Part shown: positions 1 to 64,000 of the stretch, piece by piece
Position numbering within the stretch: position 1 is the first letter of the stretch
How the letters are laid out: every line of letters starts with the position of its first letter
Source: a virus
Reading direction: 5' to 3' (one strand)
DNA length: 64,000 bases
Virus record (IMG/VR): IMGVR_UViG_3300020159_000429
Span: 18,577 to 82,576 of that record
Position numbers and translations under genes: made by a program
The notes under the pieces: model-generated
The model's input: only the letters and a program-made list of their open reading frames with translations
Told to the model about the DNA's origin: nothing
The model's database searches: none

Positions 1-1
1 C

Positions 2-208
2 GAGGTTCCTGTTATTATAAAATCGTTTCAAACAGATTTTAAAGACAGTGTTCAATACATTGAAGTAACCGCATTGGACGGTAGTACTCAGTTTGTGCCA
101 ACAGTAAGTACTGTTACGGTAACAGTTAGTCCGATGTACAACAGAGAGTTAACTCGCAAATTTGATCTAAACAAATTCGCCAAAGGCGGATTACTAGGAT
201 ACCTATAA
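2..208 (+). CDS. 3' end of a tail-tube/baseplate initiator-like protein (truncated by window edge)
   Basis: Open frame EVPVIIKSFQTDF...FVPTVSTVTVTVSPMYNR...GYL* ending in a TAATG overlap with the next gene; position directly upstream of a gp53-like gene. Confidence 0.55.
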   Translation, partial: EVPVIIKSFQTDFKDSVQYIEVTALDGSTQFVPTVSTVTVTVSPMYNRELTRKFDLNKFAKGGLLGYL

Positions 209-507
209 TGGCCACATATCAAAATACTTCCCCATGGTATATAACAGAACAAAATTCTTTATATCTAGACATTTTAAAAATACGTCCAGTGCCAGCTGAC
301 ACTCGTGATACTAATTACATTATAGAAACCAAATACAAAAATCGTCCAGATTTATTATCGTACGATCTCTACGGCACACCAAAATTATGGTGGGTGTTTG
401 CTCAAAGAAATATGTCAATAATAAAAGATCCAATATATGATTTTGAACCAGGTGTTGAAATAAAAATTCCTCAACAAAATTTTTTAATATCATATCTAGG
501 AATTTAA
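208..507 (+). CDS. Baseplate wedge protein, T4 gp53-like (LysM-type)
   Basis: Motif RPDLLSYDLYGTPKLWWVFAQRN...EIKIP typical of gp53/gpX LysM proteins; baseplate synteny. Confidence 0.85.
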   Translation: MATYQNTSPWYITEQNSLYLDILKIRPVPADTRDTNYIIETKYKNRPDLLSYDLYGTPKLWWVFAQRNMSIIKDPIYDFEPGVEIKIPQQNFLISYLGI

Positions 508-508
508 T

Positions 509-2770
509 ATGACTGTTTCTATTCGAGGCCTAGCAAACAAAAACGATCAAGCTGCTATAGACATTAGCAGTGTGCGAGCTGAAAATCAAAAAACTGCGTT
601 TGGCGCCTGCGAAGATAATATTTTAAAATCTTACTCAAATGTTACCTACAGATGGACCCTAGCACCCCTCACTCCAAAACAAGTAACACAGCTTCAGACA
701 GGCATTGGTATTGGCAGTTTAAACCCTGGGCTAGCTAATATTGTAATATGTTCCGGAGGCGGTAGAGATGCTGATCGAGCAGCAACAATTTACGGATCAC
801 CAGAATATTTTATTGACAACGTTGAAATTAATACACTGGCCACTCCAACTAAAGAATCTGGCTTGTCTGGTAATCTTACCATGAACTTTGATGTAATTGA
901 ACCGTATAGTCTTGGATTGTTTATTCAAAGTTTACAAGCAGCAGCACTTAGATCAACTTACACCAACTATCTAGAGTGTACATGGTTAATGCAGGTTGAT
1001 TTTTTTGGTGTAGCTGTAAATGGGGGTCGTGAATACATTCCTGATGCGACCCGACTTTATACACAAAAATTACAACAAATATCTTTTGTTGCCACAGAAG
1101 CTGGCAGCAAATATCAAGTTAAAACTTTAGATTTTAATCTTGAAGCGTTTAATAATGTCTATGGTACATTTCCAAGTGCTGCTAATTTTCAAGGAAGTAA
1201 TGTCCAAGAAGCATTATCGAGTCTTGCTAAAGTATTAAATGATGCTCAGGCGCTGGCTGTAAAACAACAAATCATAACAATAGCAGACGAATATGAGATA
1301 GTTGTTAAAGAAGCTAACGGGATTCCTAGTATGGGCATGTTAGGTGACAGGATGAGAGTCTCAAAGTTTCCAGCAGCAACTTCAAGTGATAAATCATCCG
1401 GTTCGGCAAAAGATCCCGCTAAAAGTGCAGACGGAAGGGGAGCACCCGAATACGTTATTAGAAAGTTCACATATCCGCCGGATGACAAGAGACGCATTGT
1501 TGACATGATTAGAGAAGTAATGATTTCTTCAGAATTTATTACAACCGCTATTAAACCAGAAAATATTGATCCAGCCGACGGAATGATTAATTGGTATAGA
1601 ATTAGCGTAGTAACAGAATACAAAGGTACAAACGCTGCAAAGGCAAATGTACAAACTGACTCTGTTCAAAATAGGCCTGCATATAAATTTACCTTTGTAG
1701 TTACTCCTTACAGAGTACATCATGGTGTGGCAAAAACACCACTGGGTCCAACGCTTGGAATGGGTAATAAAGGACTTAAATCCACAATTAAAAAGCAATA
1801 CAATTATCTATATACTGGGCTAAATGACGATATAATTAAATGGGAGTTAAAGTTTGATAATACATTTTACACCTCAATACCTTTTGCTTCTACAGTTACT
1901 GAGAGAGATGTTGCAGGTGTTTTGGGAGAGCGGGCAGCAAAAGGCTCTGCAGTACCATCTAGCCAAGTCAGCAAATTAATAACCCATGCTGGGCGATTAA
2001 TGAGAGACAAACCCGGATCGTATGTAAAACCTATGGGAGGTAGTACTGTTGATTCAGCTGACATTAGAACTGCTAGAGCATTTGAACAAGCAATAATGTT
2101 AGGCACAGAAATGATAACGTTGAATATGACAATTTTAGGTGATCCCTACTACCTATCGAAATCCGGAGCATTTTTAGAACAGATTGGAGCCACCGCTCCC
2201 GGCTCTCAAATTAACAACGATAAAACAATGGCATCGGAGTCAGGAGAAGTTAGGATATTTTTAAGATTTAGGACTCCAATTGACGCTCCAACTCCGGGTG
2301 GTGCTTTGTTTATTTTTCCTGCGTCTGGGTATTCTGACAGTCCGTTTGGCGGATTATATAAAGTTAGATCAGTAAAAAGCAAATTCCACGAAGGTGTGTT
2401 TACACAGGAATTGGATTTGTTTAGAGATAGAGGACAACAGCCCGAAGAAATACTTTCTTTGAGATCTGATCCAAGTGCGGTTTTTAATTCGGCCATTGTA
2501 GTTGACCCGCGTATTAACGGATACAACGGAAACGCTGCCCAAACAACACCACTGGCGGTGGTGTTAACCCCGGATACCGACGGACCTCCTCAACAATCAA
2601 CATTTGGGCCTAAAGTTGAAATTGGCCCCGTAAATCCCGCTGCTAATCTAGCACCTGTCGCATTACCAGACTCACCAAATGGGGGAAGTCCTGTTTTCAA
2701 AACATTGCCAGATGGAAGTAAAATACGATATACTGATGAACTAAAAAATCAATTAGACAATGCTCAATAA
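509..2770 (+). CDS. Baseplate hub protein (gp27/gpD-like)
   Basis: Lies between gp53-like and gp5-like genes; C-terminal ILGDP...GLYKVRSVKSKF..GVFTQEL pattern typical of hub proteins. Confidence 0.6.
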   Translation: MTVSIRGLANKNDQAAIDISSVRAENQKTAFGACEDNILKSYSNVTYRWTLAPLTPKQVTQLQTGIGIGSLNPGLANIVICSGGGRDADRAATIYGSPEYFIDNVEINTLATPTKESGLSGNLTMNFDVIEPYSLGLFIQSLQAAALRSTYTNYLECTWLMQVDFFGVAVNGGREYIPDATRLYTQKLQQISFVATEAGSKYQVKTLDFNLEAFNNVYGTFPSAANFQGSNVQEALSSLAKVLNDAQALAVKQQIITIADEYEIVVKEANGIPSMGMLGDRMRVSKFPAATSSDKSSGSAKDPAKSADGRGAPEYVIRKFTYPPDDKRRIVDMIREVMISSEFITTAIKPENIDPADGMINWYRISVVTEYKGTNAAKANVQTDSVQNRPAYKFTFVVTPYRVHHGVAKTPLGPTLGMGNKGLKSTIKKQYNYLYTGLNDDIIKWELKFDNTFYTSIPFASTVTERDVAGVLGERAAKGSAVPSSQVSKLITHAGRLMRDKPGSYVKPMGGSTVDSADIRTARAFEQAIMLGTEMITLNMTILGDPYYLSKSGAFLEQIGATAPGSQINNDKTMASESGEVRIFLRFRTPIDAPTPGGALFIFPASGYSDSPFGGLYKVRSVKSKFHEGVFTQELDLFRDRGQQPEEILSLRSDPSAVFNSAIVVDPRINGYNGNAAQTTPLAVVLTPDTDGPPQQSTFGPKVEIGPVNPAANLAPVALPDSPNGGSPVFKTLPDGSKIRYTDELKNQLDNAQ

Positions 2771-2781
2771 CAAGGATATAA

Positions 2782-4410
2782 ATGTCAACAACGCATAGAC
2801 AGAGTCAAGAAAAACATCAAGCAGGATTATCGCTGGGCCCCAGACTGGCCAAAGTTGTAGGACACAACGACGGCAACGATTTTATGGGAGGCCTATTAGT
2901 ATCGTTGATCACAGCAGACCCTGCTGCAACTGGTGAAACTTCAAATGTTATTCCTGTAAAATATTGCCCGCCATTCTTTGGAGCCACCGGTGGATTGTAC
3001 AATGGCCTTAACACGGGCAACGATCAAGCCTACAATGACACACAAAAATCATATGGTATGTGTTTTGTGCCACCAGATGTTGGTGTTACTGTATTAGTGA
3101 TATTTGAACAAGAAACAGGTGAAGGATTTTGGATTGGGTGTGTACCAGATACCAACATGAATCATATGGTGCCAGCTATCGCAGCATCGGCTGCTACTGA
3201 CATATCACCAACGCAAAAAAATGATTACGGCGATATCCCACTACCTGTAGCAGAATACAATCAAGTATTAGCTGCTAAAAATAAAAAATCATCAAGCCCA
3301 GAAGAAATTAAAAAACCAGTCCACCCTATAGCAGGTTTCATGTTAGAACAAGGACTGCTGGAAGATGACATCCGTGGAAGAACAACTTCTACAATGCGTA
3401 GAAATCAAACCCCGTCAGTATTTGGGATTCTAACTCCCGGGCCTCTTGATAAACGCCCCGGTGCTAAACGAGCCACCCAAGGAACGTCAAACGATAAAAC
3501 TGATCCTTTACCAGTAAGTCGCGTTGGTGGTACCCAGTTAGTAATGGATGACGGTGATGATCGATTTATAAGAAAAACCCCAGCCAGCGAAGGTCCACCA
3601 GAATATGCCAACGCACTTAAAAAAGAAGCAGGCGATGTTCGAATCCCTATTAGTGAATACTTCCGTGTGAGAACACGCACAGGCCACCAGCTACTATTAC
3701 ATAATTCTGAAGATTTAATCTATATTGGTAACAGCAGAGGTACTGCTTGGATAGAGTTAAGCAGTGATGGAAAGATAGATATTTTTGCTGCAGACTCTGT
3801 AAGTATTCACACCCAAGGTGATTTTAATTTCCGTGCTGATAGAGATATAAATCTTGAAGCTGGAAGAAACATTAACACAAGAGCGGAAGGTGAATATAGG
3901 CAAGATATTGAAAAAGATTTTACATCGTATATCAACGGCAAAGTAACAAGCTATGTCGACGGTGATATACAAAATATTTTTAATGGCAATGTTGTAGAAA
4001 CAATAGCACAGAATTTTGAAATAAAGGTAGGTGCTGACCACAAAATCAAAGTAGCTGCTAACAGTCATTTAACAGCAGGCGTTAGTGTATTCTCCACAGC
4101 AGGAGTTGACAGTCACTTTTTAAGCGGCAGCAAACATGTAGAATACGCTGAACGTATTGAAATAAAATGTGACCCGGCAACTCCGGCATTGCCACCATCA
4201 CTAGCAGAAGCAGCAGCTAAACAAGAACGAATTTCTTTAATTGATATCGATCTTGTTGATGCTTCACAAAAGTATGTTGATACTCGATATCAATCAACCG
4301 AAACAATAAAGAGTATTATGAAAAGGGTTCCTATGCATGAGCCTTGGTATCAGCATGAAAACGTTGATCCTCAAAAATATAAGTTTGACATGACTGATCG
4401 AGATGCGTAA
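2782..4410 (+). CDS. Baseplate central spike, gp5/VgrG-like (OB-fold plus beta-helix, no lysozyme domain)
   Basis: SYGMCFVPPDVGVTVLVIF...GFWIGC OB-fold motif, RTRTGHQLLLH, roughly 8-residue V.G-type repeats. Confidence 0.8.
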   Translation: MSTTHRQSQEKHQAGLSLGPRLAKVVGHNDGNDFMGGLLVSLITADPAATGETSNVIPVKYCPPFFGATGGLYNGLNTGNDQAYNDTQKSYGMCFVPPDVGVTVLVIFEQETGEGFWIGCVPDTNMNHMVPAIAASAATDISPTQKNDYGDIPLPVAEYNQVLAAKNKKSSSPEEIKKPVHPIAGFMLEQGLLEDDIRGRTTSTMRRNQTPSVFGILTPGPLDKRPGAKRATQGTSNDKTDPLPVSRVGGTQLVMDDGDDRFIRKTPASEGPPEYANALKKEAGDVRIPISEYFRVRTRTGHQLLLHNSEDLIYIGNSRGTAWIELSSDGKIDIFAADSVSIHTQGDFNFRADRDINLEAGRNINTRAEGEYRQDIEKDFTSYINGKVTSYVDGDIQNIFNGNVVETIAQNFEIKVGADHKIKVAANSHLTAGVSVFSTAGVDSHFLSGSKHVEYAERIEIKCDPATPALPPSLAEAAAKQERISLIDIDLVDASQKYVDTRYQSTETIKSIMKRVPMHEPWYQHENVDPQKYKFDMTDRDA

Positions 4411-4421
4411 GGAGAATAATA

Positions 4422-4874
4422 ATGGCCAATAAAATTTATAATGTAACACGGATTGAATCTTCAACAGCGTCTGTTGGCGATAATAGAGTTGATGGGCTGT
4501 TTGCCTACAAGGGATTCAACAGCAGGGTTATTAAACAACGATTTAAGCTCTACGATATTGATTTAATTAAACAAGATTTATTAAATCACTTTAATATTAA
4601 AAAAGGCGAAAAATTAGAAAATCCAGATTTTGGAACTATAATTTGGTCAATGATTTACGAACCAATGGATGATGCTGCTATACGGACAGTGTCAGAAGAT
4701 GTACAACGAATTGTCAACTCTGATCCACGTACAGCAGTTGAAACTCTCAAAGTTGATGCTACTGAACAAGGGCTCAGAATAGAAGTAGGGCTGCGATATG
4801 TTGATTTTAATCAAGTAGAAATAATGTACTTGAACTTTGATAAATCTAGCGTTCCTAACAGTACTCCTAGATAA
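4422..4874 (+). CDS. Baseplate wedge / sheath initiator, T4 gp25-like
   Basis: LIKQDLLNHFNIKKGEKLENPDFGT..W..IYEP...DPR signature of the gp25 family. Confidence 0.9.
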   Translation: MANKIYNVTRIESSTASVGDNRVDGLFAYKGFNSRVIKQRFKLYDIDLIKQDLLNHFNIKKGEKLENPDFGTIIWSMIYEPMDDAAIRTVSEDVQRIVNSDPRTAVETLKVDATEQGLRIEVGLRYVDFNQVEIMYLNFDKSSVPNSTPR

Positions 4875-4895
4875 TATGCGTACATTTTTATTCAA

Positions 4896-4902
4896 ATAAA
4901 TA
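4896..4902 (+). promoter_or_regulatory. T4-late-like promoter ATAAATA upstream of the gp6-like gene
   Basis: ATAAATA in an intergenic gap, 17 nt before the ATG; the same motif recurs at other intergenic sites. Confidence 0.6.
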
Positions 4903-4919
4903 CTGTACAGGACACGTTA

Positions 4920-7900
4920 ATGACAACTACTACTAGACAAAATAATTTAATTCTTGCCGAAGATTGGACAAGAATTTACCAGACCTTTAAAAATGCTGAC
5001 TTTAAATCCTACGATTTTGAGAATCTTCGTAGGGTTATGGTTGCTTACATTAAAGAAAACTATCCCGAAGATTTCAATGATTTTATTGAAAGTTCTGAAT
5101 TTATTGCGTTAATTGACCTAATAGCATTCCTTGGTCAAAGCCTAGCATTCCGCATTGATTTAAACAGTCGCGAAAACTTTATTGAACTAGCTGACAGAAA
5201 AGAAAGTGTTCTGCGATTAGCTAGAATGCTGGCCTACAATGCCAAGCGAAATCAATCAGCATCAGGGTTATTAAAGTTTGAAAGCGTAAGCACTACAGAG
5301 GATTTGATCGATAGTAACGGTACTAATCTAGCAAGACAATCAATCGTATGGAACGATCCTTCAAACTCGAATTGGTATGAGCAATTTATACAAGTACTAA
5401 ACGCCGCCATGATTGAAAACGTTGAGTTTGGCAAAGACCAAGCTAACAAAACTATAGATGGTATTAGAACTGAACAGTATAGATTAAATTCTTTTTCTAC
5501 AGCAGTTCCTGTGTTTTCATTTGGTAAAATTGCTGGTGGAAGAAATACTACATTTGAAATATTAAGCACGGGGATTGGTTCATCAGAATTTATTTTTGAA
5601 GAAGCTCCGCTACCGGGTCGTCAGGTAGGGTTTGTTTACAGACAAGACGGAAAAGGAACTGCGAGTATCAACACTGGTTTCTTTATGATCTTTAAACAAG
5701 GATCACTAGAGAGTGCTGAATTTTCTATAACAGCACCGACACCTAATGAAATAGTGTCAATTGCTACTCAAAATATCAATGATTCAGATGTATGGTTATA
5801 TTCGTTAGACGCATCGAGGACGTTGACTAATTATTGGACCCCAGTCGGATCTGTGGTTGGTAACAACATAGTTTACAATAGTTTAAACAGTAATCAACGA
5901 AATGTATATTCTATCATAACTCAATCTGATGATGCAATTGATCTACAATTTTCAGATGGCGTTTACGGAAATTTACCGCAAGGCGATTTTAGGGTTTATT
6001 ACCGAGTAAGCAACGGTTTCTCGTATGTAATTCCGCCCAACGACATGAAGAACATCTCAGTTAGTATACCTTATATCAATGCTAGGGGTATTCAACACAC
6101 CCTAACTATTTCGTTAGGACTAGAATACACTGTTGAAAACAGTGCTCCGTCGGAGACTATTGATTCTATTAGATCAAAAGCTCCTGCGATATATTACACA
6201 CAAAATAGAATGATCACCGGAGAGGATTATAACCTTGCTCCTTTATCATCATCTCAAGAAGTATTAAAAGTCAAAGCTATAAACAGAACCAGTAGTGGTA
6301 TTAGCAGAAGCTTTGACATTATCGATGCTTCTGGAAAATATTCTAAAATTAATGTTTTTGCTGATGACGGCCTTGTCTATAGAAAAGACGAAGAACGAAA
6401 TTATTCGTTCAAATATTCTAACAAAAATGTAGTATTAAATTTTATTAGAAATACCATACAGCCAGCATTATCGTCATTTCAAACTTATAATTTTTATCTA
6501 ACAAATTTTGATAAAATTTTTACAGCTGACGTCAATGTTAAATGGATTAAATCGACCACCGAAGAAAACGCATCAACCGGTTTCTTTGGTAATGTGTTTG
6601 ACAGTTTTCCTATTAAAGTAGGCACATATACAACAAGTAATCTGCGTTATATTGAAATTGGTGGATTGGTTAAATTTATTCCTCCGAGTGCTAGTCAAGC
6701 ATTTTATAGAGGCGAATTAGTTAACTATGATCCTGCTAACAAAGACCATAAAAAATTCGTATGGACCAAGATAGTAAAATTAGTAGGGGACGGTACTAAC
6801 GCAGGTAAAGGTAATTTAAATTCCGGCAAAGGTCCTATTACATTTAGTGAAGTGATTCCAACAGGGTCGTTACCTTCACAAGTTGTATCTAAATTTGCGT
6901 CAACTATTCCAACCGATATTGAAAATGAAATTTTAAATCTTACTTTTAGTAATGAAACATTTGGCCTACGTTACGATGTATTAGCAGGCGAGTGGACAGT
7001 TATTAGTTCAACAAACGTTGATCTAGAAAACAATTTTAATCTAGGTCAAGCAGGCGATTCGACAAATACCAACGTTGATAGCTCTTGGTTAGTTGCGTTT
7101 GTTTACGACGGTGACGAATATAGAGTACGAGTTCGCGGCACAGAATACATTTTTTCAAGCGTATCTCAAAATAGATTCTATTTTGATCGAGGAGAAAAAG
7201 TTTACGACAGTCGTGCTAGAACATTAATAAAAGATCAAATAAAAGTGTTAGGTATCAATGAGTCACCGCAGAGTTCCATTGCCACAAATATAGAACTTGC
7301 TGACGCAATACTAGCACTAAGGAATTCAAATCCGTTGTTTACAGCATCTGATGTTTTAAGTATTGTTGATAGACAACAAACATTAAAAGATAATATTTCT
7401 TTTGAAATTGCCGATTCGGTAAGATATCAAGACGGGTATAAGAGTGCTGATTCTATCAAACTTTCTTTTTACGACAGTGACGATGACGGAGTCATTGACA
7501 ATCCAGATTCTTTTGATGAGATAGTAGGCATCGACCTATTAACAAAATATATTTTCTTCCAACAGGTACAGGATGAAAATGGATTTGATGTGTTTAACTA
7601 TGTTCCAAATATTAACAATCGTTTCGTAATCAAAGACAAAGAGATTAATGTTAATGTCAACGAATACGATCACAATCAGTTGATTTATTTTTATGACCAA
7701 GGCGAAAATATCATCAAGCGTGTTGACCTAATTACTAGATCATTTATACTAGAGCCAAGCTACGTTGCTTACATAGGCAGAGATAATTTAAAGTTTCAGT
7801 ACATTCACAATGCTAGCGAAAGTCGAAGAATTGATCCTAGCGTTAGCAATATTATTGATGTATATCTATTGACAAGGTCCTACGATACTTCTTACAGACG

Positions 7901-8429
7901 ATGGTTAACTGGCGGCCTAGCAACTAAACCAGAAATACCAACATCAGAATCGTTAAACGCACAATTTGGAGCCAACCTTACATCTATTAAATCTATCAGC
8001 GATGAAATAGTATACCACCCTGTAAAATATTTTTCTTTGTTTGGTGATAAGGCCACACCAGACTTTCAGGCAGTATTTAAAGTAGTAAAAAATCCAAATC
8101 GAGTATTAAATGACAACGACCTAAAGGTGAGAATTATCAACAGCATTAATGAATTTTTCTCTGTAGAGAATTGGGACTTTGGTGATAGATTTTATACCGG
8201 TGAATTGATTACGTATATCATATCACAAAATTCTCCAGATATTAGTAATATGGTATTGGTTCCAAAACAGGAAAATCAAGCCTACGGAAGTTTGGTTGAA
8301 ATTAGAGCACAGCCAGACGAAATTTTAGTAAGTGCTGCTACTGTTGATAACATTGAGATTTTATATAATATCACAGCAACAGAACTAAATCTATTGAACA
8401 GCCAAGTTGTAACTAGGACGGGTCAGTAA
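4920..8429 (+). CDS. Baseplate wedge subunit, T4 gp6-like
   Basis: DFENLR...YPEDFNDF...LIDLIAFL...RENF..LA.RKESV.RLA.MLAY N-terminus and ETIDSIRSKAP..YYTQNRMITGEDY motif. Confidence 0.88.
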   Translation: MTTTTRQNNLILAEDWTRIYQTFKNADFKSYDFENLRRVMVAYIKENYPEDFNDFIESSEFIALIDLIAFLGQSLAFRIDLNSRENFIELADRKESVLRLARMLAYNAKRNQSASGLLKFESVSTTEDLIDSNGTNLARQSIVWNDPSNSNWYEQFIQVLNAAMIENVEFGKDQANKTIDGIRTEQYRLNSFSTAVPVFSFGKIAGGRNTTFEILSTGIGSSEFIFEEAPLPGRQVGFVYRQDGKGTASINTGFFMIFKQGSLESAEFSITAPTPNEIVSIATQNINDSDVWLYSLDASRTLTNYWTPVGSVVGNNIVYNSLNSNQRNVYSIITQSDDAIDLQFSDGVYGNLPQGDFRVYYRVSNGFSYVIPPNDMKNISVSIPYINARGIQHTLTISLGLEYTVENSAPSETIDSIRSKAPAIYYTQNRMITGEDYNLAPLSSSQEVLKVKAINRTSSGISRSFDIIDASGKYSKINVFADDGLVYRKDEERNYSFKYSNKNVVLNFIRNTIQPALSSFQTYNFYLTNFDKIFTADVNVKWIKSTTEENASTGFFGNVFDSFPIKVGTYTTSNLRYIEIGGLVKFIPPSASQAFYRGELVNYDPANKDHKKFVWTKIVKLVGDGTNAGKGNLNSGKGPITFSEVIPTGSLPSQVVSKFASTIPTDIENEILNLTFSNETFGLRYDVLAGEWTVISSTNVDLENNFNLGQAGDSTNTNVDSSWLVAFVYDGDEYRVRVRGTEYIFSSVSQNRFYFDRGEKVYDSRARTLIKDQIKVLGINESPQSSIATNIELADAILALRNSNPLFTASDVLSIVDRQQTLKDNISFEIADSVRYQDGYKSADSIKLSFYDSDDDGVIDNPDSFDEIVGIDLLTKYIFFQQVQDENGFDVFNYVPNINNRFVIKDKEINVNVNEYDHNQLIYFYDQGENIIKRVDLITRSFILEPSYVAYIGRDNLKFQYIHNASESRRIDPSVSNIIDVYLLTRSYDTSYRRWLTGGLATKPEIPTSESLNAQFGANLTSIKSISDEIVYHPVKYFSLFGDKATPDFQAVFKVVKNPNRVLNDNDLKVRIINSINEFFSVENWDFGDRFYTGELITYIISQNSPDISNMVLVPKQENQAYGSLVEIRAQPDEILVSAATVDNIEILYNITATELNLLNSQVVTRTGQ

Positions 8430-11400
8430 TGTCAAATAAAATTTTTAAGAAAAGTGAGCTTCCGTTAAGAAGAACGGTTGAGTTACTTCCTGATACATTT
8501 AAAACTAGTACCAATGATAAATTTTTATCAGCTACTTTAGATGCTTTAGTACAACCAGGAACACTTGATAGATTATCAGGATTTGTTGGTAGAAAATATG
8601 GAAAGACGTACAACAGTCGAGACATCTATGTTGATGCCGAAGCTTCGTTGAGATCTGCTTATCAACTAGAACCGTCTGTTGTAGTTGAAGCTAACGGCAA
8701 AGTTAAAAAATCCTACGACTATATAGATCTTAAAAACCAATTAAAGTTTTTTAGCAATATCTCAGAAAGAGATGATATTGTAACAAACCAAAAACAATAT
8801 ACATGGAGCCCGCCTGTTGACTGGGACAAGTTTGTAAATTACAGAGAATACTACTGGTTACCAGTTGGACCTGAAACGTTATCTGTAGCAGGACAAACAG
8901 AAGAAGTAGAGTCAACATACAGAGTTAGATCCGACGGGCAAAATGAGTGGATTTTTTATCCAGACGGATTAAAGCGTAATCCACAATTGACATTGTATCG
9001 AGGCCAAACCTACAGCTTTGATGTTAATAGCCCTGGTGATCCTTTCTTTATTAGAACAGGAAATCTGTTAGGTGAACAATTAAATTATAACAAAGGGGTT
9101 ACAAACAACGGAACAGAAGTAGGCACAGTTACGTTTCAAATCCCGCTTGACGCTCCTGATTTGCTTTACTATCAAAGCGGAACAAACATTAATCGTGTGG
9201 GTAGTTTTGTTGTTGCTTCAGTTACTGACAATTCTTTTATCAATGTCGAACAAGAAGTTTTAGGAAAAATAAATTACACTAGTTCTAATAACGTAGTGTT
9301 TACCAACGGTTTAAAAATTCAGTTCATTGGAAAAGTTGAACCAGCAATTTACAAGGGCACTACATGGTTGGTCGAAGGTGTTGGCGAATCTATTAAACTA
9401 GTTAACTTTGCTGAATTAGAAATTCCACCTATTGAAGTATCGGATATAGAAATAACATTTGATGACGGAGGGTTTGACACACAACCTTTTGATGATGCTA
9501 GTTCTTATCCAACACGAAAAGATTATATCACAATAAACAAAGCAAGCAATGATAAAAATCCATGGAGCCGCTATAATAGGTGGTTCCATAGATCAGTAAT
9601 CGAATACTCAGCAGCCAAGAACGGTGTTCCTCCTGCGGTAACAGAAATTGACAGAGCAAAACGACCAATTGTAGAATTTCAACCAAATCTTCAATTGTTC
9701 AATCACGGATCAGTTTCTAAAAAATCAATAGACCTAATCGATAATTTTACATCAGATGTATTTTCAACAATTGAAGGATCAGCAGGTTACAATATTGACG
9801 GGCAGCAATTAAATGATGGCGACCGTGTGTTATTTGTTAACGATCCCGATCCGTTTGTTAAAAATAAAATTTTTGTAGTTAACTTTATCCGAGTACAAAC
9901 AAGTGCTAATATTCTTAACAGAATACAAATAAGTCTTGTCGAAGCCGAAGATTCAAATCCTGTATTTGGTGAGTCGGTGATTGTGTCAAAAGGTAGCCCT
10001 TCGAATAAAGGAAGAATGTTTCACTTTGACGGGGACAACTGGGTAAAAAGTCAGCTCAAAACAAAAATAAATCAATCACCGTTGTTTGATTTATACGACA
10101 GCGACGGTGTTTCATTCTCAGACAGCCAGCGTTATGAAACTTCTACCTTTTTTGGATCAGAACTGTTAAGCTATAAAGTAGGAACAGGGCCTGTAGATAC
10201 AGAACTTGATTTTCCTTTGAGTTATCTAAACATCAATAATTCAGGAGACATTGTTTTTGAAGTTGACTTTGAAACTGACAAGTTTGTTTACCAATCAGCT
10301 GGGCAAACAGTTGTAGGTACAACTGCATCGGGATTTTTTAAAAATACAGAATCTAACGAATTTTCAAATAGCTGGATAGATTATAATTCTACACTATATC
10401 AACCAATCGTCGAAACTACACTAGTGTCGACTAATACTAATACTATAGAATCGAAAGCATGTCTGTGGACTACAGACGCAACAGAGCACATTTTATTTTA
10501 CATTAACGGTGAAAAATTTAATGGAACATTTACTGACTCTATTGGAGTTGAGTCTAGAACATTTGTGTTTGATCAAACCTTTAACAGCGGCGATGTTGTT
10601 ACAATTAAAATCTATACAGATGCCAACCCTGATCTAGGATACTACGAGATTCCGTTACCACTAGAAAAAAATCCGTTAAATCAAAATCTAACTCAGTTTA
10701 CATTGGGTCAAGCTAATGATCATGTAAGATCAATGATTGAAGTTGACACAGGCTTCCAGGGTATATTCCCTGGATCAAGTAACATTAGAGATATTTCTAA
10801 CTACCGTCAAAACGGTCGTAGATTTATCAAACATTCGGGATTGAGTGTAGCAGCCTATCCGTTGATGTGTGACAAAGACATTAATCTAGTAAAGTCATTA
10901 AGATACGCTGCCAGTGAATATGAAAAATTTAAAAATAATTTCATTAAGCTAGCAGGCGATCTTAACTTTGATCAACGAAGTACAATTGAATTTGTTGATG
11001 TAATTTTAGAAAAAATGTCTAAGACTAATGTAATTGAATTTCCATTCTCAACATCGGACATGATTGGTAGCGGAGCATTTAGAGCAATAAATTACACAGT
11101 CGAAGATGAAGGCATAACAACTTTTGCCCTTAGTCAAAAATTTGATCTTGAAACAATATCACAACAGGCTGTGTATGTTTATGTTAATGATTTGCAATTA
11201 TTATACAAATTTGATTATGAATTTGATTCAACCTTTGGTTTTGTAAAATTATTAGTTGAATTACACGAAGGCGATCGAATTGAAATTAGAGAGTACTTAT
11301 CAACCTCGTATAACTTTATTCCTGAAACTCCTACTAAGCTAGGGCTTTATAAAAAGTTTACTCCTAGGATTTATCTTGACAATACATTTATTGAGCCAGC

Positions 11401-14400
11401 TGAAGTTATCCAAGGGCACGACGGAAGTATTATTATTGCGTTTGGAGATTTTCGAGATCAAGTGATTTTAGAATTAGAAAAAAGAATTTATAATAATATT
11501 AAAATTAATTATGATTCTTCAATTTATGACATTGACAGCCTATCTGGCGGATATCAAGCAAATGCGTTGTTTGAAATTGACGTAGTTAATGCGGTTATTG
11601 AACCAGAGTTTTTAAAATGGGCTAATAATTTAGGTATTGACATTTATAAAAATGATATATATCAAGCTGAAAATCCTTTTACTTACACCTACTTCAGAGC
11701 ATCGGACAAACAAAAACGTGTAAAATTGCCACAAGCATGGCGTGGAATATACAATTACCTATACGACACCGATAGACCGCATATTTGTCCATGGGAAATG
11801 TTAGGATTCTCTGAGCAGCCTGTTTGGTGGGAAGATGAATATGGTCCTGCTCCGTATACCAGAGGCAATTTATTATTATGGGAAGATCTAGAACAGGGAT
11901 TAATTAGACAAGGACCTACTGCTGGCATTAATTTGAGATATGCTAGACCTGGCTTGTTGACCTACTTGCCAGTCAATGATATTGGGCAGTTATTATCTCC
12001 TCAAGAAGCAACAGCAATTATTGATTATTCATTAAATCGAATCAACGAAGATTATCAATTTGGTGACCATGGTCCTGTAGAAAATGCGTGGAGACGCAGT
12101 TCGTTATATCCGTTTTCTCTAATGATAGCTGCTGCTATTTTAACACCGTTTGATTTTATTTCATCAAATTTTGACAAGACCAAAATTACTAAAAATATAT
12201 TAGGTCAATTGGTTGATAAAAATACTGGTACATTTATAAACAAAGACTCGCTAATTTATAGTTTAGAAAATTCTCCTGCCGGCGTGTTCACTTATGTACA
12301 AAATTATCTAAAATTTAATTCTATGAACTTGTCGGTACTAACTGACATTTTTAAAAATATTGATGTTAAATTAACGCATAGAATTGGCGGATTTGTTGAA
12401 AAAGATAGACAAAGATATATTTTAGAAAGTAAGAGTCCTACTTCAAAATCAGCTGCGGTGTTTATTCCGCCCGAAGATTACCAAATCATATTCAATACTA
12501 GTACGCCTGTTAAGTCGATTAGTTATTCAGGTATGGTTGTAGAAAAAGTCGATGGCGGTTTCAAACTATTTGGTTACGATAGATTAAATTCTTTCTTTAC
12601 TTGTTACGATTTTTATCAACAACTAAATGACCCAACTTTAACAGTTGGCGGTATTAGTGAAAAATATCTTGATTGGGACGCTGAAAGATTTTACGGAAAA
12701 GGCACGGTAGTGAGATATCAGTCGTTGTACTATAGATGTATAACAAATCATACATCCGGAGCAACATTTATCTCTGAAAACTTTGTACGACTTCCGACGC
12801 TGCCATTGACCGGTGCAATTGAATCAATTAAAAGAACCAAGTTTAATAAAACTTCGTTAAAACGAGTAGCCTATAATTCTGTGTTTACTACAATCCAAGA
12901 AGTGGTTGATGTTATCTTAGGCTACAGTGAATGGTTAACGGATCAAGGTCTAGTATTTGATGAGTTTAATAAAGATCTAGCATCACCCAACGATTGGGAA
13001 TTGTCAGCAAAAGAATTCATGTTCTGGACATCACACAACTGGGCAGTTGGAGCACTGATAGCACTTAGCCCTGCTGCTGCAATGTTAAAAATTGCCAATG
13101 TTGGCAGTGTGGCTGAAAATATTTTAGATAATTTTTACGATTACAATATTTTTAGAAATGACGGTACTAAAATTCCAGCATCGGATATACAAGTTTACAG
13201 AAGTTACAACGAGTTTATTTTAACTCCGTTAGATACAACCGCCGAGGGAATTTATTTTGCAAAAATAAATTTTGTACAAAAAGAACATGTTGCGGTTTTC
13301 AACGATAAAACAATGTTTGGCGATGTTATCTTTGATAAAGGACCAGGATATAGACAAGAGCGTATGAAGCTAGTTGGCTTTAGAACCACTGACTGGGACG
13401 GCGATTATACCAGCCCAGGTTTTATCTACGACGAAGCTAATATTGATCCGTGGGAATCATTTAAAGATTACAAGTTGGGTGATATTGTACAGTATAGACA
13501 ATATTATTATGTAACTAAAAAATCTCACACAGGCACATCAGAATTTGATGCCAATAACTGGGAACGATTAGATTCTTATCCTACTGCTGGATTAGTAGCA
13601 AACTTTGATTACAAAATTAATCAAATTGAAGATTATTTTGAATTAGGTTATCAAGGAATAGACGACACTGAAAAACAATTAGCAAGACATACTATTGGTT
13701 ATCAAAAGCGAAACTACCTTGAGGAACTAGCTCAGGATGAAGTTACACAATTTAGAATTTATCAAGGGTTTATTAGAGAAAAAGGAACTCAAAATTCTAT
13801 AACAAAAATATTTGACAAACTAAGCAAATTAGATCAAGATGCTATTGAGCTAAAAGAAGAGTGGGCATTTTTACTAGGTTCGTTTGGCGGGTCAGCACAA
13901 TTTAAAGAACTTGAATTATTAATAGATCAAAAAGATATTAAACTAAATCCTCAACCGATTATTATCGATAGTAGAGGATTGTCAAAAGTTAACTATCAGA
14001 ATTATATTCTAACAGCACCAAATAATTTTACTATTGGTAATGCCGATTATAAGTTTCCAACTAAAACCTATCCAGTTGCTGAATCGTCGGCTGGCTATGT
14101 TTATTCTGGCGATGTTGATTTTATTGTTAAGACACGAGACAATCTATATGCTCTTGATATTAACCAGCTAAAAGACGGTTCAACTGTTTGGGTAACATTC
14201 GATAATACTGGATGGACTGTATTGCGATACACTATTACTGATGTGATTATCGGAGCAGTTGCGGTAGTTGATACAACATCAGTGACTATGGAAACTAACA
14301 AGCCACACGGTATAAAAGTTGGTGAAATTATTGGAATTAACAATGTTAGATTCTTAGAAGGATTTTGGAAAGTTAAACTAGTTGCTCCAACAACTATAAT

Positions 14401-17400
14401 AATTGAAATTGCTGGCTATGACGAAGAGCCTGTGATTGATGAAAGTTCCTTTGCTACTATTTCAATATTTGAACCATTGCGAGTTGGTTCTTATGACAGT
14501 CTAGTATCTGACAGATTTGCGGCATATCGTGAAGGCACTAAAACATGGTTAGATGACAACGGTAGTGGAAACTGGGAAGTTTTAGAAAAACGTAGAGTTT
14601 ATAGTCCTATCTCCGTAGCAAACTACGGTGTTGCGTTTCCAACAGGAACCGGTAAAAGCGTACTGTTTATTGAAGGTAGGAATCAAACCGTATCAGCAAA
14701 TCCTGGACAGGTTGTTCCGACAGGGGAAGTTATTAGAGAATCTGCTGTTGTTGTTTACGGACAAAGTCAAGAGGGATTAATACCTTTACAAATTCTTAAT
14801 CCTAATTCTAATCTAAGATCAGTGTTCTTAGGAACATACGGCGAAGTGTTATCAGCCAGCAAAGATGGTCGATGGCTAATGGTAGGATCGCCTAAGGTTT
14901 CAAACATCCCAAGTAATTATAAAGAAACATTTAGTCCTACAGCAACATATAATCCTGGAGACACTGTCCTCTATGCTGGAAAGTTATGGCAAGCACAGAG
15001 AACTGTACTTGGGGATGGCTCAACAATAGACATAGCTAGTGATGACTGGTCTCCGGCAACCGAACATCTGGCCAACCCTCTGGGCATTGGTCTATACGAT
15101 GTTAATCAGGGATATAGACAGCAGGGTGCTTTAGAAATTTTTGAGTATGACGAAGTATTCAGTCAGTATCAATTGCGTCATACAATTATAAGTCCTCGTC
15201 CTGCTCACGGTGAGCATTTTGCGTCAACAATTACTTTGGGTAAACGTGAAGGCATTGAGGGAACTAGCGGAGATGTTACCTTAACAATATCTGCTATTGA
15301 TGAAGTTGGTGGAATTTTAGCAGTTTCAGCTCAAGGCGAAAGTGGACTTGTTGATGCTAGATTTTCAAACGTTAGTGGAATTGATATCAGTCTTCCTGGA
15401 TCAAACGCTACATTTGATGTTTTAAAATCTAACAACACCTACACTGTTTTAGTTAGAACCGGCGGAACAAGATACGCTGTCGGCGATAGAATTAAAATTA
15501 CTGGAAGTAATTTACTAGGACTAACACCGTTTAATGATTTAATTATAACCGTTACTGCCGTAACGTCAAGCGGCGAAATTGTTGGCTCTGCCACTTATAA
15601 TAATATTTCTGGTATTAACTCAATACTGCCAGCTGTAGCGGCTACTTTCCGTGTAGCAAAATCTGACACTAGATATTCAGTGACAAAAATTATTGGTGGC
15701 CAAGGCTATGCCTCAAGAAGTATTGTTAGATATTCTGGTCGTTTATATGCCTGTATTAAAGATACAAGAGTAGACTTTGGTGTTTGGGATCCTAACAGAA
15801 CTTATCAAATTGGCGATGTAGTAAAATATCCAGCAAATTCTACAGCATATTACACAGCATTAGGGTTGAACACTGGAGTATTACCTACTAATGAAACAAC
15901 TTGGGAAGTAGCAGAACCAATATTTCCAACTAATCAAGAATATTGGGAACAAGTATCAGGAGCAATTTTTGCTGAAACTGCTGTTGAATGGTCTGACTTA
16001 AATTTACAAGGCACTAGAATTAATTACACCGCCGGAACAATTATAGTTATTCCAGGCAGTCAATTGGGCGGTATCGATGGCCAACACAATATTACAATTC
16101 GTATAAATTCTGTTACTGCAGAAACAGCCATTGATAATTACTCATTTAGAGGAACTGCATCATCTGGAATTATATGGTCTGGAGTTGGCACATCGGGAGA
16201 GCGACAGTTTAACGACCTTCAGGGTGAAGATATTAGCGAACCTGGCCAAGGCGCAATTTTTGATGTAATACGTGAAAATGGAAATTATTTGGCGGTAGTT
16301 AATGTTGCTGGAACACGTTACAATGTTGGAGATCAAATACGCCTACTAGGAACTACCTTGGGCGGAGTTGAAGAATCATATTATATGCTTGTAGGAGCTC
16401 CCGGTTCAAGAGATGAATCGGGCAGATCTTATTTGTACAAGTTTGATGGAGCAGGTTGGAAACATCTTGACGATCCTAATTTTGTAGGAGTTTATACATC
16501 ATCTAAAAATTATCCAGTTGGATCTCGTGTGTGGTATAATACTTCATACTGGCAAGCAATTGAAAATGTTCCAGCATTACCTAATAATCAACCGGGCGTT
16601 GGTAGTTGGGAAGAAGTTGCTGAAATAAACGTTGGAATAATGCCAGCATCAGCAGCTTATGTTGATGACGGATCAACTATACAACAAGGGTTACTCGGTG
16701 ATGTTGAATTCTTAAATATTGGTAGTAATTTTGGAACTTCATCAGCATTTAACAAAGATGCTTCATTATTGGTAGTATCTGCTCCTAAAAACGACACTGC
16801 TGATTTTGAAAATTTTAGAGGAGTTTGGAAAAACAATATCAACTACTCTGTTGGCCAAGTAGTTAAGAAAGGAATATTTTACTACAACTGTTTAATTAAC
16901 AACGTTAATACAGCACCAGAAACAGCACAGTCAGTGTGGCAAGAAAACACAGATTCAACTCTTGGAAAAACAGGCGCAGTGTTTGTCTATGAACGCGACG
17001 AGTTTGATACATACAATTTAATTCAAACAATTGATGCCGATCAGGTAGAATTAGAAGCAGGTGATGAGTTTGGTCACAAATCAATACTTACAGAATCTGG
17101 AACTAGGCTTTTCGTCTCAGCACCAAACTTTGATTATCTAGGAAAAGATCAAGGTAGTGTTTTTATATTTGATAAAGTTGCTGGACAATTTGTATTAACA
17201 CAAAAGCTCAACGGTATTGTTATGGAGCCAGGCGAACGATTTGGTGCCAACATATCAGTATCTCCAGACGAAAAAACATTAGCAATATCAGCTGAAGGTG
17301 CTAGAACTTATAAAACAACAATTTTTGACAGCGGACAAACTGCGTTTGATAGATTTGTAACTAACTTTAGAGATTCTCAAGGTATTACAGGCAAAGTTTA

Positions 17401-20400
17401 TGTATACAACAATTTCACAGGAGCATTTGTTCTTTCAGAAATATTAGATCAAGGACTTAACACCAACGAAGACTTTGGCCAAGGCCTAGCAGTGGCTAAC
17501 AGTTCTATAATTGTTGGATCGCCGTCCTACATATCAGATGATCCTGCGTTCAACACCGTTCGTATTGGTCGCTTACAAAAGTTTGATAAAGTGCCTGGAG
17601 TTAAACCTTGGTATACTATTAGAAAACAAACTGATCAAGTTAATATCGATTTGTTAAAAACATTATCGTTGTACGATAAGTTTAACAATGTAAAGATTGC
17701 TGATATAGATATATTAGACCCGTACAAGGGAAAAATATTATCGGAAGCAGATCAACATATTAATTTTAAAACTTCGTATGATCCAGCCGTTTATTCTGTA
17801 GGCACCGATTTATCAGCAGTTGATATAGATCAATCATGGCAGTCGGATAAGGTTGGATTAATTTGGTGGGATTTATCTGCTATAAAGTGGAATCTCAGCG
17901 AACAAGATTCTCTAGCATTTAGAAATGGCAATTGGGGGTCATCGGCTGTTGGTAGCTCGGTTGATATTTACGAGTGGGTTGAGTCATCACTAAGACCAAG
18001 CGAATGGAATCAGATTACAGAAACTTCTGAAGCATTTGTTGAAGGCATCAGCGGTACTGCGTTGTACGGAGATGATTCAAATTATTCTGTGAGAGTTATA
18101 TTAGATACAACAACAGGTTTGCCGTTAAACACAATTTATTATTACTGGGTAAAGAATAAATCTACTATTCCTCCAGCCGTTAACAGAATATTCAGTGCTC
18201 AACAAATTGCTAGCTACATTTCGTCTCCAGCATCGTCGGGGTTGCCATACGCATTATTAACTTCTGAAAATACTCTAAGTTTGGTTAATACATCGTCAGT
18301 TGTTGATCAAGACGAGTTTATAATTAATATTCAATTTTACGAAGAAGAAAAAGACATCAATCTAGTACACACTGAGTATCAACTATTATCAGAAGGCGCA
18401 TTGGCACTTCCTAATACTGAGTTAGAAAATAAATGGATTGACAGTTTAATTGGTGAAGACATTGCCGGACAGGCGGTGCCTGATAGAAAATTATCTTCTA
18501 AATTAAGATACGGAATATCAGCAAGACCAAGACAAACTATGTTTGTTAATAGAAATAATGCGGTTAATCTAACAATTGAATACATCAACAATATTCTTAA
18601 GAACAAACCGTTCGCAGAAAACATTGATTATATCAATTTAAACTTAATAGATAACGCACCTTCAAACATTAAAAATCTATACGATCAAGTGTTAGAAACC
18701 GAAGCTGAGTTAAGATTCATAGCAACATCTAAAATTAAAACTGCTGTACTAAAAGCAAATATTGTTAATGGACACATTAACACAGTTGATGTCATTGACG
18801 GCGGATACGGATACAAACTTCCACCTAGCATAAAAATTGTTGGATCGGGTACTGGTGCGTCGTTACGTACAGTATTAAATCAAAATGGGTCAATTACATC
18901 AGTTACAGTAGTAAATCAAGGTAAGAAATATCTTACAGCATCGCTGATTGTTAGACCTTTTTCTGTGTTAGTTAACACAGACTCTACTGTAAATAATTTC
19001 TGGAGCATTTACTCCTTAGATGAAAAGAACAAAGAATTTTATAGATCAGCAACACAGTCGTTTGATACTACTAAATTTTGGAATAAAGTTGATTGGTGGT
19101 TACCACCGTTTAACAACACATCTAAAATTAGAAAATCAATAGCTGGACTATACGAAGAGCCAGGTTTAGAGTTAGCTCTTGGTGAATTGGTTCGTTTAGA
19201 TAACTATGGTGCCGGCGGATGGGCAGTACTTGAAAGAGTAACTGCTGATCAAGCTGATATCGCTGGCAAATATAGATTAGTGGGAAGAAAATTAGGAACT
19301 ATACAGATTATTAACAAGTTCTATAATACTGACATCGAGTCAACTGGCTACGATTTAACTCAGGCATTTGACAGTAACAAGTACGATACATCTGCCGCAA
19401 TTGAATTTAGAAATATTCTTAGAGCTGTTAAAGAGGATATTTTTGTTGACGAACTAGCGGTTGAATGGAATAAATTATTTTTTGCCTGCGTTCGATGTGT
19501 TTTCTCAGAACAATTATATGTTGATTGGGCATTTAAAACAAGTTTTGTAAATGCCACACACAATGTAGGATATTTAGAAAAGAAATTAAACTACAAAAAT
19601 GATAATTTATCTAGTTATCAATCTTATATTGAAGAAGTTAAACCTTACAGAACTAAGATTAGAAACTATGTTAGCAAATATTTTAATATTGAAAACGCAA
19701 ATCAAGTAACTACTGATTTTGATTTACCGCCGGTATGGGATGCTAATACAAATTCTGTTAAAATAATTAACAGTAATTCTTTAGAAATAGATCAATACCC
19801 TTGGAAATTATGGAAAGATAATAATCATTATTCGGTTGTTGAAATTAAACTAGTCAGTGTTGGTACAGGATACTCGTCCGTTCCTCAGATTGTGTTTGTA
19901 GGTGGCGGTGGCAGCGGTGCTACTGCTCAAGCATATATTTCTAATGGTAAAATTTCTAAGATTTTATTAACTAATCCTGGATCTGGATATACGTCTGCTC
20001 CAACAGTAAGTGTTGTTGGAGGTGTTGGCAGCAACTTACAAAATGCTGCTAAGGCAATTGCTGTAATTGGTGATTCAAAAGTTAGAACGTTTGATATGAA
20101 AATTAAATTTGATAGGATTTCTAAAACTCCTAAATTTAAATCATATAGCTTTGACGAGAAATTTAAAGAAACAGAAAATTTTGTAGCTGGCAATAAGCAA
20201 ACAGCTTATCGATTAAAATATGCTCCGTCATTAGATCAATCTACAATATCTGTGTCGGTAAACGGCGGCAGATTATTAGCAAGTCAATATTCAATTACAC
20301 TCTCAGAGGAACGTATTAACGGAGTTACAGAATTAGTTGGTAATCTTATTTTAAATGTAGCGGCTAATTTAAACGGTGTAGTATCAATTACCTATCAAAA

Positions 20401-23098
20401 GAACGATGAAATTTTAGATAGTCTTAATAGGATAGACAAATACTATACTCCAAAGGATGGTTATTTAGGAGTAGAAAAAAATCGAATTAACCCCAATGAC
20501 AATTTGAGTGAAATTGTATCAGATTATTCTCAACTTGTAACAGGTATTGATTACGGCGGCACTATTGTTCAAGGTGCTACATTTGATGTTGGAGCAGGCT
20601 GGGATGCTCTTCCATGGTTCACAGAAGGCTGGGACAGTGCTGAATTAAGCGAATCAGACTTTTATGTACTAGTTGACGGAAGCACTACATCTGTTGCGTT
20701 ACCAGAAATTCCAGCACAAGGTACTAATATCAACGTCTATGTTAAACGATCTACTACTGGTAAAACTGTTAGGTTAGATTATCACACATTTGACGAGTAT
20801 CAACTGAACAATTCAATTGAAGATGTTCCGCCGGAAAATGCTGTTATGAACACATTTATTGGAGACGGATCAACCGCGTCAATCTTATTACCACAAACAG
20901 CTAACCTTGAGTCTGGAGATTTATTAATATTCCGTCCAGATACTAGTGACGGCAGTTTAACAATTGGCGGAAGAAACAGTATTGACGCTTATATTTCTGG
21001 CGGTTCGTTATCTGGGATGTCGCCTTATTCAACCGCTACCGGAACTACAGCTGCAGAAATATTACTTGACGGCGATCGATTTATTAGCCCTGAACAAGTT
21101 CCAGCACCAGAAGAAAATGTTCCAGGTCAAGTATTAGAAACTTTAAGTTTCAAAGTATTCCATACATTAAGAAGCGGATCGGCATCGGTGTTGTCAAGAA
21201 TTTATATTGCTGACGGAACATCGGTATTGTTTAATATTGGTCAATCTATTATCAACAATTCTAATATAATTGTGTTTGTTAACAAAGTTAAAAAACTATT
21301 AAACACTGATTTTATTATTGATCCGTCGACAAATGATATTCGATTTATTGGCACCGCACCAGCCAATAATAACATTATTGAAATCTTCAGTATGGGCGGC
21401 GGCGGTCAGGGTATACTAGATTATATTGAATTTGTTGGTGACGGAAATACTCGATATTTCTTAACAGGAGCAAGTTTTAGCGAAACAACAACAATATTTG
21501 CCAGCGTTGATAATCAAGAAGTAGATGTTGGATTTATTAACAGTAGTCAGTTAACAGAAACTAAAAACAACACATTAGTTGAGTTTGGTGTTGCTCCTGC
21601 TATTGGAACAAAAATCATACTTATACCACTATCTAATGATAACAGACCGTTAATCAAAATAAATCATTTTGACATTGTGTTAGATGGTAACACAGAAGAA
21701 TATGCTATTCCAATGTTCAGCGGATTAGATATTGACCCTGCCGGGGATATGATAGTTGAACTTAACGGAGAATTGTTACGCACTGTCGAAACAACATATA
21801 AAGTGTATGATGGAAATAATAGAATACCAATTGGTTTAGATACTCCGAGAGCTCCTGGCACTGTTATCTTTACAGATCTTCGTGTGTTTATTGATAATGT
21901 TTTAAAAACATTTGGTATAGATTTTATATTCACATCTGAAGACAATACTGTAACTTTAATTAGGCCAGTTAACATTGGAGCAGTTATCCGTATTGAAGAT
22001 TCATCTGGTGGACAATATAGTATACTAGGTACATCTATTGTACTAGGACAAACTGCTGCTTTCTCTACAGGTGATACATTGTCTGTAACATGGTTTGATC
22101 GTTATACTGAATTAGACATAATCAAAGATGAGTTTACTGGCGGAAAAGTTAGCTATTCTTTACAAAGACCGCTACTGGGACTATCGTATGTTTGGGTTTA
22201 TCAGAATGGCGAACGCTTAATTCCTGATATAGATTTTTATGTAGAATTACCAAGAACTGTATATCTACGTAATCCTACTACAGATACAGATATAATTGAG
22301 ACTGTTAGTTTTGGCGATGTATTATATACCGCACCGTTATCTTTTGAAATTTTTAAAGATGTGTTGAATAGAAATCATTACAATAGATATCGAATTACTG
22401 AGTTAAATCTTTCTAAAGATTTGTATTATTACGATAATGATCTTTCTTTAAATAATGCAAGTTCGTTACCAACTCCAAGTAAAGGACAGCCTGGAATTAT
22501 AACTATCCAAGGTGAAAAAATACAGTATCTTTCTAAAGAAGGAAATATTCTTAAAAATATTAGACGCGGTATGTTTGGAACATCAATCAAATCCGTACAT
22601 TCCCAAGGTACTACAGTTGTTGATACCGGATATTTAGAATTCATGCCGTATCAAGAATCCCAAGAAAAGGAAGATTTTGTGTCTGACGGTACATCTAATT
22701 TAATTGGACCGCTATCATTTGTGCCTGAAAAAACAGTAGTTTCTAACTGGCACAGAGATACAATTCCTGAGAGTTTTGGCCGTTGTGACTATATTGAAGT
22801 CTTTGCCGGTGGCCGCCGTCTAAGAAAAGATGCTATTCAAGTTTACAATTCAACAGTTGGAGCATACAGTCCTGCTGGTGACGTAACTGTAGAAGCAGAA
22901 TTCTCTGTAGATGGAATTACAGAAAATATTAGATTGACTACCGCCGTAGCAGCTGGTACACGAATTACAGTTATTCGCAGACAGGGTAGATTGTGGTATG
23001 ATCGCGGTGATACAACCGCTACAACAGGTCAAGGATTAAGCTATAGCGACACCGCTAATGCTAAGTTCTTACAAAATAGCAGTACAAAATTAACATAA
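8429..23098 (+). CDS. Giant (4889 aa) modular baseplate/adhesin protein in the gp7 position
   Basis: Uninterrupted 14.7-kb ORF coupled (TAATG) to the gp6-like gene; contains CBM5/12-like W..Y..GD.V.Y repeats, FG-GAP-like repeats and GSGY..P repeats. Confidence 0.75.
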   Translation: MSNKIFKKSELPLRRTVELLPDTFKTSTNDKFLSATLDALVQPGTLDRLSGFVGRKYGKTYNSRDIYVDAEASLRSAYQLEPSVVVEANGKVKKSYDYIDLKNQLKFFSNISERDDIVTNQKQYTWSPPVDWDKFVNYREYYWLPVGPETLSVAGQTEEVESTYRVRSDGQNEWIFYPDGLKRNPQLTLYRGQTYSFDVNSPGDPFFIRTGNLLGEQLNYNKGVTNNGTEVGTVTFQIPLDAPDLLYYQSGTNINRVGSFVVASVTDNSFINVEQEVLGKINYTSSNNVVFTNGLKIQFIGKVEPAIYKGTTWLVEGVGESIKLVNFAELEIPPIEVSDIEITFDDGGFDTQPFDDASSYPTRKDYITINKASNDKNPWSRYNRWFHRSVIEYSAAKNGVPPAVTEIDRAKRPIVEFQPNLQLFNHGSVSKKSIDLIDNFTSDVFSTIEGSAGYNIDGQQLNDGDRVLFVNDPDPFVKNKIFVVNFIRVQTSANILNRIQISLVEAEDSNPVFGESVIVSKGSPSNKGRMFHFDGDNWVKSQLKTKINQSPLFDLYDSDGVSFSDSQRYETSTFFGSELLSYKVGTGPVDTELDFPLSYLNINNSGDIVFEVDFETDKFVYQSAGQTVVGTTASGFFKNTESNEFSNSWIDYNSTLYQPIVETTLVSTNTNTIESKACLWTTDATEHILFYINGEKFNGTFTDSIGVESRTFVFDQTFNSGDVVTIKIYTDANPDLGYYEIPLPLEKNPLNQNLTQFTLGQANDHVRSMIEVDTGFQGIFPGSSNIRDISNYRQNGRRFIKHSGLSVAAYPLMCDKDINLVKSLRYAASEYEKFKNNFIKLAGDLNFDQRSTIEFVDVILEKMSKTNVIEFPFSTSDMIGSGAFRAINYTVEDEGITTFALSQKFDLETISQQAVYVYVNDLQLLYKFDYEFDSTFGFVKLLVELHEGDRIEIREYLSTSYNFIPETPTKLGLYKKFTPRIYLDNTFIEPAEVIQGHDGSIIIAFGDFRDQVILELEKRIYNNIKINYDSSIYDIDSLSGGYQANALFEIDVVNAVIEPEFLKWANNLGIDIYKNDIYQAENPFTYTYFRASDKQKRVKLPQAWRGIYNYLYDTDRPHICPWEMLGFSEQPVWWEDEYGPAPYTRGNLLLWEDLEQGLIRQGPTAGINLRYARPGLLTYLPVNDIGQLLSPQEATAIIDYSLNRINEDYQFGDHGPVENAWRRSSLYPFSLMIAAAILTPFDFISSNFDKTKITKNILGQLVDKNTGTFINKDSLIYSLENSPAGVFTYVQNYLKFNSMNLSVLTDIFKNIDVKLTHRIGGFVEKDRQRYILESKSPTSKSAAVFIPPEDYQIIFNTSTPVKSISYSGMVVEKVDGGFKLFGYDRLNSFFTCYDFYQQLNDPTLTVGGISEKYLDWDAERFYGKGTVVRYQSLYYRCITNHTSGATFISENFVRLPTLPLTGAIESIKRTKFNKTSLKRVAYNSVFTTIQEVVDVILGYSEWLTDQGLVFDEFNKDLASPNDWELSAKEFMFWTSHNWAVGALIALSPAAAMLKIANVGSVAENILDNFYDYNIFRNDGTKIPASDIQVYRSYNEFILTPLDTTAEGIYFAKINFVQKEHVAVFNDKTMFGDVIFDKGPGYRQERMKLVGFRTTDWDGDYTSPGFIYDEANIDPWESFKDYKLGDIVQYRQYYYVTKKSHTGTSEFDANNWERLDSYPTAGLVANFDYKINQIEDYFELGYQGIDDTEKQLARHTIGYQKRNYLEELAQDEVTQFRIYQGFIREKGTQNSITKIFDKLSKLDQDAIELKEEWAFLLGSFGGSAQFKELELLIDQKDIKLNPQPIIIDSRGLSKVNYQNYILTAPNNFTIGNADYKFPTKTYPVAESSAGYVYSGDVDFIVKTRDNLYALDINQLKDGSTVWVTFDNTGWTVLRYTITDVIIGAVAVVDTTSVTMETNKPHGIKVGEIIGINNVRFLEGFWKVKLVAPTTIIIEIAGYDEEPVIDESSFATISIFEPLRVGSYDSLVSDRFAAYREGTKTWLDDNGSGNWEVLEKRRVYSPISVANYGVAFPTGTGKSVLFIEGRNQTVSANPGQVVPTGEVIRESAVVVYGQSQEGLIPLQILNPNSNLRSVFLGTYGEVLSASKDGRWLMVGSPKVSNIPSNYKETFSPTATYNPGDTVLYAGKLWQAQRTVLGDGSTIDIASDDWSPATEHLANPLGIGLYDVNQGYRQQGALEIFEYDEVFSQYQLRHTIISPRPAHGEHFASTITLGKREGIEGTSGDVTLTISAIDEVGGILAVSAQGESGLVDARFSNVSGIDISLPGSNATFDVLKSNNTYTVLVRTGGTRYAVGDRIKITGSNLLGLTPFNDLIITVTAVTSSGEIVGSATYNNISGINSILPAVAATFRVAKSDTRYSVTKIIGGQGYASRSIVRYSGRLYACIKDTRVDFGVWDPNRTYQIGDVVKYPANSTAYYTALGLNTGVLPTNETTWEVAEPIFPTNQEYWEQVSGAIFAETAVEWSDLNLQGTRINYTAGTIIVIPGSQLGGIDGQHNITIRINSVTAETAIDNYSFRGTASSGIIWSGVGTSGERQFNDLQGEDISEPGQGAIFDVIRENGNYLAVVNVAGTRYNVGDQIRLLGTTLGGVEESYYMLVGAPGSRDESGRSYLYKFDGAGWKHLDDPNFVGVYTSSKNYPVGSRVWYNTSYWQAIENVPALPNNQPGVGSWEEVAEINVGIMPASAAYVDDGSTIQQGLLGDVEFLNIGSNFGTSSAFNKDASLLVVSAPKNDTADFENFRGVWKNNINYSVGQVVKKGIFYYNCLINNVNTAPETAQSVWQENTDSTLGKTGAVFVYERDEFDTYNLIQTIDADQVELEAGDEFGHKSILTESGTRLFVSAPNFDYLGKDQGSVFIFDKVAGQFVLTQKLNGIVMEPGERFGANISVSPDEKTLAISAEGARTYKTTIFDSGQTAFDRFVTNFRDSQGITGKVYVYNNFTGAFVLSEILDQGLNTNEDFGQGLAVANSSIIVGSPSYISDDPAFNTVRIGRLQKFDKVPGVKPWYTIRKQTDQVNIDLLKTLSLYDKFNNVKIADIDILDPYKGKILSEADQHINFKTSYDPAVYSVGTDLSAVDIDQSWQSDKVGLIWWDLSAIKWNLSEQDSLAFRNGNWGSSAVGSSVDIYEWVESSLRPSEWNQITETSEAFVEGISGTALYGDDSNYSVRVILDTTTGLPLNTIYYYWVKNKSTIPPAVNRIFSAQQIASYISSPASSGLPYALLTSENTLSLVNTSSVVDQDEFIINIQFYEEEKDINLVHTEYQLLSEGALALPNTELENKWIDSLIGEDIAGQAVPDRKLSSKLRYGISARPRQTMFVNRNNAVNLTIEYINNILKNKPFAENIDYINLNLIDNAPSNIKNLYDQVLETEAELRFIATSKIKTAVLKANIVNGHINTVDVIDGGYGYKLPPSIKIVGSGTGASLRTVLNQNGSITSVTVVNQGKKYLTASLIVRPFSVLVNTDSTVNNFWSIYSLDEKNKEFYRSATQSFDTTKFWNKVDWWLPPFNNTSKIRKSIAGLYEEPGLELALGELVRLDNYGAGGWAVLERVTADQADIAGKYRLVGRKLGTIQIINKFYNTDIESTGYDLTQAFDSNKYDTSAAIEFRNILRAVKEDIFVDELAVEWNKLFFACVRCVFSEQLYVDWAFKTSFVNATHNVGYLEKKLNYKNDNLSSYQSYIEEVKPYRTKIRNYVSKYFNIENANQVTTDFDLPPVWDANTNSVKIINSNSLEIDQYPWKLWKDNNHYSVVEIKLVSVGTGYSSVPQIVFVGGGGSGATAQAYISNGKISKILLTNPGSGYTSAPTVSVVGGVGSNLQNAAKAIAVIGDSKVRTFDMKIKFDRISKTPKFKSYSFDEKFKETENFVAGNKQTAYRLKYAPSLDQSTISVSVNGGRLLASQYSITLSEERINGVTELVGNLILNVAANLNGVVSITYQKNDEILDSLNRIDKYYTPKDGYLGVEKNRINPNDNLSEIVSDYSQLVTGIDYGGTIVQGATFDVGAGWDALPWFTEGWDSAELSESDFYVLVDGSTTSVALPEIPAQGTNINVYVKRSTTGKTVRLDYHTFDEYQLNNSIEDVPPENAVMNTFIGDGSTASILLPQTANLESGDLLIFRPDTSDGSLTIGGRNSIDAYISGGSLSGMSPYSTATGTTAAEILLDGDRFISPEQVPAPEENVPGQVLETLSFKVFHTLRSGSASVLSRIYIADGTSVLFNIGQSIINNSNIIVFVNKVKKLLNTDFIIDPSTNDIRFIGTAPANNNIIEIFSMGGGGQGILDYIEFVGDGNTRYFLTGASFSETTTIFASVDNQEVDVGFINSSQLTETKNNTLVEFGVAPAIGTKIILIPLSNDNRPLIKINHFDIVLDGNTEEYAIPMFSGLDIDPAGDMIVELNGELLRTVETTYKVYDGNNRIPIGLDTPRAPGTVIFTDLRVFIDNVLKTFGIDFIFTSEDNTVTLIRPVNIGAVIRIEDSSGGQYSILGTSIVLGQTAAFSTGDTLSVTWFDRYTELDIIKDEFTGGKVSYSLQRPLLGLSYVWVYQNGERLIPDIDFYVELPRTVYLRNPTTDTDIIETVSFGDVLYTAPLSFEIFKDVLNRNHYNRYRITELNLSKDLYYYDNDLSLNNASSLPTPSKGQPGIITIQGEKIQYLSKEGNILKNIRRGMFGTSIKSVHSQGTTVVDTGYLEFMPYQESQEKEDFVSDGTSNLIGPLSFVPEKTVVSNWHRDTIPESFGRCDYIEVFAGGRRLRKDAIQVYNSTVGAYSPAGDVTVEAEFSVDGITENIRLTTAVAAGTRITVIRRQGRLWYDRGDTTATTGQGLSYSDTANAKFLQNSSTKLT

Positions 23099-23104
23099 TA
23101 AATA
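23098..23104 (+). promoter_or_regulatory. Late promoter ATAAATA
   Basis: ATAAATA overlapping the stop of the giant ORF, 6 nt before the next ATG. Confidence 0.55.
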
Positions 23105-23110
23105 CATGAT

Positions 23111-23773
23111 ATGAATAAAGATGAGTCTAAAACTATGCTAGAACAACCTACACAGCAACAAATTACTGAAAAGAAACCCGACGAAAAAGGTGGGTTTCAC
23201 GTTGAGGGTCATATAAAGATATTTGATCCAGAAACCAACGAAGTCTTAATTGACAAAAGAAATGCTATTCACTACGAAAATATGTCGGTAGCAATGGCAC
23301 AAAGTTTATCAAATCAAGGACAGGGATGGATCTCAGCAATGGTATTTGGTAATGGCGGAACGGTTGTAGATCCTACAGGATTAATCACGTACCTTACACC
23401 AAACACCAACGGCACAAACTCTAGTCTTTATTCGCAAACATACAGTAAAGTAGTAGATCAAAATTCTGCTACTAATAACGACCCAATTAGAAATAAGATG
23501 GAAATTAGGCACATAACTGGAGCAACTTATACAGATATTGTTGTTAGTTGCTTACTAGATTACGGAGAGCCAAGTTCACAGGAAGCATTTGATAATTCTG
23601 TTGATATGGCAGGCGAGTTCGTATTTGATGAACTTGGCCTCAAAGCCGCTGGCACAGACAAATTATTAACACACGTTATTTTTCACCCTGTACAGAAGTC
23701 ATTAAACAGACTTATTCAGATTGATTACACAATTAGAATACAGAGCTTAACTGGTTTTACTGAGGTACAATAA
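23111..23773 (+). CDS. Virion structural protein (baseplate / fibre attachment)
   Basis: FDELGL...LLTHVIFHPVQKSLNR pattern resembles fibre-attachment domains; synteny between baseplate and fibre genes. Confidence 0.55.
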   Translation: MNKDESKTMLEQPTQQQITEKKPDEKGGFHVEGHIKIFDPETNEVLIDKRNAIHYENMSVAMAQSLSNQGQGWISAMVFGNGGTVVDPTGLITYLTPNTNGTNSSLYSQTYSKVVDQNSATNNDPIRNKMEIRHITGATYTDIVVSCLLDYGEPSSQEAFDNSVDMAGEFVFDELGLKAAGTDKLLTHVIFHPVQKSLNRLIQIDYTIRIQSLTGFTEVQ

Positions 23774-25966
23774 TGGCATATAACGTAAATTTTACCGACA
23801 GCACATTACATCCAGAACCGTTGTCGGTTCCTGATAATTTTCCTAATACATCAACTAGCCTTTCTTTGCCTGGTAGAAACCAAACTGGATATGGTAAATC
23901 GATTGCTGAAAACTTTATTCATCTTTTAGAAAATTTTGCCAGCGGAACACCTCCATCATCAGCAGAGTCGATAGTTGGGCAACTTTGGTTTAATTCTGAT
24001 GAAAATAAACTTTATGTATTTGACGGAATTGATTATAAAACCCAGCAACATCAGTACAGGAGTTAACGAGCCAGATGGTGTTAGTCTAGGCGATTTATGG
24101 GTTAACTCAAGTACTCAACAATTATATTTGTGGTCTGGTACTAACTGGGTTTTAATTGGACCTCAGTTTAGTGAAGGTACTAAATCGGGCCCATTAGTTG
24201 AAACAATTTTAGATATTGATAACGTTGAGCGTACTGTAATTATATTATATACAAAAGATGTACCAGTTTCGATTGTTAGTAAAGATAATTTTATTCCTAA
24301 AGTAGTAATACAAGGATTTCCTTCAATTGGCGCTGGTATCAACATAACATCTAGAACTGATATTTCTGAGGCAGTTGTAGCTCCGAGATTAGTGGGAGTA
24401 GCAAGAGCAGCAGATGGTCTAGTTGTAGGTACAGATGAAATACCGTCGTCTAGTTTTATCAGAACAGACACAACTGGTACTATTCAGGCACAGTTTAACG
24501 TTCGAGACGATGCTGGTTTGTTTGTAGGAACCAACGGAAATATTAATCTAGGTGTTAAATCATCTAGCGGAATTCTTTATAATTCTACTCCAGGTGCTGC
24601 TATTGACTTACAGACAACACGAACAGGTGCTGCTGGATTGCCAACGACTGTTGTTAGAATTGTTGAAGAGCGTGTTGGTATTAACAATACCAATCCTCAA
24701 CAACCTCTAGATGTAGGCGGAAATGTCAAAGTAGCTGGCGAGTTCATTAACACATCTGAACAACAATCTTCAAATCTAAGTAATGGTGCTATACAAACAG
24801 CTGGCGGATTAGCTGTTGCTAAAAATGTAAACATTGGCGGAGACCTATCTGTACTAAATGGTAACATTTTTTCTAAATCAATTAAACCATTAACAACATC
24901 AGAAACTATTGGTGATACTGCTAATAGATACAGTACCATTTATGCTAATACTATTGATGCTTCAACAATCAAAGGCAACTTGAGTGGTAACATTGCTGGT
25001 AACGCACAAACCGCTACTTCTTTACAATCTGCTACTAATTTTAAATTAGAAGGCGACGTATCAAGTAACGTTGTTGTTTTCAACGGTACAGGCAACTTAA
25101 CAAAAACGTTTGTAACAACATTAACTTCGGATATTATTTCAACTAAATCAGCATTGGGTAATGTTAGGGATACTGACGAACTGCTAGTTTATCGAAGCAC
25201 ACTGGGTCTAAGAAAAATGACCCGAGAAACATTTATCGACGATGCCGGAGTACCAATTGGAGCAGTATTGCCTTATGCTGGACCTATTGCTCCGGTGGGA
25301 TATGTACTGTGCGACGGATCCGAATACGAAGCTTATCGATATAGAGATCTATATGATGTGATTGGATCTAATGTCAATTACAAAAACTTAGGAAGAACAG
25401 CAAACCTTGATCTTAAAGGATCAGACAAAGGAGCAACGTTCCGCGTGCCAGATCTAAGAGGAAGATTTGTCTTAGGCAAGCAGGACATGAATGCAGGCAC
25501 TACTATTCCATTTCCGGGCGGTAATAATAGTCCTGATGCAAGTATTCCATTATCTGAAGTTGGCGGCAACAGAGTGTTAGACACATCATCAGCAAACAAT
25601 TTAGGACGTGCTGGCGGTGCTGATCAGTATACGCTACAAACAGCTAACGTTCCTGATCACGAACATGATATGTATGGTAGAAGTTCTGCTAATTCACGGG
25701 CAACACAATATTATGCTATTACAGAATCGCCAGTATCTAATTTAGACTATCAACCAGGCGGTGCTGTATCAAATATAAGAATAGATGGTGGCACTGTAGC
25801 AAACGGTGCTCAAGCAATGGCATCGTCTGGATTAGTTAAAGTCACAGATGAAAATAAAAGAAGACCAGGATTTGCTGATTCGCAAACCGGCAAGCCTTTC
25901 ACAGTAATGAATCCGTTTATCACGTTGAACTACATTATTAGAAGTGGAAGACCAAACAATGACTAA
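23773..25966 (+). CDS. Tail fibre with tail-collar domain, split by a frameshift near 24040 (ORFs 23773-24066 and 23975-25966)
   Basis: First ORF carries the N-terminal module shared with four paralogs; similarity continues in the other frame (PSNISTG...GDLW...VLIGP); C-terminal collar motif PIGAVLPYAG..AP.GY.LCDG...FRVPDLRGRF. Confidence 0.8.
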
Positions 25967-25978
25967 TGGAGCGAGTTA

Positions 25979-28048
25979 ATGGCGTATACCGTAAATAAAA
26001 CAGATGGGTCAATAGTAGCCACTGTATCTGATGGACAAATTGATCAGGGCTCAACAGACTTAACACTAATTGGTAAAAATTTTAGTGGGTTTGGTGATTA
26101 CCTTAATGAAAATTTTATCCATCTGCTAGAAAACTTTGCCGGACAATCACAACCTGGTCAACCTATTGTTGGACAATTATGGTTTGACACTTCAGAAAAT
26201 AGAATTAAAGTATATTCCGGCAGCGAATGGAAATCAGTAGGCACATCGTCATTATCAGTATCTAGGCCGTTAGACATTAGTACTGGTGACTTTTGGTACA
26301 ATACTTCAACTGCTCAATTGTTTTTCTTTGATGGAACTAGAGATGTACTAGTAGCACCTCTATATAGTTCCGCTCAGGGATTCAGTGGTGTTAAGGTTGA
26401 ATCTGTTGAAGACTCGGATAGACGAAATAAAGTTATTACAGGAATTTATTCCGGTGGAATTTTAATGGGCTACTATAGTGCTCAAGAATTTCAATTAAGA
26501 AACCCAATTACTGACTACAATACTGTTAATCAAAATTTAGAAGTTATTCCTAACACTTTAATAAAAATAGGTTTTAACATAGCAGACCCGGCATATAAAT
26601 GGCAGGGTACAACAGTTAATTCAGATAGGTTAGGTGATGTTGATGCTATTTCTTATGTTCGAAAAGATCTGCCTACTGTACTAACAGAGTCAGTGACCAT
26701 TCAACGAAATGATGGTTTATTCTTCGGCACCGGACCGCAGGGTCAGTTGGGTGTTGAAAACTTTAGAGATGTTACTCTACGAAATACAACAGAAGACGGT
26801 AAGATAACGTTAAGGTCAACACGAGCAGGCAGTTTATTAAATTATATTGTTATAACACCTAACTCTTCTGGTACAGATCTAATACAAATTGCTCCAACAA
26901 ATCCTTTAAGTTTAACAACTATTGGCGGTAGTTTAGAAATTACTGGAAACTTAACTGTGTTAGGTAACCTTGTTAGTGTTGATGTTTCAACTCTACAGGT
27001 TGAAGATAAAAATATCGAATTAGGAAAAAAATCCGACGGATCAAATATTACTGATGCTCAAGCATATAATGGTGGTGTTGTTTTAAAAGGAACAACTGAC
27101 CACTACATGATATGGAACCAAGCAGAGTCAACAGTAGCCGATGAACAAGATTGGGACTTTAGTGAAAACATTGATATTCCAGCTACTAGATCTTATAAGA
27201 TTGGCGGGGTTGAAGTTCTTAGAAGCAACGGAGTAACTATTGAGTTGACCTCGGCAGTTACCATAGCCCCAGGTCTTATTAGCTTTGGTTCTCAAACCAG
27301 TCTTACTGCTGACAACATTATTATTGATGACAATAGAATTTCTAACAATGCTAGAAACACCAATTATGTAAACGGTGATCCTCCTAACCCAACAAACATA
27401 GTAATTGAACCATTGGGCGACGTGGAGTTTTTGGGAACCCCATCTCCTAGACTATTAGGAATAAGAACTACTGGTGAAGGTGCCATTAATCAAGTACAAG
27501 AAAGTTACACTTATCTTAATGCGGTTGATCCTTACGAATTACAAGAAGCTACATCTAAAAAATATGTTACTAACTTAGTTAGAACAAGAAGTATTCCGTT
27601 GACGTTAGATATTACAAAAAATACAAACAGCGGCCAGGGTACACAAGCAGAACAGCCATTAACTAACGCAGAAATTATTGCGTTAGTTACAGAAATATGT
27701 CCACCAGATGAATACGAAGAAAATACACTCTGCCGTATAGCAACAACTCGATACTATCAAGAAGATATTCAGCAACAAACATTTACCATCAACTATTCTA
27801 CATTGTATGAGGTAGACGGATCAGAAACACCCGGCGGCGTTGAAACACCACACGGTGTTGTATTAGACATAGAAAATCCAGTAGTCATTCCACAAAAAGC
27901 ACCACCGTTGCTATTTGTAAGACGAGGATTAATTGTTTTAAGATTAGAAAATATTTCTTCAACATTAACATGGGTAGTGTTTACTGCGTTGTCTGAAGAT
28001 CCGTCACCGTACCAAATTCCGTATAGTTCATACGGCACACGATTATAA
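25979..28048 (+). CDS. Tail fibre protein (paralog 2)
   Basis: Shared N-terminal module LIGKNFSGFG..LNENFIHLLENFA...GQLWFD. Confidence 0.75.
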   Translation: MAYTVNKTDGSIVATVSDGQIDQGSTDLTLIGKNFSGFGDYLNENFIHLLENFAGQSQPGQPIVGQLWFDTSENRIKVYSGSEWKSVGTSSLSVSRPLDISTGDFWYNTSTAQLFFFDGTRDVLVAPLYSSAQGFSGVKVESVEDSDRRNKVITGIYSGGILMGYYSAQEFQLRNPITDYNTVNQNLEVIPNTLIKIGFNIADPAYKWQGTTVNSDRLGDVDAISYVRKDLPTVLTESVTIQRNDGLFFGTGPQGQLGVENFRDVTLRNTTEDGKITLRSTRAGSLLNYIVITPNSSGTDLIQIAPTNPLSLTTIGGSLEITGNLTVLGNLVSVDVSTLQVEDKNIELGKKSDGSNITDAQAYNGGVVLKGTTDHYMIWNQAESTVADEQDWDFSENIDIPATRSYKIGGVEVLRSNGVTIELTSAVTIAPGLISFGSQTSLTADNIIIDDNRISNNARNTNYVNGDPPNPTNIVIEPLGDVEFLGTPSPRLLGIRTTGEGAINQVQESYTYLNAVDPYELQEATSKKYVTNLVRTRSIPLTLDITKNTNSGQGTQAEQPLTNAEIIALVTEICPPDEYEENTLCRIATTRYYQEDIQQQTFTINYSTLYEVDGSETPGGVETPHGVVLDIENPVVIPQKAPPLLFVRRGLIVLRLENISSTLTWVVFTALSEDPSPYQIPYSSYGTRL

Positions 28049-28063
28049 TAATGGAAGAGCGAA

Positions 28064-29686
28064 ATGCCATATCAAATTAACAAATTTAGCGGAGACCGAC
28101 TAGTAATACTAGAAGATGGTACACTAGACTCTACTACGAACCTCAATCTAGTAGGCAAAAATTTTGCCGGCTACGGCGAAACACAAAATGAAAACTTTGT
28201 GTGGATGCTAGAAAATTTTGCCGGTGGGATCGCTCCTGGAAAACCGTTATCGGGCCAACTGTGGTATGATTCTATTACAAAAAGAATTAACGTTTACACA
28301 GGTTCTTCTTGGAATGTAGTAGGCGGAACAAAAATTTCTAGTACAGAACCTCTTGATCCAGCCCCAGGCGACGGGTGGTATGAATCTGACAGCGGTAAAT
28401 TTTATGTATATGACGGAACTGATTTTCAATTTGTAGGTCCGGAAACTGTAGTAGGGTTTGGAAATACTCGACACATGTCAACTACGGTAATTGATTCTGT
28501 TGGAAACCCTGTACCAGTTATTCAAACAGTAATCAATGACGCAATAATATCTATTACTACTGACAGAGCATTTACACCGTTAACTCTTATTACTGGATTT
28601 ACATCATTTGTTAAAGGCGTCAATCTTTCAACATCATCAACAATTAACGGCAGCATCACCGGAAATGCTGGTTCAGCAAATCAACTATCAACAATAAGAA
28701 ATATCAACGGTGTTGGATTTAACGGCAGCTCAAATATTACAATTACAGCAGCAACACCAGAAGATTTAATAGCCGGCAATTATATAACAGGTTCTACGTT
28801 TGATGGGTCAGCACCAGTTACGTGGAATGTTAATGCGTCATCAAATAATATTCAAAATACTGTAGTTGCTCGCGACAGTTCTGGAAATTTTGCTGCTAAT
28901 ACTGTAGTAGCTAATCTCACAGGCAATACTATTGGAACACACACTGGCCCAGTTGTTGGCGGAGTGACTGGCAACGTTCTTGGCAATGTTACTGGCAATG
29001 TACTTGGCAATGTTACAGGTGATGTTGTTGGCAATCTTACAGGTTCGGTAATAGGTAATGTTCAAGGAAATATCAAAGGTAGTTTAGTTGCCAGTGATAA
29101 CTCTGTTGCCTACGACGGTGTAACAAAAATATTTACAGGAACATTCACTGGTAACGCTACGTCGGCTACTAGACTTCAAAATGAAATATTAATTAATAAT
29201 GTTCCGTTTACTGGCCAGTCTAGCATAACTGTGTTTGACAATACAAAATTTCCTACAACTGGCGGGGAACTAACTGGTCCGTTAGTGTTAGCAAATGACC
29301 CCACAACAGGATTAGGTGCTGCTACAAAACAATATGTTGACTCTCGTGATCAAATAATTAAGTCTGAAGTTATCGCATTATTTCCAACAAACTATGTTAT
29401 TACCTACGGTAACACTCAGTACAGTCAAGCAGGATTTACTAATCAAGTAGGTTCGTTTAATTTTGGTGCAAACTTTTTTGACGTTTTTCCTCCTATGGGA
29501 AAAACAATAGGAGACCTTGAAGCATTTATTCCTAGTATTGCTGTTATTCACTACGCAGGTCGAGTTGACGGAAACGATTCGATGGTTTGTACTTGGAGCA
29601 ATTTAGGCGATAGGATTAGAGTTTATGTACAGAATACAGAACAACGATCAACCCCAGCTGCCAACTGGTTAGCTATTTGGAGATAA
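28064..29686 (+). CDS. Tail fibre protein (paralog 3) with GNVT repeats and a C-terminal receptor-binding tip
   Basis: Shared N-terminal module; RNINGVGFNGSSNITI and AATKQYVD fibre motifs; ends in WLAIWR; followed by a chaperone-like gene. Confidence 0.8.
   Translation: MPYQINKFSGDRLVILEDGTLDSTTNLNLVGKNFAGYGETQNENFVWMLENFAGGIAPGKPLSGQLWYDSITKRINVYTGSSWNVVGGTKISSTEPLDPAPGDGWYESDSGKFYVYDGTDFQFVGPETVVGFGNTRHMSTTVIDSVGNPVPVIQTVINDAIISITTDRAFTPLTLITGFTSFVKGVNLSTSSTINGSITGNAGSANQLSTIRNINGVGFNGSSNITITAATPEDLIAGNYITGSTFDGSAPVTWNVNASSNNIQNTVVARDSSGNFAANTVVANLTGNTIGTHTGPVVGGVTGNVLGNVTGNVLGNVTGDVVGNLTGSVIGNVQGNIKGSLVASDNSVAYDGVTKIFTGTFTGNATSATRLQNEILINNVPFTGQSSITVFDNTKFPTTGGELTGPLVLANDPTTGLGAATKQYVDSRDQIIKSEVIALFPTNYVITYGNTQYSQAGFTNQVGSFNFGANFFDVFPPMGKTIGDLEAFIPSIAVIHYAGRVDGNDSMVCTWSNLGDRIRVYVQNTEQRSTPAANWLAIWR
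28920..29080 (+). repeat. Degenerate 12-nt coding tandem repeat (G-N/D-V-T/L/V)n
   Basis: ggcaacgttctt ggcaatgttact ggcaatgtactt ggcaatgttaca ggtgatgttgtt ggcaatcttaca... Confidence 0.8.
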
Positions 29687-29687
29687 C

Positions 29688-30047
29688 ATGTACTACGTTT
29701 GTATAGAAAATAATCAAATCACAACAATATTAAATTATCAGCCTAATGTTCCTGATACTGTTTTAGTGACTGAAATTACCAATGAACAATATGATCAACT
29801 TGTTAACAACACACATTTTTTTAATGTGGCAACAAACGCAGTTGAGTCGTTGACTAATGAACAAATACTTGCTAAGTCAACGTTTGATCAAAACAGTGTA
29901 CATAGAGAATTTTTAAACACTACTGATTGGCAAGTACTAAGACACATAAGACAAAAGGCATTGGCGGTGCCCACAACATTAACAGACGCCGAATATTTAG
30001 AATTAGAACAGCAAAGACAAACTGCTGCTGACAGCATAACAGAATAA
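29688..30047 (+). CDS. Tail fibre assembly chaperone-like protein
   Basis: REFLNTTDWQV.RH...RQ.A motif typical of Tfa-like chaperones; directly after a fibre gene. Confidence 0.65.
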   Translation: MYYVCIENNQITTILNYQPNVPDTVLVTEITNEQYDQLVNNTHFFNVATNAVESLTNEQILAKSTFDQNSVHREFLNTTDWQVLRHIRQKALAVPTTLTDAEYLELEQQRQTAADSITE

Positions 30048-30059
30048 TAGGAGCAAGTA

Positions 30060-31841
30060 ATGCCATACCAGATTGATAGATATAACGGGTCGTTCTTTAT
30101 AGAGGTACCCGATCAAACGGTCGATAGTTCTAGCTGCGACTTGAAATTAATTGGCAAAAACTATGCCGGGTATGGTGAAGTCACTAACGAAAATATACTA
30201 TACTTATTAGAAAACTTTAGAGGATTTAGTGCTCCGAGAAGACCGCTCACTGGTCAAATATGGTACGATGAGTTATCTAACAAGATTAAATTCTATGACG
30301 ACACCCAACAATGGAAGACAGTCTCAGTAACAGACGTAGCATTGTTAGCACCTACAGGGTTATCTGTAAAAGACAAAGGTAATCTATGGTATAACGATAC
30401 ACTAAAACAATTGAATGTGTGGGACGGTGCTGACTATGTTATTATTGGACCTGAGCTAGCTGTAGGGTTTGGGAAAACTAAACTCAGTTCAACTACCATT
30501 CGTGATAATGGAAACGTTGAACATGCTCTCATAGAAGTTTATAATAACGAAAAAGTTGTAGCAACAATTAGCTCGACCGAATTTGATATTGGTGTTATTG
30601 ACACTATTGCCGGCTTTACAAGAATTAAACAAGGCTTTACATTAGTTGACACACCGTCTACTGGAGTAACAACTTCTGGTTACAAATATTGGGGTACTGC
30701 AAGCAACACAGAAAAATTTAGTGGATTTACTACCGCTGATTTTGTAATGCGAGGGATGAACGGATCAACATTTGGCGATACTGGTGTAACACTAGGTGAT
30801 GACAGTGATTTAAAAATATTTGTTGAAGACTTTAATAAAGTAGTAATATCAAGCCAATTAAATGGTCCTTTAAAAATTCGTGTTAAAAATGGAAATATCA
30901 ACAATGATGTTGCTATTTTTACAGAAGCTGGTATGGAGCCTAACACTACTGAAATATATAATTTAGGCTCAAATAGTAAAAAGTGGAATGAGATACACTC
31001 TAAAGATGTATTCGGTAATGTACGAGGAACTCTACAAGGTGATTTGCTGGCAGAAGATGATCAAGTAATGTTTGACGCTAGTCTTAAAGAATTTTACGGA
31101 ACACACGTAGGCACTCAACAAGGCGATATTAGAGCAGCAGATAATTCTCTTTGCTTTGATTCTTCTGCCAGAGCATTTATTGGTGCCCAAGGAACATTTA
31201 CTAACATTACTACAGATTTATTGACATTGATAGACAAAGTAATTGGAGACCTTAAAGGTGATATCTATGCCAGCGATGATACTATTGCTTACAACGCAGG
31301 CACAAAAACCTTTACCGGCACATTAACAGGCAATGCTGCTACTGCGTCTAAATTCCAGTCTCCAAAATTTATCAACGGTGTTCCGTTCGATGGATCAGAG
31401 AATATCAATGTAGTTGACGAAACAAGAGTTGCTAAGACTGGCGGTGTTATGTCAGGTTATTTGACTTTAGTTGATGACCCAATTAATGAAAAACATGCTG
31501 CTACTAAAAAATACGTTGACGATCAAATTGCCAATAAAACGTTATATTTTAGTTTAGATACCAAGGGGCTATCAATAATAGGCGCTGGTGTTGGATCAGT
31601 TGCTGGATTATTAAATCAACTAGCACCACCATTAAATTTCCGTGTCGGTACAATGGCACATATTGCCAGCACAATACAGAATGTTTCAACATCTACTTCT
31701 ATATCTAGAGGAGGTTGGATTAGCGTGTCATTTGTAAGCAATGTGTCAGTAACAACTACAGTTGACAATCCGTCACGCAATAACTCATTAATTTACAGAG
31801 TTAATTCTATTCAATCGAGTTGGGAATATGTCTCAGGTTAA
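30060..31841 (+). CDS. Tail fibre protein (paralog 4)
   Basis: Shared N-terminal module; INGVPFDGSENI and HAATKKYVD motifs. Confidence 0.78.
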   Translation: MPYQIDRYNGSFFIEVPDQTVDSSSCDLKLIGKNYAGYGEVTNENILYLLENFRGFSAPRRPLTGQIWYDELSNKIKFYDDTQQWKTVSVTDVALLAPTGLSVKDKGNLWYNDTLKQLNVWDGADYVIIGPELAVGFGKTKLSSTTIRDNGNVEHALIEVYNNEKVVATISSTEFDIGVIDTIAGFTRIKQGFTLVDTPSTGVTTSGYKYWGTASNTEKFSGFTTADFVMRGMNGSTFGDTGVTLGDDSDLKIFVEDFNKVVISSQLNGPLKIRVKNGNINNDVAIFTEAGMEPNTTEIYNLGSNSKKWNEIHSKDVFGNVRGTLQGDLLAEDDQVMFDASLKEFYGTHVGTQQGDIRAADNSLCFDSSARAFIGAQGTFTNITTDLLTLIDKVIGDLKGDIYASDDTIAYNAGTKTFTGTLTGNAATASKFQSPKFINGVPFDGSENINVVDETRVAKTGGVMSGYLTLVDDPINEKHAATKKYVDDQIANKTLYFSLDTKGLSIIGAGVGSVAGLLNQLAPPLNFRVGTMAHIASTIQNVSTSTSISRGGWISVSFVSNVSVTTTVDNPSRNNSLIYRVNSIQSSWEYVSG

Positions 31842-32325
31842 ACTAGTTAAAAACTATCTTACTAATGTAGACGAGATTATTACTCTGGCTGAAAAGCATA
31901 GAGATAAATTTTCTAGTCGAACCGATAATGACACTCACAACTTTAAAACCACCTACGGTAACAGCAAATTAAAAAGCCTATTTTATTTTAATATGGATGA
32001 CGAATTAAAGGCTGCTATCACTAAGACAATTCCAGACGATCCTAGATTTATTACCAGCATGACTATCAACAGATATGACCCGGGTGATTATCTACTAAGA
32101 CACAAGGATAGCATTGGCGGATATTGGAAATTTAAATTAATATTCTTACAAAGTGAAAACCCGCATTTCAAATATTTTGACGATAGCGGCACTGAACACA
32201 TTGTAGAAGAAGAGCCCGGAGCATACGTTGATATGCCCATTCACTTCGAACACGAAGTTACAGAAATTGGACTTAACGAACAGTCTAAATACAGTTTAGT
32301 TTTAGCATGGGGAAGGATAGGATAA
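31828..32325 (+). CDS. 2OG-Fe(II) oxygenase
   Basis: INRYDPGDYLLRHKD (HxD) ... HEV ... KYSLV facial-triad pattern. Confidence 0.8.
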   Translation: MSQVKLVKNYLTNVDEIITLAEKHRDKFSSRTDNDTHNFKTTYGNSKLKSLFYFNMDDELKAAITKTIPDDPRFITSMTINRYDPGDYLLRHKDSIGGYWKFKLIFLQSENPHFKYFDDSGTEHIVEEEPGAYVDMPIHFEHEVTEIGLNEQSKYSLVLAWGRIG

Positions 32326-32795
32326 TGTCTAAGAAATCAAGAGATTTATTGTTTATAAAAAGCACCGGTGTGTTAATTGGTGAAATAACACCAGAAACAG
32401 ATACTCAAACCTTAAACCTGGACAACTTTGTTGTTAAAACAGTTGACCTAGATGAGGATATTGGTGACTATTGGTACGGTGATTACACTACTGGCGAAGT
32501 AAGATCAAGGGCAGACAAGCCTGTAATTACAGAATCGTATGTAAAGTATAATACTAATGTGTCTATTTTAAATGAATATCCAATACACAAACAATTGAAT
32601 ATTTTAATAGACCTATTAGCCAACAGTGATCTGCCTAAAACTGCTGAATTTACTGCTATGGTTGAGTTTTTAAATTCGTCTAAAGCTAATCACCGAGAAC
32701 AGATCCAGGCATATTCAACAAATCCTAATGCTTACACCTTTGTTTCTGAAGCTGAAGAAAAAGAAATTATAGCAAAAAAGCAGAATTTTGAATAA
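32325..32795 (+). CDS. Hypothetical protein (possible fibre chaperone)
   Basis: ORF in the fibre cluster; start taken at MSKK after the TAATG overlap. Confidence 0.5.
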   Translation: MSKKSRDLLFIKSTGVLIGEITPETDTQTLNLDNFVVKTVDLDEDIGDYWYGDYTTGEVRSRADKPVITESYVKYNTNVSILNEYPIHKQLNILIDLLANSDLPKTAEFTAMVEFLNSSKANHREQIQAYSTNPNAYTFVSEAEEKEIIAKKQNFE

Positions 32796-32804
32796 TAAAA
32801 TACG

Positions 32805-32811
32805 ATAAATA
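32805..32811 (+). promoter_or_regulatory. Late promoter ATAAATA
   Basis: Intergenic ATAAATA upstream of fibre paralog 5. Confidence 0.6.
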
Positions 32812-32832
32812 CAGAGAATTGGACGAACAACT

Positions 32833-34629
32833 ATGACATACCGCGTAGACAGATATAACGGAACGTTTTTAACAAATGTTTCAGACGGAACCATTGACAG
32901 TACCACAGACCTTAAGTTTGTTGGTAGAAATTATACTGGCTACGGTGAAGTACAAAACGAAAACTTTTTACATCTATTAGAAAATTTTGCCAATACTGTG
33001 CCACCAACAAAACCAATTAGTGGCCAAGTGTGGTACGATTCTGTTAATAAAAAATTAAAATTCTATGACGGTACTAAATTTAAAGTAGCTAACGGTGCTG
33101 AGATTGCGTCTAGTCCTCCGCCGGGTCTAACTGCTGGTGATTTTTGGTTTGACACTAATACCAATCAGCTATCAGCATGGAACGGATCAAGTTTTGTTCT
33201 TATCGGGCCACAAAGTGCTCCGGGATTCGGAACATCGCAAATTGTAACTCAGGTTGTAAAAGATTCTAATAATACTAGCCATGTAATTTTACGTGCGGTA
33301 GTTGGCGGAGTTACTACTGCTATTTTTAATAATGATGACGATTTTACTTTATCGACCTCAAATAACATTGCTGGATTTTCAGAATCAGGGCGTCAAGTTA
33401 AAAAAGGTATTACTTTAAATTCTGTAAGTTCGACTGGAGTAAGCACAGGTCAAGTATTTTGGGGAACTGCTAGTGACGCTCAAAAACTTGGCGGTGTTTC
33501 GCCAGCTAACTATATTCGTTCAGATATTGAAGGCGGTTTTAATAACACAATTGGATTCCAGGCTGGGTTAACAGTTGGAACTAGTATTAGAAAAGATTTA
33601 AAAATTTATGTAAACTCCTCAGTTGGTCAACAACCAATCATTGAAAATCAAATTAACGGTCAGATATTAGTTAGAATCAGTAATGGCGCATCAAATATTG
33701 ACAAAGATGACATGATGATTTTCTCCAGACAAATTTATGATGTAGCTGATCAAGATTCAGAATTCTGTATTTTACCAGGAGCAACGTCAAAATACAATCT
33801 CGGATATGCTGGTAAAAAATGGAATAAAATATTTGCTGAACATCTGTTTGGCGATGTTGAAGGCGATGTTATTGGAAATTCAACAGGTGTTCACAAGGGT
33901 AGTGTTAGGGATAACTCAAACGTTATTTCTTTTGATGCTGACACAAGAACATTCTTTGGAAAATTTGAAGGCGAATTTGCCGGTCCTATTGTAGGACAAG
34001 CATCGTCTGCTATTTCTGCTACACGGTTACAAGTTGGTTTAAACATTTATAATCCTAGTGATTTAGCATTGCCCGGATCAGCATCGATCCCGATTAGAAC
34101 AGCTAACGGAACAATCAGTGCTGTGTTGTTTAATGGTCAATCTGTAGATACACAGTCAATAGAAGGACGCTTGCCATCAGTTGAAAAAGATCCAGATACT
34201 GTTGTACTAAGAACAGTCGGTGGTGACATCAATGCTAGATTCTTTAACGGTACTTCAACAAGCTCTAGATATGCTGACTTAGCAGAAAAATATCTAGCTG
34301 ATAGGGAATACGCTGTGGGTACAGTAGTAGCTATTGGTGGTGAAGCAGAAGTTACTGAAGTACAATTTGGTGTTAGAGCTATTGGTGTTGTTTCGGAAAA
34401 CCCAGCATTCAGAATGAACGAAGATTTAGAAAACGGAACATATATAGCATTAAAGGGAAGAGTTCCTGTTAAGGTAATTGGAGCTGTTAGGAAGGGTGAT
34501 AGGCTAGTAGCAGCAAGCAATGGCTGTGCTATCAGAGCCAGTTTTCATCAACATCCGGATGTGTTTGCCATAGCCTTAGAAACATCAGACAACATAGAAA
34601 TCAAATTAATAGAAGCACTAGTGCTATAA
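32833..34629 (+). CDS. Tail fibre protein (paralog 5) with C-terminal intramolecular chaperone / autocleavage domain (peptidase G2-like)
   Basis: Shared N-terminal module; RYADLAEKY...GTVV.IGG...IGVVSENPA...IALKGRVPVKV.G.V.KGD.L. Confidence 0.8.
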   Translation: MTYRVDRYNGTFLTNVSDGTIDSTTDLKFVGRNYTGYGEVQNENFLHLLENFANTVPPTKPISGQVWYDSVNKKLKFYDGTKFKVANGAEIASSPPPGLTAGDFWFDTNTNQLSAWNGSSFVLIGPQSAPGFGTSQIVTQVVKDSNNTSHVILRAVVGGVTTAIFNNDDDFTLSTSNNIAGFSESGRQVKKGITLNSVSSTGVSTGQVFWGTASDAQKLGGVSPANYIRSDIEGGFNNTIGFQAGLTVGTSIRKDLKIYVNSSVGQQPIIENQINGQILVRISNGASNIDKDDMMIFSRQIYDVADQDSEFCILPGATSKYNLGYAGKKWNKIFAEHLFGDVEGDVIGNSTGVHKGSVRDNSNVISFDADTRTFFGKFEGEFAGPIVGQASSAISATRLQVGLNIYNPSDLALPGSASIPIRTANGTISAVLFNGQSVDTQSIEGRLPSVEKDPDTVVLRTVGGDINARFFNGTSTSSRYADLAEKYLADREYAVGTVVAIGGEAEVTEVQFGVRAIGVVSENPAFRMNEDLENGTYIALKGRVPVKVIGAVRKGDRLVAASNGCAIRASFHQHPDVFAIALETSDNIEIKLIEALVL

Positions 34630-34639
34630 GGAAATAAGA

Positions 34640-35866
34640 ATGCCAACAATTACACCAGGAGTAACCCCAATATCATTTAGTGACTGGGATAATTTATATA
34701 ATACGCTGTTAACTATTATAGGACCAATCGCAGTTGATAATACTGGAAAACCTTTGTCTAGTTCTAAGGGTAACGGATACGGTTTAACTTCGGCTTTTTT
34801 AAATTCTGCCCCTTATCCTTTTACAAAAACAATCACATCAATAAGTAGAGCTAACCCTGCAGTAGTATCAACAGGTTCGGTTAACCATGGGTTTCAAAAC
34901 GGGGATATTGTTTATCTTTCAGGATTGCCAGGTGCGTGGGCTAGTTCTAGTCTAGAAGGCCAATATTTTGAAGTAGCTAATCGAACTAACACTACGTTTG
35001 CCTTAAAAGATACGTTTCTAGCAACGTTTGGAACACCATTTGCTGGAACAGGTACGGTCACACAACCAATTGTTCATAAAAGTCAATTTGACAGGATTAA
35101 ACTAGACTTAGACGCAGTGTATACACATATATTTGCTACAAATTCAAGCACGACTGGGCCAACTAGAAACACAACAATTCAAGGATCTGTTTACAATCAA
35201 TATTATACAGCAATTGATCAAGCACTGGCAAATAAGTTAGTGATAAAAACTTACGACGAAGTACTAGCAGCATCTAGAACACAAACATCAACATGGGGTG
35301 ATGGGGCCGCAGGACTTGATGCCGAGTTTACAATCACTTGGCCAGATGAATTAAAGTTTTTTCAATACTGGAATACCGGAAGCATGATTCGATTTGGTCT
35401 AACTATCACTGATCCGCAAACATCCGGCCAGCAAGCTGCCAAAGAGGCTAGCTGGGTACAAGTAGCAACTGATAATTTTCCAATGTATTACCCTGGGTTT
35501 ACTAAAGCTATAATGGGTTATAATTCAACTACGTTTGCTCCTGGTAGAACGACAGACACCAACAATTTTACAGATGAAGGTGCGTTTACATCATCAACAG
35601 TGGGGTTCTCACAGATCTACGATAAAAGACCTACAAGTGGTACATACAATACCAACTACATAAGAATGGAACATTTTAGAACAGTAGGTAACCCGGCTCA
35701 AATTCAATTTAGACTAAACTTACAAGATCAAGTAAACAACGCATTTACTGGTGGCGTGACCGCTAATGTTACGTTCACTGTCAGTTTAATATACACAAAA
35801 ACACCAATTCCTCTAAGTTGGGATCCATCCACACAAATTACTGTCAGTTTCACAAATAACCTCTAA
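34640..35866 (+). CDS. Virion structural protein with FCCH-like beta domain
   Basis: ITSISRANPAVV....HGFQNGDIVYLSG...LEGQYFEV motif, as in E1-FCCH-like phage tail domains; Thr-rich. Confidence 0.55.
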   Translation: MPTITPGVTPISFSDWDNLYNTLLTIIGPIAVDNTGKPLSSSKGNGYGLTSAFLNSAPYPFTKTITSISRANPAVVSTGSVNHGFQNGDIVYLSGLPGAWASSSLEGQYFEVANRTNTTFALKDTFLATFGTPFAGTGTVTQPIVHKSQFDRIKLDLDAVYTHIFATNSSTTGPTRNTTIQGSVYNQYYTAIDQALANKLVIKTYDEVLAASRTQTSTWGDGAAGLDAEFTITWPDELKFFQYWNTGSMIRFGLTITDPQTSGQQAAKEASWVQVATDNFPMYYPGFTKAIMGYNSTTFAPGRTTDTNNFTDEGAFTSSTVGFSQIYDKRPTSGTYNTNYIRMEHFRTVGNPAQIQFRLNLQDQVNNAFTGGVTANVTFTVSLIYTKTPIPLSWDPSTQITVSFTNNL

Positions 35867-35871
35867 TCTAG

Positions 35872-35902
35872 TTAGCTCGGCATATATAACATGTCGAGCT
35901 AA
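35872..35902 (+). promoter_or_regulatory. 12-bp stem-loop immediately before the start codon of the glycosyltransferase cassette
   Basis: TTAGCTCGGCAT-ATATAAC-ATGTCGAGCTAA (one G-U pair), no U-tract, ends 3 nt before ATG 35906. Confidence 0.6.
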
Positions 35903-35905
35903 ACT

Positions 35906-36226
35906 ATGGAAAAATCTCTTGAAACTATAATTAAAAAATCTGACAGGCTGTTAGCTGTCAAGATGAAACGTCAATCCCTCAAAGAAAAATTTGACGCAAA
36001 CATTACATTTGGCCTAAATGGTGGTATTTTTAAAATAGACCAATCACTGATATCATTTGTTAATACAATTATATCACTAGGTAAAACTCAAAATGTTGTA
36101 TTACTTGATGTAAATCAAACACCAATCGTAATCGAGGATCTTAATTGTTTCCTACAACAAATTGTAGATCAGTATTTTATGTCTTTGGGTGCGTATCACG
36201 CAGGATATCAAGATCTTAAAAAATGA
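35906..36226 (+). CDS. Hypothetical protein, first gene of the GT cassette
   Basis: ORF coupled by ATGA to the next gene. Confidence 0.6.
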   Translation: MEKSLETIIKKSDRLLAVKMKRQSLKEKFDANITFGLNGGIFKIDQSLISFVNTIISLGKTQNVVLLDVNQTPIVIEDLNCFLQQIVDQYFMSLGAYHAGYQDLKK

Positions 36227-36996
36227 ATAACGGTGTAGTAATTTTTGGTCACAATTCCAAAGATATTGATTATGTAAAATTAGCTGACATATCTGCTAGA
36301 CTTGTTGTGGCTAATTTAAAAGTTCCTGTTACTTTAATCACTGATAGTGTGTCATTATCAAACACAACAACATCTCTTAAAAACATTGACAATTTAGTTG
36401 TACTTGATCGACCATCTACTAATAATACTCGGGTGCTGTTAGGATCAACGACAGAGTTTATTAATACCAATCGATATGTTGCTTATCAATATACCCCCTA
36501 CGATAAAACACTACTAATTGATTCTGATCTATTGATCCTATCTAATAAATTAAGTGCCTACTGGAATTCGACTCGAGAGTTTTTGATTACTGGAAGTATG
36601 ACAGTGTTAGATGGCACGTTGTCAGACAGAGAAAAAAAATTATCACCAACAACAATTCCGATGAGATGGGCAACCGCTATTATGTTTTCTAAAACAGAGT
36701 ATGTTGAGACTATATTTAAAACAGTCAAATATATCCAAGATAATTGGTTTTATTTTATAGACCTATATAACATGCCTCCTTGTAGTTTTAGAAACGATTA
36801 TGCGTTTACTATTGCTAATCACATTGTTAACGGGTTTGTTCCTACAGATAATTTTCTTCCAACACCCCTAATGGCATTAGAACATCAGTCTTTAGAAAAA
36901 CTCGATGTTGATCACGCAGTAATAGACAGTACTATTATACAATCCGATATTCATGTAATGAACAAATACAGTATATTAGGAGTTGAGTTTGAATAA
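36223..36996 (+). CDS. GT-A fold glycosyltransferase-like (GT8-like)
   Basis: TPYDKTLLIDSD (DxD) and RNDYAF motifs. Confidence 0.65.
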   Translation: MNNGVVIFGHNSKDIDYVKLADISARLVVANLKVPVTLITDSVSLSNTTTSLKNIDNLVVLDRPSTNNTRVLLGSTTEFINTNRYVAYQYTPYDKTLLIDSDLLILSNKLSAYWNSTREFLITGSMTVLDGTLSDREKKLSPTTIPMRWATAIMFSKTEYVETIFKTVKYIQDNWFYFIDLYNMPPCSFRNDYAFTIANHIVNGFVPTDNFLPTPLMALEHQSLEKLDVDHAVIDSTIIQSDIHVMNKYSILGVEFE

Positions 36997-37843
36997 TGAT
37001 TTTGGATATCTAATAGTAATATCAAAGAGTACAGCTCATCGGTACGACCTGATGGCAATATTACTAGCACAATCTATTAAGCATACTCAAAAGAGCGGAT
37101 ACGATAAAGTTGCTGTAGTTACCGATGACAAAGAAAAATTGTCTTGGTTACAGGGCATGCCTTATTTTGATCAAGTAATTTTTTGGGACAACAAAAATTA
37201 TTGGGATGGCCGATCATGGATGGATGAATTATCTCCATGGAAATATACTGTATGTCTTGATGCCGACATGATATTTTTTAGAGATACTAGTCATTGGGTT
37301 GACTACTTTATTCAACACTCGTATCTTTATATTGCTAATACTGTATTACAGTACAACGGCGAGGTACTCAACAATACATTTTGCCGAGGTACATTTATAG
37401 CAAATAAACTTCCGTCGTTATATTCTGCTTATACGTTTTTTGACAAGTCAGATAAATCAAAAGAATTTTTTGAACTAGGCAGACAAATACTATTAAATCC
37501 TATAGAATTTAAAAATTGCTTTTTATCAAAACATATTCCCAACGTGATTGGTACTGATGAAGCTTTTGCTCTAGCAGCAAAGATATTAGATATAGACAAC
37601 GATATTGCTTACCCGTTGACATTTCCAAGATTTACACATTTAAAATCTATTCTTCAAACAGGGGTAAATGGCGGATCGATTCCTTTAGAGCTTGGCTATT
37701 ATTTTGATGACAGTAATTTTAAAATTGGAGTCTTTAATCAAACAGAACTGCTTCATTATGCCGATAAAGATTTAGATATTGGGATGTTAATTGACCTCTA
37801 TCAAAAAAAGTTTATGAAATTAATAAAGGCACACGATGAATAG
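36983..37843 (+). CDS. GT-A fold glycosyltransferase-like (GT8-like), paralog of the preceding gene
   Basis: SPWKYTVCLDADM (DxD), TDEAFA, FTHLK, LLHY motifs. Confidence 0.7.
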   Translation: MSLNNDFGYLIVISKSTAHRYDLMAILLAQSIKHTQKSGYDKVAVVTDDKEKLSWLQGMPYFDQVIFWDNKNYWDGRSWMDELSPWKYTVCLDADMIFFRDTSHWVDYFIQHSYLYIANTVLQYNGEVLNNTFCRGTFIANKLPSLYSAYTFFDKSDKSKEFFELGRQILLNPIEFKNCFLSKHIPNVIGTDEAFALAAKILDIDNDIAYPLTFPRFTHLKSILQTGVNGGSIPLELGYYFDDSNFKIGVFNQTELLHYADKDLDIGMLIDLYQKKFMKLIKAHDE

Positions 37844-38408
37844 TCTCTGGATAGTCTTTGAAAAAGCTACGGGACAAATTATAAAAATGTCTCCAACTAA
37901 AATTGATAACAATTTGGATACTCGATGTTCAATCAATGTTCCGGACGAAATGCTATTTGAACTGGTTACTAATAATTCTATTGACAGATTATACACTGAT
38001 TTTAAAGCATCTTTAGATGGATATAAATTAGTTCTAAACGATAATCGTGAAACAATAGTAGATAAACATTATAATAAAGTAGTAGCAATACCGTATATAC
38101 ATCGATCACACACTATCGAAACAGATTTGAGATTAGAAATTACTAGTGTAGATAATAAGCCTGTACTAAAAGTATCTTTTGTTGGAAATCCCTTGTTACG
38201 ATCAAACAGATATAGAAATAAAGAATTAATTCATTTAACAGCTAAAAATGATATAAACAAACATTATCAATCTTTTGAAATTGATTTGACTAAAATTGAT
38301 AATGAAGTATTATTTGATATCGATCGATGCGATTACAGATTATTGTTTTCAAATCAAATTAGTTTTTATCATAGAAAAAAATTAAACACAGTTTACACAA
38401 TCACATGA
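37836..38408 (+). CDS. Hypothetical protein
   Basis: ORF overlapping both neighbours in the cassette. Confidence 0.55.
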   Translation: MNSLWIVFEKATGQIIKMSPTKIDNNLDTRCSINVPDEMLFELVTNNSIDRLYTDFKASLDGYKLVLNDNRETIVDKHYNKVVAIPYIHRSHTIETDLRLEITSVDNKPVLKVSFVGNPLLRSNRYRNKELIHLTAKNDINKHYQSFEIDLTKIDNEVLFDIDRCDYRLLFSNQISFYHRKKLNTVYTIT

Positions 38409-39322
38409 AAACATCTAACATTGACTTAATTTTTATTTCGTATGACGAGCCCAACGCAGATTTAAATTATGCTGACTTGTTAAACAAAGCACCTTGGGCT
38501 AAACGTGTACACGGAGTCAAAGGCAGCGATCAGGCACACAAGGCTGCTGCTGAACTATCTAATACTGATTGGTTTATAACAGTTGATGGGGATAATATTG
38601 TTGATGAAAAGTTTTTTAATATTGAAATAACAGAGTCTCCGGGTATTGCGGTCTATGGATGGTCTGGTGAAAACGTTGTTAATAATCTACGATATGGCAA
38701 CGGCGGATTAAAAATTTGGAACAAAGAATTTGTTCTTAATATGCGTACACACGAAGCAGCAGAAAGTAACAGAGCTCAAGTTGATTTTTGCTGGGAAGCA
38801 GGATACTTAAATCATCCAACGGTGTTTAGTAAAACAATTATTAATTCTACACCTTTCCAAGCATGGAGAGCAGGATTTCGCGAAGGCGTAAAGATGCTGC
38901 TCAAAGACGGAGTTAAAGTAGAGAATGCTCCTGTATTAAATGAAATTTATTGGCACAACATACATCGATTAAAAATTTGGTCTTGTGTAGGAGCTCATGT
39001 TGACAACGGAATATATGCCATGCTTGGTGCTAGGACAGGTAGTTATATGTCCTATTGTACGGATTGGGATTATGTACAAGTTCGAGACTTTGAACAACTA
39101 CAATTAATTTATAATGAAACAGCTAGCCCTATTGAAGGACATGCTGATAAAATTTTAGAACAACTAGATTTTTATGCGTTTGAGTTAAAAGCTGGAATAG
39201 GGTTAGAGTTAGCTACCTTTAATACATCACAAAGCAAATACATTACAGACATGTATGCTGAAACAGTAGCATTAGGACAAACTTATTACAATAAGGATCC
39301 AGTATGGAAAAGTTCTTTTTAA
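38405..39322 (+). CDS. GT-A fold glycosyltransferase-like
   Basis: FISYDEPNAD...AHKAAA...FITVDGDN (DxD)...YGNGG.K...AWRAGFREGVK. Confidence 0.65.
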   Translation: MKTSNIDLIFISYDEPNADLNYADLLNKAPWAKRVHGVKGSDQAHKAAAELSNTDWFITVDGDNIVDEKFFNIEITESPGIAVYGWSGENVVNNLRYGNGGLKIWNKEFVLNMRTHEAAESNRAQVDFCWEAGYLNHPTVFSKTIINSTPFQAWRAGFREGVKMLLKDGVKVENAPVLNEIYWHNIHRLKIWSCVGAHVDNGIYAMLGARTGSYMSYCTDWDYVQVRDFEQLQLIYNETASPIEGHADKILEQLDFYAFELKAGIGLELATFNTSQSKYITDMYAETVALGQTYYNKDPVWKSSF

Positions 39323-39984
39323 GCTACGACGATCCTAATCTTAAAGAAAACTTTTTATTTGCTAAAACAAAAATAGCAGATTTAAATTTGTTTGAGACCA
39401 CATTAAATATTGCTGATTCGCATCGTGCCTGCGGTAATCGGTCTTTGACAAATATGTTTATGGTCATTGACTCTGATGCGTTATTATTAGATAATTTTAA
39501 AATTTCTCAGGTATATAACAGCATTATTGACAAGAATAAAATGTATATTTTTTCAGCACGTAATCCTATTAATGATTTAGAGTACGGCCACGGTGCTATT
39601 AAAATATTCCAAAAGAAGTATTTTACTGATCAAGAAGTCATTGATTTTTCTACAAGTTTTTTTGGAAAGATAGAACATGTTCAATTAACATTAAATGTAC
39701 ATCGCTTTAATTCAAGTCCGTTTCATACTTGGCGTACCGCATTTAGAGAATGTGTAAAATTATCTGCTGCTACTATCAAAAATAGAAATAAGTATGATGA
39801 TGAATACAGATTATCTGTATGGTGTGAGAAAGCAAACGGTAATGATTTTTCTCAAGAATGTATAGACGGTGCTAAAGCAGGCAGAGACTATGGCACTAAA
39901 TTTAAAAATGATTTCGACATCTTAAAGCAAATCAACAACTTTGAGTTTTTAAAGGAACAACATGTTTTGGCAACAAGATCCTAA
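39304..39984 (+). CDS. GT-A fold glycosyltransferase-like, paralog of the preceding gene
   Basis: FLSYDDPN...SHRAC...MVIDSDA...YGHGAIK...TWRTAFRECVK mirrors the upstream gene. Confidence 0.62.
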   Translation: MEKFFLSYDDPNLKENFLFAKTKIADLNLFETTLNIADSHRACGNRSLTNMFMVIDSDALLLDNFKISQVYNSIIDKNKMYIFSARNPINDLEYGHGAIKIFQKKYFTDQEVIDFSTSFFGKIEHVQLTLNVHRFNSSPFHTWRTAFRECVKLSAATIKNRNKYDDEYRLSVWCEKANGNDFSQECIDGAKAGRDYGTKFKNDFDILKQINNFEFLKEQHVLATRS

Positions 39985-41359
39985 TAAAAAATATATTAAA
40001 ATAGCTAACCGATTAGATAAAACTGGAAAAGGGTTTTGTCTAGCTAAATGGTACATGGTTACTATTCATTTACATACCGGCGATAACCATAGTTGCTATC
40101 ATCCGTCTATGCACAGAGTGAGTGTTGAGGAAATAAAAGAAAATCCAGCAGCACTACACAATAGCAAATATAAAAAACAACAGCGTAAAGCAATGCTAGA
40201 AGGCGAACGACCTTCTGAGTGTAGTTATTGTTGGGCATTGGAAGATGTAAATCAAATTAGTGATCGACATTTAAGAAGTTGGGAGTTTGAAAGTACTAGA
40301 CCTAGTATCGACACTGTGACTACCCTTCCGTGGGATGCCGATGTTTATCCTCGGTACATGGAATTAAGTTTTGGATCAGAATGTCAAATGAAATGTATGT
40401 ATTGTGCTCCAACAATCAGTAGTGCGTGGGAAGCAGAAATTAAAAGACACGGAGAGTACCCTTTAGAATTTCTGCCTAATCGCAGACAGTATGCTATTAA
40501 TCCTAAAGGCCGCACTGTATACAAAGAAGATGATAATCCCTACATAGAAGCATTTTGGAAATGGTTTCCCGAATGCTATACACATTTAGATACATTACGA
40601 ATAACTGGTGGCGAGCCACTGCTTAGTACTAACTTTGTAACGATGCTTGATTATATTGAAGCAAATCCAAGACCAGATCTTAAGTTTGCCATCAATAGCA
40701 ATATGAGTGTTCCTCAGAGAAATCTAGATAAGTTTATAGAGAGAGCCAAATCACTTAAAGCAAATAAAAAAGTAAGAGAGATAATTCTATACACTAGTGT
40801 AGATACTTGGGGTGATCAAGCAGAATATATTCGCAATGGTCTAGATTTAGAACGTTGGGAGTTTAATGTTCATAGATACCTTAACGAAGTACCTGACAGT
40901 AAACTAGGGTTAATGATTACTGTAAACTTTTTAAGTATCTTTAATTTTGAAAAATTATTAGATAAAATATTAGAATTGCGAAAAAGATACAACACTCGAT
41001 TCAACAAAAGAATTCAATTTGATACACCCTACTTGCTAGAGCCGCCGCATCTAAGTTTACAAATAGCTGACAATACACATATTGCTCGTTTATACAAAGC
41101 CATTGCTTATATGAAAACTCTAGTAAAAAATTCAGATTATACAAAATTTGATAATACAGAATATTCTAAATTTGAACGAGTTGCTAAATGGGCAGAAGAT
41201 AATAGATATTCTGGAGAACTATTAACAATAATAAGAAAAGATTTTGTAACTTTTATTGATGAACATGATAAGAGAAGAGGAACGAGTTTTTTAACTACGT
41301 TCCCCGAAATGGCAACTACTGTTGCTGAATGGAATACTAGTGATTCACAAAGTCGTTAG
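39962..41359 (+). CDS. Radical SAM protein with N-terminal twitch/SPASM-like Cys cluster
   Basis: CQMKCMYC (CxxxCxxC), ITGGEP; extra CLAKW..SCYHP..CSYCW. Confidence 0.88.
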   Translation: MFWQQDPNKKYIKIANRLDKTGKGFCLAKWYMVTIHLHTGDNHSCYHPSMHRVSVEEIKENPAALHNSKYKKQQRKAMLEGERPSECSYCWALEDVNQISDRHLRSWEFESTRPSIDTVTTLPWDADVYPRYMELSFGSECQMKCMYCAPTISSAWEAEIKRHGEYPLEFLPNRRQYAINPKGRTVYKEDDNPYIEAFWKWFPECYTHLDTLRITGGEPLLSTNFVTMLDYIEANPRPDLKFAINSNMSVPQRNLDKFIERAKSLKANKKVREIILYTSVDTWGDQAEYIRNGLDLERWEFNVHRYLNEVPDSKLGLMITVNFLSIFNFEKLLDKILELRKRYNTRFNKRIQFDTPYLLEPPHLSLQIADNTHIARLYKAIAYMKTLVKNSDYTKFDNTEYSKFERVAKWAEDNRYSGELLTIIRKDFVTFIDEHDKRRGTSFLTTFPEMATTVAEWNTSDSQSR

Positions 41360-42020
41360 TAAGAGGAAATATTTCAGCAATTACTTTAGCACATGCAATA
41401 GCAACTTCTTGATGTTCGAGTTGTGTGCCATTTGCTGAACGCAATTCAATAAAATGAATCCATGAACGTAATGTACCATTCATATATAAACGACTTTCTG
41501 TGAGACCTTCGGGTAGTACAGCCCGGGCTTGTTCTTTAGCAATGCCGACATCGATGGCCCATTTATAGGTTTCTTTAACTAAATCAATAACATCCTGTTG
41601 TCGGCGATTCCATTCATGAATAAGAAATTCATCGTCTTCATCTTGTACATCAATCTCTATGCTGTTTTGTCTATTTTTAGGGTCTTGTAACCGTGCTTCT
41701 CTAAGTACAAATGACAAGTCTTTAGTAGGGTCAGCATATCGCTGACTGAATTCTTGGAAGCTGAAACTACGATGTCTAAGGATCTGTCGTGCAATATCTC
41801 TTGTGGTTGTAATTTCGCAACAGGCTGACACCATTTCGAGTGGACTCCAGTGTTGGTGTTTGACCAAGTATCGGATGAGTTTTTCTGATGTGTCTGTGTT
41901 GAGTTGGTTGGAAGGGTTGGACACACGGGCGCAATACGCAATGAGTTCCTGTGCATCGTCGATGCCCATATCTCTATATTCACCTGTTGGTTGGGAATAT
42001 GATAAAAGTTTAACATTCAT
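41337..42020 (-). CDS. thyX: FAD-dependent thymidylate synthase
   Basis: ThyX motif RHRSFSFQEFSQRY; HWSPLE; EQARAVLP. Confidence 0.97.
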   Translation of the reverse strand: MNVKLLSYSQPTGEYRDMGIDDAQELIAYCARVSNPSNQLNTDTSEKLIRYLVKHQHWSPLEMVSACCEITTTRDIARQILRHRSFSFQEFSQRYADPTKDLSFVLREARLQDPKNRQNSIEIDVQDEDDEFLIHEWNRRQQDVIDLVKETYKWAIDVGIAKEQARAVLPEGLTESRLYMNGTLRSWIHFIELRSANGTQLEHQEVAIACAKVIAEIFPLTNDFVNH

Positions 42021-42331
42021 TGGTTACCTAATATATTTTTAGTTAATTTTATAATATCTTGTTTAAGTTTGTCAATATCAACTTGAAAGTTAACAGTGGC
42101 AATCTCATCTTGAAAATCTCTGATGCTTAACGCAAGTCGTTCGATGATGTCGTCCTCGTCAACTAAGTCTAGCTGATCCGGGAGATCAATTTCCCAAACT
42201 CTACCGTCATGAAAGGTTAGCTCAACACCGTGAATATACTTAATGGGCATCGAGCTCATGTATATCTCGTTGAATACTTCAGGCCATTCTTTTATAACAT
42301 CTTTTGGTGGCTTGAAGTATTTTTTAGGCAC
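42017..42331 (-). CDS. Hypothetical protein
   Basis: ORF coupled to neighbours. Confidence 0.65.
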   Translation of the reverse strand: MPKKYFKPPKDVIKEWPEVFNEIYMSSMPIKYIHGVELTFHDGRVWEIDLPDQLDLVDEDDIIERLALSIRDFQDEIATVNFQVDIDKLKQDIIKLTKNILGNQ

Positions 42332-42932
42332 TAGCTTCTTCTGATACCTTTGTTGTCTTTTTCTTAGGCGGATCTAGCAAATCGGCTTCTTTACGTAATC
42401 TAGCAGCTTCTTTATACATAGCATCTGCTTGACTGCGATATGATTTAGCAAGATCAGTATCACTTAATACTTCGTTTGATGTTGCTGTTACCGGATCGGA
42501 TAAATCAGTAACTTTAGCAATGTCCTTAACTTCAGATTTGCTGCCACTTGACAACGCAAGGTCTTCAACTTTAACACCACGCTGTTCGGCAATAAGTTTA
42601 TTCAACTCATCTAACCCAATGACGTAATTTGGTGTAGGTGTTATTTCGACATCTTTAGTAGGCACTCGAACTAAATTTCTATTCTGGTGCAATACTGCTA
42701 GCATTGGTTTACCATCAGGGAAATACCGTGTACCGAGAATCTCGCCAAACTCGAATGAATCTTGTGCTTGCGGACTTTCAACTAGATCGATAATAGCGTT
42801 ATGATAACTATCATTTAATCCTGCTGTACCAACTACTAGACAATGCTCTGGATCATTTGGAAGCGTTTTAAAAACTACAAGAAGTTTATTCTTATTAGTT
42901 TTCATACGCCCCACATGTTTAATATTAGCCAT
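42324..42932 (-). CDS. Hypothetical protein with C-terminal coiled coil
   Basis: 202-aa ORF in the co-oriented array. Confidence 0.7.
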   Translation of the reverse strand: MANIKHVGRMKTNKNKLLVVFKTLPNDPEHCLVVGTAGLNDSYHNAIIDLVESPQAQDSFEFGEILGTRYFPDGKPMLAVLHQNRNLVRVPTKDVEITPTPNYVIGLDELNKLIAEQRGVKVEDLALSSGSKSEVKDIAKVTDLSDPVTATSNEVLSDTDLAKSYRSQADAMYKEAARLRKEADLLDPPKKKTTKVSEEASA

Positions 42933-43155
42933 TTTCTTTTTGTCCCTCTTGTTTAGGTGTTACACTTTCAAGGAATGTTGCTAGTCTATTATAGATCTTA
43001 CCAACGGATTCCATTTCTGCTGCCTTAAACGCACCACGTTGTGTAGCAACATCAACGATAGTGCGTAACGCACCGAGGTCGTTAATGGTTAACTCGGGTG
43101 ATTTAGTTTCTGGTGCTGCTTGTTGAGTCTGTTCTGCTTTCATTTCTTCTGCCAT
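42925..43155 (-). CDS. Hypothetical protein
   Basis: Strong SD AGGAG upstream. Confidence 0.7.
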   Translation of the reverse strand: MAEEMKAEQTQQAAPETKSPELTINDLGALRTIVDVATQRGAFKAAEMESVGKIYNRLATFLESVTPKQEGQKENG

Positions 43156-43404
43156 TTATATTCTCCTAAAATGCGGGCAAGCTAACATAAAAAACGTTAG
43201 TTCTTTATCATCTTCAAAACCTAAAAGAGCAGTATGACTATCCGAACTAGGAATTAGAAAATACCGTCCCTTCAATTTATATTTTATCCAGTCTTCGAGA
43301 TCTGTATTGTAAAACTGGTGCGTTACCTTGATCTTAGCAAAATGCGGCGGAATCCAAGACACCGAACGTTTCTTTAACACATCCAAAGGATTTAAATTCA
43401 TCAT
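43156..43404 (-). CDS. Hypothetical protein
   Basis: Preceded by a GTAAATA late-like motif (43407-43413). Confidence 0.6.
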   Translation of the reverse strand: MMNLNPLDVLKKRSVSWIPPHFAKIKVTHQFYNTDLEDWIKYKLKGRYFLIPSSDSHTALLGFEDDKELTFFMLACPHFRRI

Positions 43405-43434
43405 AGTATTTACGGTAACAGTGATTTGTGAAGT

Positions 43435-43824
43435 TTATTCTTGGCTCATACGTTTGCTGAGTGCTTTACCATATCCAAATTTTCTTATATCACCTGAAAA
43501 TAGATAAAGTTCAAACGCTGCTTTTTCGGTTATGACTGTAATATCTTTCTTAGTAATATAATACGGACTTTCGATAAAGTTGTCAAGCCATATTAGTATT
43601 TGTGGAGTTATTGTGATTTCTTTTGGAAATTTGATAGTGTATGTTTTTAGTTTGGCATAGTCGCTGATATAATCTATACCTTCTTCAGTTAATCGAAGTC
43701 CGCCTGAGTCTTTACTTCGATTATTCCACCACCAAACACTTTTTTTAGATTTTATAATGTCGTCTGTTACAAGTTCTTCAGTGGCTTTTAGAAGTAGTCT
43801 TGTATAAACATCTTTGGTTTTCAT
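43435..43824 (-). CDS. Hypothetical protein
   Basis: ATGA coupling to the upstream gene. Confidence 0.65.
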   Translation of the reverse strand: MKTKDVYTRLLLKATEELVTDDIIKSKKSVWWWNNRSKDSGGLRLTEEGIDYISDYAKLKTYTIKFPKEITITPQILIWLDNFIESPYYITKKDITVITEKAAFELYLFSGDIRKFGYGKALSKRMSQE

Positions 43825-44114
43825 TTTGGTGACTTAATAATTTCGCCTTGTGTCAGTTTGACAACTTCGAAGTCAGTAGTCTTAAATAATTTGTTTAACT
43901 TTTTAGCTAAATTGTATGCGTGGCCTGGATTACTAAATGATACTTTTTTGTATTTAGGCCCGGGATAACTTGAAATCAAACTGCCGCTCTTAAGATTGAA
44001 TGGTTGCCCTTTATAAAAAACTGCCCAAATGGCATCAGACTCTAAAATCTGTTCCACTTTAAAGTTTTCTTTATTGGCGTATTCTAGCAATACTTTAGGT
44101 TTCGGTCTACTCAT
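43821..44114 (-). CDS. Conserved-looking basic phage protein
   Basis: MSRPKPKVLL...GPKYKKVSFSNPGHA; preceded by ATAAATA at 44142-44148. Confidence 0.65.
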   Translation of the reverse strand: MSRPKPKVLLEYANKENFKVEQILESDAIWAVFYKGQPFNLKSGSLISSYPGPKYKKVSFSNPGHAYNLAKKLNKLFKTTDFEVVKLTQGEIIKSPK

Positions 44115-44152
44115 GAAATTCTCTATTATAATACACGCATATATTTATGCCA

Positions 44153-44401
44153 CTAGAACGTTCCCCCATCCATCTGTACTGAAATTTGTTGTTGTTCGCC
44201 AGTCAATTTATCCAATCTACTATGGATTTCTGATATTTGTTTACCTAACTTTGTGGTCATTAGGCTAAGATCTGTTGTTAGTTCACGAGCTTCTTGAATT
44301 GTTAATCTAATCTCTTTTTGATTGGTTTTTTCAGCGGCAACGACCCTTTGGAGCAGTCTTTCAACACTTGGCAATTGAATTGATGTTTTATCTTGAGACA
44401 T
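44153..44401 (-). CDS. Hypothetical coiled-coil protein
   Basis: ORF in the array. Confidence 0.6.
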   Translation of the reverse strand: MSQDKTSIQLPSVERLLQRVVAAEKTNQKEIRLTIQEARELTTDLSLMTTKLGKQISEIHSRLDKLTGEQQQISVQMDGGTF

Positions 44402-44864
44402 TTGATAACCTTTGACGCATTTCTAATTCGGTCTTAAACGGGCCTTGATATTCATATCGTTCTAATGTAATTTTTTTAGGACAAAAACTTTTTACCCAAC
44501 CTTTGTCAAATTTAATTACATAATATCCTGCACAATACAAACTCTTTGAATCTTCGCTTTTAGTAAACAGCGGAAGTTTCTTTTGAATATCGTACATGGC
44601 GTTATGCGGCTCGGCGCTCGTAGGATAACCGTGAACTTCTAATGGATTAGCATTATCGGCTTCCTTAACAATTTTTACAATGAAAAAATCTTTACCAAAT
44701 TGATCAGTTAGGCTTTTTCGTGTGTCATAAATTCTAACACCTTTTTCATTGCTCATTATAAATTTATTATCTTCGTTTTTTCGAAGTGTAGCAAATTTGG
44801 TTCCGTCTTTTTCAACAATCCAAAATTTATTGTCAATAATTGGTTTAGCATGTAAGTCTGTCAT
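44388..44864 (-). CDS. Hypothetical protein
   Basis: ATGA coupling with the RNase H gene. Confidence 0.65.
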   Translation of the reverse strand: MTDLHAKPIIDNKFWIVEKDGTKFATLRKNEDNKFIMSNEKGVRIYDTRKSLTDQFGKDFFIVKIVKEADNANPLEVHGYPTSAEPHNAMYDIQKKLPLFTKSEDSKSLYCAGYYVIKFDKGWVKSFCPKKITLERYEYQGPFKTELEMRQRLSNVSR

Positions 44865-45847
44865 GGTGTATATCTCGCATTTAATGGTTCGGCATAGCTT
44901 TGTGCTTGATCAGAAATTTTCTTTAGATCATATAAGTTACAAAATTTTATTAATCTAATGCCAACTTGATCAATACGTTTATTTGCTGTAATGGCAGTAG
45001 AAATTGTTTCGTTAATAATAGTTCGAATATCTTCAGGTTGTTGAGTAAGATCGATCAGCTGACGATTGCGTTCATAATCTTCTAAGACACGATGTTCTTG
45101 TCCTTCGTGGTCAGTCCATCTCTGAAGCATGAGATTGTTCCACGAATATCCTTTGCTTTTACGATCTTCGAACGCTTCACTAAGACCCACTTTTTTGCTT
45201 GTGCCTTTAGTACGTACACCCGGATACGCTGAGAAGACATTATCACTGGTATCACCACGCATACATTTTTCAAACAAGAGCCATTCTGGGTCAGGTGCTG
45301 ATTTTGGCTCTTGCGTTTTCTTGTCAATGATTGGTTTGCCTTTGTCATCAAAATACCCTTCGTGAGTTATAGTACACTCTTGAACACCGTTATACTGTTT
45401 CACGTTAGGCGCAATCAGTTGTACAAAGTCAGTGTCTGTGGAAATAATTACGTGATTGTCGTTTGGATGTGCTTGAATAAATCCAGCAATTAAATCATCT
45501 GCTTCTAACTGCGGATTTTGTAGTACTGTACAATTAGTTTTTTCTGTAACGAAATCTTTAAATGTATCAAACGCTTCCCAGAACAATTTATCTTCTTCTT
45601 GCTCGCTGGCAGTTAATGCAGCACGAGCATCGGCTCTATTGCGTTTGTATGGTGCGTAGTAGTCCTTACGCCACGAGCGACCTTCTAAACAGAAGATAAC
45701 GTGTTTCCCATCAAAGTCTTTCCATGCTTTTTTAATGCTGTTAAGAGTAATGTGAAAAGCCATGCCTAACTTAATGTCAGCATCGCCTCGAATAACGTGT
45801 CTAGCACGAAAGAATGTGTTAGCAGTATCAACTAAAATATATGTCAT
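44861..45847 (-). CDS. rnh: T4-like RNase H / 5'-3' flap exonuclease
   Basis: ILVD..N, SWRK..Y..YK.NR, EADD.IA, ISTDTDFVQL, GD.SDNV motifs. Confidence 0.92.
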   Translation of the reverse strand: MTYILVDTANTFFRARHVIRGDADIKLGMAFHITLNSIKKAWKDFDGKHVIFCLEGRSWRKDYYAPYKRNRADARAALTASEQEEDKLFWEAFDTFKDFVTEKTNCTVLQNPQLEADDLIAGFIQAHPNDNHVIISTDTDFVQLIAPNVKQYNGVQECTITHEGYFDDKGKPIIDKKTQEPKSAPDPEWLLFEKCMRGDTSDNVFSAYPGVRTKGTSKKVGLSEAFEDRKSKGYSWNNLMLQRWTDHEGQEHRVLEDYERNRQLIDLTQQPEDIRTIINETISTAITANKRIDQVGIRLIKFCNLYDLKKISDQAQSYAEPLNARYTP

Positions 45848-46284
45848 GAAACTTCGCTTTTGCCTTTTGCTATCGGTACTACATTAATATATCCCGCCGG
45901 TCTGTTAGTATCGAGACCTTCGTCAGTTAACATCTGTCGAACAATGTCTCTAAACCAGCGATCAACGATCTCTTCTTCTGGATCACCTTCAAATCCAAAA
46001 CCCTCTTGTCTTAATTTTAACACAAAAAGTTCATTCCAGTCAAGTTCAAAGAAACCGTTACGAATATTTTCTTTATTCACATGAGTTTCAAGTACACTAA
46101 CCCACGGCTCACCTTTGGCGGTGGCCCGTTCTTTTGGAGTCATCTTAGCCTGTGCTTCTTCTTCTTGGGCTTTAACTGTTTCGGCTACTGCTTTGTCTCT
46201 GGCTATTTGTAATGCTTCTTTTTCGGCTTGCAGTTTGTCAATACCAAATAACTTTTTAATAATTTGTTTCATTAAGTTCCCCAC
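45844..46284 (-). CDS. Hypothetical protein
   Basis: ORF between queE and rnh; probable start at MKQII. Confidence 0.65.
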   Translation of the reverse strand: MGNLMKQIIKKLFGIDKLQAEKEALQIARDKAVAETVKAQEEEAQAKMTPKERATAKGEPWVSVLETHVNKENIRNGFFELDWNELFVLKLRQEGFGFEGDPEEEIVDRWFRDIVRQMLTDEGLDTNRPAGYINVVPIAKGKSEVS

Positions 46285-47135
46285 TCATTTTTAAATAACG
46301 GCACTTGTAAACGATCGCTGTAGCGCAAGCCATTCTTCATAGCTAAGTCTGCTACTGTGCGATTGTTCAATGCGTAAACACTTTCAACACCGCCTACTGG
46401 CATTAGATAAACATGGCCTTTGAATCCTGCCGCACGATAAGCAGCAATGGCACATTCTGCGTCAGCAAAGTCTTGTTCTGTAGCAATTACAAATTTCAAA
46501 TACGCTGTACCAAAATTTTCGTATTCACAAACTACTTCTGGAAGAATAGCTTCTTCCCACTTCTCGCCTGAACATGGAAGTTTAGCACTCACACTAAATG
46601 TAACTTCTCTAGCAAACTCCATATTAGGCATTTGCCATTCGATTAAAAATTCTTTAAAATCTTCTGTTAGTTTTTGAGTACCATTTGTTTCAAATGTAAT
46701 CTCTTTCAAGCCTGCCATTTTAGGATGACGCAACAAATCTGGATAAGCACGTTGCCAACCAAGCAATGGCTCGCCACCTGTAATTACAAGGTGTTCGTCT
46801 TTCCACTCTCTATGCGGAATAATTTCCGTGATTCTGTCGGCGATTGCGTCTGAAGTGAGCATTGGACTAAGATCTTTAAAAGCAGGATGCCAGCTAGCGT
46901 AACTATCACAGCCCGTAGAAACCAAAGGAAGTTCTTCATATTTTTGAAACGATTCAATGTTTGCGTGTGTATATGCGATATCGTCAGCTTCTTTGCTTAG
47001 TTCGCCTCTAGGCATACCAAAGCCAGCACATTTAAAGTTACAACCAAATGTACGTAGAAACACAGAAGGAACACCCATGTAGCGACCTTCACCTTGTATG
47101 CTGTAAAACAGCTCTGCAATTTTAATTTTGCTCAT
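46272..47135 (-). CDS. queE: 7-carboxy-7-deazaguanine synthase (radical SAM)
   Basis: ELFYSIQGEG...PSVFLRTFGCNFKC...CDS, VITGGEP, ETNGT, VYLMP, RLQV motifs. Confidence 0.93.
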   Translation of the reverse strand: MSKIKIAELFYSIQGEGRYMGVPSVFLRTFGCNFKCAGFGMPRGELSKEADDIAYTHANIESFQKYEELPLVSTGCDSYASWHPAFKDLSPMLTSDAIADRITEIIPHREWKDEHLVITGGEPLLGWQRAYPDLLRHPKMAGLKEITFETNGTQKLTEDFKEFLIEWQMPNMEFAREVTFSVSAKLPCSGEKWEEAILPEVVCEYENFGTAYLKFVIATEQDFADAECAIAAYRAAGFKGHVYLMPVGGVESVYALNNRTVADLAMKNGLRYSDRLQVPLFKNEWGT

Positions 47136-47400
47136 AGATGTTTGACCATTGTTTTAATTTTTCTTTTTTAGCTTCGGCAGCTTTTTCAATATTAGTCCAA
47201 GACACGATATCCATGTCTTGTAATATTTCAATCATTGCGTATAAATCACCGAGTTCTTCTTCTAGATGTTCTCTATTAGTTTTAGGTTTCCCTGGCTTAT
47301 AATTGTCTAAGCCAAAACGGCTAATTTTACTTACTGCTTGGATTACCTCTGCACATTCTTCTTGTAGAATGTCCATTGCTTCTTTTGTTTGATTGTTCAT
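47122..47400 (-). CDS. MazG-like NTP pyrophosphohydrolase (single domain)
   Basis: EECAEV...EEELGDL (ExxE...ExxD). Confidence 0.85.
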   Translation of the reverse strand: MNNQTKEAMDILQEECAEVIQAVSKISRFGLDNYKPGKPKTNREHLEEELGDLYAMIEILQDMDIVSWTNIEKAAEAKKEKLKQWSNIYEQN

Positions 47401-47405
47401 ACTAT

Positions 47406-47435
47406 ATTATACACTATCTTTACTATCAGTGTCAA
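47406..47435 (-). promoter_or_regulatory. Sigma70-type promoter for mazG-queE
   Basis: TTGACA-N18-TATAAT on the minus strand, 5 nt before the MazG ATG. Confidence 0.7.
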
Positions 47436-47574
47436 CCTTTTTAGATATTGTCCAAGACCCGTCTTTATTATCAGTCCAAACTAACACATCACCTTCTTTC
47501 CAACCGTTTGCTGATAACACTTCTTCCGGTAACGTTAGCATACCGTCATCGTCAACTGTTAAAACCCATTTCAT
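47407..47574 (-). CDS. AbrB/MazE-like swapped-hairpin small protein
   Basis: LTLPEEVLSANGWKEGDVLVW pattern. Confidence 0.65.
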   Translation of the reverse strand: MKWVLTVDDDGMLTLPEEVLSANGWKEGDVLVWTDNKDGSWTISKKVDTDSKDSV

Positions 47575-48154
47575 ATATTTTTTCCTTGATTGTTTTAGCA
47601 ACGTGTTGGTTGCCGTCTTCGGTGTAATGATTTACAAGACCTTTATTTGATAACCAGTGGTACGTAAAGTTTAAATGATTACGCTCAGTCGCATAAAATG
47701 AACTTGTTGGGGTGTGATCAATCGCTAGATACGGAATACCAATTGACCTTGATATTTCCTCTCGCATCAATCTATAGATATCAACTTGATATTGCTCGTC
47801 GTAGTGATGCTTGAACCAATTGAATGCTGTTACTATGCTTTCATCCTTTTGATCGTAATTTGCTTCAATGTCTGTAAAAATTAAATCGCAGCTTGAGTGA
47901 AGTGGTGTATTGTGAATAGAATTAAGTGTATGAACTCTAAAAGGACTAGTATGATTAACAATTACTAAATCAAACTTATTTAAATTTTGACTTTTTATCT
48001 GTTTTAGAATTTTGTATTCACCGACCCCGGCTTGTGATATATTGGTTATTTTAAATTCTGATTTAAGCAATTCGGGCCAACCCGACGGACTGTCAGGCCA
48101 TTTGGCAGAAAAACTATCACCAGCAAGTAAAATTTTTAAATTGTTTTTAGCCAT
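47552..48154 (-). CDS. SGNH/GDSL hydrolase-like protein
   Basis: LAGDSFS nucleophile block, SQAG, C-terminal NHY...GN. Confidence 0.6.
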   Translation of the reverse strand: MAKNNLKILLAGDSFSAKWPDSPSGWPELLKSEFKITNISQAGVGEYKILKQIKSQNLNKFDLVIVNHTSPFRVHTLNSIHNTPLHSSCDLIFTDIEANYDQKDESIVTAFNWFKHHYDEQYQVDIYRLMREEISRSIGIPYLAIDHTPTSSFYATERNHLNFTYHWLSNKGLVNHYTEDGNQHVAKTIKEKIYEMGFNS

Positions 48155-48954
48155 GGTATGTATTTGGTAGCAATAAGTTCGTGAAACGCTTGATTGTAAT
48201 GTTCTTTGTCATCGAGATAAAATCGTTGATGATCGATAAACTTTTGTTTAAAAAACGATTCAATGGTTAAAGGAGCAACAACTGTAGATTTTAATTTTGT
48301 ATAGAAATCAAATTTATCAGGAAATGAAACTCTATCGGTCATATTAAACAAATAAAGTTTACATCCGTGATCTTCGCACATTCGATCCATCACAAGTACA
48401 TCTTTAAAAAAATCTCTTTGTTCTAGATGAGTATTTAGGTCAAAGAATACCTTAACATCCATGAATGTATCTTTTCTAAGATCGGGTTTTATTAAACCGT
48501 TTTGATAATCAAAATTAATGTCAGCCATACGACCAAAATCTTCGTATGTTGGTTTGTTTAATAATTGAAAACGATCGTCTTTGAATATTTGATCGTAATA
48601 CAGATCGACGAGTGGGTTATCTTTATCTTGTTTTAGCGTAAAGTAATCAGCGGGTAATATATCGGTTGATAGAGTTTCATTAAACGCCAAAACAAATCTG
48701 TTAAAACTAGCAAGTAACACAAATACTTCGTCTGTGTCAGGATGTTTATCCAGCATTGTTCGTAGCCAATCTGGATAAACTCTGTTACACACCCCAGGTA
48801 ACGCATATACAGAAGATGGTTTATTAAAATGATTAGCATAACATTCAGCATAGTTATTATCATTCCACATACTGTAACTACCATATCCTACTTTGCCAGG
48901 AGTAGTTACATATCCACAGGTATGGCTATCGCCTAAAAATAATGCTCTACTCAT
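48136..48954 (-). CDS. SGNH/GDSL hydrolase-like protein
   Basis: FLGDSHT.G and C-terminal DKEHYN..FH..IA (DxxH). Confidence 0.7.
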   Translation of the reverse strand: MSRALFLGDSHTCGYVTTPGKVGYGSYSMWNDNNYAECYANHFNKPSSVYALPGVCNRVYPDWLRTMLDKHPDTDEVFVLLASFNRFVLAFNETLSTDILPADYFTLKQDKDNPLVDLYYDQIFKDDRFQLLNKPTYEDFGRMADINFDYQNGLIKPDLRKDTFMDVKVFFDLNTHLEQRDFFKDVLVMDRMCEDHGCKLYLFNMTDRVSFPDKFDFYTKLKSTVVAPLTIESFFKQKFIDHQRFYLDDKEHYNQAFHELIATKYIPWLKTI

Positions 48955-49163
48955 GTGACAAACCGACTGTTGTTTTTTTGATTTTCAAAATTCCGTTGCT
49001 CTCGTTGTAAATTTCTACATTCTTCCCTTACTGCTGGAGGAAAGTCTGGACTAATTTCTGATATTCTACAATCATATACGTGATGACCTTTACCGTAATC
49101 TGTAAAGACAAGAATAAAAATACAAAAAAGCAAAGCTATGATTATTATAATTCTGTCTATCAT
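48951..49163 (-). CDS. Small membrane-anchored protein
   Basis: N-terminal hydrophobic helix, two further Cys. Confidence 0.55.
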   Translation of the reverse strand: MIDRIIIIIALLFCIFILVFTDYGKGHHVYDCRISEISPDFPPAVREECRNLQREQRNFENQKNNSRFVT

Positions 49164-49354
49164 AGAGACTCACTAATCATTAGTCTACACATAAATGCAT
49201 CTTTTTCGTTTTTAAAAACAAATCTCATATGATGCTCACTTGGATGCGAACTATAGCGATCGCCGGGCAAGCCAAAGTGTTCAACTACTTTGGCACATAT
49301 TTCATTCCACCAAGTGTTAGATTGCTGTTCCCAAGGAACTAGTATTTCATTCAC
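49160..49354 (-). CDS. Hypothetical protein
   Basis: ORF coupled to neighbours. Confidence 0.55.
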   Translation of the reverse strand: MNEILVPWEQQSNTWWNEICAKVVEHFGLPGDRYSSHPSEHHMRFVFKNEKDAFMCRLMISESL

Positions 49355-49550
49355 TGAAATATTTCTCCATTACTTCTAATTTGTCCACATACTCGGCAAT
49401 TTGAGCAACTTCTTTCTCAATAGCATCCATTAGATCAGTGTGATCGTGAATGGCCATAGGATTAGCTAACATAATATCAACATTCATTTTATGTTTTAGA
49501 ATATGTGCTTCGAAATGTTGCTTTAGTGTTTCAACAATTTGCTTTTTCAT
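49347..49550 (-). CDS. Hypothetical helical protein
   Basis: ATGA coupling to the HIT gene. Confidence 0.6.
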   Translation of the reverse strand: MKKQIVETLKQHFEAHILKHKMNVDIMLANPMAIHDHTDLMDAIEKEVAQIAEYVDKLEVMEKYFSE

Positions 49551-49939
49551 TTTGATTTCCTATAGTTTCCCTTTTCGGGTATTACGTGACGCACCCCTCC
49601 TGTGGGGTCTTCCATATCTCCCTTGCGCCTAGGGATAAGATGTACATGTGGCCAATCTACTGTTTGACCAGCAGCTTGCCCGTAATTAAATCCAACGTTA
49701 AACCCGTCCCACACGCCCTGCTCTACCTGCGATTTACCATACCGCACAGCATCTTCAAATGCGTCCATTAGTATAGCCACAGTGTTATATTTAGGCACGT
49801 ACAACACATGTCCTTCAGTGACTGGATATTTGTCAGCAAACACCTTAACATGAAAGTCTTCAGTGATCATATTATTCCACGGTGCTGAAGTTGAATCTTC
49901 AATACAGGGCGGTTGGGTGTGTATAACTGTTTGATTCAT
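49547..49939 (-). CDS. HIT-family nucleotide hydrolase
   Basis: DKYPVTEGHVL.VPK...FNVG.N.G.AAGQTV.WPHVHLIPRR.GD. Confidence 0.92.
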   Translation of the reverse strand: MNQTVIHTQPPCIEDSTSAPWNNMITEDFHVKVFADKYPVTEGHVLYVPKYNTVAILMDAFEDAVRYGKSQVEQGVWDGFNVGFNYGQAAGQTVDWPHVHLIPRRKGDMEDPTGGVRHVIPEKGNYRKSK

Positions 49940-50163
49940 CGTTGAAATTCCTTGCGTTCTTGAGGTAGATCAATTTCACGAACTACAAACTCTCGACCAC
50001 CTAGACTGCCTCTATATGCTTTTGTGCGTTCTATATATGCTAACCGAAGTTTAATTGTTTGAAATGCTACTTCTAAGAATGCTTTTGGTTTATATCCAAG
50101 CACGTGCATATCAAAATCTTTTCCTGCGTCTGTACAGTGAACTTTAATTTTAGCATCGATCAT
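49936..50163 (-). CDS. Hypothetical protein
   Basis: ATGA coupling on both sides. Confidence 0.55.
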   Translation of the reverse strand: MIDAKIKVHCTDAGKDFDMHVLGYKPKAFLEVAFQTIKLRLAYIERTKAYRGSLGGREFVVREIDLPQERKEFQR

Positions 50164-50732
50164 TTAGTCCACCACTCTTCAAAGGGGAATTCAATCCATA
50201 TAGGAGTTTCTGCTTTGTTAATTTCCTCGCCTACATAATCCATAGGAACCTCTGCTTTACTAGCGAGGTTATCGAATACAGTGGCAAATCGAACATTGCT
50301 GTTCCAAATATTATTCCATTCGGGATCTTCAGGAAAACATCCACTAGGCCAATCTTTCAATATCCAATTTATTGTAGCACCGGTATCGTTGATATCATCA
50401 ACAATTAATATTTGCTTGGCTGTGTCGTTTTCAAATAAAGACATAGGATTGCCTTCATAGAAGTCAACTTCGTTGTGGGGATTTCCAAAAGCATCTTCAG
50501 CCATCCACAGATTGCTTTCTGTAGCATGTTCGCCGCCGTTATCTCTAAGACTGACTTTTAGAGTTTCGCATGGTATATTGAAATATTGACTGATCATAAC
50601 AGCAGGAAGCAGTCCACCTCGGGTAATGCCAACAACATAATCAGGACGCCACTCGCTGTTTACGATGTCCCTACAGATGTTTGCTACTAGTCCTTGAAAT
50701 TCATTCCAAGATACTTTACGCTTTGCTATCAT
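50160..50732 (-). CDS. Purine phosphoribosyltransferase (Gpt/Hpt-like)
   Basis: VVGITRGGL.PA, PRPP loop ILIVDDINDTGAT, WIEFPFE. Confidence 0.9.
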   Translation of the reverse strand: MIAKRKVSWNEFQGLVANICRDIVNSEWRPDYVVGITRGGLLPAVMISQYFNIPCETLKVSLRDNGGEHATESNLWMAEDAFGNPHNEVDFYEGNPMSLFENDTAKQILIVDDINDTGATINWILKDWPSGCFPEDPEWNNIWNSNVRFATVFDNLASKAEVPMDYVGEEINKAETPIWIEFPFEEWWTK

Positions 50733-51189
50733 TATTGCTCCTACGCATTGACATATACTGTTCGTTTTGAATCCATTTATTGTTGACTAAAAATCCCCAA
50801 TCTCTTTTTTGAGGGCCCGGCATGAATAATGTCCAGGCAGTAACCCCGTGTTTTAATTCAATGCGATGATAAGAATTAGCAGAACAAATGCGAAAATGGC
50901 CGGGTCTACGCCATTTACGAATCTCGCAACTCTTTGTACCGTCTGTGTTAAATTGTGGAATCCATTCATAGTAACCGCCTTTTAAAATTAATGTAGCATA
51001 AGGCCATGGATGATCGTGTATATCATCCGGATCACCTTTTAAGAATTTATGTAGGAAAATGTTAAACGGAAATAAATTTCTATCTTTTAGAAATAGATAG
51101 TAACGTTCTAAGTACGGTTCGTTATCAACGCGATCCATTATTAAACGTTTACGTCCTGCCCTTTCTAAAAGATCAAGAAACCATTTCAT
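50716..51189 (-). CDS. Cupin-fold metalloprotein (dioxygenase-like)
   Basis: LH......HDHPW....ILKGGYYE...YHRIEL...WTLF..GP..R.WGF; start taken at MKWF (ATGA overlap). Confidence 0.7.
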   Translation of the reverse strand: MKWFLDLLERAGRKRLIMDRVDNEPYLERYYLFLKDRNLFPFNIFLHKFLKGDPDDIHDHPWPYATLILKGGYYEWIPQFNTDGTKSCEIRKWRRPGHFRICSANSYHRIELKHGVTAWTLFMPGPQKRDWGFLVNNKWIQNEQYMSMRRSNNDSKA

Positions 51190-51401
51190 ACACGATCCTT
51201 TAACCATTCGTCTACTTTGGCTTCTGCTTCTTCTTGGGTGACAGCATAAGCATAAATCCAATAACATTCATCCTTGCCTTTAATATCAAATGGCACAGGC
51301 CCGTTAAACAATATACCGTCTTCTAACATACGTTTAACTTCAAACTTTTGTAAATTTTTAGCACGATTAATTAAATCGTTAGCCATGTCTACTGAATTCA
51401 T
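51186..51401 (-). CDS. Hypothetical protein
   Basis: ATGA-coupled to folE. Confidence 0.6.
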   Translation of the reverse strand: MNSVDMANDLINRAKNLQKFEVKRMLEDGILFNGPVPFDIKGKDECYWIYAYAVTQEEAEAKVDEWLKDRV

Positions 51402-52162
51402 CTTGGGGCAAACTCCTGTTGTAATTTGATATTATCAAAAAACTCTTTCTTAGTATTAGGGTCAGTTTTAAATGCTCCTGTTAATACTGTAGTCTGAGTT
51501 AATGAACTGTGTGCCATAATGCCGCGATTCTCACAGCATCCGTGCGTGGCCTGTATGTACACTGCTACATTTTTGGAGTCTGTTGCTTTGCTGATTTCCC
51601 TAGCAATGTCATTACAAAGTTCCTCCTGGAGAGTACCTCGACGGGCACACCACTGAGCGATCCTTGTATACTTGCTAAGTCCGATGAGTTTCTGAGCCGC
51701 AATAATACCAATATAAGCAACGCCAACAACGGGTTGGTGATGATGGCTACACATACTGCGAAGCTCGCTACGAACAACCAGCATACCTTCGTAACGGCCC
51801 TCTGTATCGTTTGGAAATGCTGTTGCGTCTGGTGCTGATTCATAACGTCCTGCCATTATTTCATTAAAGTACATCTTGGCAAGTCTACGTGCTGTGCCTT
51901 GACTATTAGGATCATTTTCACGATCAATAAGCAAACTATCTAGCACTTGTTCAAACGCCGGAGTTGCTTCGTTGATTAGTTTTTCTATGTCACCATCGTG
52001 TAGATAATCACTAATGTTATCGCCAGCCCAGAACCGCTTGCCTTCACGTTTCATTTTAAAGCGAAGATGATCGCCTAGGTATGCTTCTTTATAATCTTTG
52101 TTATCATCGCCTTGTTGTTCTGCTCCGGTAATGATATTATTGTATGTTCTTGATTCTGTCAA
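51398..52162 (-). CDS. folE: GTP cyclohydrolase I
   Basis: SMCSHHHQP, IGLSKY.RI, LQEEL, H.CCENRG; TTG start with GGAG SD. Confidence 0.96.
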   Translation of the reverse strand: MTESRTYNNIITGAEQQGDDNKDYKEAYLGDHLRFKMKREGKRFWAGDNISDYLHDGDIEKLINEATPAFEQVLDSLLIDRENDPNSQGTARRLAKMYFNEIMAGRYESAPDATAFPNDTEGRYEGMLVVRSELRSMCSHHHQPVVGVAYIGIIAAQKLIGLSKYTRIAQWCARRGTLQEELCNDIAREISKATDSKNVAVYIQATHGCCENRGIMAHSSLTQTTVLTGAFKTDPNTKKEFFDNIKLQQEFAPR

Positions 52163-52203
52163 TTAATATTCTCCGAGTTAATGACGTGGATGTCACATGT
52201 GTA

Positions 52204-53307
52204 TTATTTTAACATCTTTAATAGATTATCGCAACTGAAAAAGTTATCTGTTAAGATATCTACCTGTTTATTTAGGCTAGGTATACGAGTTCTGTAATTT
52301 TCCATATGTTCTATAATTGTTTTACAGATGTCTGGACGATATACAGTATAGGCATCAAACGATTCAGTCCATTTGCTAGGATATTTAAATATGTCTAAAG
52401 CCATTTCGCTATAGCTTAGTCTATCAGGCACCATTGGGATAGCATCTACAATAGCACCTTCATACCAACTGATACCGAGCGTTTCTTGTAGATTAGCACT
52501 GAACACCATTTTAGCTTCGCCTAGTAAATTATGATATTCGTTTTTAGTCAGTTGTTGATCTTGACAAACAACAAATTCGTACTGTGGCAGATGTTCTTTT
52601 AAGTCACGGAATATTTCAACCTGCTTTTCTGGAGCAATACGATGTGGGAACAAAATAAGATCACGCTTGGGCATGTTCTTATACATGAGCAAAGTATTAG
52701 TCATATACTCCATAGGCCACCCTGTACGCACAAACTTAGGATACTCGCCTGAAAGTATTTCTTTAAGTTCTTCTTCGTACCACGGATTTTCTACAGTATG
52801 CCCGTTGTTCAGTAGTTCTCTATTAAACATTTCTATATGGAACTCTGTAGCAAAGTAGTTGTGATCAAAAGCAGAAAAGAATGATTTTTCTGCGTTACGA
52901 ACCCAAGGTTTGTTACCAACTAGTCGACCTAAGAAGTCTTGAGGATCATAACTGCCGGCATGCCATAGACCGTGTGTTGTTACTGGAATGCCCAGCAACT
53001 CACTCATGTACTTTAGATTTATAATGCCCGGATGCCAAGCGTCAGTAAAAATAAAGTGGTCGCCAGGATGAACGGATCCATCACAAAACAACCGACCCAT
53101 CTGCTCAACCTGGCTAGCCTTGTATATATTGGTGCCACCAAAATTAAGAAAAGCACCAGGAGTAGTGGCTGTAGGAATATCCGTAGGGCCAGAGATAATT
53201 TGAACATCGTGTCCTGCCTTTCGTAAGAGATTAGGTACATGAGTCTTCCACTGACCCGTGTACCTTGTTTCTACTGCTTCTAGATCAACGAGAAAAATTC
53301 TGCTCAT
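52204..53307 (-). CDS. GT-B glycosyltransferase, GTDC1/QTMAN-like
   Basis: ILFPHRIAPEK and ETLGISWYE (Ex7E) retaining GT-B motifs, PDRLSYSE; start taken at MSRIFLVD. Confidence 0.8.
   Translation of the reverse strand: MSRIFLVDLEAVETRYTGQWKTHVPNLLRKAGHDVQIISGPTDIPTATTPGAFLNFGGTNIYKASQVEQMGRLFCDGSVHPGDHFIFTDAWHPGIINLKYMSELLGIPVTTHGLWHAGSYDPQDFLGRLVGNKPWVRNAEKSFFSAFDHNYFATEFHIEMFNRELLNNGHTVENPWYEEELKEILSGEYPKFVRTGWPMEYMTNTLLMYKNMPKRDLILFPHRIAPEKQVEIFRDLKEHLPQYEFVVCQDQQLTKNEYHNLLGEAKMVFSANLQETLGISWYEGAIVDAIPMVPDRLSYSEMALDIFKYPSKWTESFDAYTVYRPDICKTIIEHMENYRTRIPSLNKQVDILTDNFFSCDNLLKMLK
52206..52234 (-). promoter_or_regulatory. Sigma70-type promoter for folE
   Basis: TTGCGA-N17-TAAAAT on the minus strand. 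Confidence 0.6.
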
Positions 53308-53503
53308 TGCGTCGATGTTGTGGTTTGTATCCACGATTGTTGTCCCAACGTCGTTGTGGGCGTTGGCTGTTTAAGAATGAACGATAATTTTCATTTTCCT
53401 TATCGTACAAGTGGGTGGGATTAAATTCTCGCAGCTCAATGCGGCAAAAATCTAAGTAACGGTCGAGATCGTCGAAAATTTTCTCAACTTGCTGTTTCAT
53501 CAT
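53285..53503 (-). CDS. Hypothetical protein
   Basis: SD AAGGA before MMKQQ; lies between the T-fold gene and the GT. Confidence 0.55.
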   Translation of the reverse strand: MMKQQVEKIFDDLDRYLDFCRIELREFNPTHLYDKENENYRSFLNSQRPQRRWDNNRGYKPQHRRNEQNFSR

Positions 53504-53516
53504 GGTGTTCCTTAAT

Positions 53517-53915
53517 TTAGTATTTGATGAATGAACCATTTTCTCCATCTTCGGAGACCTCAATCCAAACCTCACGGCCTGGATATTTTTGTGAAATAGT
53601 GTCGTACAGTTCGTCCGACATCATTTCGCAACTTTTGTGATCTAGCGACAAAACACCTTGTGTGCTAGAATACAGTTGTTCAAGCCATCGCTTGAATTGT
53701 ATGAATTCCACATCTCTATCATTGTGGGTGACACTAAGCCATACCCTAAAATGGAAAATGTGACGATGAGGATTAGCCAAAAACGAAACATCATATTGAT
53801 CTCCTGTTGCTAGGTTAGGATCTGTTGCGGCTGCTGGATATTTGTGAATACCTTCTTTTCGGAAAGTAACCCAAATCATTTTAAGTGGACGAATGTCTTG
53901 TTTGATAGTTGTCAT
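53517..53915 (-). CDS. T-fold QueD paralog, DpdL-like (predicted CDG decarboxylase)
   Basis: EGIH...FLANPHRHIF (LxxxHRHxF instead of QueD CxxxHGH)...SCE...VSEDGENG. Confidence 0.72.
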   Translation of the reverse strand: MTTIKQDIRPLKMIWVTFRKEGIHKYPAAATDPNLATGDQYDVSFLANPHRHIFHFRVWLSVTHNDRDVEFIQFKRWLEQLYSSTQGVLSLDHKSCEMMSDELYDTISQKYPGREVWIEVSEDGENGSFIKY

Positions 53916-54139
53916 ACTTCGGATAGCACCTTACAAAGATTATTAATTTCTTCTCTAGTCATATTATAACTGTATGTGCTAGAAAAATCAACCTCACCGT
54001 CTTTATTTAGGCTTTCTTGAATAAAATTTACAGCAATCAGACCTTCGGGTGCTATAGACTCCCATGATTCAACTTTAACCCTATAACTAAGGTTTTCTTT
54101 AACAACGGCTGATTTAATTTTTAAGGTTGGGTGTTTCAT
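53912..54139 (-). CDS. Hypothetical protein
   Basis: ATGA coupling. Confidence 0.55.
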   Translation of the reverse strand: MKHPTLKIKSAVVKENLSYRVKVESWESIAPEGLIAVNFIQESLNKDGEVDFSSTYSYNMTREEINNLCKVLSEV

Positions 54140-54516
54140 CTTAAACTCTCTATGGTAATAATTTTTCCAAGTTCCTCGCCAAGATCTTTGTCTTCGGTAA
54201 CTACGTATAGGCTGTGACGATTCTCATCGCTCTTGCGGTCGTACTTAGTAGTTTCGATAATAGTGCCACCGCTAGCACTATAGATGTTTAATCGGAATCC
54301 TTGAGAATGCAAGTCCGGACTGCTGCTATCTTCAACAACATAACATTCATCGGGTTGATCGTCATTCATCAGCCACTGCCGAATTCTTTGTTTAATGGTT
54401 AATTTCATTGGTTTATCTTCAACTATATATTTTGCACGTTTAATTTGATTAGCACCAGTAATTCTAGGAGGTCTTCTAGACTTTGCTGTTGATGCTACTG
54501 CGTATCCACCACTCAT
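54136..54516 (-). CDS. Hypothetical protein
   Basis: ATGA coupling. Confidence 0.6.
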   Translation of the reverse strand: MSGGYAVASTAKSRRPPRITGANQIKRAKYIVEDKPMKLTIKQRIRQWLMNDDQPDECYVVEDSSSPDLHSQGFRLNIYSASGGTIIETTKYDRKSDENRHSLYVVTEDKDLGEELGKIITIESLR

Positions 54517-55097
54517 TGTAATACCTCAAAATGTTTTTGGAATGTATCACGACTGCCTGATATATTGCGAATTTTTTTCATAGCCTTATTTGTAATACGA
54601 AATTTATAAGAGTTGTGATGACCATAACCGTCAAATACCACCCATCCGTTTTTAGATTTAATTTCTTTATTTCGACATCCTGCTATTAGTTGTTCTCTAC
54701 AATCTAAATAACCTTCTTCGAGATTTTGTTGAATAAGATCAATTTCCATATCAACTAGTTTAGCATCAATTACTTCATTAAAGTCTGGATCATATGTTAT
54801 TTGATTTGGATTTAAAGACTTACGATAAAAACTAGTTTCTTTCCAGTTTCCATTATTAATAATTTTATCGATAGTATTAGAACCAATAGAGTGGTTTGCG
54901 TTACTTCGTAACTTTCTAACCTTATTATCACATCCGTATTCAGGGAGGTCAAGTAACCCTTGTTTATCAACAGTGTGTCCTTTTTGTATCATTAGGTCGT
55001 CAATAAAGTGGCCTACGGTTGCATCATTACTTGCCTGCGGAACTTTCGTTCCGAGTTCAATATTATTTTTAATGATTTTTACTCGAGGACTTTTCAT
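54513..55097 (-). CDS. Hypothetical protein, possible PD-(D/E)XK nuclease
   Basis: VGHFIDD...LDLPEYGCDNK resembles the MutH/Sau3AI-type G..IE...PD....E.K layout; weak. Confidence 0.35.
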   Translation of the reverse strand: MKSPRVKIIKNNIELGTKVPQASNDATVGHFIDDLMIQKGHTVDKQGLLDLPEYGCDNKVRKLRSNANHSIGSNTIDKIINNGNWKETSFYRKSLNPNQITYDPDFNEVIDAKLVDMEIDLIQQNLEEGYLDCREQLIAGCRNKEIKSKNGWVVFDGYGHHNSYKFRITNKAMKKIRNISGSRDTFQKHFEVLQ

Positions 55098-55627
55098 TTG
55101 ATGATCTCATCTTTGCCATATTGATCCCAATTAGTGAAGCGATCTCTTCCTAATAGGTCCTGTAGGTTATGACACCACACACCAGGATTAGTTGCATTAA
55201 AGTCTTTGTCGTCTATCTTCAGCGTAGCGTTATAGCCTAGTTGATTAATATAAGGTAATTTTACACTAATCTGTGGAATAAATCTACGCTTTTCGGTAAG
55301 ACCGCTTTCAAGCAATCCTTCCGATTCGCTGACATCAAAATCTAGTGTACACCAGAATTCATGTTCGCTATCTAGGCAAACGTAGATCATGTTTTCCCAA
55401 GGACGCCATGTTTCGGCATCATTAATGCCGAGAGTTTTAAAACTTTGATTAGCACCAAAGTAAATGTGTTCGCATTTGTGATTTCGAGCCAATTCTATAA
55501 TCACATACGGATCATGTACCCCTACTACAAATAGAGTCTTCATGCCATGAGCAGGTGTATGTTCGATCTCAATTCCGGTAAAGAAAGTAATACTATCTTT
55601 AACTCCGTCGGTATAATTACGTTTCAT
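55094..55627 (-). CDS. Hypothetical alpha/beta protein within the modification cluster
   Basis: 177-aa ORF with GIEIEHTP, HIYFGANQSF and NPGVWCH motifs. Confidence 0.6.
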   Translation of the reverse strand: MKRNYTDGVKDSITFFTGIEIEHTPAHGMKTLFVVGVHDPYVIIELARNHKCEHIYFGANQSFKTLGINDAETWRPWENMIYVCLDSEHEFWCTLDFDVSESEGLLESGLTEKRRFIPQISVKLPYINQLGYNATLKIDDKDFNATNPGVWCHNLQDLLGRDRFTNWDQYGKDEIIK

Positions 55628-56067
55628 TCTTCAAATCCTGATGATTTCATTTCGATAGTGCGTAGTTTTTCTTGCCGTTCTGCTTCATGTTTGTCACAAA
55701 GTGTACGGATCCATCCGCCACTACGGCGTGTACCAGCGTCACCACATTCCTCGCATAATTGGTCAGTTACATTTTCAGCAAAGCTAACAGCACCGCTAAT
55801 ATAGTCATCACCGCCTTGATAGTAAAACCGTAGTGTACCAAACTTTTCTTTGATCTGTTCAATAACAACCTGCGGAATTGGATTACCTTGTTTTTCACGC
55901 CAATCGATATGGTGTTGAATAGTTCCGCATAATTGTTCTAGCAGAGGCCACCAACCTTTACCGCAGGCAAATCCGCCGTACTTGTTGGCAAACATCTTTG
56001 GAAATTTTTCTTCCATTCGCCTGCTAAAACTTTCGTAATCTTTAAATTCTTGATCTTGAGTGTTCAT
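55624..56067 (-). CDS. Phage protein with C-terminal Zn-finger-like motif
   Basis: QIKEKFGTLRFY...CEECG...GWIRTLCDKH. Confidence 0.65.
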   Translation of the reverse strand: MNTQDQEFKDYESFSRRMEEKFPKMFANKYGGFACGKGWWPLLEQLCGTIQHHIDWREKQGNPIPQVVIEQIKEKFGTLRFYYQGGDDYISGAVSFAENVTDQLCEECGDAGTRRSGGWIRTLCDKHEAERQEKLRTIEMKSSGFEE

Positions 56068-56294
56068 TACCAGGTACTTACATCAGTAATATCAACGGTA
56101 GTATCGATGTCCTTATCACTATCGTTGAATAGATTGAATTTAACAACAACAGTAGAACCAATTCCGCTGCTATTGCTTTCCTCGAGAGTGAACCACTCTA
56201 CTTCTTTGAAGTGATCCGCCATCTTAGCAAGTTTTTTAATTTGTTCTTGATTAAGAGCAAATTGAGTTGGTTGATACTTTTCTTTTTTAGACAT
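56067..56294 (-). CDS. Hypothetical protein
   Basis: TAATG coupling. Confidence 0.55.
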   Translation of the reverse strand: MSKKEKYQPTQFALNQEQIKKLAKMADHFKEVEWFTLEESNSSGIGSTVVVKFNLFNDSDKDIDTTVDITDVSTW

Positions 56295-56487
56295 TGCTTT
56301 GTTTAATAGTTTTGTGATTCAATTGTTTATGTTTAAGTATAACAATTTTATCCTTAACTGTCAACTTTTGCTTTTTCAATTCAACCAATCTTTGATCGGT
56401 AAAATTACCAGTTTTTTCTAATGTTTCAATCTGTTTATCGAGTGCTCGATGTGCTTCTTCCAAATGTTTAATTCTTTGTTCGTACAT
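56287..56487 (-). CDS. DUF465/YdcH-like coiled-coil protein
   Basis: L...H..LD..I..LE......LKK.KL..KD.I pattern. Confidence 0.7.
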   Translation of the reverse strand: MYEQRIKHLEEAHRALDKQIETLEKTGNFTDQRLVELKKQKLTVKDKIVILKHKQLNHKTIKQSNV

Positions 56488-56497
56488 AAAATTTTCC

Positions 56498-58108
56498 TCA
56501 TTCAGCTACAAGACTATTTAGGTCATCATCGTCGGGATTTGAAAAATCAATTTCGTTTGACTTTTTGCCATCTTCAAAATCAAATAAATTACCAAATGTA
56601 TTTGCTGCAGGACCACCCTGTAGTCGAGCACCTTCTAATGATTTCAAGAACTGCCCAGCAGTTTCGATCATGTCAAATGCTTCTGTTTTATTTTTGGTAT
56701 TAAACAGTTCTTCAACAAAAGCAGCAAAATATAGAATTCTATTAGGAACCCAATCGCTAAATTCAATTTCTTTCTTGCCTTCAACGCTTTTTGTTCTCCA
56801 GTCTGGTTTGAATCTAGCACACTCAATGTCCATTAACTGTTGAGCACGTTGTACCGCAACAATATGACATTCAACATTATGGCCCATCATTAAAGCATAA
56901 GCAAAACTATCCCACGATGTCTTGTTTGGAATCTTGCCTAGTTTATTAAGTTTAGGCACAACATTATAATGTGTTGGATCTAAGTGATTAAATTTAACAT
57001 CACCTAGTTCTTCATTAGTCTTACGAACACCATAGTCGTAATATGCAATATCGCCCATAACAAGTCTAGAACCAAACTCGCTTTCAAACGGAAACGGAAT
57101 ATCTGACTTAGCAAGTGCTTTATTGTCCGGAGCCTTGTCCATGATCACTGACCAACGCTTGTTAGTGTGAACAGCATTGGTATACACAAGTCCGTGGGCA
57201 GTAGCAATAAACGGACTAGCACAGTCAAAGCTGATTGTAATTTCTGGATTGATATGTTTGCGAATCTGTCTTTGGATCAACGTTAAGTAGCATGACCAAT
57301 CTAACTGAGCAGTTCCTAAAAAGTGCATCCAGTTCTTGCCTTCTAACAATCCGTCTTCACGTAAAGTCATTAGACGCTTTAGTGTAATATCCATCTTACA
57401 CATGTTAGCACCACCCATGGCCCATCCTTCTGCTTCCTTGCCGGCATATTTGCCTTTAGGATCGCTAAACTCTTTGACACCATCGTACCACTTCTCGGCT
57501 GTGTCCCAATCTGAACCTTGTAACACATTAAGCCATTTAGTAGCACCTAAGCGATTCATTAGGAAATAGTCGTTGTTATAACGAGTCTTATCCAAACAAT
57601 CTTCAAATGTTTTTAATCCAGTCTTTGGACTATGAATGTGATCACATGCCCAAGTCGGAACGTCTAACATCATTGACCAGTCAGCAGTTAACTCTAACCA
57701 TTCAAGAATCTTTTGACGAGTTTTAGTAGCTTCTGGTCCTTCAAAGTTTAACCAATCAAACTTAAGGACACCCTTACCAATCTGATAACCACCAGAGTCA
57801 CCTAAGATCATTGTCTTTGAACGATCACGATCTTGAATCATCGATTCTTGTGTAAGACTTTTTTGTAGATCAAGTTGTGCGTGACCTGCCGAATACAAAC
57901 CATACTTATAATAGAAGTAGCCTTGTTCGGGATTTAAAAAGTTCATACCTTCAATACCACGATCAAATCCCGCAGGAATACGATCGTCTGGAACAAACTT
58001 TTCTAAACGTTGTTTAGCAATGTATGTGCTGTAGAAACTACTGATCGCAGGCAAATAGACTGCGTAGTCTTTTTGTAATGGTGTTAGGTCAACTGGTTGT
58101 TTGTTCAT
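56498..58108 (-). CDS. dpdA: Guanine transglycosylase (TGT fold), DpdA-like
   Basis: ILGDSGGYQ, MMLDVP, NVLQG, HFLG, SFDCASP TGT motifs; no tRNA-TGT CxCxxC zinc motif seen; clustered with folE/queE and next to clamp and polymerase. Confidence 0.8.
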   Translation of the reverse strand: MNKQPVDLTPLQKDYAVYLPAISSFYSTYIAKQRLEKFVPDDRIPAGFDRGIEGMNFLNPEQGYFYYKYGLYSAGHAQLDLQKSLTQESMIQDRDRSKTMILGDSGGYQIGKGVLKFDWLNFEGPEATKTRQKILEWLELTADWSMMLDVPTWACDHIHSPKTGLKTFEDCLDKTRYNNDYFLMNRLGATKWLNVLQGSDWDTAEKWYDGVKEFSDPKGKYAGKEAEGWAMGGANMCKMDITLKRLMTLREDGLLEGKNWMHFLGTAQLDWSCYLTLIQRQIRKHINPEITISFDCASPFIATAHGLVYTNAVHTNKRWSVIMDKAPDNKALAKSDIPFPFESEFGSRLVMGDIAYYDYGVRKTNEELGDVKFNHLDPTHYNVVPKLNKLGKIPNKTSWDSFAYALMMGHNVECHIVAVQRAQQLMDIECARFKPDWRTKSVEGKKEIEFSDWVPNRILYFAAFVEELFNTKNKTEAFDMIETAGQFLKSLEGARLQGGPAANTFGNLFDFEDGKKSNEIDFSNPDDDDLNSLVAE

Positions 58109-58457
58109 AATCTCTCGCTAAATGTGCTGTCAGTTCTAATCTTGTTTTTGCCTGTTCTAAATGATCTAGTGCTATACGAACCGCTTCGTTGCTAGAAGCT
58201 AGTTTGTACCATTTATCTTCTTCATCACGCTTCTTACGTGCCCACTGTACTATGTCTAATATATCTTGATCTAAACTTACAGTAGCATAACTGGTAGATA
58301 ATTGTTGCCAACTGCTACCGTTAAACACTTCTATCTCTGTACCGTTAACACGCATCATTCCAGTCATTGGATTATTAGAGTTTGGGCCAACATACGGTAG
58401 GGCGGTGTTGCCACCACCAACCGTAATGCCTGTGGTGCCCATTAGTCCTTTAATCAT
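58089..58457 (-). CDS. Hypothetical protein
   Basis: 122-aa ORF between clamp and dpdA. Confidence 0.6.
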   Translation of the reverse strand: MIKGLMGTTGITVGGGNTALPYVGPNSNNPMTGMMRVNGTEIEVFNGSSWQQLSTSYATVSLDQDILDIVQWARKKRDEEDKWYKLASSNEAVRIALDHLEQAKTRLELTAHLARDYEQTTS

Positions 58458-58459
58458 AT

Positions 58460-59197
58460 TTAGGCAGCTTGTGCTGGAATGATATATTTGTAAGTAGCAA
58501 GTCCGCTGTCGAGTGTAATCTGAATAGCACCTTCGTTTGACAACGACATCTTGGTGTTGTTGACATCGGCAATCTTAAGGATACTTAAGATTGGCATTAC
58601 AGGCCATGTCCACCCGCGATCTAGTTTTCCACTAACACCCATAGCAAACACAAACTCTCCGCCGTGTGTTGAAGCATCGCCAAAGATAAACTTTAAATTG
58701 CCGTTATCAGTTTTTGCTAAGAATGTTGGGTGTTCGCTGTGAGCACCTGCTTGGAAGTTAAAACGCTGAACAGAAGCTACACTTGGTTCAATCTCTACGT
58801 CCCACTTAACACCACGGAACTTAACAGTCTTCATCTTTTCGTTGATGATTTCTGTGTTCATAAAACGATAGTCGTTTTTAAAGTCGCCGTCTTTGTTTTC
58901 AAAGTGAATACCTACTGGCAGTGTTTCACCATTGCGTTCTGCTTTAGTAATACTGATCTTAGCATCTTCTTTGTATTCAGCACCGTCTAGCAAGTATTTC
59001 AACTTGTTTAACTGCGGCATACCAAACACACCAATCATGTCTGCGTAAGGAGCAGCAGCTTCAGCCTCCATAATAACTGAGCGGTCGTCTGCCATTGAGT
59101 TAATAGTTGTACCTTGTTCTGTGCCTGTGACTTTAACAGTTGTAAGGAAGCCTAAGTTTTGCGTATGCGATACGATATCTTGTAAAATGTCTTTCAT
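58460..59197 (-). CDS. DNA polymerase sliding clamp (gp45/PCNA-like)
   Basis: 245 aa, two-domain beta/alpha pattern ending YKYIIPA; directly downstream of the PolB gene. Confidence 0.65.
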   Translation of the reverse strand: MKDILQDIVSHTQNLGFLTTVKVTGTEQGTTINSMADDRSVIMEAEAAAPYADMIGVFGMPQLNKLKYLLDGAEYKEDAKISITKAERNGETLPVGIHFENKDGDFKNDYRFMNTEIINEKMKTVKFRGVKWDVEIEPSVASVQRFNFQAGAHSEHPTFLAKTDNGNLKFIFGDASTHGGEFVFAMGVSGKLDRGWTWPVMPILSILKIADVNNTKMSLSNEGAIQITLDSGLATYKYIIPAQAA

Positions 59198-59222
59198 TTA
59201 GAGTTTCTCCATGTATAGTAAG

Positions 59223-59251
59223 ATTATATTTAGATTGTGAATAAAAAGCAA
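59223..59251 (-). promoter_or_regulatory. Sigma70-type promoter for clamp-dpdA, with overlapping CTAAATA
   Basis: TTGCTT-N17-TATAAT on the minus strand; SD GGAG downstream. Confidence 0.65.
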
Positions 59252-59258
59252 ATTTATT

Positions 59259-61925
59259 TTACTCAAAATCAAATAATTTGTTGAAGTTGTTGTCACTTCG
59301 AGTTGAACCAATGTCCCATTCTAGGACGCCAATTAAGTTTTCTAGCTTTTCATCAATGACTGCGTTTTCCATCTCAGCATCGTTAAAAGGTAAATCCTTA
59401 AACCATTGTGGTAGTCTAAGTTCATCTACAGGATATGCCACTGAGGTATAGCCCATTGGATTGTCTTTGACCTTACAGACAATAACTTTCGCACCATCTG
59501 TAACAGCCATTGAGTACTTGTCATCGTTCATACGCTTGAGAGTGTTCCAGTTCAAACTAGCACGAACGTGTCCAGGCATGTTGGTCTTGCCTGCTTTCTT
59601 TTCTTTAGATTGATATTCAGTGATATTGTTAGCACGTTTGGGACTACCTTTCTCCCAACCAGGACGAGTTTTAAACTCTGTACGAAAGTCGGTGATATAC
59701 TCAAGGATTTTTTCCTCAGGTACACCGTTCAAGACTTTTTCTAACACCTGACTTAAGAAGTCTTGAATAACAACAGGAGTATCCGAACGCTTCAAATCTA
59801 ATCCCATAGCTTTGATTTTACCCGGTTTGCCATCAACATCAGTGCGTTTGCCTTCTTTATCGTAATAAAGGATAGCATAACGCTTTTTAGTCATGAACAA
59901 GCCTTTACTAGCAACAAACTCTCGGCCAGCTCGAATAACTTCACCGCGTGACTTTGGACAATGAAACTTATCCTGCATCATTTTAGGAAAGCTGGCATTA
60001 ACTTCATCAGCAATTTGATCATAAAGCTGTACTACAGTTTCTTTAGTCCACGGAAGTTGTCCTGACTCAATCTCTTTCTTTAGTACAGGATACGCAGAGA
60101 AGTAACACGAGTCTGTATCACCGTAGATAACAGCTTTACCTCTATAGTCATATTCGCCTGTGGCAATTTCGTTAATTTTACTAGCCATGTGTTTAACAAT
60201 TTGACGACCACTTAGCGTAGTTGACTGACCAATCCGATTGTCAAAGAATCTACAACCAGGATTAAGAATAGCACCATATAGACTGTTTAGGTTAATCTTC
60301 TTAACTAGCTGACGTTTATCCCAGTATTCTTCTTCAATCTTGTTGCCGCTGGCAATACATTCTTTAAGTTTGGCCTGCATTTCTTTACGTTCAGCATACC
60401 AACGTTTTAGTAGACCAGGAATGATACCTTCTTTCTCATAGGTAAAGATTGTGCCGTTGGCACTGATCATCCACGGCTGATTACTATCAAAGATTAAATC
60501 ATTAATTTGAGCACCGGATAATGTATCACTACCGCCGTTTTCCCAGTCAATGATGATTTCTTTAGAAACGTTACGTTCCATTACTAGTTCGTATTCTAAA
60601 CTGCCAAATACGCCTTCCCAGGCAGCGGCAAACGACTTGCCCTTGCCCATTTCTTGATCAATATAATTTTTAGTATATTCGGGACGTAGTTGTCCCACGA
60701 TAGTTTCGGGTCCCATGTTTAGGGCACGAATTGCTGACGGATACAGGGAGTTAATGTCCACAGAGCCAATCCATTCGTGGATGCCTTTCTTTGGATAAGC
60801 AACATACGCACCTGCTGCTGGTTCACTGCCTGGTTCACGTTTAATTCGATTAGGAACAACAAATCCTCTGCGATGTGCTTCGTTGATAATAGCTTGCTCT
60901 GTTACAGCAACAGCACCCATAGTAGTTGCCAACAATACTGTGTTTTCATGAGCAATTTTATTAGCTAGATCTAAAAATTTAAGTTTTTTATCTAATTCGT
61001 CTAACAGAGTTGTATCGTTCCTGTTATATTCGATAAACTTTTTAAAGTCTTTGTTATATAATTGATCTAATGTGCCTTCGTATTGAGTTTTAGTTTTAGA
61101 TAACTCATATTCGGCAATGGCATCTAAACGATAAGTGTGTCGTTCTTCGTAGGTATACTTTCTATACAGTTCTAAATAGTCTAGGTGTACACGGCCAATG
61201 AGATCATATGTAACAGCAGCCTTGCCGTACTTTTCATATTCTCGCTTTTTCGGGTATTGATTCCATAGGCAGAATCTACGTGTATCATCTTTACTAAGAG
61301 CTTTAGTAATCCTGTTAGTTGTATACGGAATATCAAAGCCTTCTGAGTTCCACCCACTTAAAATATCAGCATCTTGAATAATATTTAAAAAGTTATCCAG
61401 CAACTCAGCTTCTGTTTCAAACAGATATGTGTTGGGAAATTCAGCAACAGCCGCCGTTGCTTCGGCCATTGTCATGGTCTTTGGCGGAACAGCTAGACAG
61501 ATAAGTGTATCTAACCATTGTAGGTGAACAGCAATAGCGGTGATTGGCATAAACGCATCATCTGGTGCCGCATAGCCACGTTCTGGATCAAAGTCTACCT
61601 CAATGTCAAAGAACGCTACGTTTAATTTAGGAGCGTCTTGATTTAGATAGTTGTCTTCTAAACAACGATAGATGGGATTGATATCTGATTCATACAGTTT
61701 AATCCCGCTGTGTATTTTTAGTTCTTTGTGTAAGTCTTTGAGATTCTTACAAGTTATGCGACTAAGAGGATCACCGTTAGTGCTTACATATTTGCCCTTA
61801 GGGTCTTGAAAGTAAAAGATGTGTCGAGCAGGATAATCTTTGTAATGTCTATTACCTTTATCGTCACGTTCGACGATATGAATAGTATCCTGATCGCGTT
61901 CATAGAATGCGTCAACGTAGCTCAT
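59259..61925 (-). CDS. Family B DNA polymerase (T4 gp43-like)
   Basis: Exo FDIE, GWNSEGFDIPY, YNRND; Pol DINSLYPS, KINLNSLYG, YGDTDS, KKRY; start at MSYVD after SD GAGG. Confidence 0.97.
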   Translation of the reverse strand: MSYVDAFYERDQDTIHIVERDDKGNRHYKDYPARHIFYFQDPKGKYVSTNGDPLSRITCKNLKDLHKELKIHSGIKLYESDINPIYRCLEDNYLNQDAPKLNVAFFDIEVDFDPERGYAAPDDAFMPITAIAVHLQWLDTLICLAVPPKTMTMAEATAAVAEFPNTYLFETEAELLDNFLNIIQDADILSGWNSEGFDIPYTTNRITKALSKDDTRRFCLWNQYPKKREYEKYGKAAVTYDLIGRVHLDYLELYRKYTYEERHTYRLDAIAEYELSKTKTQYEGTLDQLYNKDFKKFIEYNRNDTTLLDELDKKLKFLDLANKIAHENTVLLATTMGAVAVTEQAIINEAHRRGFVVPNRIKREPGSEPAAGAYVAYPKKGIHEWIGSVDINSLYPSAIRALNMGPETIVGQLRPEYTKNYIDQEMGKGKSFAAAWEGVFGSLEYELVMERNVSKEIIIDWENGGSDTLSGAQINDLIFDSNQPWMISANGTIFTYEKEGIIPGLLKRWYAERKEMQAKLKECIASGNKIEEEYWDKRQLVKKINLNSLYGAILNPGCRFFDNRIGQSTTLSGRQIVKHMASKINEIATGEYDYRGKAVIYGDTDSCYFSAYPVLKKEIESGQLPWTKETVVQLYDQIADEVNASFPKMMQDKFHCPKSRGEVIRAGREFVASKGLFMTKKRYAILYYDKEGKRTDVDGKPGKIKAMGLDLKRSDTPVVIQDFLSQVLEKVLNGVPEEKILEYITDFRTEFKTRPGWEKGSPKRANNITEYQSKEKKAGKTNMPGHVRASLNWNTLKRMNDDKYSMAVTDGAKVIVCKVKDNPMGYTSVAYPVDELRLPQWFKDLPFNDAEMENAVIDEKLENLIGVLEWDIGSTRSDNNFNKLFDFE

Positions 61926-61936
61926 ATATTTTCCTC

Positions 61937-61986
61937 TGCCATTTTCGGCTGGCAAACCAAAATGATCATTTGTGGCTGATCAAACC
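61937..61986 (-). promoter_or_regulatory. Tandem structured RNA element (two pseudoknot-like units) in the polymerase 5' leader
   Basis: GGTT-TGATCA-GCCACAAA-TGATCA and GGTT-TGCCA-GCCGAAAA-TGGCA; the second abuts SD GAGG. Confidence 0.65.
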
Positions 61987-61992
61987 TTTCTC

Positions 61993-62283
61993 TTAGATAT
62001 TTATTAAACGTATTAATGCTACTACGTCTATAGTGACAATTAGCAAATAATTTGCTACCATTCCTGCACTGCGTCTTGTCCAAGCTGCCCAACCAAATAT
62101 TGTACATTGAATAATAAACAATGGATACAAAATTAAAAAAGGGGGATTAGGTAGAGTGGCACCCATCCATATAGTACAACAGATACTCATGAACCAAGCA
62201 GCAATTTCTAAAATAAATCTCAATGGCCATTCACGATAATCTGCCTTAGCCCAGTTATATGTTTTTTGAAAAAACTCTATCAT
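61993..62283 (-). CDS. Small membrane protein (about 3 TM)
   Basis: Three hydrophobic stretches. Confidence 0.65.
   Translation of the reverse strand: MIEFFQKTYNWAKADYREWPLRFILEIAAWFMSICCTIWMGATLPNPPFLILYPLFIIQCTIFGWAAWTRRSAGMVANYLLIVTIDVVALIRLINI
61998..62004 (-). promoter_or_regulatory. Late-like promoter ATAAATA upstream of the polymerase leader
   Basis: ATAAATA 11 nt upstream of the first structured unit. Confidence 0.45.
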
Positions 62284-62540
62284 TCAGGTAGATTCTTAGT
62301 AACACCAAGGATACCTTCAATTTCTTCCCACTCTGCTTCGTGATCTTTCCAATTATCTTTACGAGCAATTTTAATTGCTTTGTTAATCCAACTTGGTTTG
62401 ATTTGTAATTCTTCTGCTACTGCTTTGACTGTTTCTTTAAGACCTTCGTTGAGATCTTCAATTTCACGAAGTACATTGCCACCTTCGTTGATTAGTCTTT
62501 CTAATTTTGCCTTTTCTTCAGGACCGTACATTTTAGCCAT
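62280..62540 (-). CDS. Double-stranded DNA-binding protein (T4 DsbA/GapR-like)
   Basis: KL..LI.E....L.EIE.L....KE....V.EE..IKP..I.KAI.I helical pattern. Confidence 0.6.
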   Translation of the reverse strand: MAKMYGPEEKAKLERLINEGGNVLREIEDLNEGLKETVKAVAEELQIKPSWINKAIKIARKDNWKDHEAEWEEIEGILGVTKNLPE

Positions 62541-62566
62541 TAATATAACTCCAAGTAATAGTGTAT

Positions 62567-62595
62567 ATTATATAGCCAACAAAAAAGCCAGTCAA
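62567..62595 (-). promoter_or_regulatory. Sigma70 promoter heading the replication block
   Basis: TTGACT-N17-TATAAT on the minus strand. Confidence 0.75.
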
Positions 62596-62611
62596 TGGTT
62601 GACTGGCTTTT
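62581..62611 (-). terminator. Intrinsic terminator (potentially bidirectional)
   Basis: AAAAGCCAGTCAA-CCA-TTGACTGGCTTTT perfect inverted repeat running into a U6 tract on the minus strand, just after the stop at 62630. Confidence 0.85.
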
Positions 62612-62629
62612 GTTTACCAAACGAATCAA

Positions 62630-63613
62630 TTATTCGGTGATAACTTTATGTAGTCCCCACTCACCGCCCATTCTTTCATAGGTAGCAGCAGCAAATGCCT
62701 GTGCTTGAACTGACTCGTTGAATCTGCTTTTGCCAACACGTTCTGCCCAAGACCACAGAGCTTTGTCCATTGGATCAATTTGGAATTGACCGTGACTTTC
62801 TTTAACAATCTTAAGAGCATTACTAAAAGTCAGTGACTCTTTAACTGATTCTTTCTTACCAAAATACTTAGCTTGCTTGTCGCTCATGCCTTTCTTAGCA
62901 GCAGGTTTGTTACCTGCTTTCTTATCAGCAGCAGCTTTTGTTATTGGCTCTTTCGTGTTTTTGTCATCATCAATGTCTGGATGGTCGGGCATAGCCCCTT
63001 CCTTGACTTTTTTGCTAGAAAGCTTTTCTGTTTCACGGCGTGCTTTGTCACTCAAGTTAGTAACTTTTCCGCGACCATCTTTATTAGCAGCAGATTTTTT
63101 CCATTCGCCTTCGTCTTTCCAACTTGTAACTTTACCATCTTCATCTTTTTCTTCAGTTCGTTCTTCCTTGACCAACTTACCGTCAACGTATTTCTTTACG
63201 GAACCAGGATTTTTCTTTGCGTATTCTTTAGAAGCTTTAGATTGTTCTTTGTCTTTGGCTTTTTGTGCTTGACGCTCAGCACCGGTCATTGCTGTCTTAG
63301 AAACTTTCTTCTTTGGCTCTTCTTGATGATCTTCACCATCATACGTATCTTTCTTGGTATGCTTGATGCCAGTAGCAGTTTTAGTAATGGTGCCGCCTTT
63401 GGCAGTTTTCTTTGTATCGCCTACTTTCATCTCTTCGGCAATTTCTTCTTCTTTCTTTTTCTTAGCTTCGGAAAGGTATGTAGTACGTCCGCTTAGAACA
63501 CGTAGTTGTGCATCTTCATTTAGCTGTACAGCTTGTTCTAGCTTTGGTGCGTCGACACCCTTAGGTGGAGCAGAAAAACTGTCCAATTTATTGAGTATAG
63601 ATTTAAAATCCAT
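62630..63613 (-). CDS. Lys/Glu-rich low-complexity protein, probable internal head / prohead core protein
   Basis: Start at MDFKSIL after SD-like AAGGA; many [LIVF]-x-E motifs. Confidence 0.55.
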   Translation of the reverse strand: MDFKSILNKLDSFSAPPKGVDAPKLEQAVQLNEDAQLRVLSGRTTYLSEAKKKKEEEIAEEMKVGDTKKTAKGGTITKTATGIKHTKKDTYDGEDHQEEPKKKVSKTAMTGAERQAQKAKDKEQSKASKEYAKKNPGSVKKYVDGKLVKEERTEEKDEDGKVTSWKDEGEWKKSAANKDGRGKVTNLSDKARRETEKLSSKKVKEGAMPDHPDIDDDKNTKEPITKAAADKKAGNKPAAKKGMSDKQAKYFGKKESVKESLTFSNALKIVKESHGQFQIDPMDKALWSWAERVGKSRFNESVQAQAFAAATYERMGGEWGLHKVITE

Positions 63614-63617
63614 GTTC

Positions 63618-63956
63618 TTATCCTTGTGTCTTAAATTGTTTCCACTGAGTATTGAGGCTTTCTGCCACTTCAACAGTGAGTGCTTCGTCGGGTTTATCAT
63701 CTAAAGAAACATCGTTGTTATCTTTAGGTTGTTCGAATTTTTTCTGATATTCCATGTAATGTGCTACAGAATCTAAGTAATCGGATGCTTTGGTAATTTT
63801 AGCAGCGACCCACCCTTCTAAGTTATCACCTGGTTGAATCATATGGAAGATCTTAATAGCATACTCAGCAGCTTTGTAAAGCTCTGCTCTAGCCATAGAA
63901 GCTTCGTGGTCTTGAGGACCCAAATCTTGATCTTCGTTAACTGATTTTTTATTCAT
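63618..63956 (-). CDS. Probable internal head protein
   Basis: DHEASMARAEL...LEGWVAAKITKASDYL helical domain; preceded by ATAAATA (63962-63968). Confidence 0.5.
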   Translation of the reverse strand: MNKKSVNEDQDLGPQDHEASMARAELYKAAEYAIKIFHMIQPGDNLEGWVAAKITKASDYLDSVAHYMEYQKKFEQPKDNNDVSLDDKPDEALTVEVAESLNTQWKQFKTQG

Positions 63957-64000
63957 ATATCTATTTATCTTTTTGTCAAAGAGCCGCCCGAAAGCAGATT

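Follow-up and report, generated by a model that had tools for sequence, protein, structure and literature searches.

Tandem covarying pseudoknots in the polymerase leader of uncultured giant phages, a candidate translational operator

The leader of the DNA polymerase operon in a 64,000-nucleotide stretch of viral DNA (hereafter the window) contains two adjacent units with the pairing of compact H-type pseudoknots, the second of which abuts the Shine-Dalgarno (SD) sequence. The structure covaries and is conserved among relatives, lies at the ribosome-binding site and, in the genomes that were searchable, is restricted to the polymerase leader. Very probably, the leader acts as a switch on polymerase translation of a kind not described before. 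We suggest, at somewhat short of even confidence, that it is a translational operator and that the protein most likely to bind it is the polymerase itself, the structure being read from comparative data and the function by analogy.

Anatomy of the polymerase leader

The leader runs on the minus strand from an upstream stop codon (61995-61993) to the start of the polymerase gene (61925-61923). In mRNA sense its first half reads GAGAAA, GGU-U-UGAUCA-GCCACAAA-UGAUCA, UUUU, and its second half GGU-U-UGCCA-GCCGAAAA-UGGCA, GAGG, AAAAUAU, AUG (61925-61923). This agrees with the sequence-only reading that preceded our analysis, which had described two tandem units of GGUU, a stem and an 8-nt loop. Both copies follow the layout GGU, 1 nt, stem, 8-nt loop GCC-NN-AAA, stem; GGUU stands 5' of each, each 8-nt loop carries GCC..AAA, and both stems pair perfectly (6 bp in unit 1, 5 bp in unit 2).

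Unit 1 (61963..61986, minus strand) is assigned as an H-type pseudoknot from the window sequence and from covariation in relatives. Its helix S1 joins GGU (61986-61984) to loop nucleotides 1-3, GCC (61976-61974), its hairpin stem S2 joins UGAUCA (61982-61977) to UGAUCA (61968-61963), and its loops are L1 (U, 61983) and L3 (ACAAA, 61973-61969). A UUUU linker (61959..61962, minus strand), variable and 4-7 nt long in relatives, leads to unit 2 (61937..61958, minus strand), the H-type pseudoknot that forms the core of the element. Here S1 pairs GGU (61958-61956) with GCC (61949-61947), S2 pairs UGCCA (61954-61950) with UGGCA (61941-61937), and L1 and L3 are U (61955) and GAAAA (61946-61942). The SD sequence GAGG (61933..61936, minus strand) comes right after the final base of unit 2 and is followed by the polymerase AUG (61923..61925, minus strand). 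The claim that the second stem ends at the SD extends to relatives, the SD core beginning 0-4 nt past the fifth unit-2 base pair in 170 of 178 leaders.

These features indicate that the leader RNA of the polymerase operon adopts two neighbouring, compact H-type pseudoknots of common design. In each, (G/A)G(U/C) pairs with the first three loop bases, GC(C/U), as a 3-bp S1, accompanied by an L1 of 1-3 nt, a sequence-free S2 of 4-7 bp, no L2, and a 5-nt A-rich L3 (NNAAR) predicted to lie in the S1 minor groove. Loops in relatives end in AAA or AAG. An L1 of 1-3 nt has to span 4-7 bp and an L3 of 5 nt has to span 3 bp, and such lengths suffice sterically under classical pseudoknot geometry.

Taken alone, the window genome provides weak evidence. 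As a nested fold, the 96-nt region is not more stable than shuffled sequences (z = -0.67), and 0.24 chance occurrences of a loose single-unit pattern are expected in the window, where the unit-2 model R1 finds its sole strong match on unit 2 (32.2 bits, E 6e-6). It is the comparative data across relatives that mark the element as more than a chance occurrence. Support for the structural proposal thus extends far past the covariation inside one genome on which it had been based, both hairpins covarying across relatives.

The gene behind the leader encodes an 888-aa family-B DNA polymerase of the T4 gp43 type (59259..61925, minus strand; Pfam DNA_pol_B and DNA_pol_B_exo1), 27% identical to T4 gp43 (E 5e-59). 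Upstream of the leader and outside the element lies a 96-aa ORF without a Pfam family (61993..62283, minus strand), whose stop codon is 6 nt ahead of unit 1 and which precedes the polymerase gene in relatives with and without the element. A sigma-70-like promoter, TTGACT-17-TATAAT (62567..62595, minus strand), matches the consensus at 11 of 12 positions, lies upstream of a dsbA-like ORF and, judged by this consensus match only, probably gives rise to a transcript extending through into the polymerase leader.

Covariation of both helices

Pairing of the upstream triplet with the loop, which the sequence-only reading had proposed to give an H-type pseudoknot, covaries with no uncompensated case. 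In unit 2 the outer pair of S1 is G:C in 158 leaders and A:U in 20, with 0 mismatches (n=178); the corresponding figures for unit 1 are 131, 5 and 0 (n=136). This pair changed at least three times in each unit on the polymerase tree, the count being a minimum on a tree built with FastTree from the first 300 polymerase residues. Unit-1 S1 occurs as GGU/GCC (115), GGC/GCC (17) and AGU/GCU (5), with 0 uncompensated versions, and the sister clade adds AGU/ACU, GGU/ACC, AGUC/GACU, GGUC/GACC and UGUC/GACA. Database-wide pattern scans, whose counts are samples and lower bounds rather than totals, recovered at least 67 and at least 9 true elements with compensated versions of S1, and among the matches listed there were 0 true elements with either uncompensated version. 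An apparent G.U in the unit-2 S1 of leader L445 was a parsing error, the true triplet being AGU. A fourth U-A pair, which had been suggested as an extension of S1, is impossible since the hairpin stem already uses that A. A noisy automatic S1 finder called a fourth pair that would join loop position 4 to the base just 5' of the triplet, but this pair was inconsistent across leaders.

The hairpin stem varies in the same compensated manner. Of the unit-2 stem cells in 54 distinct protein-anchored leaders, 99.3% are paired, and three of the five stem pairs change on both sides. The four loop-proximal pairs show 3-5 pair types each in a set of 150 units; these pairs were the selection criterion, so that their pairing rate is given by construction and only the diversity of pair types is informative. 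The fifth, outer pair was not a selection criterion and is unpaired in 33 of the 150. For unit 1, a helix pairing of 58% in the MAFFT alignment proved to be an artefact of bulged GC-type stems lying out of register, and unit-1 stems were therefore aligned by loop-anchored units instead. Both helices thus carry compensatory changes, and the 3' strand of S1 lies inside the S2 loop, the arrangement of an H-type pseudoknot.

The 100 units that were located by loop motif and position alone contain 457 Watson-Crick, 11 G.U and 0 A.C cells, and this imbalance of G.U over A.C places the structure in RNA of mRNA sense. The imbalance also speaks against a signal at the level of DNA, whether a protein-binding palindrome, an origin or priming site, or a promoter or terminator, for which one might point to the TGATCA palindrome with its GATC site and to the TTTT after unit 1 in the window. 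Freely varying arms around conserved loops are the opposite of what a double-stranded DNA operator would show, and covariation between upstream triplet and loop could not be read on duplex DNA. A DNA-level signal is already contradicted by this covariation pattern, and we consider it scarcely credible. An intrinsic terminator in particular was rejected, the run of T (U in the RNA) after unit 1 not being conserved and no terminator-like site having scored. The possibility that the element directs readthrough or frameshifting in the upstream ORF was also rejected: unit 1 lies at varying distances from the upstream stop, the upstream gene itself differs between relatives, and the stop and the polymerase AUG are 70 nt apart and hence out of frame.

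Distribution among relatives and neighbouring genes

Among IMG/VR contigs, 178 distinct leaders carry the element ahead of the polymerase operon, and these contigs belong to two uncultured giant-phage clades. Comparison of homologous leaders, the check that had been proposed for the element, thus returned both conservation and covariation in related phages. Among the stem-paired pattern matches listed, all 67 head a polymerase operon. In the window, as in the genome records of seven relatives, two of them complete, the polymerase leader is the only place that the unit models match, a result that counts solely those genome records in which a model detected the element. Models R2 and R3 have low sensitivity for sister-clade forms, and in the complete genome G008 the element was recognised by eye only and not by the models. 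Weak extra matches in genomes G001 and G009 proved to be coding sequence without the motif.

The element is not retained everywhere. About 30 relatives have a promoter 6-7 nt from the ATG in its place, and unit 1 has decayed or been replaced in some lineages; such loss and replacement fits a regulatory extra. Where a small ORF has been inserted, as in some lineages, the element is still at the head of the operon, and in L108, L109, L132 and L463 the stop of the inserted ORF overlaps the polymerase start. No DNA match for the region was found in cultured phages by blastn, and the cultured phages with the most closely related polymerases (Phosso, Atu_ph07, Ecwhy_1 and PHA46) carry different leaders that lack the element. 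An Rfam search, also proposed beforehand, brought up no known family: in Rfam 15 nothing matches the window region at E up to 10, or seven diverse leaders at E up to 1. Nor did we find a paper on tandem pseudoknots ahead of a phage polymerase in the searchable literature.

The gene neighbourhood raises the question of a small-molecule ligand. A DpdA gene and the deazaguanine pathway lie just downstream of the element in the window phage, and the leader could be a tandem riboswitch in which each pseudoknot binds a small molecule, a 7-deazaguanine-type base from the neighbouring cluster or a nucleotide, and the ligand-stabilised fold beside the SD alters polymerase translation. The tandem arrangement and the confinement of the element to one locus in the genomes searched would suit such a device, and a small H-type pseudoknot with an A-rich third loop beside the SD resembles the smallest riboswitch classes, preQ1-I and SAM-II. 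The preQ1-I riboswitch (RF00522) is the closer comparison, being likewise an H-type pseudoknot of very small size whose third loop is A-rich and which lies beside or overlaps the SD, and being linked to the 7-deazaguanine chemistry also present in the window phage. However, the helix proportions are reversed, S1 of the element having 3 bp and S2 4-7 bp, and the gene behind the element is a polymerase rather than a queuosine gene. Moreover, the element has no L2: its stem runs straight into GCC with no counterpart of the ligand-pairing C of preQ1-I. L1 varies in length and sequence (U, UA, AUU, GU, AA or CG) and contains no conserved ligand-pairing bases as in preQ1-I, and beyond AAR there is no conserved unpaired base from which to build a pocket. 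The preQ1-I Rfam model gave no match in the window region (E up to 10) or in seven leaders (E up to 1), in keeping with the lack of any Rfam family match at those thresholds.

Three further observations count against a ligand. Unit 1 diverges, decays or is replaced; no alternative pairing hides the SD; and the controlled gene is neither biosynthetic nor a transport gene. DpdA occurs both with and without the element, and relatives with the same DpdA gene have lost it, so that the deazaguanine sensor entertained in the sequence-only reading gains no support and the link to the deazaguanine system was rejected. We therefore regard a tandem riboswitch as distinctly unlikely. Its most specific form, a new mini-riboswitch class in which each 25-30-nt pseudoknot would bind a precursor from the DpdA-linked 7-deazaguanine pathway or a dNTP, is more doubtful again. 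Were it true, the replicative polymerase would be made only when building blocks or a protective base modification are available, and with a ligand as effector the units would be among the smallest riboswitches. To our knowledge, no riboswitch on a replicative polymerase gene has been known before.

A protein other than the polymerase might also bind the leader, either a phage repressor (RegA-like, the single-stranded DNA-binding protein (SSB) or the product of a small Cys-rich ORF) or a host protein. A dimer would fit a pair of similar adjacent sites, general translational repressors exist in T4 (PMC3014915), and the small Cys-rich ORF lies between element and polymerase gene in several lineages. 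Yet that ORF is missing from most element-bearing phages, including the window phage, and a general repressor would be expected to have several targets, whereas the motif is found at the polymerase leader only in the searchable genomes. RegA sites, moreover, are unstructured and AU-rich (PMC3014915). We hold an operator for such a protein to be improbable, to the same degree as a riboswitch.

A candidate operator for the polymerase

The favoured reading, an operator bound by the polymerase, draws on phages whose T4-type polymerases use a hairpin beside the ribosome-binding site to repress their own translation (PMC3014915). T4 gp43 and the gp32 pseudoknot had been named as precedents in the sequence-only reading, correctly so (PMC3014915). 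Like the element, the gene 43 operator of T4, RB69 and RB49 sits beside the ribosome-binding site in a T4-type family-B polymerase leader, occurs at one site per genome, has an A-rich 3' loop half, and is present in some relatives and absent in others. Its T4 form, read from the T4 leader, is a hairpin of 5 bp with an 8-nt loop, the same size as the hairpin of the element. The operator loop carries UAAC in T4 and RB69 and UAAA in RB49, the AA/AC bases of the 3' loop matter for binding, and there is no evidence of a pseudoknot in gene 43 (PMC3014915).

The differences are equally clear. The gene 43 operator is a single hairpin, whereas the element consists of two units, each a covarying pseudoknot; the loop is GCCNNAAR in the element and AAUAACUC in the gene 43 operator; and the distance to the SD is 0-4 nt as against 7 nt in T4. 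Model R2 has no match on the T4 gene 43 leader, its best hit in that 10-kb stretch lying elsewhere (E 0.41), and in sequence the element is unrelated to the T4 operator. This lack of likeness counts against a polymerase operator, as does the low identity of the polymerase to T4 gp43 noted above, and some T4-related polymerases do not autoregulate (PMC3014915).

Two other systems illustrate how a bound pseudoknot can act. The T4 gene 32 pseudoknot, a protein-binding operator for autogenous control by gp32 (PMC3014915), resembles the element as a small H-type pseudoknot in a replication-gene leader of a T4-type phage. It controls an SSB gene, not a polymerase gene, and is a single far-upstream pseudoknot with an unstructured tract downstream of it that is coated cooperatively by gp32, whereas the element has two pseudoknots, the second touching the SD. 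In the E. coli rpsO operator, a pseudoknot at the translation start is stabilised by protein S15 to block initiation (PMC3014915). Although it concerns an unrelated gene and organism, rpsO offers a model for a bound pseudoknot beside the SD that traps or excludes the 30S subunit. The rpsO pseudoknot includes the SD and start region, unlike the element, in which both lie outside the structure.

Indeed, the consensus fold leaves SD and start codon unpaired, and any control must therefore come from something that binds or stacks beside them. We propose that a factor on the pseudoknots, above all on unit 2, would exclude the 30S subunit from the SD and start codon or trap it there. By analogy with gp43 of T4, RB69 and RB49, this factor would most likely be polymerase that is not engaged on DNA, which would tie polymerase synthesis to replication demand, and unit 1 may be an auxiliary binding site that adds affinity or cooperativity.

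The RNA fold by itself suffices to explain every conserved nucleotide: all of them lie in S1, S2 or the A-rich L3, whereas L1 and positions 4-5 of the loop vary freely. There is thus no specific sign of a protein. The element could be a cis-acting structure with no dedicated effector, in which the pseudoknots themselves tune expression by keeping the ribosome-binding site open within a polycistronic mRNA, by acting as a ribosome standby site or enhancer, or by slowing 5'-to-3' decay or processing of the polymerase segment. That the SD is never paired in the consensus fold, and that the leader lies within a likely polycistronic transcript, would agree with this. However, two units of kept order and spacing with precise abutment to the SD exceed the needs of a stabiliser, simple insulating hairpins do not normally keep a purine/pyrimidine-patterned pseudoknot for so long, and the ribosome-binding site works without the element, which was lost in about 30 lineages. 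We consider a purely structural role unlikely, if still worth weighing beside an operator bound by the polymerase.

The element constitutes an RNA family new to Rfam and to the searchable literature, with unusually clean comparative support, and is widespread in uncultured giant phages of freshwater and other aquatic environments. Sister phages with the element and those with apparently leaderless polymerase genes provide a natural contrast and a ready test bed. If the polymerase is the effector, the units would offer a small, well-defined RNA for a polymerase-RNA complex, a structure that had not been solved for gp43 as of a 2010 review (PMC3014915). In that case, autogenous control among T4-type polymerases would be much more ancient, and its RNA solutions much more varied, than the three phages studied so far suggest.

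Sequence of the polymerase leader

The window, part of an 82.6-kb IMG/VR contig that makes up roughly 23% of a giant, T4-like phage, encodes on its minus strand a family-B DNA polymerase of 888 residues (Pfam DNA_pol_B and exonuclease domain; AUG at 61925-61923) that is 27% identical to T4 gp43 and less than 50% identical to the nearest cultured polymerases. The stop codon of an upstream 96-residue ORF (TAA, 61995-61993, minus strand) is followed by 67 nt, opening with GAGAAA, before the polymerase AUG. This leader holds two tandem units: unit 1, GGU-U-UGAUCA-[GCCACAAA]-UGAUCA, then UUUU, and unit 2, GGU-U-UGCCA-[GCCGAAAA]-UGGCA, then GAGG, AAAAUAU and AUG. Re-reading of the window showed this description, first made in the sequence-only reading, to be correct letter for letter. 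By itself the leader is not remarkable; in stability its nested fold does not exceed that of shuffled sequences (z = -0.67), and a search of the region against Rfam gave no match. The likely start of the transcript carrying it is a near-consensus sigma-70-like promoter, TTGACT-17-TATAAT (62595-62567, minus strand), upstream of a dsbA-like ORF (62280-62540). In many leaders a TAAATA-like motif, reminiscent of the T4 late-promoter box, overlaps or adjoins the upstream stop 8–15 nt 5' of unit 1 (61996-62006, minus strand, in the window).

Covariation of the stems and the pseudoknot helix

No DNA match to this region was found among cultured phages, and the polymerase leaders of the nearest cultured relatives are unrelated to the element; uncultured relatives number in the hundreds in IMG/VR. 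Searching with the polymerase protein located eighty loci (79–97% identical), from which 54 distinct leaders were obtained, all with unit 2 and all except L058 with unit 1. Across these leaders, 99.3% of the cells of the unit-2 stem are paired, three of the stem's five pairs vary on both sides (CG/UA/UG/AU, AU/GC/CG and AU/UA), and neither shuffles nor slid registers come anywhere near the observed pairing. RNAalifold recovers this stem too.

Unit 1 occurs in two main forms, with an AU-rich 5–6-bp stem (the window type) or a GCGG/CCGC stem in which a single base is often bulged, and the loop GCCAYAAA is common to both. In 150 loop-anchored units, each of the four loop-proximal pairs shows three to five pair types; these pairs were required for selection, so that their pairing rate is given by construction and only the diversity of types is informative. 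The fifth, outer pair, which was not a selection criterion, fails to form in 33 of these 150 units. In the comparison of homologous polymerase leaders, earlier put forward as a check on the structure, both hairpins covary. When 100 units were located solely from their loop motif and position, 457 cells were Watson–Crick, 11 were G.U and none was A.C, which identifies the structure as mRNA-sense RNA and not a DNA palindrome. A signal acting at the DNA level is contradicted by this pattern of covariation.

The proposed pairing of GGU before the stem with GCC at the start of the loop (helix S1) also held: changes are compensated, without mismatch, in the 178 distinct leaders with unit 2, where the outer pair is G:C in 158 and A:U in 20 and has changed at least three times on the polymerase tree. 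For unit 1 the outer pair is G:C in 131 and A:U in 5, again with three or more changes. Unit-1 triplet and loop start were also tallied in 158 distinct leaders belonging either to the clade of the window or to a second one, which was reached through locus L120: they are GGU/GCC in 115, GGC/GCC in 17 and AGU/GCU in 5, and AGU/GCC and GGU/GCU never occur. Scanning for the doubly changed version uncovered a sister polymerase clade in which an AGU...GCU unit 2 is common. Its unit 2 reads AGU/GCU, GGU/GCC, GGC/GCC or AGC/GCU and is never mismatched in the protein-anchored sample, and its unit 1 supplies further versions (AGU/ACU, GGU/ACC, AGUC/GACU, GGUC/GACC and UGUC/GACA). As a direct test, the whole collection was scanned for two uncompensated and two compensated versions of unit 2. 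True elements numbered none among the 119 matches listed for uncompensated AGU...GCC and none among the 118 for GGU...GCU; there were 67 among the 77 listed for compensated GGU...GCC and 9 among the 119 for AGU...GCU.

Covariation of S1 and of the hairpin stem S2 together indicates that each unit is an H-type pseudoknot, with an S1 of 3 (sometimes 4) bp, L1 of 1–3 nt, S2 of 4–7 bp, no L2, and L3 of the form NNAAR. The conserved bases are exactly S1 and the AAR of L3; L1, loop positions 4–5 and S2 are free in sequence. That the fold accounts for every conserved base speaks for a cis role of the structure alone, which we nevertheless regard as unlikely.

Occurrence, spread and loss

All 67 stem-paired pattern matches listed lie at the head of the polymerase operon, six of them with a small ORF, of 57–63 residues or (L115 and L144) 204, between element and polymerase gene. 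Inserted small ORFs (50–63 residues) occur in several lineages of both clades (L108, 180-353; L463, 852-1004; L109, L132, L099 and L354). They are Cys-rich where read (L108, L109, L132 and L463), and in these same four loci the stop overlaps the polymerase ATG (ATGA). L115 and L144 have a 204-residue ORF at this place, and the complete genome G008 (374 kb) a small ORF as in L108, L109 and L132.

Searching the window with the unit models found nothing beyond the polymerase leader. The polymerase leader is also the only site in the seven relatives' genome records where the models detected the element, two of them complete (G001, 372 kb; G009, 329 kb). The models are weak on sister-clade forms; in G008, the third complete genome, they missed the leader element, which was spotted by eye. 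Weak extra matches in relatives' genomes were rejected as coding sequence without the motif. A single target in each genome where the models detected the element argues against an operator for some other protein, which we consider improbable.

The element extends to polymerases about 65–70% identical to that of the window and is absent from the leaders of more distant ones. About 30 distinct leaders of the sister clade have lost it; these have a TTGACT-N17-TAAAAT or TATAAT box 6–7 nt 5' of the ATG and no Shine–Dalgarno (L432, L435, L420, L465, L425 and about 25 more; locus positions about 960–1000), and the polymerase mRNA of these genes looks leaderless. A terminator-like hairpin and T-run take the place of unit 1 in L058 (2935-2965) and L129, which keep unit 2, and unit 1 is decayed in a few lineages (L393, L411, L412, L417, L446, L449, L453 and L354). 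From these losses and replacements unit 2 emerges as the core and unit 1 as an accessory, and the element as a whole as a dispensable, presumably regulatory addition. The polymerase starts with TTG in 43 of 166 genes with the element versus 1 of 39 without (L003–L081 and others), as raw counts uncorrected for shared ancestry; the window start (61923-61925) is ATG.

Proposed control of polymerase translation

Unit 2 ends 0–4 nt before the Shine–Dalgarno core in 170 of the 178 leaders, and neither the Shine–Dalgarno nor the start codon is paired in the consensus fold. Hence the RNA does not hide its own ribosome-binding site, and any control has to be exerted by something that binds, or stacks on, the adjoining pseudoknot. 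An early polycistronic transcript, started at the strong sigma-70-like promoter at 62595-62567, probably includes the leader; this fits translational rather than transcriptional control.

Pseudoknot topology, tandem layout and nearby deazaguanine genes would suit a riboswitch, but L2 is absent, no pocket base is conserved, L1 varies freely, some lineages have a decayed unit 1 and no Rfam class matches, so that we hold this reading improbable too. Moreover, the deazaguanine-pathway protein DpdA is found in phages with and without the element: each of the ten related genome records examined (G001–G010) has a homologue of the window's 536-residue DpdA at a distance of a few kb from its polymerase gene (for example G004:C1:37356-38990), be the leader element present or not.

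We tentatively favour an autogenous operator of the polymerase, because the T4 family offers the precedent of gp43 repressing its own translation. The polymerase, when off DNA, would bind its own leader element beside the ribosome-binding site and so repress translation. The gp43 proteins of T4, RB69 and RB49 bind a hairpin adjoining their own ribosome-binding site and repress translation when not engaged on DNA; this control has been lost in some relatives, the RB49 operator loop carries UAAA, and AA/AC bases in the 3' part of the loop are important for binding (PMC3014915). The T4 hairpin, as read from the leader sequence, has a 5-bp stem and an 8-nt loop, the same as the element. In sequence, however, the element is unrelated to the T4 operator, and it is doubled and pseudoknotted, whereas the gene 43 operator is described without a pseudoknot (PMC3014915). 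The motif was found neither in any Rfam family nor in the searchable literature. We would file it as a putative translational operator in the leader of a T4-type polymerase gene, with two pseudoknots instead of one hairpin.
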